Shown in pieces: positions 1-18,140 of a stretch of DNA of 18,140 bases. Numbering within the stretch: position 1 is the stretch's first letter; each line of letters starts with the position of its first letter. Location: positions 1 through 18,140 of the forward strand of contig CAYGKU010000016.1 of the NCBI GenBank assembly GCA_964350745.1. The letters run 5' to 3'. Source of the DNA: an uncultured Candidatus Saccharibacteria bacterium (GTDB taxonomy: Bacteria > Patescibacteriota > Minisyncoccia > Phycocordibacterales > UBA918). The notes below the pieces were generated by a model that did no database searches, was not told the origin of the DNA, and worked only from the letters and a program-made list of their open reading frames with translations. The translations under genes were made by a program, and so were the position numbers.

Positions 1-31
1 GTACTGGAAAGTTTTGGATTTTGATGTATTA

Positions 32-113
32 TGCTGAGGCGGAGTTGGTATGCCACTCTCCTTATGCTTGCGCAACTAATGTAGAAGTTACATTAGTTTT
101 GTACCAGCTCCGC
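32..113 (+). repeat. Copy E of the tRNA-linked structured repeat family; its upstream part is probably cut by the window edge
   Basis: tgctgaggcggag (32-44) matches tgctaggcggag of copy A (420-431). gcggagttggta (39-50) pairs with taccagctccgc (102-113) as a 12-bp stem with one G-T. An inner 10-bp hairpin aactaatgta/tacattagtt lies at 74-98. No ORF is present. Confidence 0.5.
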
Positions 114-268
114 TTTTCGCTCCACTGTCTTTTCGGCCAAGTGTCTTGGAGACTAGAGCTTCGTTCCTCATTCGCTCCCTGCAACAAATTTCTTTATTAA
201 TAAATTTGTTGTGGGATCTACTTCCAGAAAACAAATAAAAGCTATCGCTTTTGTTTGTTTCTTCACTT

Positions 269-340
269 GCTCCCGTAGTTTAATGGATAAAATATTGGTT
301 TGCGGTACCAATGCTCCAGGTTCGATTCCTGGCGGGAGCA
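269..340 (+). tRNA. tRNA-Arg (anticodon GCG)
   Basis: A 72-nt cloverleaf folded by hand. Acceptor GCTCCCG/CGGGAGC, D arm GTTT/AAAT, anticodon stem TTGGT/ACCAA with loop TTGCGGT, T arm CCAGG-TTCGATT-CCTGG, discriminator A. No CCA is encoded. Confidence 0.9.
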
Positions 341-347
341 CAAAAGT

Positions 348-388
348 AAAATAAAACACACTGGCGACTAGCCAGTGTGTTTTATTTT
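348..388 (+). terminator. Rho-independent terminator-like hairpin after tRNA-Arg(GCG)
   Basis: aaaataaaacacactggc / gccagtgtgttttatttt is a perfect 18-bp stem around the loop gacta. The 3' arm ends in a T run. Confidence 0.75.
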
Positions 389-390
389 AG

Positions 391-530
391 AAAGCAAATA
401 GTTTTGCTTTCGGCTTTTGTGCTAGGCGGAGATATGTTTTTCTGCCCCTGCCTAGGGCAGAAAAACATTCGAGCCGGGGTCGAGAACACTTAGTAGAATT
501 TGAACGCAGTGAAAATTATACTTAGTGATT
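391..530 (+). repeat. Copy A of the tRNA-linked structured repeat family
   Basis: Ordered blocks: hairpin aaagcaaa-tagt-tttgcttt (391-410); ttcggcttttgtg; ggcggag (425-431); a 14-bp hairpin atgtttttctgccc/gggcagaaaaacat (434-468) with loop ctgccta; tcgagccggggtc (469-481); cttagtagaat (489-499); and a second acttagtgatt (520-530). The same ordered blocks recur in copies B, D, F and G. Confidence 0.75.
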
Positions 531-780
531 CGTGACCACAAATTGGTATATTACCAGAGCGTTTGTGATTGCCAGACCGGCTCCCGCCAGGCGCAGGGTT
601 TTTATGAAGCGATAGCGGAATAAAAAGCCGTAGCGCAAACCTGGTTTGAAAATTGCATGAACATACCAAAGTATGTTCATGTGCGGAGTGTGAAGGGTTT
701 TTTTGCGGTTGGGTTTGTGTAAAACGGTTGCGCAAAGCTCAGTTTGTGAGTCTTGGTCAATTTTCTGCTAAACTACTTGT

Positions 781-1317
781 ATGAAATACGTCGCTCTGCT
801 TCGAGGAATAAATGTTGGAGGAAACAACAAGGTAGAAATGAAAAAACTAAAAACGGTCTTTGAAGATCTAGGTTTCCAAAAAGTACTCACTTACATCAAT
901 AGTGGTAATGTTATTTTTGAGACGGGAAGTAAGGATGTTAAAAAAATAGTGGTTAATATTGAAAAAGCCATTGCCGATAATTTTAAACTTGATATAAGAG
1001 TCGTGGTGCGAGACGGTAAGAATATAAAAAAGATCTGTGAAGCTGTTCCCTCAGAATGGGTCAACGATAAGGATCAAAAAACGGACGTTTTGTTTTTGTG
1101 GGAAGAATATGCTTCTAAGAAAAGTCTGGAGCTTATAAAAACTAACTCGGAAGTCGATATCCTGTTGTACGTAGACAAGGCAATAATTTGGCATGTCAAC
1201 AAAAAAGACTACAACCAAAGTGGTATGGACAAATTCATCGGTACGGAAGTGTATAAGAATATGACCGCCAGAAATATCAATACGGTAAGGAGATTGGCGG
1301 AGCTGATGAGCGAATAG
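781..1317 (+). CDS. DUF1697 family protein
   Basis: The N-terminus MKYVALLRGINVGGNNKVEMKKLK...YINSGNVIF is the typical DUF1697 signature. Size is 178 aa. Confidence 0.8.
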   Translation: MKYVALLRGINVGGNNKVEMKKLKTVFEDLGFQKVLTYINSGNVIFETGSKDVKKIVVNIEKAIADNFKLDIRVVVRDGKNIKKICEAVPSEWVNDKDQKTDVLFLWEEYASKKSLELIKTNSEVDILLYVDKAIIWHVNKKDYNQSGMDKFIGTEVYKNMTARNINTVRRLAELMSE

Positions 1318-1392
1318 GGTCGTATAAGAGAGGGTGAGGCAGTCTCTGATGAGTGATTGTCCAGTGTGATCGGCTTGTGTTATGCTAATGTG

Positions 1393-1770
1393 ATGCGAAG
1401 AATCGGAATTGATTTTGGTACTAAAAAGATCGGTATTTCCCTTAGTGACGAAGCGGGAAAGATGGCTTTTCCGCATGGAGTTTTGACAAATGATAAAAAC
1501 TTTTTTGCTAAATTGGTGGCTTTGATAGAGGAGAAGAAGGTGGGAGAGATAGTGATCGGCCACTCAATAGACAAGAGTGGGGAGCCAAACAAGGTTCACA
1601 AGCAGGTGGAGATACTGATCACTGACCTGACCCTAGAGACCGGGTTGCCGGTCCATTTGGAGCCAGAGCAATACACTACCCAAGAGGCCTTACGTATCCA
1701 GGGGAGAAACGAGATGACGGATGCGGCCGCGGCCACTATAATACTGAACAATTTTCTTAATAGAGCTTAA
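1393..1770 (+). CDS. ruvX: Holliday junction resolvase-like / pre-16S rRNA nuclease RuvX (YqgF family)
   Basis: MRRIGIDFGTKKIGISLSD... followed by IVIGHSIDKSGEP is YqgF-like. The internal ATG at 1393 was chosen because family members start at the M-R-x-hGhDhG motif. The ORF extends upstream to 1357. Confidence 0.8.
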   Translation: MRRIGIDFGTKKIGISLSDEAGKMAFPHGVLTNDKNFFAKLVALIEEKKVGEIVIGHSIDKSGEPNKVHKQVEILITDLTLETGLPVHLEPEQYTTQEALRIQGRNEMTDAAAATIILNNFLNRA

Positions 1771-1802
1771 CGACACTTTGACAGAATTAAAAAAATAGAA
1801 CT

Positions 1803-2135
1803 ATGGAAAATATTACCTATGATGATTTTGCAAAATTAGATATCAGGATCGGCACTATAGTCAGTGTTGAGGTGGTGCCGGACGCTGATAAATTACTGAA
1901 ACTGATGGTTGATCTTGGCGAGGAAGAACCGAGGCAGATCATATCTGGTATTCGCACCTACTTCGAGGACCCCCAGGTGCTGGTGGGGAAGCAGTGTCCG
2001 TTTCTGGTTAATCTTGAGCCACGCACCATTCGTGGACTTTCGAGTCAGGGAATGATCTTGGCTGTGGGATCGGAAGATGTTTTTAGTCTACTTTCACCAC
2101 AAGTTAAAATGGAATCAGGCACAAAAGTTGGTTAA
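1803..2135 (+). CDS. Stand-alone tRNA-binding domain protein (CsaA/Trbp111/EMAP-like OB fold)
   Basis: FAKLDIRIGTIVSVEVVPDADKLLKLMVDLGEE.PRQIISGI...VGKQCPFLVNLEPRTIRGLSSQGMILA matches the tRNA_bind domain pattern found at MetG C-termini and in CsaA. Confidence 0.75.
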   Translation: MENITYDDFAKLDIRIGTIVSVEVVPDADKLLKLMVDLGEEEPRQIISGIRTYFEDPQVLVGKQCPFLVNLEPRTIRGLSSQGMILAVGSEDVFSLLSPQVKMESGTKVG

Positions 2136-2144
2136 TATAGCAAA

Positions 2145-2750
2145 ATGTTAGATTCAGTTCGCAGAAAGGAAAAAGAAGAAGAGATGAAAGAGGTCGCCAA
2201 ACGGTCCGAAGGTTTGTTGCGTTCCAGATTCGGTTTGTTGTTTTTGGGGATCTTGTCTTTTGCTGAATCGATGCTTCTTATACCGCTTATTACCGACCCT
2301 TTCCTGATCGCTTATATTATCTTACATAAGAAGAAAGCGGTAACGGCTGTCTTTGTGACGACTGTTACTTCTATTCTGGGAGGTTTGGGGGCATACATCA
2401 CCGCAGCCTTTTTCATTGATACGGTCTTGGGATACTTGTCGCCTGAATCGGTAGTTGAATTCTATTCGATCGTGAACCAATTCAGGGATAGTACTTTTGC
2501 TCTCGGACTGCTTGGTGCTATTACTCCTATACCATTTACGTTAACGGCATTGGCGGCCGGTGCCATTAAGGGTAATCTAGCTTTATTTTTGCTGGGAGTT
2601 CTTATCGGACGAACAATTCGTTACAGTATAGCAGGGTATCTGACCTATAAGTTTGGTGAGGACGCGGTGCGTATGGTCAGGAAGAATATTAAGTTCATCA
2701 CTCTGATCACGTTCATTATTGTTGCTATCTATCTTTGGTTCACCATGTGA
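2145..2750 (+). CDS. YqaA/DedA-like (VTT domain) integral membrane protein
   Basis: Several hydrophobic segments. AESMLLIPLITDPFLIAYIIL and LGGLGAYITAAFF resemble the YqaA/DedA pattern. The start is uncertain; an alternative ATG lies at 2184. Confidence 0.55.
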   Translation: MLDSVRRKEKEEEMKEVAKRSEGLLRSRFGLLFLGILSFAESMLLIPLITDPFLIAYIILHKKKAVTAVFVTTVTSILGGLGAYITAAFFIDTVLGYLSPESVVEFYSIVNQFRDSTFALGLLGAITPIPFTLTALAAGAIKGNLALFLLGVLIGRTIRYSIAGYLTYKFGEDAVRMVRKNIKFITLITFIIVAIYLWFTM

Positions 2751-2793
2751 GTTGGTGGCGGTTTTTGCGGAGTAGACAGAGTATAATATACAC

Positions 2794-3882
2794 ATGAACC
2801 TGTCATCTGTTCTTGAGTTTGTTCCGCCACCAAAATACCTGACCATGCCCGCTGTTGGTGTTGATATTTCTGATACTTCCATGAAGTACATTTGTTTTAA
2901 ACGTTCTTTACGTTCGAGACGTGCTTCAGAGATAGAGATGTGGGGAGACATCGATATTCCTGATGGGGTGTTGGATGAGGGAAAGGTGATCGATCCAAAA
3001 AAATTGGTCGAGGTGTTGAAGGAATTCAAAGCCAAGGTTAAAACTGAATTCATCCGAGTTTCATTGCCGGAAGAAAGAGTTTACATATTTGAGACTGAAA
3101 TAAAGACCGATGTTCCCAAAAAAGAGATTCGCAGTTTGTTAGAGTTTCGTTTAGAAGAGAATGTTCCGATCTCTGCCCGAGATGCGATATTTGATTATGA
3201 ATTTTTAGGTAACGGTTCCGGAAATAAAGTGAGGATAGTGGTGGCTGCTTATCAGCGTGAGACTATCCTAAAGTACTATGACGTTTGTCGCGAGGCCGGC
3301 CTCACTCCTTTGTCCTTTGAGGTGGAAGCGCAAGCCATGGCCAGAGCGGTCACACCGCTTGATTGTCCCAAGACAGCCATGATGGTTGATTTTGGAAAGA
3401 CTCGTACCGGCGTGGGTATTGTTAATAACGGTTCTCTGTTATACACCTCCACTATCGAGCTTGGAGGTAAGCAGTTATCGCAAGTTATGCGTAAAGCGCT
3501 TGGTGATATGCCTGAAGCAGAGCTTACCAAGCTGAAGAATACAGTTGGTCTGGTTAGAAAATACGGCGACACTGATATGCACGACGCACTTATTTCTACA
3601 GTGTCGGTCATTAAAGATGAAATTTCTTCTCGTATACAGTATTGGCACCACAACAACCTAAACGATAAGGAGCGCCGGATAGAAAAGGTGATACTTACCG
3701 GCGGTAGTGCCAACTTGAAGGGGTTGCCCGAGTATCTTTCTGAATGTTTGGGTATTCCGACCGTGCGAGGTGATGTTTGGAGTAATGCCTTTAGTACCGA
3801 TCTTTATATACCGCCAATTGATAAAAAGCACTCTTACGGTTATGCCACGGCTGTCGGCCTTGCTCTAAAGAATGTCTTTTAA
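2794..3882 (+). CDS. pilM: Type IV pilus assembly ATPase-like protein PilM (actin/HSP70 fold)
   Basis: GVDISDTSMKYICF near the N-terminus, DFGKTRTGVGIV, and ILTGGSANLKGLPEYLSECLGIP match the PilM/FtsA-like phosphate and adenosine motifs. A pilN-like gene follows. An alternative start lies at 2845. Confidence 0.8.
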   Translation: MNLSSVLEFVPPPKYLTMPAVGVDISDTSMKYICFKRSLRSRRASEIEMWGDIDIPDGVLDEGKVIDPKKLVEVLKEFKAKVKTEFIRVSLPEERVYIFETEIKTDVPKKEIRSLLEFRLEENVPISARDAIFDYEFLGNGSGNKVRIVVAAYQRETILKYYDVCREAGLTPLSFEVEAQAMARAVTPLDCPKTAMMVDFGKTRTGVGIVNNGSLLYTSTIELGGKQLSQVMRKALGDMPEAELTKLKNTVGLVRKYGDTDMHDALISTVSVIKDEISSRIQYWHHNNLNDKERRIEKVILTGGSANLKGLPEYLSECLGIPTVRGDVWSNAFSTDLYIPPIDKKHSYGYATAVGLALKNVF

Positions 3883-3885
3883 ACT

Positions 3886-4431
3886 ATGATAAATCTTCTA
3901 CCACCACAAGCAAAGAAGAGTATAACCACCGAATACTGGGTTCGAGTAGTGACGGTTTTTATGTTCATAATAAGTGTCGCCGGTTTTATCGTGACACTAC
4001 TGATGTTGCCGGTCTATGGGCTGGTGAGTTCTCAGGTTGATAATTACTCTTCCTTTGCCCAAGAGGCAGCTGAAAAAGTAGCAGAGTACGACTTGTCCGC
4101 TTCATCTTTGGTGTCGGCTAATAAGCAGGCGATGATGCTGGTCAAACAAAAAGAAACAAGTGACTTTTCTCAAATGGTCGATTTGTTCGAGTCACTGAAG
4201 GGGGACGGTATTGCTATCAGTAATTTTGAGTTTGTTAGAAAAGATAAGGTGGAGATCGGTCAAATAAATATTCAGGGGCGCGCGCTTGATAGACAAGATC
4301 TGGTAGATTTTCGTGACGCTTTATTAAAACAGGCTGTGATAAAGAGTGTCGATTTGCCGATATCAAATTTAGCAAAAGATAAGAACATACCGTTCACGAT
4401 CACGGTCGAGGTGGTAAATAACGAAAGTTAA
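3886..4431 (+). CDS. pilN: PilN-like type IV pilus biogenesis protein
   Basis: MINLLPPQ N-terminus (the INLLP signature), one TM helix and a coiled region. It sits 3 nt after the pilM stop. Confidence 0.7.
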   Translation: MINLLPPQAKKSITTEYWVRVVTVFMFIISVAGFIVTLLMLPVYGLVSSQVDNYSSFAQEAAEKVAEYDLSASSLVSANKQAMMLVKQKETSDFSQMVDLFESLKGDGIAISNFEFVRKDKVEIGQINIQGRALDRQDLVDFRDALLKQAVIKSVDLPISNLAKDKNIPFTITVEVVNNES

Positions 4432-4440
4432 AATATTTTT

Positions 4441-4962
4441 ATGTCAGGAAAAACTAAAAAAACACTGATCATATCTTTGATAGTCATGATGATCTCAATG
4501 GGTACTTTGGCCTTCTTGTTCTATAAAATTGAAGCACAGAACAAACTAATGGAAGAACATATAAATATAATCGCTGAAAATGGCACTAAAGAGGCGACCT
4601 ATAGTCACATTAATCGAATTGTCCAAGAAACCGAGCAGGATAGAGCTAGGTTAGCCGGTCTTTATTTGTCGGATGAAAGCGATAGTATAAATCTGTTAAA
4701 TGAAATTGAAACTCTGGCTCCGACCTTTGGTTTAGAATTCAAGACTGAGGCTTTGGAGAAAGTAAGGATCGGAGATGATGGACCGGAGTCAATAAAAATG
4801 ACCTTTAGTTATTCAGGTAGAAAGGATAAAGTCTTTGGTTTTACCAAAATGATAGAGTCCATTCCGTACCATTCTACTGTTGAGTCGCTGTCATTAAAGG
4901 AGGTGGGTGGTGGTGATTTTACCGGAAAGATCACGGTCTTCATAACAATACAGCCAACATGA
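4441..4962 (+). CDS. pilO: PilO-like bitopic membrane protein
   Basis: N-terminal TM helix, coiled-coil segment and C-terminal alpha/beta region, in the expected position after pilM-pilN. No sharp motif was found, so the call is positional and architectural. Confidence 0.5.
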   Translation: MSGKTKKTLIISLIVMMISMGTLAFLFYKIEAQNKLMEEHINIIAENGTKEATYSHINRIVQETEQDRARLAGLYLSDESDSINLLNEIETLAPTFGLEFKTEALEKVRIGDDGPESIKMTFSYSGRKDKVFGFTKMIESIPYHSTVESLSLKEVGGGDFTGKITVFITIQPT

Positions 4963-5552
4963 TAGATAAAAAAATAGTAGACAACATAATTAAAAAAACT
5001 GTTCGCTCCAAAGAACAGCCTTTGATGAAACAAAGGATGATCAACCCAAAAAGAGAGTGGGCTATCGGTTTGTCTGCCGGGATCATCTTGGTGGCACTTG
5101 GTGGGTGGTGGAATGTTTATACTTATGAAAGATTCAGCGGAACCGTTGCTTATGATAGTGAGATATCCGAAAATGTTGTGGTGTATAGGGAAAGCGTTGT
5201 GGAAGCAGCTTTGTCAGATTTCGATGAGCGGGCACTCAGGTATGAGAATTTAAGGAAGGAATTGGCGGGGATGGAAGTGATGTCGGTATTTCAGGCTTCA
5301 ACCACAGAAGAAGATGAATTGCCGGTGGAAAGTGGAAGTGATGCTGATGAGGCGACTGGTGATTCTGGGGAGGTTATCGAGGATGAAGGTGAGGAAATAA
5401 GCGAGGATAATGAGGAGGTGTCTGAGGTCGATAATGTAGATCCTGATAATGAAAGCAATAGAACTTCCCTAGGTGATGATGGAGGTCAAACAGAGAGTAA
5501 TGAAATAGTTCCTCCTGAAGGTGATCAAGGTAAGCCGGAGATGGCGTTTTAA
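4959..5552 (+). CDS. Membrane-anchored protein with a strongly acidic (D/E/S-rich) C-terminal tail; last gene of the pil cluster
   Basis: ATGA overlap with the pilO-like stop. TM helix WAIGLSAGIILVALGGWW. The last ~70 aa are dominated by E, D, S and G. Confidence 0.55.
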   Translation: MIDKKIVDNIIKKTVRSKEQPLMKQRMINPKREWAIGLSAGIILVALGGWWNVYTYERFSGTVAYDSEISENVVVYRESVVEAALSDFDERALRYENLRKELAGMEVMSVFQASTTEEDELPVESGSDADEATGDSGEVIEDEGEEISEDNEEVSEVDNVDPDNESNRTSLGDDGGQTESNEIVPPEGDQGKPEMAF

Positions 5553-5682
5553 GTTTATTAAATTTCGTTAATAGAAGTGATCCGAGTATTTATGGGTTGT
5601 TGTGCTGTTGTGTGACGGTTTCTGAGTCAGAATATCTTGACGCAGGTTACCAAATGTTCTCACTGACTACACCAGTTGTGAG

Positions 5683-5790
5683 CACTAAGTACCTGCTATC
5701 CCAGATCGCCACATCTTGCGCTAGGAAAGGCACAAAATGTATGGCTCCGCTTCACAAACAAGCACGAAAGCAAAGCAGGTTTTGCTAGTG
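5683..5790 (-). repeat. Copy F of the structured repeat family; an orphan with no adjacent tRNA
   Basis: The minus strand reads agcaaa-acctgc-tttgct, ttcgtgcttgtttgtg, aagcggag, a hairpin with loop tttcctag, cgatctggg, then acttagtg. Block order and spacing match copies A and B. It overlaps only a 63-aa ORF (5597-5788) that has no support. Confidence 0.65.
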
Positions 5791-5885
5791 TGTACTCCCT
5801 AGGCGTTGCGAAAAAATACCCACCAAGCCCCACTAGGGTTTACGAGCGACGGATGTCGCTCTTATCGGTGGGAGGTAATTTCTGT

Positions 5886-5945
5886 AAAATACATGAAAAA
5901 TACAAAAAAATACAATTTTGCGATAAAATATACACATAAAATACT
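5886..5945 (+). promoter_or_regulatory. AAAATAC(A) direct repeats (A-tract array) immediately upstream of the ATPase gene
   Basis: AAAATACA occurs at 5886-5893, 5897-5904 and 5907-5914, giving 10-11 bp spacing. AAAATATACA is at 5925-5934 and AAAATACT at 5938-5945. A TAAAAT -10-like hexamer is at 5924-5929, and the ATG is at 5951. Confidence 0.4.
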
Positions 5946-5950
5946 CAGTT

Positions 5951-7156
5951 ATGACATATTCAAAAAAGCCAAATCCTTTTAATCCAAACGGAGTAGTATC
6001 GCCTAATCTCTTTGCAGGCAGGTCAGCTCAGGTAAACAAAATATTAAGAAAGCTAGAGTTGGCGAAAAATGGCACACCCTCAAGCTTCATTTTTGTTGGA
6101 GATCGTGGTATTGGTAAAACTGCATTGGCTAAGCTAACGCGCTTTGTGGCAACTAGTAACGATGAGGGTTTATATAACCTAAACTTTCTCTCATCATATT
6201 ATTCTGTGGCAAGAGGACAATCGACTCCAGAAGTTTTGCAAGCGTCTTTAAACGAACTCACTGAGAGGATGCCTTCAGGAGTTTTAGATAAAATGCAGAG
6301 GCATTTAGGGAAGTTGTTTTCAAATGGAAAGTTTTCAATTGGTGCCTTTGGCGCATCTGTTGAAATTGCCGGTGGTGAAACGCAGGACGACACTACAGTT
6401 CGTGACCAAGTCATATCAATACTCTCGAATGTGATAACTGCCTTGCGAGAAGAACCAGACAGTCCCAAGGATGGTGTGTTAATCGTAATTGATGAGTTGA
6501 ACAATCTTTCGGATATTCAAGAATGTGCTCAGCTGGTTAGAGGTATTGTAACTACACTAGATATAAAAGATTTAGGCTATATATCTTTCATTTTGATTGG
6601 GTATAGAGATACGGAACGAAAATTTTTTGAAGGAGATGAATCAGCAAGGCGTAACATTGATGAAGTGTCATTGAACCCTATGCCAGACGAAGAAGCGTAT
6701 CAGATTTTGTGTAAAGGTTTTGAGAGTGCGGAAGTAAAATGGGACGAGCCAGCAGCAAGGGATTCGATTAAGAGAACAGCAGGTTATCCGTACGCTGTGC
6801 AGCTTTTGGGTCATAATGCCTATGAAGCTGATACAGATGGAAACATTGATGAAGATGATTGGATAAAAGCAACTGTATCAACAGCACTTGAACTTCAGAC
6901 TAAAGAATTTTCAACGATGTATTCATTTCAAGGTAAAAAAGGCTCCCGAGAAGCAATAATTGATTGTGTAATTGATAATAATGCTTGTCTTTCTAAATCT
7001 CATATTAATAGCCTGTGTCCGAAGTTAAATGTATACAGAGAATTGCCCAAGCTTATTCAACAAGGGAGCTTAATTGAGGATGCTGACGGAAAGATTTGTA
7101 TCAGTTCCCAGTTACTTAGGTGGGCAGTCATTTTCTCAAGACCGGATAAACAATAA
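5951..7156 (+). CDS. P-loop NTPase of the ORC/Cdc6 - archaeal-ATPase (PF01637-like) / STAND style, with a helical and probable winged-helix C-terminus
   Basis: N-terminal FAGRSAQVNKILRKL (the F-x-G/D-R-x-x-E/Q-hhh-L lead-in typical of this class). Walker A GDRGIGKT (aa 50-57). Walker B VLIVIDELNNL (aa 176-186). No enzymatic effector domain was recognised. Confidence 0.6.
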   Translation: MTYSKKPNPFNPNGVVSPNLFAGRSAQVNKILRKLELAKNGTPSSFIFVGDRGIGKTALAKLTRFVATSNDEGLYNLNFLSSYYSVARGQSTPEVLQASLNELTERMPSGVLDKMQRHLGKLFSNGKFSIGAFGASVEIAGGETQDDTTVRDQVISILSNVITALREEPDSPKDGVLIVIDELNNLSDIQECAQLVRGIVTTLDIKDLGYISFILIGYRDTERKFFEGDESARRNIDEVSLNPMPDEEAYQILCKGFESAEVKWDEPAARDSIKRTAGYPYAVQLLGHNAYEADTDGNIDEDDWIKATVSTALELQTKEFSTMYSFQGKKGSREAIIDCVIDNNACLSKSHINSLCPKLNVYRELPKLIQQGSLIEDADGKICISSQLLRWAVIFSRPDKQ

Positions 7157-7181
7157 AACCACTCAGCTGAGTGGTTTTATT
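7155..7181 (+). terminator. Rho-independent terminator after the ATPase gene
   Basis: aaaaccactcagc/gctgagtggtttt is a perfect palindromic stem followed by attgttt. Confidence 0.7.
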
Positions 7182-7242
7182 GTTTCTAGACTGACTGAGA
7201 TTGGTGGGGTATTAACCCCTCTCAGTAGGTCTCACTATTAGG

Positions 7243-7350
7243 TGCCCCCAGCAGGAATCCTCTACGAGCCGGGGATGTTGTTGTCTTATTAGACATCCAA
7301 CATCCCTTCGATTCCTGGCGTGAGCAAAACTATTTGCTCACTCTGGGGGC
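7243..7350 (-). repeat. Copy C: a compact variant of the repeat family built as a long foldback of tRNA 3'-end-like arms
   Basis: tgcccccagcaggaatc (7243-7259) is identical to the + strand image of the tRNA-Arg(TCT) 3' end (7558-7574). A 9/10-bp hairpin ggggatgttg...caacatccct lies at 7271-7307. ttcgattcctggcgtgagca (7307-7326) is 19/20 identical to the tRNA-Arg(GCG) 3' end (321-340). The hairpin tgagcaaa-acta-tttgctca (7321-7340) is the reverse-loop version of the A/B hairpin. The copy ends ctctgggggc (7341-7350). Confidence 0.65.
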
Positions 7351-7399
7351 ATATAGTTTAGTTTGCAGGAATCGGTCAGGAGTCAGTTATTTTTATGTT

Positions 7400-7509
7400 C
7401 ATTTCATTCACTAAAAATATACTGCTCACGACCCTGACTCGACTCTCTCTTTCTCCGCTTTGCTACGAAATTCACATGAGTCTCCGTCTTTCGATTCCTG
7501 CTGGGGGCT
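7400..7509 (-). repeat. Copy G of the structured repeat family, directly behind tRNA-Arg(TCT)
   Basis: The minus strand reads agcccccagcaggaatcga (an inverted copy of the tRNA 3' end, 7491-7508, 18/18), then agacggagac (7480-7489), tcgagtcagggtc (7430-7442) and ttagtgaat (7406-7414). These are collinear with copies D and A. Confidence 0.65.
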
Positions 7510-7520
7510 ACAAACAGCAA

Positions 7521-7548
7521 CGACCAAAATGTATACACATTTTGGTCG
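7521..7548 (-). terminator. Hairpin terminator between tRNA-Arg(TCT) and its inverted 3'-end copy
   Basis: cgaccaaaatgt/acattttggtcg is a 12-bp perfect stem with loop atac. It forms the core of a longer palindrome spanning 7491-7576. Confidence 0.6.
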
Positions 7549-7557
7549 GCTGATTTG

Positions 7558-7629
7558 TGCCCCCAGCAGGAATCGAACCCACATCAAGAGCTTAGAAGTC
7601 TCCTGTTCTATCCATTGAACTATGGGGGC
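7558..7629 (-). tRNA. tRNA-Arg (anticodon TCT)
   Basis: The reverse complement folds as a 72-nt cloverleaf. Acceptor GCCCCCA/TGGGGGC, D arm GTTC/GAAC, anticodon loop CTTCTAA, T arm GTGGG-TTCGATT-CCTGC, discriminator A. No CCA is encoded. Confidence 0.9.
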
Positions 7630-7748
7630 AATGGATCGTGTCTCACAGGATAACAAAAAAATGCCTAATAGGGAATAGTTGGCGGAATCATATAAAAAAG
7701 CAGAGGTGTGAAAAAATATTTTCACACCTCTTAAATGGTAAGTACTTT

Positions 7749-8183
7749 TCATCTTGGTTTAGGTTGTCTAAATTTGAATTTCTTAAAAGATCCATATAAA
7801 TCTATAAGCATCCTTTTAAATTTTTTGGACCACTTATTTTTCGCTCTCAAACATTCCACAATCTCATCTTCCAGCATAGGTAGTGAATAATTTTTTATAA
7901 TATCACCATCATTATCTTGGTGTGTGCGAATTTCTGTACCAACAGAGTAGCATCCGCCGATAATCCTTAGGTAGCGAAAAGTGTAATCTGTTGTGTATCC
8001 GTTGACCTCGATTGATATATGTGGATGATCGACATCGTTATCTGAGTGCAGAAGTAAAGGTGTGCCATTAATGGATTTGTCATAATCGCCAAAAACCACT
8101 TTGTGAATCCCAATTCTATTTAAGAACTCAGTAACTGCCAGTTTGCCTGAGTCTAAAATCTCATTGCTGATTTCGGTAGACAT
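7749..8183 (-). CDS. Hypothetical 144-aa protein with no recognisable family
   Basis: Intact ORF with AGGAGA 7 nt upstream of the ATG. Basic C-terminal tail KKFKRMLIDLYGSFKKFKFRQPKPR. No motif was recognised. Confidence 0.5.
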   Translation of the reverse strand: MSTEISNEILDSGKLAVTEFLNRIGIHKVVFGDYDKSINGTPLLLHSDNDVDHPHISIEVNGYTTDYTFRYLRIIGGCYSVGTEIRTHQDNDGDIIKNYSLPMLEDEIVECLRAKNKWSKKFKRMLIDLYGSFKKFKFRQPKPR

Positions 8184-8313
8184 ATTGTTCTCCTATATTT
8201 TTTAGCAAGTTTGAACTTGGCTCTAAATGAACTGATTCAACCCTACTTAATTTGTTCAAGAAAGTTGTTGCTCTTTTAAATATAGAACAAAATGGTTTTT
8301 GTGTAAATAGCAA

Positions 8314-8343
8314 TTAAAAAACAGCGCTTGATAAACAAGCGCC
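8314..8343 (-). terminator. Rho-independent terminator of the 283-aa gene
   Basis: On the minus strand, ggcgcttg-tttat-caagcgct is followed by gtttttt. It begins 2 nt after the stop at 8345, which makes the 283-aa and 144-aa genes separate transcription units. Confidence 0.7.
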
Positions 8344-8344
8344 G

Positions 8345-9196
8345 CTAATATTCATCGTCAAAACAGATGAAGTTGATCATTTCATTTGCCATTTTTACGA
8401 TCTCATCATTGTCTGACTTCTGAAGACCTTTTGTTATTTTTAAGGTTCTAAAAACCCCTCTTTTGTTTGCATTTACTCTTCTTTGGAGATTCCTTTCTTT
8501 TGGGTTTAGTCCAAAAAAATGAGCCTGCACTTCTGTGGGAACTGATGATCCTTCGTCTCCCGGAAAACCAAGCATCAGGTCTCTTCCCAAAGAACAAAAG
8601 CGTTTAAGTTTTTCAAATATCGGTGAACTTTTGAATTTTTCAAAAGAAGCCAGTCTATCCTCAAACTCTGGTCCGAACGGAACCTGGTCGATCCTTTCCG
8701 GATAGGTTGGAGGGGACAGTAGTACCAATCGGTCTATCTTGAACTTTTTGATACGCGTCTTTGCCAGTACACTGACAGCGATATGAGCTCCGTCACAAAG
8801 CCCGATCAAAGTGATGTCATCAAATACTCCAAATTCCTCGAAAAATATTTCCAGCAGATCGACCAGCTTTTCTGTCTGCAGGTCCAGAGTGTTGAGAGCT
8901 TTGTCATTTTCCGAAAACTCCTTGCCTGATGGAGTATATAAAAGACTGAACACTCCCTTTTCGACCAGTTGTTGAGACAGGCAATTGTATAGTGAACCGA
9001 TCAAAGTTCGATTTGAATTTCGATCTGCCCTTTGAGTGGTCCTGTCGATGAACACGACTAGTTTGTTTGCGTCCTTTGTTTTGGCGACAGTGTGTTGCAA
9101 AAAGTTACTTTCTATCCAAAGGTAACCGGCCCTTGAGGTGGTTGTCTTAGACCACCTTGCCTTTGTCTCCTCAAGCGGAGGTTGTTCTACTTGCAT
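8345..9196 (-). CDS. Alpha/beta-hydrolase-fold-like protein with cysteine in the nucleophile elbow (G-L-C-D-G)
   Basis: The strand/helix pattern KLVVFID ... FSLLYTPSG ... ITLIGLCDGAHIAVSVLA ... RLVLLSPP matches beta3 to beta6 of alpha/beta hydrolases. The Cys134 codon is at 8795-8797. Candidate acid and His residues lie downstream (GFPGDEGSS, QAHFFG). GGAGA sits upstream of the ATG. Confidence 0.45.
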   Translation of the reverse strand: MQVEQPPLEETKARWSKTTTSRAGYLWIESNFLQHTVAKTKDANKLVVFIDRTTQRADRNSNRTLIGSLYNCLSQQLVEKGVFSLLYTPSGKEFSENDKALNTLDLQTEKLVDLLEIFFEEFGVFDDITLIGLCDGAHIAVSVLAKTRIKKFKIDRLVLLSPPTYPERIDQVPFGPEFEDRLASFEKFKSSPIFEKLKRFCSLGRDLMLGFPGDEGSSVPTEVQAHFFGLNPKERNLQRRVNANKRGVFRTLKITKGLQKSDNDEIVKMANEMINFICFDDEY

Positions 9197-9228
9197 ATTT
9201 TCTCCTTGTGTATTGTCAATCTGTTTGC

Positions 9229-9257
9229 AATATAGCGTTGAGAGGACGGGGTGTCAA
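9229..9257 (-). promoter_or_regulatory. Sigma70-like promoter for the 283-aa gene
   Basis: The minus strand reads TTGACA (9257-9252), a 17-nt spacer, then TATATT (9234-9229), about 30 nt upstream of the ATG at 9196. Confidence 0.5.
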
Positions 9258-9433
9258 TATTTTGTTCCGCCTTCGACTTAATTTTTAATGACTGGAAGGG
9301 TGCCGTCCTGCGAATGAAAAATATAGTCGTCAACTCCTTATTTTACACTTAAAATGGAATTGCTCTTGTGGTGCAAGTCTCTGGCGACAAAATGCAAAAT
9401 TCCACCAGCAGAAGCTGGCGGAATTTCACATTG

Positions 9434-9591
9434 TGCGTGATGAGAGACTTGTCCCGCTTTTTCTAATTCACTACGTTCATAAGAACGCTGGACACGGCTC
9501 GACCGTTTCTCTCCCTAGGAAAGGGGAGAGAAACATGTCTCCGCCGTTCAAGTCTCTACGGAAAGCATGAAGATGCTTTCCTCATCGCGCA
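9434..9591 (-). repeat. Copy D of the structured repeat family, bounded by direct and inverted copies of the tRNA-Val 3' end
   Basis: The minus strand reads tgcgcgatgag, a hairpin ggaaagcatc-ttc-atgctttcc (9560-9581), agagacttgaac, ggcggagac, an 11-bp hairpin gtttctctccc/gggagagaaac (9505-9534) with a cctag-containing loop, tcgagccgtgtcc (9490-9502), gtagtgaat (9466-9474), and finally caagtctctcatcacgca (9434-9451). Confidence 0.75.
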
Positions 9592-9594
9592 CGA

Positions 9595-9632
9595 ACAAAA
9601 ATCGCCCAAGCAAAGCTTGAGCTGATTTTTGT
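9595..9632 (-). terminator. Hairpin terminator behind tRNA-Val
   Basis: acaaaaatc/gatttttgt forms an outer stem around an inner caagc/gcttg stem. It is embedded in a longer palindrome that includes ctcatcgcgca and its complement (9581-9648). Confidence 0.6.
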
Positions 9633-9637
9633 ACTCG

Positions 9638-9710
9638 TGCGCGATGAGAGACTTGAACTCCCGACCTTCTCGGTGTAAACGAGCTGCTCTACCAACTGAG
9701 CTAATCGCGC
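9638..9710 (-). tRNA. tRNA-Val (anticodon TAC)
   Basis: The reverse complement is GCGCGATTAGCTCAGTTGGTAGAGCAGCTCGTTTACACCGAGAAGGTCGGGAGTTCAAGTCTCTCATCGCGCA. The cloverleaf is canonical with anticodon loop TTTACAC. No CCA is encoded. Confidence 0.92.
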
Positions 9711-9841
9711 ATGTTATCTTCCTTCCTTGGTTTGACTGATTTTGATATCAGTAGGCTATATACTACCTGTTTTTAAAATAATTTCAATATCTTATCATTT
9801 TGTAGGTTTAGATTTACCTGGTCTTTAATAAGTAAATATTA

Positions 9842-9866
9842 AACCCCAGAATATAATTCTGGGGTT
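9842..9866 (-). terminator. Terminator hairpin after the 79-aa gene
   Basis: aaccccagaat-ata-attctggggtt is an 11-bp perfect stem 23 nt downstream of the stop, followed on the minus strand by T-rich sequence. Confidence 0.6.
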
Positions 9867-9888
9867 CTTGACTCAATACCAAACTAAC

Positions 9889-10128
9889 CTAGATTGTTTG
9901 GTATCCGCCACCCATTCCCCAGCCAAGGTTATTGCCTGCATAGGCAATAATACCAGCTTGAGAAACAAAGGGTTTTTCATAACCACCGTTTTTAGCTATA
10001 AGTTCCGCAGCCTCGATGACGTTTTCTCGAGAAAAACTGGCCTCGATGATGCCGATGATTATACTCCCTTCTGGTAATTCTAAAGCGTCGGTAGGAGGGG
10101 TGGTTCTAGAAATGATCAAATGTTTCAT
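9889..10128 (-). CDS. Small (79 aa) hypothetical protein with a Gly-rich C-terminus
   Basis: GGAGA lies 8 nt upstream of the ATG and the gene has its own terminator. The C-terminus is NNLGWGMGGGYQTI. No family was recognised. Confidence 0.5.
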   Translation of the reverse strand: MKHLIISRTTPPTDALELPEGSIIIGIIEASFSRENVIEAAELIAKNGGYEKPFVSQAGIIAYAGNNLGWGMGGGYQTI

Positions 10129-10266
10129 TCTATATCTCCAATTGATTAATCAATAGAAAGCATATGAAATGCCAAGCTCAAAATAGCACGAATGGTATCT
10201 AATGTCAATAGTGTGGGCGTAGCTGGTTTGGGGTTGTTGGCTTTTGGCGGTATACTTTTTACTACT

Positions 10267-10539
10267 ATGGTAGAAATGCGATGTACTGTTACCGGTAAGG
10301 TGCAAGGGGTGCGCTATCGGGATTATGTGGTCAGTATGGCTGAGGAGCTGGGGGTGTTTGGTTATGTTCAAAATCAATCCGATGGTTCGGTTTTGGTGGT
10401 AGCGCAAGGTGAGCCGGATACGCTTAAGGAAATGGTCGAGTGTTTGCATGAAGGGTCGCTTTTGGCACGGGTGGATGGTGTGGCGGTGGACTGGGGTACT
10501 GCCAATGCAACTTATGATGAATTCTCGTTGTTGCAATAG
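10267..10539 (+). CDS. acyP: Acylphosphatase
   Basis: VTGKVQGVRYRDYV...GVFGYVQNQSDGSVLVVAQGE...L matches the acylphosphatase signatures V-x-G-x-V-Q-G-V-x-F-R and G-(W/Y)-V-x-N. The ORF continues upstream to 10192 and adds a hydrophobic 25 aa, so the start is uncertain (10192, 10267 or 10276). Confidence 0.8.
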   Translation: MVEMRCTVTGKVQGVRYRDYVVSMAEELGVFGYVQNQSDGSVLVVAQGEPDTLKEMVECLHEGSLLARVDGVAVDWGTANATYDEFSLLQ

Positions 10540-10542
10540 GTT

Positions 10543-11232
10543 ATGAATAATAGAGAAGAAAAAGTTCTACCCGGTTGTGTGGGATTTATCATGGATGGCA
10601 ATCGTCGTTTTGCTAAAGAGCAAGGGCTGAGTGCGGTTGAAGGACATTTGGCCGGAAAGGAAAAGTTTTTGGAGGTGACGGATTGGTTGGTGGAAATGAA
10701 AATACCACACGGAGTCTTTTATGCATTTTCGACCGAGAACTGGCGACGGGAAAAGGAAGAGGTTCAGTACTTGATGAATTTGTTTCGAGGACTTTTAGGG
10801 CAGATCAAAGATGGGTCAGATCAGCGGGAGGTGAACGTGAGGATCATCGGTCGACGCGATGATCTGCCGGAGGATATTCAAAACAGCATAAAAGAACTTG
10901 AAGCTAAAAAGTCTCAATATGAGACTACTATTTGGGTGGCGTTGTCGTACGGAGGGCGGGCGGAGATATTGGCGGCAGTGAACCGGGCGACTGCTCTTGG
11001 TGAAGAAGTGGATGAAGATAAGTTTTCCAAGCTACTCTCCACCGCCGATATGCCCGACCCTGATCTTATTGTTAGAACCAGTGGAGAGAAGAGACTGTCC
11101 AATTTTCTGCCGTGGCAATCCGTGTACAGCGAACTGTTCTTCATAGATACCTACTGGCCTGCTTTTACAAAACCAGAATTTGAGCGTATTCTAAATGAAT
11201 ATGGAAACAGAGAAAGAAGGATTGGGCGCTGA
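10543..11232 (+). CDS. uppS: Undecaprenyl-diphosphate synthase (cis-isoprenyl transferase)
   Basis: GFIMDGNRRFAKE, FSTENWRR and RTSGEKRLSNFLPWQSVYSELFF are the canonical UppS motifs. Confidence 0.9.
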   Translation: MNNREEKVLPGCVGFIMDGNRRFAKEQGLSAVEGHLAGKEKFLEVTDWLVEMKIPHGVFYAFSTENWRREKEEVQYLMNLFRGLLGQIKDGSDQREVNVRIIGRRDDLPEDIQNSIKELEAKKSQYETTIWVALSYGGRAEILAAVNRATALGEEVDEDKFSKLLSTADMPDPDLIVRTSGEKRLSNFLPWQSVYSELFFIDTYWPAFTKPEFERILNEYGNRERRIGR

Positions 11233-11239
11233 TCTTAAA

Positions 11240-11980
11240 ATGGAACCGACGGTTTTGTATGAAGATGAGGAAGTGCTGGTGGTGAGTAAGCCATACGGCA
11301 TGTTGGTGCATGAGGATTGGCAGTCGGGAGTGGAAGGTACTTTGGTCGAGTGGTTCTTGAAGCGAGTGCCGGAAGCAAAAGGGGTGGGAGAAGTATCCGA
11401 GAAGTCTGATGGAACCCCGCTTGAGCGTTCGGGGGTGGTGCACAGGCTTGACCGAGAGACGTCCGGTGTGATGGTGCTCGCCAAGACCAACGAAGCTCAC
11501 CGTCATTTAAAGACACAATTTCATGATCGCTTGGCCAAGAAAGAATATCGGGCTTTGGTGTACGGGCGGATCCATGACCGGTATGCCACTATCAACCGAC
11601 CGATCGGTCGAAATGCCAAAGACTTCAAGAAACGTTCAGCAGAGCGAGGAGCCAAAGGAACTTTGCGCGAAGCGGTCACTCACTTGGAGCGAATCGGAAT
11701 AGGGGAGTATGAGGGCGAGACTTTTTCTTACCTAAAACTGAGACCGCAAACGGGCCGGACGCATCAGCTGCGAGTGCATATGAGAGCTATTGATCGACCG
11801 ATCGTGGGTGACACTTTGTATGCTGGTAAGGAATTCGAGTCGTCTAATAACCTTGGTTTAAAGCGTCTGGCTTTGCACGCGCATGTTTTGGAGATAGTTT
11901 TGCCAAACGGTGAGTCGACGCGTTTTATCTCTCCGATCCCGCCGGAATTGGAACAAGCGGCCGAACGTATTGCAGAGTAG
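11240..11980 (+). CDS. RluA-family pseudouridine synthase (RluD/RluC-like catalytic domain, no N-terminal S4 domain)
   Basis: HRLDRETSGVMVLAKT (catalytic Asp motif), GRTHQLRVH and LHAH are present. The ATG at 11240 avoids overlap with uppS. The ORF also opens at 11195, which would overlap uppS by 38 nt. Confidence 0.85.
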   Translation: MEPTVLYEDEEVLVVSKPYGMLVHEDWQSGVEGTLVEWFLKRVPEAKGVGEVSEKSDGTPLERSGVVHRLDRETSGVMVLAKTNEAHRHLKTQFHDRLAKKEYRALVYGRIHDRYATINRPIGRNAKDFKKRSAERGAKGTLREAVTHLERIGIGEYEGETFSYLKLRPQTGRTHQLRVHMRAIDRPIVGDTLYAGKEFESSNNLGLKRLALHAHVLEIVLPNGESTRFISPIPPELEQAAERIAE

Positions 11981-12044
11981 GTCTAGTTATGGTAGATTAT
12001 GGCACGATTAAACGTCTCTATCGTTTATAGAAATTTTAATTATT

Positions 12045-12674
12045 ATGAAAACAGCAGTTACAGGGGTGGCAATTTCACCCGTCAATATGAGTGAGCGCAA
12101 AGAGCTAGGTATCAGACCTGGTGATACAGTGCGTGTACACCAAAAGATCCAAGATAAGGGTAAGGTTCGTATTCAGGTTTTTGAAGGCTTGGTATTGGCC
12201 CGAAAGCACGGTGATGAGCCGGGAGCAACCTTTACCGTACGTAAGGTGGCTAGTGGAGTAGGGGTAGAGAAGATCTTCCCGTTATACTCACCACTTATCG
12301 ATAAGATCGAGATCGTGAAGCGAGCTAAGGTACGTCGAGCGAAGCTTTACTACATCCGTGAAAAAGTGGCTCGCGAGATCAAGCGTCAAATGCGTCGCAT
12401 GTCTCTAGTATCTTTTGCTACTGAATCTGAAGCGGAAGCAGCAGCAAAGGCAGCCGCAGAAGCTAAGGCGAAAGAAGAAGCTGAGGCCAAAGCCAAAGAA
12501 GAGGCTGAACTAAAAGAAAAAGAGGTAGCTGAAGCTAAGGCCAAGGAAGAGGCTGCTAAAGCCGAAGCTGAGACCGAAGTCAAAGCGGAAGAAGCTACCG
12601 AAACCGCTCCAGAGGAAGTAAAGGAAACTGAGGGAGAGAAAAAAGAAGAAAAAGCTGAAGAAAAGAAGAGCTAG
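12045..12674 (+). CDS. rplS: 50S ribosomal protein L19 with a ~90-aa Ala/Glu/Lys-rich C-terminal extension
   Basis: The L19 core is [33 protein letters not shown]...[43 protein letters not shown]. The tail is repetitive (EAKAKEEAE-like). Confidence 0.9.
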
Positions 12675-12677
12675 GTG

Positions 12678-12745
12678 GCAACACTCCAGCGCAAAAAGGC
12701 CAGACGCATGCGTCTGGCCTTTTTAGTGCTGGAGTGTTGCTTTTA
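12678..12745 (+). terminator. Nested double-stem terminator after rplS
   Basis: The outer 13-bp stem is gcaacactccagc/gctggagtgttgc (12678-12690 / 12728-12740). It encloses aggccagacg-catg-cgtctggcct (12697-12720) followed by tttt, and a second tttt follows the outer stem. Confidence 0.75.
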
Positions 12746-12794
12746 AGTAAATAAGCAAATGAAAATTGTTTGTGTATAATAAGGATACTGATTT

Positions 12795-14285
12795 ATGTGC
12801 GGAATAGCGACTATAATAGATAAAGATAACAAATGCTCAACGCCAATTGAGTCTTTATTGCAAAAAATTTGTCATCGTGGATTGTCTCAAAATGAAATTT
12901 TAAGATTTGAAAAAGTTTCTTTGGGAACAAACAGGTTGCCTATCGTTGACGAAGAAAATGCAGTCCAACCTGTTTTTAATGAGGACGAAACTGTGTTTGT
13001 TATTCAGAATGGGGAAATATTCAATCACAATCAAATCAGGATAAGTTTGAAAGACAAAGGCTATAATTTTAAGAGTGACTCAGATACTGAAGCCTTAGTT
13101 TATTTGTGGCAAGAATACCATGAAGAAATGGTCAGATATATTGATTCAGAAATGTTTGCTTTTGTTATTTATGACAGAAAAACCGATTCCGTTTTTATTG
13201 CTAGAGATCGTCTTGGTGTAAAGCCGTTATTTTATAGTGAGACTGAAAGTTGTCTTTTGTTTGCTTCTGAGATGAAATCTTTGAGTCATTTGGACGGTGT
13301 GTCAAAAATAGAGGAGTTTCCACCTGGACATTATTACAAAAATGGAGTGTTTACAAAATACTACGATTTAAATAAACATACGGAGGGAGATGAAATAGAA
13401 GGAGACGAAAAGGTCATTTTAGATTTATTAGAAAAGTCAGTGGCCAAGAGAGTAGATACAGATCTACCGATTGCGGTATTTTTTTCCGGAGGTGTAGACA
13501 GTTCTTTGGTAATGCATTATGCCAACAAGCATCATAAAGACGTAACAGCGTTGATATTGGGTGGTGATAATTCGGAGGATAGAAAATACGCGGAAGATCT
13601 TTGTCTTAATATGGGTTGGAAGTATAAGACTCTGGATGCGGCAGTTGATTACTCTAAAAATCTTGAAAATATTATCTATTACTTGGAGAATGACAACCCA
13701 AATGTTGTAAGGCATTCATTTGCCAATGACTTGATTTCTCGATTCGCAAAAGACTTGGGGTATAAAATCGTTTTGACTGGTGAAGGAGCGGATGAATTAT
13801 TTGGTGGATATAATGAGTTTTTTGATATTCCCACATCAAAGATAAACAAGGCTTGTAGGATATTGCTACAGTCAATGTCTTTAGGTAATTTAGCTAGAGT
13901 AGATCGATTGGCGATGAAGCATACGATAGAAACTAGATGTCCGTTTTTTGATAATGATCTACTAGATTATGGTCTCTCAATCTCTGGAGATAAAAAGAAA
14001 GGGGAAGAGAATGGTGAGGTTTATACCAAGCTTATCCTACGAAAGGCTGCTACAAGAGTTTTGCCTTATAAAATAGCGTTCAGACAGAAAGTTCCTTTTG
14101 CAAATGGGGCTGGTATGGATATTGGTTATAATTATCAAATTGGGGACGGAGTGTTGTCTAAAATTGCAAAAGGTAATAACATGACCGAGCAAGAAATGTA
14201 TACTCAAATTTATAATAGCTTTAACTACAATAAATTTAAAAAAGAAGAAGTGGTTGTAAAAGATAACTTGGTAAACTCTTTATAA
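12795..14285 (+). CDS. asnB: Asparagine synthase (glutamine-hydrolysing) family protein
   Basis: The MCGI N-terminus carries the Cys2 Ntn amidotransferase nucleophile. FFSGGVDSS is the PP-loop and LTGEGADELFGGY is present. The gene is noticeably more AT-rich than its neighbours. Confidence 0.85.
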   Translation: MCGIATIIDKDNKCSTPIESLLQKICHRGLSQNEILRFEKVSLGTNRLPIVDEENAVQPVFNEDETVFVIQNGEIFNHNQIRISLKDKGYNFKSDSDTEALVYLWQEYHEEMVRYIDSEMFAFVIYDRKTDSVFIARDRLGVKPLFYSETESCLLFASEMKSLSHLDGVSKIEEFPPGHYYKNGVFTKYYDLNKHTEGDEIEGDEKVILDLLEKSVAKRVDTDLPIAVFFSGGVDSSLVMHYANKHHKDVTALILGGDNSEDRKYAEDLCLNMGWKYKTLDAAVDYSKNLENIIYYLENDNPNVVRHSFANDLISRFAKDLGYKIVLTGEGADELFGGYNEFFDIPTSKINKACRILLQSMSLGNLARVDRLAMKHTIETRCPFFDNDLLDYGLSISGDKKKGEENGEVYTKLILRKAATRVLPYKIAFRQKVPFANGAGMDIGYNYQIGDGVLSKIAKGNNMTEQEMYTQIYNSFNYNKFKKEEVVVKDNLVNSL

Positions 14286-14374
14286 TAAATAACTTCTACT
14301 TGAAGTGAAGTGTCTTTTCAGGCATAATGCAGGAACTTTATTTTCCAAAAATATAGGCATCAGTCCACAAAAAT

Positions 14375-14459
14375 GTCCAGGTGGCGAAATTGGTAGACGC
14401 GCTACCTTGAGGGGGTAGTGGGAATTATTCCCGTGCTGGTTCAACTCCAGTCCTGGACA
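14375..14459 (+). tRNA. tRNA-Leu (anticodon GAG), class II with a long variable arm
   Basis: Acceptor GTCCAGG/CCTGGAC, D region GCGAAATTGGTAGACGC, anticodon stem CTACC/GGTAG with loop TTGAGGG, variable arm TGGGAATTATTCCCGT, T arm GCTGG-TTCAACT-CCAGT, discriminator A. No CCA is encoded. Confidence 0.9.
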
Positions 14460-14500
14460 CAAAATCAAGTCGGCGTTTAGCCGACTTTTTGTGTCCAGGA
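14451..14500 (+). terminator. 50-nt near-perfect palindrome that spans the last 9 nt of tRNA-Leu and acts as a terminator-like hairpin
   Basis: tcctggacacaaaa (14451-14464) pairs with ttttgtgtccagga (14487-14500). aagtcggc pairs with gccgactt around the loop gttta. A T run is present. Confidence 0.7.
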
Positions 14501-14603
14501 AGCAAGCAAATAGTTTTGCTTTCGTGCCTTTGTGTCGGGCGTAGCTATAATTTTGCTCCTTATCTAGAGCAAAATTAGGCGAGCCGGAGGAGCAAGTCGG
14601 CAT
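14491..14603 (+). repeat. Copy B of the structured repeat family
   Basis: gtgtccagga is an inverted copy of the tRNA-Leu 3' end. It is followed by aagcaaa-tagt-tttgctt (14504-14521), whose 16-nt core is identical to copy A. Then come ttcgtgcctttgtg, gggcgtag (14537-14544), an 11-bp hairpin taattttgctc/gagcaaaatta (14548-14577) and gcgagccggagga (14579-14591). The copy ends in caagtcggc (14593-14601), a direct repeat of 14466-14474. Confidence 0.75.
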
Positions 14604-14710
14604 TTTTTTATGCTCTTTAATTTAAAATTGGTTGGTGGTTTTAGATAATAAGCATTACACAACACTTTCCATATTCTCGTTTTTAAACCGGTGCGGTATT
14701 ATAGAAGGAT

Positions 14711-15646
14711 ATGACATGGTCATCTCTTAAAAAGACAGTGGTTATTCTTTTGGTGGCTGTTATTCTGGTACCGGCTTCGGTTTCTGCTAAAACAGTTGAG
14801 ATCGACACTTCTTCTTCGTTGTCTGAATACAGACAGTATTTGTTGGAAAGAATTGAAGAGTTGACCAACGAGGTGGCGAGACTTCAGGCGTTGTTGGATC
14901 AGAGGGAAGTTCAATTGGCTAAAGCTACTGATTACCAACTGACGGTATCCAAAAGGGTTGATAAGGAACCCTACGAGTCTCGGTTCTTCGATTTTGATTT
15001 TGAGGAAATTTATTTTGTGGACGGTGATGGTCTGGTGAATGCGGACAACACCGGACGGATCCGTTTGGTGGATAAGCAGATGTATGATCTGTTCGTGTCT
15101 GTGGTGGGGGAAGAGGCGGTGGAAGACAATGTAGAGGAGTGGCGAGTCTTTGAAAACAGGGTGACCAACACCGGAGCTTTTGTGGAATTGATGGCTGGTA
15201 CCGATGATTGGATCGTGGGAGTCAATCGTTTTGAGTTTGATATAGGTGATGAGATAGTAGTCACTTCTTTTACTGATCTTTTCATTCACGAGTATGCCCA
15301 TATTTTATTGGAGGATGAGTCTGAGTTTAGGCAGAAATTCACTGACACTTTTTGGACAAGGACAGATTTTAGACACAAGCGAAGAATAGAGAATGCGTCA
15401 GAGAAAGATCGTTTTAAAATAGCACACCAATATTATAAAAATAATAGTGACCGGTTTGTTACCGAATATGCCACGACCAACGAGGAAGAGGACATGGCGG
15501 AGACCTTTGTTGATTTTGTACTAAGAGATAGACCTAAGGGCAGCGATCTGGAAGACGATAAGATCAGGTTTTTCTATCAAAGTGCGCTCTTTATAAAGGA
15601 GAGAGCAAAGATCCGTTCTAATTTGAAAAAGCTAGATCTACTTTAG
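14711..15646 (+). CDS. Secreted protein with an HExxH zinc-metallopeptidase-like motif
   Basis: Signal-peptide-like N-terminus KKTVVILLVAVILVPASVSA, then a coiled-coil segment. FIHEYAHILL carries the HExxH motif, and EEEDMAETF lies about 65 aa downstream as a possible third-ligand Glu region. Confidence 0.55.
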   Translation: MTWSSLKKTVVILLVAVILVPASVSAKTVEIDTSSSLSEYRQYLLERIEELTNEVARLQALLDQREVQLAKATDYQLTVSKRVDKEPYESRFFDFDFEEIYFVDGDGLVNADNTGRIRLVDKQMYDLFVSVVGEEAVEDNVEEWRVFENRVTNTGAFVELMAGTDDWIVGVNRFEFDIGDEIVVTSFTDLFIHEYAHILLEDESEFRQKFTDTFWTRTDFRHKRRIENASEKDRFKIAHQYYKNNSDRFVTEYATTNEEEDMAETFVDFVLRDRPKGSDLEDDKIRFFYQSALFIKERAKIRSNLKKLDLL

Positions 15647-15754
15647 TCTCGGTGTAATAGTGAATTTTTTGCAGGTCTGTACAGGTAATTTGTCGGGTAT
15701 ATAATATATATGGGTATCGACCCAATTTATCAGTTCATTTAAGAAAACAACAAT

Positions 15755-16174
15755 ATGTCACTAATAAAATGGGAACCTTTTGATGAGCTTGATCGTGTTT
15801 TTCGCGACCTTAATCCAACGTTATCAGCTCGCGGTACACAGGTCGGTTTTGATATGGCGGTTGATGTTTATGAGGATGGAAACGATCTGGTAGCAGAAAT
15901 GAATGTGCCGGGATTGAAAGCTGATGATATTGATGTAGAGGTCGAGGATAGTTACTTGAGGATCTCCGGGCGACGAGAAGAAGTGCAAGAGAAGAAAGAA
16001 AAAAATCACTACGCCAAGGAGATCAAGCGCGGATCGTTTGAGCGAGTGGTGGCTCTGCCTGATATGGTAGAACAAGACAAGGTAACGGCCGAGTATGATA
16101 ACGGAGTCTTAAAGGTAACTATGCCAAAACGCGAAAGAACTCCTGATAAGAAAGTGAAGGTGCAGGTGAAGTAG
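15755..16174 (+). CDS. Hsp20/alpha-crystallin family small heat-shock protein
   Basis: The alpha-crystallin domain pattern is DVYEDGNDLVAEMNVPGLKADDIDVEVEDSYLRISGRR...FERVVALP...A.YDNGVLKVTMPK. Confidence 0.9.
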   Translation: MSLIKWEPFDELDRVFRDLNPTLSARGTQVGFDMAVDVYEDGNDLVAEMNVPGLKADDIDVEVEDSYLRISGRREEVQEKKEKNHYAKEIKRGSFERVVALPDMVEQDKVTAEYDNGVLKVTMPKRERTPDKKVKVQVK

Positions 16175-16205
16175 GTTTGCTCGCAAGAGGTAACGATGGA
16201 AGGTT

Positions 16206-16258
16206 AACAAAACACCCGCCCCGCCGGCGTAGCCGGCGGGGCGGGTGTTTTGTATTTT
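16206..16258. terminator. GC-rich bidirectional terminator between the convergent hsp20 and NUDIX genes
   Basis: caaaacacccgccccgccggc-gta-gccggcggggcgggtgttttg is a 21-bp perfect stem flanked by A and T runs on both sides. Confidence 0.85.
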
Positions 16259-16274
16259 TACTTTTCCATTAGGT

Positions 16275-16790
16275 TTAGTTTTGGTTTTGCAAATACTCTT
16301 CCAAATAAGTGATCTCACGTTGCAAGATAAAATGACTTTTGTAGTCAGAAGGGGAGCCGGCCTTGATCTTCTCCAAGGCTTCTTTTGCGGGAAGCCAAAT
16401 ATTTACAAGACCTTCATCGATCTCCGCTTGTTCCAGTTCCGGTTCACCGATCTCACCGATCAGGGTGGCAGTGAAGCAATATGAGATCTGGATCAGTTCG
16501 TATTGGTTGCGGTATTCGATTATCATCCCGAGTAGTTTTTCAGGGCGGCAGTCACAGCCAACCTCCTCTCGCACTTCACGCTTTAGGGCTTCTTCCAGAT
16601 CTTCTCCTTCATCCACGCTACCGCCGGGAAGTTTGTGGTAGTGATGATTACTAATGTGTTGCAGAGCGATATTTCCGTCTTGGTCCTTTAGGATAGTTCT
16701 GACATTCTTTCCCAGCTTGTATTTTGAGTTCAGTTTTTCAGCTTCACCGATCCCTAGGGACTTTTCTGATATTTCTGTTAGTAGTTTCAT
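16275..16790 (-). CDS. NUDIX hydrolase
   Basis: The Nudix box GSVDEGEDLEEALKREVREEVGC fits G-x5-E-x7-R-E-U-x-E-E-x-G-U. Confidence 0.85.
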   Translation of the reverse strand: MKLLTEISEKSLGIGEAEKLNSKYKLGKNVRTILKDQDGNIALQHISNHHYHKLPGGSVDEGEDLEEALKREVREEVGCDCRPEKLLGMIIEYRNQYELIQISYCFTATLIGEIGEPELEQAEIDEGLVNIWLPAKEALEKIKAGSPSDYKSHFILQREITYLEEYLQNQN

Positions 16791-16833
16791 ACAGGTGTCA
16801 GTATATCAGACGGCTGGTGGTTTTGTAAGAAAG

Positions 16834-17265
16834 CTAGAGTTTTACCTGATAGGTGCTTTTCAGGTCTTTAAGTCCGGCCTTGATCAACTTTTTTATGATC
16901 GTCAGATCAATTCCTTCCAGATTTTTCAGGTATAGACAGGATTTACCTAGTTTGTGAGGACCTAATTTTTCTAGTAACTTTGAGTAGTCTTGATAGCCGG
17001 GCATGATGTACAGGGTGGGGCCGGACTTGCGGATGGAAAAGCCGGTGGCCATGAATTGTCCTTCATCACCATTCTTGCGATGGTAGGTGTATTCACCAAA
17101 ACCAACAATGCTCGCTCCCCACATCTTGGGTTTAGCTCCGGTCACTTCTTTGAACAACTTCAGTAGGACCTTAGCATCCTTTTGCATTTCCTTAGGGGCG
17201 CTATTTATATAGTCGGACACACTATTGTCGTTTTGGCTGGTTTTGAGGTTTATTTTTTTAGGCAT
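16834..17265 (-). CDS. DUF1801 (YdhG-like) domain protein
   Basis: VSDYINSAPKEMQKDAKVLLKLFKEVTGAKPKMWGASIVGFGEYTY...GFSIRKSGPTLYI resembles the DUF1801/YdhG family pattern. Confidence 0.6.
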   Translation of the reverse strand: MPKKINLKTSQNDNSVSDYINSAPKEMQKDAKVLLKLFKEVTGAKPKMWGASIVGFGEYTYHRKNGDEGQFMATGFSIRKSGPTLYIMPGYQDYSKLLEKLGPHKLGKSCLYLKNLEGIDLTIIKKLIKAGLKDLKSTYQVKL

Positions 17266-17459
17266 ATGTAAATATTGTATGGTGTTTTATAAAAAAGATA
17301 AAGAACATATTGATTGGTGGTCAATTTGGGAGGAGGGTCATCAAGGCCGTATCAATTGCAAGGAAGTGAAGGGTGTTTTTTGGAGCATAAATTCAGAGAT
17401 GGACTGGGCGGTATTATTATGTATACTGAACAATAGTTTATCAAAATAATATCAATATC

Positions 17460-18140
17460 ATGATTGCGCAGAAAAAATACAGACGATCTTTATTATTTAT
17501 TTTTAGCTCCATTGTACTAATGGCTTCCTTGGCGTTTGCTTCGGTGGCGGAGGCGGCCTCAGTTTCTCATTGGGCGATGGATGAGGGTGGTGGAAATACC
17601 GCTTACGACTCGGTCTCGAACAACAACGCCTCTTTGCTAAAAGGAGCAAAATGGACTTCCGGCCAGTTTGAAGGAGCTGTTAAATTTGATGGTAGGAACG
17701 ACCACTTAAAAGTATCAGCCGATGCGTCACTCAACAATCTTGATTCCTTAGACTTAGAGCTATGGATCAAGCCGGAAAGCCTAGGTGAGAGAGGGCAGGG
17801 TTGGATCATCAGCAAGGCTAGAAATGGCGGAGCTTTACCAAACAGGGGTTGGTCACTACGCTTGAACAATAGTCCTGAGAACAGTTTAGCTTTCGCGGTG
17901 CATTACTCCGGTACCCGCCTTGAAGTGAAAACGGTAGAGAATAGTATTGAGCTCAATGAATGGAACAAAGTGAGAGTGACTTGGGATGGTAGTGAAGAAG
18001 CTGTTGGCGTGAAGATATATGTTAATGACGAAGAGGTGTCATATAGCAAGAGAAAGAATGGTGTGGGTAATAGAGTAAGTGATGCCAACTACTCAATGTT
18101 TATTGGTGCTGATCCACGAAAGAAGCGAAGCTTTAAGGGG
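17460..18140 (+). CDS. Secreted LamG / concanavalin-A-like lectin domain protein, 3'-truncated by the window edge
   Basis: This ORF is absent from the supplied track because it is open-ended. ATG at 17460 opens 227 codons with no stop. Signal peptide RRSLLFIFSSIVLMASLAFASVAEA. Then W.MDEGGGNTAYDSVSNNNASL.GAKWTSGQFEGAVKFDG.NDHLKV....L..L.....ELWIKP and WNKVRVTWDG....KIYVND, the typical Laminin_G_3 pattern. Confidence 0.75.
   Translation, partial: MIAQKKYRRSLLFIFSSIVLMASLAFASVAEAASVSHWAMDEGGGNTAYDSVSNNNASLLKGAKWTSGQFEGAVKFDGRNDHLKVSADASLNNLDSLDLELWIKPESLGERGQGWIISKARNGGALPNRGWSLRLNNSPENSLAFAVHYSGTRLEVKTVENSIELNEWNKVRVTWDGSEEAVGVKIYVNDEEVSYSKRKNGVGNRVSDANYSMFIGADPRKKRSFKG

Follow-up and report, generated by a model that had tools for sequence, protein, structure and literature searches.

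What are the repeated hairpin structures that follow the tRNA genes of an uncultured Saccharibacteria bacterium, and how do they come to lie there? The question arises from a window of 18,140 nucleotides (the whole stretch of DNA analysed, contig CAYGKU010000016.1), in which the original prediction had described a conserved multi-hairpin module at seven loci, A to G. We find that the module is real and belongs to a family of gene-less structured units, ~150-210 bases long, which lie directly 3' of tRNA genes across the Patescibacteria. The family was previously uncatalogued, and full-text literature searches turned up no account of such elements in Patescibacteria. Its nearest known counterpart is the RtT/tyrT repeat of E. 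coli, whose layout it shares but whose sequence it does not.

Six of the seven loci are statistically supported as members of one family. A profile HMM trained solely on 11 external copies and A matched A at 385-541 (E 1e-37), F at 5786-5637 on the minus strand (E 3e-19), B at 14501-14599 (E 1e-17, profile positions 5-102 only, stopping after block 5), D at 9567-9461 on the minus strand (E 5e-10) and G at 7490-7373 on the minus strand (E 2e-5). A covariance model, searched with filters off and trained on a set that included A and F but excluded B, D, G and C, scored A at 149.7 bits, F at 81.7, B at 63.1, D at 61.6 and G at 34.4 (E 1e-7); C was weakly supported, at 7237-7345 on the minus strand with only 22.9 bits (E 1e-4). 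The pattern formed by blocks 1 and 2 matched three times in the window, against 0.00 expected from 200 shuffles. The seventh locus, E (32-113, plus strand), consists of GGCGGAG and a long-range stem. It gave no HMM or covariance-model match at E≤10 and no blastn similarity to any copy, and is at most a decayed fragment. Conversely, the list of seven had overlooked two degenerate pieces, at 559-636 and 9371-9427, which are described below.

Unit A is the most complete example. It had been placed at 391-530, which proved wrong: it runs from 337 to 542 on the plus strand, starts inside the 3' end of tRNA-Arg(gcg) (269-341, plus strand; ARAGORN; Rfam tRNA 64.7 bits; no encoded CCA) and takes in the 'terminator' hairpin. 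The last bases of this tRNA, AGCA, together with the trailer CAAAAG, form the 5' strand of helix P1 (337-346). There follow the terminator-like hairpin T1 (347-389), hairpin B1 (390-411), the 3' strand of P1 (414-423), P3 with its internal loop and the variable hairpin B4 (425-475), P5 (478-537) and a tail A-CAAA (538-542). In the MFE fold these parts form a P1/T1/B1 three-way junction, P3/B4 and P5, the complete arrangement that we call type L. Behind A, a degenerate partial unit (559-636, plus strand) is weakly supported, the covariance model giving only 6 bits (E 2.2). Besides TTTGTG it carries the acceptor 3' strand of tRNA-Arg(gcg) in inverted form (GCTCCCGCCAGG, 580-591) and a hairpin that resembles P5 and has the loop GAAGCGATAGCGGAA; over 38 nt it is 87% identical to a tRNA spacer at 6107-6144 of another locus, L019.

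Two further type L units depart from this arrangement. Unit B (14451-14600, plus strand), headed by tRNA-Leu(gag) (14375-14460, plus strand; ARAGORN, Rfam), is truncated after block 5 and has no P5, unlike the complete tRNA-Leu(gag) unit of locus L042. It comprises a T1 palindrome that includes the tRNA acceptor 3' strand (14451-14500), B1 (14503-14524), the second TTTGTG strand (14527-14536) and P3/B4 (14538-14585). Unit F (5631-5789, minus strand) has no tRNA ahead of it and is supported also by an alignment with L023, L024 and L027. Its parts are B1 (5765-5787), the TTTGTG strand (5753-5764), P3/B4 (5703-5751) and P5 (5639-5701), and its subfamily is that of the units behind tRNA-Gly(tcc) in other genomes.

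The remaining units lie on the minus strand. An array of G and C is headed by tRNA-Arg(tct) (7557-7629, minus strand; ARAGORN, Rfam). Unit G (7365-7557) contains T1 (7511-7557), the tRNA 3' end as an uninterrupted inverted copy of 20 nt (7490-7509), a P3-like region (7436-7488), P5 (7374-7433) and a partial direct repeat GATTCCTGC (7365-7373), with an 88-nt palindrome at 7490-7577. Unit C (7242-7351) is short and chimeric, and was recognised also by its repeats and its direct and inverted copies: an anti-acceptor for tRNA-Arg(tct) (7341-7351), a B1-like hairpin (7321-7340), an inverted copy of a T-arm and acceptor like those of tRNA-Arg(gcg) (7307-7320), a variable hairpin (7272-7306) and a direct repeat of the tRNA-Arg(tct) 3' end (7242-7259). 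Unit D (9433-9637), a hybrid behind tRNA-Val(tac) (9637-9710, minus strand; ARAGORN, Rfam), has T1 at 9595-9632, an anti-acceptor at 9581-9594, a B1-like hairpin at 9560-9581, an anti-T-arm at 9546-9557, P3/B4 at 9496-9545, P5 with loop GAACGTAGTGAA at 9450-9495 and a direct repeat of the tRNA-Val 3' end at 9433-9451. Its tRNA end is thus present as a direct copy at +186..204 and as inverted copies, and its MFE fold is closed by an anti-DR:DR helix. Behind this direct repeat lies the remnant of an older unit (9371-9427, minus strand), recognised by an internal palindrome and by similarity to 9391-9451, with a T1-like hairpin of its own (9397-9427) and, at 9371-9382, a degenerate anti-T segment, AGAGACTTGCAC.

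Each of the four tRNA genes in the window is thus followed by a unit on its own strand, as had been proposed, and units occupy ~8% of the 18 kb. The proposal that the copies lie in ORF-free DNA needs qualification: mechanical ORFs at 168-359, 490-735, 5597-5788, 7426-7752 and 14280-14603 do overlap tRNAs or units, although they look spurious. The last of the proposed blocks, TTAGTGAAT, had conflated the 3' strand of P5 from A (CTTAGTGATTCG) with the apical loop that D and G share, given above for D.

Outside the window, a short-pattern search turned up the module in 12 MAGs of Patescibacteria and on 24 contigs from metagenomes. Twelve of the 26 genome matches are in Patescibacteria, and in all 12 the whole module stands behind a tRNA or a copy of a tRNA 3' end; the other 14 agree in nothing beyond the pattern itself. 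The family occurs in Saccharibacteria, Paceibacteria, Kaiserbacteria, Minisyncoccia and others, so the suggestion of a lineage-specific element was wrong, while the expectation of a family extending beyond the window was borne out by many further copies. A same-strand tRNA lies at most 400 nt upstream in 40 of the 52 listed matches (a few of which are one sequence read on opposite strands), and almost always the first unit begins 41-49 nt past the tRNA end on the same strand; these frequencies are biased, the loci having been gathered with a B1-based pattern. Tandem arrays occur at L019, L040 and L045 as well as in the G + C array of the window, and across genomes the subfamilies of units follow tRNA identity. 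Pattern searches of IMG/VR viral contigs and blastn searches of INPHARED phages and PLSDB plasmids gave no matches.

Comparison of the copies defines the fold. A unit starts with the CCA-less tRNA 3' end (A73-CAAA). In P1, the last 2-4 tRNA bases and the trailer CAAAnnn pair with a downstream nnnTTTGTG, enclosing T1 and B1. Hairpin B1 is almost invariant even across classes, which implies a putative conserved trans-acting partner. P3 (GGC/GCC) has a conserved internal loop GGA/GA with a free-sequence hairpin on top; as predicted for this block 4 hairpin, the stems differ among copies while the loop is conserved, and the stems covary. P5, the long last hairpin, has the tip GA-RY-GNA-RY-GAA, and its base is followed by A-CAAA, which is the format of the tRNA's own end; as read from the alignment, ~14 of 23 units end in a helix followed by ACA(A/G/T)A. 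In type S units (D and C in the window), the closing helix is formed by an inverted and a direct copy of the last ~20 nt of the tRNA, whereas canonical type L units (A, F and B) have no long inverted copy and their P1 pairs just 2-4 tRNA bases and the trailer.

This fold is supported by covariation. In a MAFFT alignment of 23 units, 91.6% of the pairing cells can pair, against 75.8% in shuffles and 37-47% with slid partners, and 24 of the 31 pairs show two-sided changes. The covariation score of 0.481 (shuffles, 0.187) was reached in none of 500 shuffles. Cognate trailer and complement form a P1 duplex of -17.7 kcal/mol on average, compared with -11.3 kcal/mol for non-cognate combinations (p 8e-11). 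The fold is also strand-specific: the tRNA-sense strand folds better in 22 of 22 units (-51.5 versus -43.7 kcal/mol), contains 69 G.U pairs against 18 on the antisense strand (p 4e-5) and has the stronger P1 in 18 of 23 units. The G.U excess and the strand bias would be expected, too, of a hairpin folded in sense-strand single-stranded DNA. Together with the further copies and the lack of an Rfam match, this covariation leaves none of the outcomes that would have spoken against the original prediction.

The units are closely bound to the way in which these tRNA genes end. Not one of 42 distinct tRNA genes encodes CCA, and no unit has a tRNA-type CCA end; C74 is present in 41 of the genes and CAAA in 24. 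When their 3' flanks were read by eye, an A-rich/GC/T-rich hairpin was seen within about 10 nt behind all 42, its stem often reaching into the acceptor 3' strand. T1, ~40 of the ~200 nt, has the GC-rich hairpin and T-run of an intrinsic (Rho-independent) terminator. In B, D and G it scores as terminator-like on the strand of the tRNA, in A on the other strand. No promoter-like site was found inside the units, and since T1 makes a good terminator in B, D and G, an RNA function needs read-through. At locus L046 no T1 separates the unit from the tRNA, so that co-transcription would be unobstructed there.

The tRNA ends also recur at the DNA level. Arrays follow the layout tRNA-[3' end-T1-anti-body]n-direct repeat, and for 12 tRNAs the terminal 18-22 nt recur in direct orientation 140-700 nt downstream. 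Loci L049, L037 and L028 correspond to L040 and L041 with an additional unit of ~165 bp at the tRNA T-loop and a 22-bp duplication, GTTCGATTCTCCGTGGGATCAC, starting at G53/T54; as read from the alignment, the flanks match at about 98%. L029 and L018 form a second pair with and without a unit. Direct repeats of the tRNA 3' end flank the inserts, as they would in a tRNA-targeting integrative element. That the direct repeats of different tRNAs start at precisely G53/T54 suggests a defined crossover point more than it does general homologous recombination. As with the att sites of tRNA-targeting elements and CIMEs, the insert restores the tRNA 3' end and the displaced copy is a direct repeat from the T-loop. 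The units differ from these in being just 140-400 bp long, in having no integrase and in carrying an inverted target copy and a covarying fold that is conserved across classes. The inserts contain no ORF and no integrase gene. Among 149 non-redundant neighbouring ORFs, a Pfam census showed no enriched gene family beside the units, so the units are not the leader of any one gene family. Its 25 most frequent families (at least two ORFs each) include no recombinase or integrase, and the sole mobile-element family among them is the IS110-type transposase itself.

The search for known families gave one instructive analogue. Rfam 15 cmscan of the whole window at E≤1, covering T-box, 6S, tmRNA, RNase P, SRP, ribozymes and group I/II introns among other families, returned the four tRNAs and, elsewhere, only chance-level matches; on four related loci, too, Rfam detected nothing but tRNAs. 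The claim that no known family matches therefore holds for Rfam membership, but it overlooked an analogue with the same layout, the enterobacterial RtT/tyrT repeats. The RtT model (RF00391, gathering threshold 45 bits) gave four matches of 133-138 bits in the E. coli tyrT positive control and none at E≤1 in the window or in L019, L022, L013 and L023. Our covariance model scored at most 4.5 bits on RtT, so neither model detects the other family. In E. coli tyrT, the tRNA-Tyr 3' end, with the T-arm/acceptor region, recurs in each of the three RtT units downstream of tyrV, once inverted (GGGGAAGGAT) and once as a direct copy of 19 nt; the Rfam consensus structure pairs the two as a closing helix, which gives the unit a tRNA-like end. 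Window units D and C and type S units elsewhere share this closing layout, whereas the type L units A, F and B do not. Both families are ORF-less, about 130-180 nt long, tandem, and placed behind or between tRNA genes on the tRNA strand; an 11-nt motif, GAGCGAAGCGA, near the direct repeat is the sole sequence in common. The Patescibacteria units end in A-CAAA and RtT in CCA, and the dominant type L fold, with its P1/T1/B1 junction, P3 internal loop and P5, has only a 6-nt repeat, CACAAA. The Patescibacteria family, moreover, covers a phylum-level radiation and many tRNA species. The analogy with RtT is one of layout, with no detectable homology.

Our best reading, which we hold to have about an even chance of being right, is that these are RtT-like tRNA-trailer RNA units, spread by recombination where tRNA ends have been duplicated. 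The units would be read through from the tRNA promoter, and nucleases acting in tRNA-end maturation or on double-stranded processing stems may cut them out, as with E. coli rtT RNA; Bosl & Kersten reportedly described, in 1991, the processing of rtT RNA from the tyrT transcript. The products would be stable structured trailer RNAs, defined tRNA 3' ends, or both. At the DNA level, recombination at the repeats of the tRNA 3' end (T54 to C74), or at the short repeat CACAAA, could lengthen or shorten arrays and exchange their units, and no recombinase of their own would be needed for this. The E. coli tyrT locus, with four RtT units of which the three downstream of tyrV carry the tRNA-end copies that form a closing helix, provides a precedent that supports this explanation. 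Accordingly, the earlier suggestion of a small RNA co-transcribed with tRNAs is upheld in part, by the covarying strand-specific fold and by units that are co-oriented and contiguous with the tRNA. Structured RNAs joined to a tRNA or tRNA-like element are known elsewhere: plant tRNA-snoRNA genes are dicistronic and processed by RNase Z, and in MALAT1-mascRNA a small structured RNA carries a tRNA-like element, with the tRNA-end nucleases RNase Z and RNase P setting the ends. Those systems are eukaryotic and unrelated in sequence, and for the Patescibacteria units such processing is only inferred.

A possible but less favoured explanation is that the units are miniature non-autonomous mobile DNA, site-specific for the tRNA T-loop (or 3' terminus), each bringing a replacement tRNA 3' end. 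Here the segment composed of tRNA 3' end, T1 and inverted copy would form a single-stranded DNA hairpin that imitates the double-stranded target, a recombinase would act in trans and arrays would be serial insertions. Single-stranded hairpins folded in this way serve tyrosine recombinases at integron attC sites and at the attP of the CTX phage. The units resemble these sites in conserved structure, free stem sequences, strand-specific fold, serial arrays beside a fixed platform and a possible target-imitating hairpin. The discrete insertion with its 22-bp duplication from G53/T54 and the start point common to the direct repeats of many tRNAs point the same way, as does the finding that every direct repeat, including that of the oldest remnant at 9371-9427, has its own T1 and inverted copy. 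So, too, do the adjacent units of different subfamilies in one array (L019), the chimeric nature of C between two tRNA-Arg specificities, and the inverted copy in D, which fits the functional tRNA copy perfectly and the displaced copy imperfectly. The P5 tips carry GNA triloop mini-hairpins, which are very stable in DNA. Set against this are the lack of a recurring recombinase or integrase in the census of neighbouring ORFs and the lack of copies in the phage, plasmid and viral-contig collections. Canonical type L units are without the long inverted copy, the source of a ~165-nt single-stranded circle is hard to see, and attC boxes are absent, the repeats starting GTTCGAW rather than GTTRRRY. 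The units also have no R/L boxes, no association with IntI or Xer and no gene cargo, and their platform is a tRNA gene. Finally, blocks conserved across classes and subfamilies that track tRNA identity look like long vertical co-inheritance and not like recent spread. The notion of a MITE-like or mini-integrative element, raised in the original prediction, survives in so far as whole units insert at the T-loop and duplicate the tRNA 3' end. Of the three options offered there, the third being a recombination or termination structure, the evidence backs parts of the first two. As MITEs proper the units fail, since they have no terminal inverted repeats, their inverted copy is internal and fits the target tRNA, and the duplications are of 6 or about 20 nt.

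A bolder form of the same idea, which we regard as rather doubtful, would make each unit a gene-free mobile element whose hairpin imitates, or guides it to, the 3' end of one tRNA gene, where it inserts and rebuilds the tRNA. The tRNA genes would then be integron-like platforms bearing ordered arrays of structured cassettes, and the enterobacterial RtT repeats would be relatives of the same process.

It seems unlikely that the units have no product of their own and are cis-acting 3' flanks that terminate transcription and serve to process tRNA 3' ends, copied by slippage or unequal crossing-over, with the conserved blocks as sites for nucleases or terminator factors. The hairpin close behind all 42 tRNA genes, its frequent extension into the acceptor 3' strand, the terminator-like score of T1 and the inclusion of the discriminator and C74 in P1 are all consistent with such a role. 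However, it leaves unexplained the ~120 nt of covarying structure past the stem (P3/B4, P5), the arrays of up to three units and the tRNA-less orphan F. Sequence 3' of the U-tract would be absent from the terminated RNA, so its conservation needs read-through in any case.

We consider it very improbable that the units are decaying attL/attR scars of tRNA-targeting islands or prophages, with the interior deleted and no present function. Integrase-mediated insertion classically leaves direct repeats of tRNA 3' ends, and variable genes do lie between the arrays of the window (a STAND ATPase at 5951-7156, unknown ORFs at 7749-9196). Yet decaying DNA does not show compensatory evolution, blocks that hardly vary across classes or such constancy of layout and spacing, no intermediate-sized versions bearing an integrase occur in 60 loci, and such a flank lies behind every tRNA examined in streamlined genomes.

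Scarcely credible is the reading of the modules as non-coding ends (the bridge RNA or seekRNA gene) of IS110/IS1111 insertion sequences, with ORF-less copies as deletion derivatives. It draws on L049, where a type S unit has an IS110-family transposase (PF01548 + PF02371) between its halves. In nine independent insertions (L049, L052-L060) the insertion sequence keeps constant ends of its own, CCACCATAGAACCC ... GGGGTTCTATAGACG, along with ~300 nt of non-coding sequence on its 3' side. It always sits at GGAWTCG^AA within a pre-existing unit, and the intact unit is restored on its removal; by tblastn the window has no IS110-type transposase. For the copies examined this refutes a bridge RNA or seekRNA: the module is the interrupted target of an IS1111-like insertion sequence and not its cargo.

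Other candidates can be dismissed briefly: integron attC sites (GTTCGAW has C at position 4, and the units are ORF-less with no integrase among the 25 most frequent neighbouring families) and, on inspection of the sequence and the Rfam scan, group I/II intron fragments (the units lack a core and fall short of the size), retron msr/msd (a reverse transcriptase is missing), split or permuted tRNAs (the tRNA is intact without the unit), T-boxes (no specifier or antiterminator), DNA uptake sequences (the units are confined to tRNA flanks) and internally deleted tRNA remnants (the inverted copy also complements the T-loop and is thus a true inverted repeat).

Patescibacteria genomes are tiny and streamlined, yet ~8% of the window is given over to units, and at least a flank of hairpin and inverted copy lies behind every tRNA gene examined (40-odd loci). 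At a practical level, the units break assemblies and give rise to spurious ORF calls beside tRNA genes. They explain the landing sites of a large IS1111-like family in these bacteria. The E. coli tyrT/RtT repeats, unexplained for 45 years, gain a distant counterpart with far more sequence diversity, which opens the way to covariation analysis, processing assays and studies of insertion polymorphism. A covarying fold of ~200 nt found from Saccharibacteria to Paceibacteria, and tied to tRNA 3'-end biology where tRNA genes lack CCA, would rank among the very few phylum-wide non-coding elements of this radiation.

The original prediction placed seven copies of a multi-hairpin module (loci A to G) in the window, where the tRNA genes are Arg(gcg) (269-341, +), Arg(tct) (7557-7629, -), Val (9637-9710, -) and Leu(gag) (14375-14460, +). 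Sensitive blastn among the intergenic regions of the window gave three genuine matches: A resembles B (389-477 against 14501-14587, 75% over 91 nt) and, over 425-513, also the reverse of D, and F (5691-5774) resembles the reverse of B. The pattern GCAAA-N4-6-TTTGCTTTCG-N3-8-TTTGTG, which joins blocks 1 and 2 of the module, is present in A, B and F, where shuffles expect 0.00. A profile HMM built from eleven copies of other genomes plus A recovered F (E 3e-19), B (E 1e-17, cut off after block 5), D (E 5e-10), G (E 2e-5) and, as a member of its own training set, A (E 1e-37). A covariance model was also built and scanned; with filters off it added C, matched at 22.9 bits (E 1e-4) on the minus strand, while locus E gave no match to it and no blastn similarity to copies elsewhere, so that six of the seven loci stand. 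The module drawn for A at 391-530 is genuine but its extent was not, since the unit spans 337-542, and "block 6" conflates the 3' strand of the terminal hairpin P5 with its apical loop. As predicted, Rfam places the units in no known RNA family.

Scanning the block 1 and 2 pattern over genomes, one per species, gave matches in 26 places, of which 12 are Patescibacteria MAGs (Saccharibacteria, Paceibacteria, Parcubacteria, Kaiserbacteria and Minisyncoccia). All 12 carry the whole module immediately downstream of a tRNA gene or tRNA 3'-end copy; the other 14 show the bare pattern, with neither an adjacent tRNA gene nor further module blocks. A metagenome scan supplied 24 further loci. Forty of 52 HMM matches (a few being one sequence read on both strands) lie within 400 nt behind a same-strand tRNA, the first unit starting 41-49 nt past it, and the tRNAs concerned include Glu, Arg (four anticodons), Gly, Tyr, Leu, Val, Pro, Ser and Phe. 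The L19 protein of the window has an identical counterpart in assembly GCA_030427665.1, and judging by where the family occurs the window is probably patescibacterial.

Unit plans were derived from aligned and folded copies. The main type, L, follows a constant plan headed by the CCA-less tRNA gene, its discriminator and C-A-A-A. In stem P1 the last 2-4 tRNA bases and CAAAnnn pair with a downstream nnnTTTGTG, enclosing a terminator-like A-rich/GC/T-rich hairpin of free sequence (T1) and hairpin B1 (GAAAGCAAA-CTGC-TTTGCTTTC), which is near-invariant across classes and replaced compensatorily in one divergent subfamily. There follow P3, a GGC/GCC stem with a conserved GGA/GA internal loop; B4, a hypervariable hairpin on the P3 domain with loop YTTCCTAG; and, at the unit end, the long hairpin P5, with tip GA-RY-GNA-RY-GAA. 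Past the basal helix of P5 comes A-CAAA, matching the format of the tRNA's own end. Type S, found in D and C of the window and in five loci outside it (L013, L019, L022, L023, L049), runs from T1 through an inverted copy of the acceptor 3' strand, a B1-like hairpin and an inverted T-arm copy (GGAATCGAA) to a P5-like hairpin and a direct tRNA copy from the T-loop to C74; on folding, the inverted copies pair with the direct copy as a closing helix. At one outside locus (L046, 1120-1180) a type L unit lies straight behind tRNA-Arg(tct) without T1, its P1 enclosing only B1, and T1 is thus dispensable for the unit. A 56-nt insertion between P3 and P5 of a type L unit (L018, 5788-5839; L048, 6791-6842) is missing from an otherwise ~93% identical unit in L029, so the P3-P5 junction tolerates indels. 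No promoter-like site was found inside the units.

The fold was tested on 23 units aligned with MAFFT without regard to structure. Pairs form in 91.6% of cells, against 75.8% after shuffling and 37-47% with partners slid, and the covariation score is 0.481 against 0.187 for shuffles (0/500 reach the observed value) and at most 0.115 for slid partners; 24 of 31 pairs have changed on both sides. P1 itself covaries, with cognate trailer/complement duplexes averaging -17.7 kcal/mol and non-cognate ones -11.3 (p 8e-11). The tRNA-sense fold is steadier than its complement in all 22 distinct full units (-51.5 vs -43.7 kcal/mol) and G.U pairs favor the sense strand by 69 to 18 (p 4e-5), which makes the fold a property of one strand, with tRNA polarity. 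That strand could be RNA or, less simply, sense-strand ssDNA.

Among 42 distinct tRNA genes (4 in the window, 38 in related loci) none encodes CCA. C occupies position 74 in 41, and the flank reads CA in 38 and CAAA in 24; the window flanks inspected were 341-346, 7551-7556, 9631-9636 and 14460-14465. By reading of the listed 3' flanks, an A-rich/GC/T-rich hairpin comes within ~10 nt after the tRNA in 42/42, and in many its stem is lengthened by the complement of the acceptor 3' strand.

For twelve tRNAs the last 18-22 nt recur as a direct copy 140-700 nt downstream, and at least one unit lies in between; the window has such copies of tRNA-Arg(tct) at 7242-7259 and of tRNA-Val at 9433-9451. 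The copies begin at G53/T54, several are perfect, and every displaced one has its own T1 and inverted copy behind (for example 9371-9427). Evidence for units as discrete insertions is clearest at tRNA-Glu(ctc): contigs L040/L041 read tRNA-T1-L-L, and L049/L037/L028 have the identical tRNA and a closely matching downstream region (~98% by reading of the alignment) but, between the two, one more type S unit of ~165 bp, which sits at the T-loop and comes with a duplication of 22 bp. L029 and L018 form a second, less clean pair. Neighboring units within an array come from different subfamilies, and unit C is chimeric for two tRNA-Arg specificities. The main rival to the reading as trailer elements given below is a gene-less mobile element that uses an ssDNA hairpin imitating its tRNA target. 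It would better account for the constant G53/T54 start of the copies and for inverted copies being perfect, and we consider it less likely; no recombinase family is among the 25 commonest in 149 neighboring ORFs, and there is no trace outside chromosomes, the units being absent from the phage, plasmid and viral contig collections searched.

An IS110-family transposase (PF01548 and PF02371) lies within a type S unit at L049, in an IS1111-like element (11115-12423) seen also at L052-L060, all outside the window. Comparison of nine independent insertions gave a ~1.45-kb element with constant ends (CCACCATAGAACCC ... GGGGTTCTATAGACG), subterminal inverted repeats (ATAGAACCC/GGGTTCTAT), a DEDD transposase of 345-346 aa and a ~300-nt 3' non-coding region. 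All nine target GGAWTCG^AA, the inverted T-loop copy inside the unit, which is restored once the element is removed. As an origin of the units the IS is rejected: it has its own ends, and its fixed target together with this restoration shows that it parasitizes the units. In this it resembles IS1111 members, whose targets are REP or attC sites. The 3' non-coding region holds GGTTCGATT, complementary to the target, which would fit, as expected, a seekRNA/bridge RNA guide. At least 167 homologues were found (E<=1e-10), mostly on ~1.3-kb contigs. On one 1707-bp contig (L057) the left IS flank belongs to a tRNA-Ala unit and the right flank ends in a tRNA-Tyr-like 3'-end copy; either the assembly is chimeric across the repeated IS, or the IS has mediated recombination of two units.

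Between and beside the tRNA arrays of the window sit a STAND/AAA_16-type ATPase gene (5951-7156, +) and two ORFs without Pfam match (7749-8183 and 8345-9196, both -). The distance from tRNA-Val to tRNA-Arg(tct) is ~650 bp in L019 and ~2 kb in the window, which suggests a small variable island. A GC-rich palindrome at 16207-16253, downstream of an Hsp20-like gene (15755-16174), has 22-nt arms that match perfectly around a 3-nt spacer; it is a strong bidirectional terminator-like hairpin, and its Rfam matches (ohsC, MIR2670) are at chance level. Within the gene for ribosomal protein L19, repeats with a 24-nt period (12429-12600) code for a long C-terminal extension rich in K, E and A.

The E. 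coli tyrT operon was taken to close with repeats of 178 bp that contain the 3' end of tRNA-Tyr, and this was checked on the sequence. Downstream of tyrV, MG1655 has three direct 19-nt copies (AATCCTTCCCCCACCACCA) spaced by 178 bp, each with an inverted copy (GGGGAAGGAT) ahead. The Rfam RtT model (RF00391) finds four units at this locus (133-138 bits), and its consensus structure is a closing helix in which the inverted copy pairs with the direct one, with the tRNA tail behind it, a layout common to type S and hybrid units. The type L fold differs, and the Patescibacteria units end in CAAA rather than CCA. The RtT model has no matches (E<=1) on the window or on four Patescibacteria loci and our covariance model scores 4.5 bits on RtT, from the common GAGCGAAGCGA motif alone, so homology is not detectable. 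This motif, which contains a GCGAAGC mini-hairpin with a GNA triloop, precedes the direct tRNA-end copy, at a distance of a few bases up to a few tens, in both E. coli RtT (NC_000913.3, 1286200-1287900) and the type S units of L023, L049, L052 and L057; as homology it is below significance, but the two may have it in common as a functional motif. Bosl and Kersten reportedly found in 1991 that rtT RNA is processed out of the tyrT transcript, its role being unclear.

The units are most likely RtT-like tRNA-trailer elements, a reading that draws on their co-orientation and contiguity with tRNAs, the covarying, G.U-tolerant sense-strand fold, the conserved loops, the E. coli precedent and the L046 copy without T1. 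Read-through from the tRNA promoter would carry transcription into the unit, where P1 and the closing helices would offer tRNA-like or double-stranded ends to tRNA-maturation or dsRNA nucleases, yielding structured RNAs of ~150-210 nt. Recombination would alter the arrays at their tRNA-end repeats, with no need of a dedicated enzyme, and the same exchange would let units pass between strains with a common tRNA. The literature searched contains no description of such units, and the family is apparently undescribed so far. It is a real, strongly structured, phylum-wide family, in kind a further variant of the little-understood tRNA-linked repeats of enterobacteria, and from here on it is open to testing.

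Follow-up and report, generated by a model that had tools for sequence, protein, structure and literature searches.

The segment 7260–7574 of the DNA analysed here (the window, 18,140 nt of a contig from an uncultured Candidatus Saccharibacteria bacterium) probably represents two tandem units of a non-autonomous, strand-specific and hairpin-rich mobile family that targets tRNA and tmRNA genes, inserted in the tRNA-Arg(TCT) gene, within its 3′ part, by a mechanism that may involve single-stranded DNA or a guide. Alignment shows that syntenic relatives lack this 315-nt block. In four metagenome contigs from relatives (L116, L145, L182 and L183), which are 79–88% identical to window 7149–7241, the tRNA is joined straight to what in the window comes after the distal repeat, a comparison that the sequence-only reading had proposed and that came out in its favour. 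In L116, window 7149–7259 maps to 10674–10787 and window 7554–7630 maps to 10618–10694, the two flanks thus overlapping, and the same overlapping mapping is seen in L145, L183 and L182. The relatives read GGGGGCA-CCA-ACTAGTGAGACC; the distal copy in the window reads GGGGGCA-CCT-AATAGTGAGACC and the proximal copy continues with CAAATCAGC. Window 7260–7574, which four relatives lack, is therefore an insertion of 315 nt whose empty site is clean. It has pushed the ancestral 3′ end and the CCA relic 315 nt downstream, and the tRNA is intact because a copy of positions 56–73, a new trailer and a terminator follow the T-loop.

The repeats that bracket the insertion are perfect, as first described, and each is 1 nt longer than first described. 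The direct copy of the tRNA end (GTGCCCCCAGCAGGAATC), given by the sequence-only reading as 17 nt, spans 18 nt (7242–7259, identical to 7557–7574), while the inverted copy around the 12-bp hairpin, given as 18 nt, spans 19 nt (7490–7508 against 7558–7576) and extends into 29-nt arms at 86% (7490–7518 and 7549–7577) around the hairpin at 7521–7548. When the 400-nt trailer was shuffled 2000 times, no match to the tRNA end, direct or inverted, exceeded 11 nt, and a direct repeat of at least 12 nt occurs in only 3 of 116 loci that have the exact tRNA-Arg(TCT) end. As single-stranded DNA, 7242–7579 is predicted to fold at −98.3 kcal/mol, versus −36 ± 3.8 kcal/mol for shuffled sequence (z = −16.3). 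The probability that the palindromic region reflects an assembly artefact or a chance resemblance is close to nil. The only other contig with the neighbouring gene, from Logan assembly ERR3428549 (L001), does stop at 7484, inside the repeats; however, it is independent, is 100% identical to window 7484–8896 and already holds the complete inverted copy as well as the tRNA and the hairpin, the repeats lie far past the longest match in the shuffles, and the architecture recurs in dozens of independent assemblies. Misassembly, which had been named as a possible refutation, is thus unlikely.

Two structured units lie between the direct repeat copies behind tRNA-Arg(TCT) (Table 1). The distal one (unit 2) had been described as a foldback, 'copy C', and this description stands: it runs GCCCCCAG, hairpin 7320–7341, CCAGGAATCGAA, hairpin 7272–7306 and GATTCCTGCTGGGGGC. 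It matches the covariance model at 7260–7341 (48.3 bits, E = 1.5e-9), and its 22-nt hairpin (hpA) splits the inverted copy at the boundary between acceptor and T-stem; a left palindrome and the P3 hairpin are missing, the former probably by deletion. The proximal one (unit 1, 'copy G') had been credited with the full block order and turns out to lack the 22-nt hairpin and to carry a degenerate P2, with a weak covariance-model match at 7430–7511 (18.1 bits, E = 0.066). Its P3 is homologous to the type II P3 (GGTCGAGAAC...GTGACC) found at other loci. Because unit 1 is present in the window without the 22-nt hairpin, this hairpin is dispensable for persistence, which counts against the mobile-family reading.

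Table 1. Components of the tRNA-Arg(TCT) locus, from the tRNA gene to the ancestral terminator.
Feature	Positions	Strand	Description
tRNA-Arg(TCT)	7557..7629	(-)	ARAGORN; Rfam tRNA, 62.5 bits
Proximal direct repeat A	7557-7574/5		last 18-19 nt of the tRNA, T-loop C56/G57 to discriminator +1
Trailer B	7549..7556	(-)	AAATCAGC; stands where relatives have a CCA-containing trailer
Terminator-like hairpin T/T′	7521..7548	(-)	28 nt, 12-bp stem, loop GTAT; centre of the long palindrome
B′	7509..7520	(-)	imperfect inverted copy of the trailer; 29-nt arms at 86%
A′1	7490..7508	(-)	perfect 19-nt inverted copy of tRNA positions 54-72; end is the complement of T54
Unit 1 P2 module	7432..7488	(-)	degenerate; 5′ GACGGAGAC ... 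3′ GTCGAGTCAGGG; by motif comparison
Unit 1 P3 hairpin	7374..7433	(-)	ends ...CTGACC, the right end of unit 1; by folding
A*1	7365..7373	(-)	truncated direct copy GATTCCTGC, positions 57-65; remnant of the unit 2 left end
Spacer	7351..7364	(-)	14 nt; probable place of a deleted unit 2 left palindrome
A′2a	7343..7350	(-)	GCCCCCAG, inverted copy of the acceptor 3′ strand
hpA	7320..7341	(-)	conserved 22-nt hairpin GTGAGCAAATAGTTTTGCTCAC; 9 bp and TAGT loop
A′2b	7307..7318	(-)	CCAGGAATCGAA, inverted copy of T-stem and T-loop, ending at T54′
Unit 2 P2-like hairpin	7272..7306	(-)	short; by folding
Unit 2 right-end tail	7260..7271	(-)	CGGCTCGTAGAG
A*2, distal direct repeat	7242..7259	(-)	18 nt; tRNA 3′ end of the ancestral state, with CCT after it as a remnant of an encoded CCA
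Ancestral trailer and bidirectional terminator	7149..7241	(-)	directly after the tRNA in relatives

All four tRNAs in the window are trailed by architecture of this type, which comes in two variants. At tRNA-Val, the likeness to tRNA-Arg(TCT) that had been claimed is borne out by a direct repeat of 19 nt at 95%, together with an inverted copy that is split. The claim needs correction for tRNA-Leu, which had been placed in the same pattern: both it and tRNA-Arg(GCG) carry inverted copies with a direct repeat of only about 5 nt and belong to the second variant, inserted at the acceptor end. The junction of variant 1 lies in the T-loop (55/56|57) with a repeat of 18–21 nt, that of variant 2 at 72|73, after NNC72, with a repeat of about 5 nt, and in both variants the inverted copy runs 2–3 nt past the junction. 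From the left, a full unit consists of tRNA 56–76, trailer, terminator hairpin, inverted trailer and inverted acceptor strand, and then of the 22-nt hairpin, the inverted T-stem and loop to T54′, a P2 hairpin with an invariant GGA/GA internal loop and the P3 hairpin, followed by the direct repeat. In both variants, too, the 22-nt hairpin stands 13–14 nt from the end of the inverted copy, a distance seen at 27 of 46 loci; pairing ends at position 54 in 33/46 (over-extensions to 51/53 counted) and 69–70 in 6/46; and the direct repeat begins at C56 in 39 of 47 loci and stops at the tRNA end +0 to +3.

A scan of 185,579 species genomes with the hairpin pattern returned 83 loci, about 60 of them in Patescibacteria and nearly all just downstream of a tRNA or tmRNA. 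Covariance-model matches have 30 tRNA species and tmRNA as targets; 54 of the 80 matches begin no more than 100 nt past the 3′ end of a tRNA or tmRNA on the same strand, where 1.2% would be expected. Orientation is same-sense in 54 cases and opposite in 3. This enrichment and the empty site support the earlier suggestion of one generating mechanism, rather than chance, at several tRNA loci. The genome sample picked by the hairpin pattern is a biased set; in a hairpin-blind sample, 8 of 155 other tRNAs had an inverted copy of at least 9 nt downstream, and none had one upstream. One genome (L035) carries a single core at different tRNAs, each time with flanks specific to the tRNA, and at the tRNA-Val site of relatives different cores are each matched to their own tRNA variant. 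Tandem arrays (L015, two units; L043, three units; L022) occur, as do larger cargo-bearing insertions at the same sites (L047, 4 kb; L006, 3.5 kb; L036, 0.9 kb). If the mobile-family reading is correct, a small and apparently undescribed mobile element is widespread in Patescibacteria and in a few other lineages; it enters essential tRNA and tmRNA genes but leaves them functional, and behind them it forms small islands that can take cargo genes. The palindromic arrays also break short-read assemblies at tRNA loci, and in the annotation of reduced genomes they risk being mistaken for terminators or small RNAs.

The copies could also have been made locally, with no mobile element, by switching of the replication template at terminator hairpins (quasi-palindrome extension) together with slippage. 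In favour of this, the terminator hairpin is always the centre of the palindrome, the repair repertoires of Patescibacteria are reduced, and at one tRNA-Leu (L196) an extended palindrome reaches the acceptor end without any element or core modules, which suggests that part of the inverted copy could come from ordinary palindrome extension. However, local copying leaves unexplained the conservation of hpA, P2 and P3 across phylum-level distances and different tRNAs, the fixed end at T54 or position 70, and the clean 315-nt insertion bounded by 18-nt repeats, and we regard it as very improbable as an account of the whole. Spread of the core, which would speak against local copying, is already indicated by the repeated core of L035.

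The P2 and P3 hairpins covary, 98.4% of cells are paired, and the 65 double changes exceed the 19.5 ± 4 of shuffled data, none of 500 shuffles being as high. Hairpin mismatches (85 versus 45) favour the tRNA-sense strand; the strand test by G.T versus A.C mismatches alone (30 versus 19, p = 0.15) is non-significant. GNRA-like loops and tandem G.A motifs occur in both P2 and P3, which, against the mobile-family reading, hints at an RNA role. The anti-tRNA segment and its hairpins could also form a host-functional cis-acting RNA or DNA device of tRNA transcription units, serving for example in termination, 3′ processing, as a tRNA-like decoy or in att-site protection, which would be inherited vertically with its complementarity kept by selection. 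The invariant GGA/GA loop, GNRA-like loops, strong covariation and strict tRNA-sense orientation would suit such a device, as would an inverted copy that remains perfect where the distal repeat decays (L020/L006, L036), inverted and direct copies that follow lineage-specific changes of tRNA-Val, and the modelled ability of inverted copy, core and direct copy to form an acceptor/T-stem minihelix. Yet presence and absence differ among close relatives at the same tRNA, the structure is rare in an unselected sample (4 matches in 755 kb), one and the same site holds different cores, some copies are in tandem and some truncated, and no Rfam family matches. The inverted copy also lies beyond the terminator U-tract and would therefore rarely be transcribed with the tRNA. 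A host device is accordingly improbable, although less so than local copying.

For the mobile family, we propose that the tRNA-sense strand, as single-stranded DNA (or RNA), would adopt a three-way junction with a basal helix lying across the cleavage site, and that an enzyme acting in trans would read the 22-nt hairpin and cut at a fixed distance from it, by analogy with the guide pairing of IS200/IS605, integron attC sites and the folded att sites of CTXphi. The target-derived direct and inverted flanks might be made at each insertion or be rapidly homogenised with the tRNA. Each insertion would regenerate the target, so that tandem arrays would build up with the newest unit adjoining the tRNA; at tRNA-Arg(TCT), unit 2 would be the older of the two and partly deleted, and unit 1 the more recent. 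A target-matched inverted copy, a hairpin at fixed distance and no linked recombinase fit no catalogued scheme of transposition or integration, and the enzyme, if found, could reveal a new structure- or sequence-guided chemistry of DNA insertion. More tentatively, and as a possibility that we would not yet favour, the family may be a new class of mobile DNA, in which direct and inverted flanks of about 20 nt, instead of being brought along by the element, are written from the target at each insertion and the enzyme cuts at a fixed distance from a three-way junction that the 22-nt hairpin and two helices would form with the sense strand of the tRNA gene. If true, this would be a self-reprogramming, guide-like system for which any tRNA or tmRNA gene is colonisable.

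Integrative elements and gene-less CIMEs at tRNA and tmRNA genes are among the closest established systems, and the units share with them insertion in the 3′ part of the gene, a direct repeat from T-loop to 3′ end, a functional gene with a regenerated target, tandem arrays, and gene-less units beside units with cargo. The features of an att-type site (a direct repeat at both ends of the insert, an intact tRNA and an empty site) are all present. The islands at the ssrA gene of Dehalococcoides are integrative elements at a tmRNA gene (PMC3146451), and tandem accretion is comparable to that of ICESt1-related elements. The locus could thus be the scar of a tyrosine-integrase island or prophage at the T-loop whose interior has been lost, with gene-less, CIME-like attL/attR segments accreting in tandem and with the inverted copy and hairpins as merely terminators and arm sites. 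The classical T-loop att sublocation of the direct repeat, tmRNA among the targets, the existing tandem arrays, the cargo-bearing insertions in the same sites (L047, L006 and L036) and the extra genes behind the window tRNAs relative to L133 all speak for it. However, no integrase was found in the cargo segments examined, the units measure only 100–300 nt, and more than 30 targets show an inverted copy that is specific to the tRNA and has its hairpin at a constant 13–14 nt, with one core at different tRNAs and its flanks re-derived each time. To our knowledge, classical attP sites hold the tRNA segment in direct orientation only, and the covariation of P2 over 40–60 nt points to single-strand folding rather than to duplex protein sites. 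We therefore consider an integrase scar unlikely, if the least unlikely of the rivals.

Searches for an enzyme, a known family or an earlier description were negative within their scope. Pfam and NCBIfam found no transposase or recombinase in the window ORFs, the cargo regions (ORFs of L006, L036, L047, L050 and L065) or the recurrent neighbours, which leaves room for an enzyme acting in trans from another part of the genome; when 509 neighbouring ORFs were clustered, the recurrent families were housekeeping ones (IF-2, MiaA, UvrA, PilT, RF2 and SmpB). PDB sequence searches with two candidate ORFs were negative, and no Y1 HUH transposase was seen within 8-kb windows of element-bearing genomes. 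Rfam 15 was run at both gathering and permissive thresholds on L009 and on the trailers of the window; apart from chance matches of microRNA type, it gave tRNA/tmRNA alone, and no match on the modules was credible. The tRNA itself was the sole match in plasmid DNA, and a scan of IMG/VR with the hairpin pattern gave 3 irrelevant matches, so that no source of attP in phages emerged. Excised or circular forms were not observed, which, like the lack of an enzyme, counts against the mobile family. Literature searches on the hairpin and on repeats or elements linked to tRNAs (Patescibacteria, CPR and Saccharibacteria) brought up no description.

Several systems that act on folded single strands share part of this architecture with the mobile family proposed here. 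CTXphi-type IMEX have a pair of inverted target-like copies with a short spacer, one strand of which folds to a target mimic, and the direct and inverted tRNA-end copies described here, 30–60 nt apart, fold likewise as one hairpin; the absence of an element-encoded recombinase, target regeneration and arrays are also shared. CTXphi uses host XerCD at dif, whereas the element here targets the T-loop or acceptor end of tRNA and tmRNA genes, has no phage genes and carries extra conserved hairpins (hpA, P2 and P3). Integron attC sites are likewise strand-specific and folded, with a stem across the cassette junction and a variable apex, and cassettes come with or without an ORF in polar arrays beside a fixed primary site. 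The element differs in that its stem sequence is copied from the target tRNA, its junctions read ..ACC|GAATCC and TTC|GA, and no GTTRRRY core, RYYYAAC inverse core, R/L boxes or intI were seen in it.

IS200/IS605 elements and their non-autonomous derivatives (PATEs and REP/RAYT) share strand specificity, subterminal hairpins, small size, multi-copy occurrence, the absence of classical terminal inverted repeats and the pairing of a hairpin-adjacent segment with nucleotides just 5′ of the cleavage site (GL/CL guide). The element, however, pairs over 12–25 nt plus 2–3 flank nt rather than over 4, has an 18–21-nt direct repeat and no Y1 transposase found, and its target appears to be set by tRNA position rather than by a fixed tetranucleotide; insertion falls after (G)TTC in variant 1 and after NNC72 in variant 2, with a long direct repeat present. 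IS91 and rolling-circle elements insert at GTTC or CTTG, and the junction directly 3′ of G53-T54-T55-C56 (GTTC) and the lack of a usual short target-site duplication recall IS91, although variant 2 does not follow GTTC and neither an HUH Y2 transposase nor ori/ter ends were recognised.

Other candidates were considered and rejected. A MITE, a DDE-transposon derivative, would need terminal inverted repeats, whereas here the inverted repeat has one arm at the left end and the other inside the unit, the right end (..GTGACC / ..GAAGCC) does not complement the left, and there is no short fixed duplication of 2–10 bp but a repeat of 18–21 nt (variant 1) or about 5 nt (variant 2). A fixed-length target-site duplication of the casposon/CRISPR-like kind suits variant 1, not variant 2. 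In a retroviral-type primer-binding site, TGG would stand for CCA; the inverted copy has none and follows the genomic trailer. An origin in restriction sites (TTCGAA) fails at the many target T-loops that are non-palindromic, including that of Arg(TCT), TTCGATT. In P2, loop sizes do not fit a K-turn or group II domain V, and a short ORF (GGAG..ATG) has a spacing of only 2 nt and unconserved frames.

The insertion behind tRNA-Arg(TCT) is best explained as two accreted units of a non-autonomous, strand-specific family of mobile elements that targets tRNA genes. Both copies of the tRNA 3' end that the sequence-only reading had picked out are perfect, the direct one over 18 nt and the inverted one over 19 nt, and 2000 shuffles of the trailer gave no match to the tRNA end longer than 11 nt. 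With the trailer included, the inverted pair has 29-nt arms (86%) enclosing a 28-nt hairpin, and the region as single-stranded DNA folds with z = -16.3 against shuffles. A Logan contig of run ERR3428549 (L001) is 100% identical to window 7484-8896 and spans the tRNA, the hairpin and the entire inverted copy, so the palindrome is no artefact of the present assembly. Misassembly and chance are excluded for practical purposes. The proposal of two stacked units held; however, the proximal unit has no 22-nt hairpin (hpA), and the distal unit is missing its left palindrome and P3.

Anatomy of the tRNA-Arg(TCT) locus, read in the tRNA sense (minus strand)
Feature	Window position	Strand, sequence or remark
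tRNA-Arg(TCT)	7557-7629	minus
Trailer	7549-7556	AAATCAGC
Terminator-like hairpin	7521-7548	
Inverted trailer	7509-7520	
Inverted copy of tRNA positions 72 to 54	7490-7508	
P2 module, degenerate	7432-7488	GACGGAGAC...GTCGAGTCAGGG
P3 hairpin	7374-7433	CTGACC at end
Direct copy, truncated	7365-7373	GATTCCTGC
Spacer	7351-7364	
Inverted acceptor strand	7343-7350	
hpA, 22-nt hairpin	7320-7341	GTGAGCAAATAGTTTTGCTCAC
Inverted T-stem/loop	7307-7318	
P2-like hairpin, short	7272-7306	
Tail	7260-7271	
Distal direct repeat	7242-7259	
Older trailer and bidirectional terminator	7149-7241	

That the 315 nt were inserted was established by scanning metagenome contigs for the exact tRNA-Arg(TCT) 3' end (L-numbers denote the genome loci and metagenome contigs compared with the window). 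The alignments of window 7149-7259 and 7554-7630 to L116 overlap, which means that this contig has one copy of the direct repeat and none of the 315 nt in between. The empty-site comparison proposed earlier for such loci was thus borne out, L116, L145, L183 and L182 all being without the insert at flank identities of 79-89%. These relatives read ...GGGGGCA CCA ACTAGTGAGACCTAC..., and the window has CCT AATAGTGAGACCTAC... after the distal repeat and CAAATCAGC after the working tRNA end. Since the flank of the distal repeat resembles that of the relatives, whereas that of the working end differs, the distal copy is the ancestral 3' end. Among the 116 loci sharing the tRNA-Arg(TCT) end, direct repeats reaching 12 nt or more are confined to 3.

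Related trailers follow all four tRNAs of the window. The sequence-only reading gave one architecture for Arg(TCT), Val and Leu, which needs correcting: Leu, like Arg(GCG), carries variant 2, with the junction at the acceptor end (72|73) and almost no direct repeat. A species-level scan (one genome per species, query GNNAGCAAATAGTTTTGCTNNC) returned 83 loci, about 60 of them in Patescibacteria (Saccharibacteria, Paceibacteria, Magasanikbacteria and others). Almost every one of the 83 sits a short way downstream of a tRNA or tmRNA gene in a common layout; the hairpin has the same sense as the tRNA in 54 cases and the opposite sense in 3. Alignment of 30 copies revealed three covarying helices and an invariant GGA/GA internal loop, with 98.4% of cells paired and 65 double changes against 19.5 +/- 4 after shuffling, a count that none of 500 shuffles reached. 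The covariance model (CM) built from it found 80 strong matches in the genome loci, covering 30 tRNA species and tmRNA. The enrichment anticipated at other tRNA loci is evident in these matches, 54 of which begin no more than 100 nt past the 3' end of a tRNA or tmRNA on the same strand (expected, 1.2%), and 12 more are second or third array units. The genome loci came from the hairpin scan; in a metagenome sample picked independently of the hairpin, CM matches were rare (4 in 755 kb: L129 twice, L099, L145). Both the L099 match and the L145 match belong to tRNA trailers; of the L129 pair, one overlaps a stretch that aligns with the end and trailer of tRNA-Arg(GCG) in the window. In the same sample, 8 of 155 other tRNAs had an inverted copy of 9 nt or longer on the downstream side, and none had one upstream.

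Several further carriers were observed. In tmRNA (ssrA) of L005, L009 and L025, elements sit at the T-loop of the tRNA-like domain, with two stacked units of differing cores in L025. Outside Patescibacteria, L049, L060 and L071 (Verrucomicrobia MAG) and L044 and L048 (Gammaproteobacteria MAGs) carry an identical 16-nt hairpin core, with its outer stem paired and inverted flanks like those of variant 2, which points to horizontal spread or to a broader family. An extra small hairpin, NNNCC-TGTAA-GGNNN, with a covarying stem and an anticodon-loop-like CTGTAAG loop, lies by the right end of some units (L010, L016, L063, L075, L084, L003, L011).

The junctions are regular. The direct repeat starts at T-loop C56 or G57 (position 56 is C in 39 of 47 copies) and ends at the tRNA end +0 to +3. 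In variant 1, with the T-loop junction, the inverted copy stops at the complement of T54, 2-3 nt past the junction; its end point in variant 2 (Arg(GCG) and Leu of the window; L039, L045, L011, L030) is position 70, likewise 2-3 nt past. The distance from the 22-nt hairpin to the end of the inverted copy is 13-14 nt in 27 of 46 loci, across both variants, and the hpA slot holds unrelated hairpins of equal size (9 bp and a 4-nt loop) in relatives. Near-identical units form tandem arrays in L015 (two), L043 (three) and L022. An integrase scar would account for the direct repeat and the arrays, leaving the inverted copy, the ruler-like spacing and the covariation unexplained. At the same tRNA T-loop, L153 holds tandem units of about 150 nt from a different, unrelated-looking family, whose direct repeats begin at T54.

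Units spread among tRNAs and turn over at a single site. One genome (L035) has four tRNAs within 8 kb with one unit each, the cores being 80-94% identical within pairs of units and the flanks matching each unit's own tRNA. At the tRNA-Val site, cores differ among the window, L196, L116, L145 and L030, and the inverted and direct copies match the tRNA-Val variant of each lineage; in the window unit (9433-9636, minus strand) the hpA slot is filled by a different hairpin, GAAAGCATCTTCATGCTTTC. Presence or absence between relatives, core swapping and truncated copies fit poorly with a host-functional RNA, which is nevertheless hinted at by tandem G.A and GNRA-like motifs and by the well-preserved inverted copy. 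Pure template-switch palindrome growth may contribute: the tRNA-Leu(gag) terminator of L196 is an extended palindrome reaching into the acceptor 3' strand and the encoded CCA without element modules, and may represent a landing pad, the footprint of an excision or a palindrome that grew independently. The conserved cores, however, could not be created in this way.

For the favoured mobile-element reading, the sense strand would fold into a three-way junction with a basal helix across the cut site, and a trans-acting enzyme may use the 22-nt hairpin as a ruler; flanks that match the target could be written during insertion or homogenised later. Hairpin mismatches favour folding of the tRNA-sense strand (85 vs 45), the strand difference not being significant for G.T versus A.C mismatches taken alone. 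As analogies for how such elements might work, IS200/IS605 guide pairing, integron attC and the folded CTXphi attP come closest; as a descriptive category, the integrase-type tRNA island does, its gene-less derivatives (CIMEs) included. At least one tested defining feature fails for the island, for attC and for CTXphi, and membership in IS200/IS605 is doubtful. No Rfam family matched, and an incomplete literature search found no mention of the hairpin or of such elements, of which an earlier description may exist. We consider it unlikely, though well short of negligible, that a mechanism of a new kind underlies the elements.

Larger insertions also occupy element sites, including 4 kb between two element copies in L047, 3.5 kb extra between tRNA-Val and an old unit in L006 versus L020, and an insertion with a DUF6624 gene in L036. 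No recognisable recombinase is encoded in these three insertions or was found in the window, and the recurrent neighbours of elements are housekeeping genes. A 227-aa ORF beside tRNA-Val in L030 (4805-5488, minus strand) combines an HTH-like N-terminal region with an 'ALYWGEGSK' motif that recalls LAGLIDADG nucleases; its homologue (L006 5338-6021, minus strand) lies within the 3.5-kb tRNA-Val island. Pfam was negative for the L006 copy and a PDB sequence search for the L030 copy.

Synteny with the window extends across the Arg(GCG)-RuvX-pil-Arg(TCT) region in L133 and L182, and both are missing the elements, a DUF1697 gene and a STAND/AAA_16-type P-loop ATPase gene (5951-7156, plus strand), of which they have no homologue. 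Given this absence, the ATPase gene is probably cargo of a tRNA-linked islet. It is flanked by the Arg(TCT) array and by an orphan degenerate element copy (5697-5789, minus strand; hairpin AGCAAAACCTGCTTTGCT, arm GTGCTTGTTTGTG, P2 with one deletion) with no adjoining tRNA (CM 28.3 bits, E = 1.7e-4). Behind tRNA-Arg(GCG) (342-700, 781-1317), a full variant-2 unit (342-556) is followed by an older remnant, with a 12-nt inverted tRNA-end copy (580-591) and a degenerate P2, and then by the DUF1697 gene; tRNA-Arg(GCG) to RuvX is 66 nt in L133, so the window holds about 950 nt extra.

Elsewhere in the window, a perfect 22-bp palindrome between convergent genes (16207-16253; ACAAAACACCCGCCCCGCCGGC / GCCGGCGGGGCGGGTGTTTTGT) is probably a bidirectional terminator. 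In the ribosomal protein L19 gene (12045-12674, plus strand; 209 aa), degenerate 24-nt repeats (12429-12600) code for a long C-terminal extension with a high content of Ala, Glu and Lys.

Follow-up and report, generated by a model that had tools for sequence, protein, structure and literature searches.

A probable integrase-less mobile RNA cassette at the 3' end of a tRNA-Val gene, and a family of structured units behind tRNA and protein genes of CPR bacteria

The stretch of DNA analysed here (the window; 18,140 nt from a single contig of an uncultured Candidatus Saccharibacteria bacterium) holds genes for tRNA-Arg(gcg), tRNA-Arg(tct), tRNA-Val(tac) and tRNA-Leu(gag), all of which (4/4) carry a structured non-coding unit of the same kind (units A, B, D and E), while an additional copy (unit C) stands as an orphan (Table 1). 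The unit of main interest (unit D) follows an intact tRNA-Val(tac) gene on the minus strand, whose lower boundary is placed at 9637 or 9638 depending on the caller (ARAGORN, Rfam), whose upper boundary lies at 9710, and for which a promoter-like site is found at 9787-9760. Read along the minus strand, the locus is composed of the tRNA (ending in its own tail, here called X), a trailer with a terminator-like hairpin (termA), cgtgcgcgatgag, a 22-nt hairpin (hp2), gtagagacttgaac, a 97-nt module, a second X, an older terminator (termB) and a partial antisense copy of the T-loop. The two pieces that are antisense to the tRNA tail and are separated by hp2 are jointly referred to as X'.

Table 1. Coordinates of the parts of unit D and of the remaining units in the window (tRNA-Val locus first)
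Feature	Position	Strand	Basis or details
tRNA-Val(tac), intact gene	9637..9710	-	ARAGORN; Rfam tRNA 67 bits
X, left copy of direct repeat (attL side), tRNA positions 56-74, CAAGTCTCTCATCGCGCAC	9637..9655	-	
Trailer and terminator-like hairpin termA, insert-borne	9594..9636	-	stem 9622-9604, then T run (terminator scan)
X' part 1, antisense to acceptor 3' strand, cgtgcgcgatgag on minus strand	9581..9593	-	
hp2, 22-nt hairpin splitting the inverted copy, ggaaagcatgaagatgctttcc	9560..9581	-	
X' part 2, antisense to T-loop and T-stem, gtagagacttgaac on minus strand; directly abuts module	9546..9559	-	
Module domain 1: GGCGGAGACATG, covarying hairpin with loop CUUUCCUAG, GGTCGAGCC	9496..9545	-	
Module domain 2, short-type tail: helix GUCCAGC/GCGGGAC around CUUAU-GAACGUAGUGAA-UUAG	9452..9495	-	alignment
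Right copy of X (attR side), the displaced original tRNA-Val 3' end, 18/19 bases	9433..9451	-	
Older layer: original terminator termB (arms 9388-9409 / 9414-9435) and remnant antisense T-loop copy 9371-9382	9371..9432	-	
Unit D module, behind tRNA-Val(tac)	9449-9545	-	covariance model
Unit A, behind tRNA-Arg(gcg) 269-341	342..539	+	terminator 347-389, hp2 390-411, X' 412-423
Unit A module, long-type	425-539	+	covariance model, 107 bits
Unit B, behind tRNA-Arg(tct) 7557-7629	7242..7556	-	terminator, X' 7490-7510, degenerate module 7372-7488
Unit C, orphan (hp2 and module 5636-5751), no adjoining tRNA	5636..5790	-	44.9 bits
Unit E, behind tRNA-Leu(gag) 14375-14460	14461..14649	+	hp2, X', degenerate module 14538-14649

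An earlier note on this DNA had claimed that the tRNA-Val tail is present three times around the unit (in sense, as a split inverted copy and as a direct copy), and all three copies proved to be real and well above what chance would give. The direct copy is identical to 9637-9655 at 18 of 19 bases, and at this length (19-mer, ≤3 mismatches) 2 matches were found where 0.01 were expected by chance. The first half of the inverted copy (GTTCAAGTCTCT, 9546-9557) is complementary to 9647-9658 at 12/12 positions, and the second (CTCATCGCGCA, 9581-9591) opens the arm of a 21-nt palindrome (9581-9601 vs 9628-9648), hp2 being situated between the two halves as the note had described. The long palindrome (9581-9648) is centred on termA, and X' part 1 forms a 14-nt perfect antisense match to tRNA positions -11..+2. 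A further, partial inverted copy (GTGCAAGTCTCT, 9371-9382) had been missed; for its 12-mer (≤1 mismatch) 3 matches were found where 0.11 were expected. The same architecture is repeated at tRNA-Arg(tct), where a direct repeat (7242-7259, 18/18) is accompanied by an inverted copy (7490-7518), and where unit B additionally holds a second hp2-like hairpin and an antisense T-arm fragment (7307-7345). In unit E the terminator stem takes in the end of the tRNA.

A covariance model (R1) built from 15 copies finds five module copies in the window, the tRNA-adjacent ones all lying in the orientation of their tRNA, and matches unit D with 93 bits (E 4e-21). Alignment of the regions downstream of the four tRNAs with the orphan gives a common module that is made up of GGCGGAGAYATG, a hairpin with loop CUUUCCUAG, TCGAGCC, a second hairpin (either short, CUUAU-GAACGUAGUGAA-UUAG, or long, ACUUAG...CUUAGU) and an end in GGGAC or GUGACC. 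The model retrieved 38 matches (32 distinct). Across the 32 distinct copies, 95% of the cells of the first hairpin are paired and 15 of its 18 pairs show compensatory change, a result that 0 of 500 shuffles equalled and to whose pairing no slid control came close; in the second domain (the tail helix) 13 of 15 pairs show compensatory change. Furthermore, G-U cells exceed A-C cells (20 vs 5), and the fold of the sense (tRNA) strand is more stable than that of the antisense strand in 26 of 28 units, on average by 7.5 kcal/mol. Taken together, the covariation, the G-U excess and the stability of the sense strand indicate that the structure acts on the tRNA-sense strand, and on such modelling the module would most simply act as RNA. 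The hairpin hp2 is likewise conserved throughout the family; its stem covaries, and its loop is of the CUGC type in many units (the loops of unit D, ucuuca, and unit A, auag, are of other types). Both hp2 and the core hairpin differ in sequence between the window and locus L005, with pairing kept.

When units D and A and the element behind tRNA-Arg were compared with Rfam 15 (gathering and permissive thresholds), only the tRNAs passed, every other match staying below 23 bits and far under gathering. No promoter of its own was predicted for the module, upstream of which lies a terminator-like hairpin, and no ORF was found within the 186-nt insert. A small ORF was considered, as GGAGACATG resembles a ribosome-binding site with a start codon; the frame is not kept between copies, so the module is not coding, and the changes in the stem are compensatory. 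On inspection, a likeness to hammerhead or C/D-box RNAs was set aside as well (GATGAG and the hairpin after it derive from the reverse complement of the tRNA itself, and the invariant core is absent). A retroviral-type primer-binding site, suggested by 18 nt of complementarity to a tRNA 3' end, was also rejected, since the complement takes in gene-encoded trailer and not CCA.

Pattern scans of genome and metagenome collections gave 19 true loci, 18 of which are titled as CPR/Patescibacteria (Paceibacteria, Nomurabacteria, Kaiserbacteria, Minisyncoccia, Saccharibacteria) or as unlabelled metagenome, the exception (L011) being labelled Azotimanducaceae; a twentieth (L006) was a chance match in a coding sequence of Atopobiaceae. 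The approximately 32 distinct copies (unit size 190-320 bp) occur in CPR genomes and metagenomes at eight tRNA species, i.e. Val(tac), Val(gac), Arg(tct), Arg(gcg), Leu(gag), Phe(gaa), Lys(ttt) and Ala(tgc), and at the protein genes ftsZ, rplB and rplE. CPR genomes are tiny and gene-dense, and most of the tRNA genes examined carry at least one cassette, an occupancy that is biased because most of the loci were gathered by searching for the module itself. A recurrence of the last 20 nt of the tRNA (≤3 mismatches, ≤600 nt downstream) was found at 11 of 33 tRNA rows, or 10 of 32 distinct loci, since the tRNA-Arg(tct) of L010 and L023 is the same sequence in two collections and was counted once. 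Many other units, A and E among them, lack a long direct repeat and have an antisense stretch that extends merely 3-5 nt into the tRNA, which implies that one mechanism may not cover all copies.

The earlier note had read the repeats around unit D as an attL/attR-like pair bounding a tiny integrase-less insert, and the relatives, whose orthologous loci were reached through UppS homologues, support this with empty sites. In the closest ones (L017/L018; UppS 79% identical) tRNA-Val ends in CCA and is succeeded by a plain terminator with no unit, and in L015 nothing stands behind tRNA-Val. In L013/L014 the 3' end of tRNA-Val passes directly into aatattaaataccaccagcttctgctggtgg...tttgtcgccagagacttg, the homologue of the window sequence beyond the direct repeat; the right copy of X aligns there with the true tRNA 3' end of L013, and the termB layer of the window is homologous to what directly succeeds tRNA-Val in both loci. 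A comparable empty site exists for tRNA-Arg(tct) in L013/L014; in L013, ...gggggcac runs straight into ccaatagtgagacc..., that is, into the window sequence beyond 7242-7259. The hairpin termA is missing at the empty sites of L013 and L017 and is identical in L005. The latter locus is approximately 93% identical to the window from the start of the tRNA to the end of the repeat, with both outer flanks unalignable. The empty sites, together with the presence of the unit between unrelated flanks in L005, show that window 9452-9636 arrived as a unit. On these comparisons the segment is an insertion, and the direct repeat the displaced old tail of the tRNA. The insertion is thus present in some relatives and absent in others, with precise boundaries, and tRNA-Val stays complete after it (ARAGORN and Rfam both score a full gene). 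Repeated insertions pile up at one tRNA, and L013/L014 hold a degenerate older unit, with a repeat of its own, beyond the termB homologue.

Among the repeats of the family, those at tRNAs are 18-20 nt long, with a left edge that always falls at T-loop position 55-57 and a right edge that always falls at position 74, and that of ftsZ is a perfect 33-nt repeat whose last bases are the stop codon. In every case the repeat thus extends as far as the gene is functional, its length being set by the target, so that the alternative offered in the earlier note, a very long target-site duplication, is refuted in the form of a staggered cut of fixed width. Neither was the term 'scar' borne out, as unit D is intact and belongs to a family with a conserved structure. 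In the nested arrangement at tRNA-Arg in L010, two units that are approximately 65% alike and have unrelated terminators are separated by a repeat that is identical over a block of 18-19 nt (19 of the last 20 nt); such a near-identical repeat between diverged units points to sequential insertion and led us to reject tandem duplication as the source of the repeat. Moreover, a single MAG (represented by L004, L009 and L012) contains four copies, of which three have identical cores and that of L009 differs at a few hairpin positions (with an identical tail), while their target-matching ends differ; two of them flank a Fic gene (L004). Judged from these sequences, the four copies would represent a recent spread within one genome.

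In light of the above, we consider that window 9433-9636 probably represents a mobile RNA cassette of approximately 205 bp that lacks an integrase, any protein gene and a detectable promoter, and that recombined into the 3' end of tRNA-Val. Such a cassette would supply a replacement tail for the tRNA (positions 56-74) with a trailer and terminator of its own, and would also bring the antisense tail copy X' (split by hp2) and the 97-nt two-hairpin module, whereas the original tail and its terminator would be pushed downstream and give rise to the direct repeat. The downstream displacement of the old tail explains the order sense, inverted, direct. We infer that recombination across the short block of identity X (Campbell-type or site-specific) may move the cassette as a whole, that the enzyme responsible could be encoded elsewhere, that the module RNA might be expressed by read-through from the strong upstream promoter, and that X' may pair with the host gene's end to close a long helix, serving either site recognition or the processing of read-through transcripts.

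The search for an enzyme covered several scales. Pfam scans of the window ORFs and of the neighbours of units (20 neighbouring ORFs) gave no integrase/recombinase, reverse transcriptase or other candidate, a crude motif scan of 237 ORFs across all loci examined gave no tyrosine-recombinase motif, no integrase lies within ~4-10 kb of any unit, and neither ~330 kb of loci nor viral contigs yielded a candidate for an autonomous mobiliser. In viral contigs three scans gave nothing or chance matches only, all of which the covariance model rejected, and a phage origin was discarded on these grounds. As no enzyme is linked to the units, the way in which they move is deduced solely from their footprints, and neither an excised circle nor a junction was seen.

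In 21 of 23 units, a stretch (mostly 8-25 nt) that is exactly antisense to the 3' terminal region of the upstream gene is present between gene and module. It directly abuts the module in 20 of 23, and in the ftsZ unit is set off from it by 58-70 nt on the upstream side. Its reach varies from 3 to 25 nt and defines two classes, one that extends to the T-loop (units D, B, L005, L008 Val, L015 Arg-tct, L015 Leu and L023 Leu) and one that covers the last 3-5 nt of the tRNA (positions 70-74) together with the unit's own trailer. X' tracks its tRNA, as exemplified by tRNA-Arg, where one and the same change in tRNA, X' and repeat sets L015 apart from the window. Furthermore, X' agrees better with the integrated host junction than with the junction of the element itself, and in ftsZ it pairs with 9 host-only nt outside the repeat and 5 nt inside it. 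A transcript that reads through (278 nt) folds at -133.7 kcal/mol (z = -10.4) and places the 3' half of the tRNA in a long helix with X', while one that stops at termA adopts the normal cloverleaf (-48.6 kcal/mol). On these fold energies, the earlier suggestion of a trailer that pairs with and sequesters the acceptor 3' strand is tenable for read-through transcripts only, and fails for those that stop at termA. One possible role of X' is to close a helix marking where processing would take place between host RNA and cassette RNA.

The better fit of X' to the host junction agrees with a processing helix, with a by-product of template switching or with a guide role. The second of these, which concerns the inverted copy alone and is compatible with insertion, is, in our view, a real if doubtful possibility: X' would be a functionless product of quasipalindrome correction that extends the terminator palindrome, the selected arm of the tRNA being copied onto the free arm during replication. 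Template switching has been documented as creating and maintaining perfect hairpins (PMC8794818), and a process of this kind would account for the variable reach of X' (3 to 25 nt), for its match to the left junction as integrated, bases beyond the repeat included (the 9 host-only nt of ftsZ), and for the mirroring of tRNA substitutions in X'. It is harder to reconcile with the interruption of X' by hp2 at a fixed place and the abutment of X' on the module in 20/23 units, with the ftsZ arms, which are separated by 70 nt and enclose no palindrome that could seed an extension, and with the sole plain terminator at an empty site (L017/L018), which stops short of the tRNA. As for the guide role, we regard it as a speculative proposal with a low probability of being correct: the unit would be a self-targeting mobile RNA gene, in which X' and the scaffold form a guide (either in RNA form or as a folded single strand that these naturally competent cells take up) to the 3' ends of highly expressed genes, and a host or helper enzyme acting in trans would insert the cassette. 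If true, this would explain the re-targeting of one scaffold family to at least 8 tRNA species and 3 protein genes, as well as the fact that the gene end is always restored.

Returning to the favoured reading of a mobile cassette, its first rival as regards the insert as a whole holds that the units are remnants of integrase-bearing islands or prophages (CIMEs in the strict sense), inserted at the T-loop by their own tyrosine integrase and deleted to the att-proximal 200-300 bp, the module being an att-arm or regulatory region. A repeat from the T-loop to the 3' end with a restored tRNA is the classic sign of integrase-mediated insertion into tRNA genes, and it is what the tRNA-Val locus displays. 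In addition, islands that carry genes occupy the same sites (in L013 a block of restriction-modification and T5orf172 genes adjoins tRNA-Arg), the Fic gene of L004 is located between two units, and the gene content 3' of tRNA-Val varies among the relatives. We nevertheless judge this origin unlikely, given that the ~32 copies are uniform in size and architecture and show compensatory changes in the sense strand (which is unlike decay), that the integrase search around the units and the scans of viral contigs were both empty, and that the use of 8 tRNA species and 3 protein genes by one module family, with target-dependent repeats, is hard to attribute to protein-encoded specificity.

The high occupancy of tRNAs and the strong structural conservation would also fit an RNA that is vertically inherited and beneficial to the host. 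In its full form, this explanation holds that the module belongs to the CPR tRNA transcription units (with, e.g., a 3'-processing or insulating role) and that the repeats arose by local tandem duplication and gene conversion, with no mobility. It draws on the units at 4/4 tRNAs of the window and at most tRNAs of the related loci (figures subject to the sampling bias given above), on the conservation of the structure over distant CPR classes, and on the way in which the antisense stretch follows tRNA changes (L015 vs window, tRNA-Arg). We find it improbable, as it is contradicted by the empty sites of the closest relatives, the identical 18-19 nt repeats between strongly diverged units, the unrelated flanks of the unit in L005, the near-identical cores at different targets in one MAG, and the units of ftsZ, rplB and rplE with their replaced 3' ends. 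Finally, an artefact in which the assembler would have produced the inverted duplication by a chimeric join has a negligible probability and is effectively refuted: a second assembly of the same organism (L001) does break at the repeat (its contig ends at window position 9665), but the same tRNA-Val arrangement is found in the independent assemblies L005 and L008, L004 holds near-identical units with the same split inverted copy (with no intact tRNA within the stretch examined), and the architecture recurs, with divergence and compensatory changes, in many independent assemblies and sample sets.

Among known systems, the cassettes most resemble tRNA-targeting integrative elements and CIMEs, with which they share insertion into the 3' part of the tRNA, a repeat from the T-loop to the gene end, restoration of the tRNA by the element, tandem accumulation and the existence of empty sites; as in a CIME, attL/attR-like repeats flank a segment free of recombination genes. 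They differ in that they measure 190-320 bp, carry neither gene nor integrase and have no cognate large element that we could find, in that their cargo is a conserved structured RNA-like module with an antisense copy of the target, and in that one family uses many tRNAs as well as the 3' ends of protein genes.

At CTX-phi-type IMEX and integron attC sites, a recombinase encoded elsewhere acts on a hairpin folded from a single strand. Single-strand exchange between such a folded site and a duplex target would yield the order X, loop, X', element, X, the cassettes likewise carry no recombinase, and their covarying hairpin recalls attC. They depart from these systems in apparently lacking a dif-like or attC core, in the better fit of X' to the host junction, in G-U pairs on one strand that favour RNA, and in a hairpin that misses the crossover in many units (it covers the crossover in the T-loop-reaching class and does not in the units with X' at positions 70-74). 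On this comparison, X' might form the descending arm of such a folded site. An integron cassette with attC proper was rejected, as no integrase lies nearby and the boundaries are placed at T-loop TTC|RA or at GTGAC|C and not at GTTRRRY.

With MITEs, REP/BIME, Correia and RUP elements the cassettes have in common a small size, the lack of coding capacity, many copies per genome and secondary structure, and differ from them by a strict orientation at gene 3' ends and by the restoration of the gene end. MITEs in particular were excluded because the two ends of a unit (trailer vs GGGAC/GTGACC) do not form inverted repeats and because the repeats (18-33 nt) depend on the target, with no short fixed duplication. 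A variable target-complementary stretch beside a conserved structured scaffold is also characteristic of the IS110 bridge RNA and of the IscB/TnpB omega RNA; the cassettes, unlike these, have no adjacent effector gene, possess long direct repeats and show a complement that often includes the element-borne trailer, and no similarity to either RNA was detected by sequence or Rfam comparison. An IS110-type element was accordingly dismissed (no ORF, hence no DEDD recombinase, and 18-33-nt repeats). Small RNAs linked to tRNAs (3' external transcribed spacer RNAs, tRNA-flanked non-coding RNAs) resemble the cassettes in that they are structured, follow a tRNA in its own orientation and may be released from its transcript, whereas the cassette module lies beyond a terminator-like hairpin, is apparently mobile and also occurs behind protein genes.

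The full-text literature that was searched contained no description of such elements, and Rfam no family, and as far as searched we therefore view the cassettes as an apparently undescribed variant of tRNA-targeting integrative/cis-mobilizable elements. If their distribution is genome-wide, a noticeable share of the scarce non-coding DNA of CPR would belong to this uncatalogued family; if they are mobile, they would rank among the smallest site-specific insertion elements known, and would occupy the ends of essential genes harmlessly by bringing a spare gene end and a terminator. The module RNA is a candidate for a new class of functional RNA, and the placement of a target-complementary stretch beside a fixed scaffold hints at a possible guide-based system of insertion or processing. 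On the practical side, the repeats of the cassettes break assemblies at tRNA genes and may be mistaken for prophage att sites.

The units are also found at the ends of protein-coding genes, namely ftsZ, rplB and rplE in three of the comparison loci (coordinates of all features are collected in the table). The ftsZ unit (L026) has a perfect direct repeat of 33 nt, which takes in the stop codon and the 10 codons before it, and its antisense stretch forms a 14-15-bp helix with ftsZ sequence, the ftsZ side of which lies mostly beyond this repeat. At rplB and rplE the antisense stretches match the last codons of the gene, and the repeats of the gene end are degenerate.

Most unit-bearing tRNA genes, including 4 of 4 in the window, end in ...CAC (A73, C74) and carry no encoded CCA, an exception being a tRNA-Ala (L020) that ends in ...CCACCA. 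As CCA is encoded in the tRNA-Val of two relatives (L017 and L018) that have no unit behind it, we consider that insertion of a unit may replace the encoded CCA end. In the second assembly of the window organism (L001, equivalent to window positions 9665-11786) the contig stops 10 nt short of the tRNA-Val repeat, and it is likely that such units break short-read assemblies at tRNA genes.

Within unit B (behind tRNA-Arg(tct)), an antisense T-arm fragment, to which a hairpin resembling hp2 (the small hairpin splitting the antisense stretch) is fused, matches tRNA-Arg(gcg) better than it does the local tRNA. Together with the 16-nt core of this hairpin (AGCAAATAGTTTTGCT), identical in units A (tRNA-Arg(gcg)) and E (tRNA-Leu(gag)), this likeness suggests that units of different tRNAs have exchanged sequence. 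Furthermore, unit A is followed after ~40 nt by an inverted copy of part of tRNA-Arg(gcg), close to which there is no direct repeat.

Behind the tRNA-Leu of two relatives (L013 and L014), the unit appears truncated, because an rve-family transposase gene occupies the place expected for the module; terminator, antisense stretch and hp2 are still there. A diversity-generating retroelement (bAvd and reverse transcriptase) follows a few kb beyond the transposase gene. In L004, the Fic/DOC gene has one half of a tRNA-Val-like 3' end on either side (gttcaggtctct ... ctcatggcgcac) and looks like a one-gene cassette within an array. tRNA-Arg(tct) and tRNA-Val lie in a variable island hotspot that extends from the pilus operon to acylphosphatase/uppS: its accessory genes differ between the window and each of the relatives L014 and L015.

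In the second element at tRNA-Arg(tct), a terminator comes after a hairpin of ~50 nt (GUGAGACCUACUGAGAGGGGUUAAUACCCCACCAAUCUCAGUCAGUCUAG). Conservation of this element across four genomes is high, and no Rfam family matches it. Elsewhere in the window, the ribosomal protein L19 extension is made of 24-nt repeats that encode a low-complexity tail rich in alanine, glutamate and lysine.

Positions of the features in the window and in the comparison loci (L handles)
Feature	Location	Strand	Remark
Unit at ftsZ 3' end	L026 3215-3520	minus	
Units directly 3' of rplB	L007 5940-6480		three copies, tandem or partial
Unit directly 3' of rplE	L003 6420-6620		
Antisense T-arm fragment	window 7307-7345		within unit B
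Inverted copy of tRNA-Arg(gcg) acceptor and T-stem 3' strand	window 581-592		gctcccgccagg
rve-family transposase gene and diversity-generating retroelement	L013/L014 12400-16150		
Fic/DOC gene between units	L004 1-1964		single gene, identical unit on each side (n=2)
Variable stretch	window 5560-9430		compared with L014 4200-9190, L015 8190-9530
STAND-like ATPase	window 5951-7156		accessory gene of pilus-to-uppS stretch
Two unknown ORFs	window 7749-9196		accessory genes of pilus-to-uppS stretch
Second conserved element	window 7150-7241	minus	directly after tRNA-Arg(tct) 3' end copy
Second conserved element, other loci	L013 4545-4638; L008 6847-6945; L002 3870-3950		
Ribosomal protein L19 C-terminal extension	window 12429-12600
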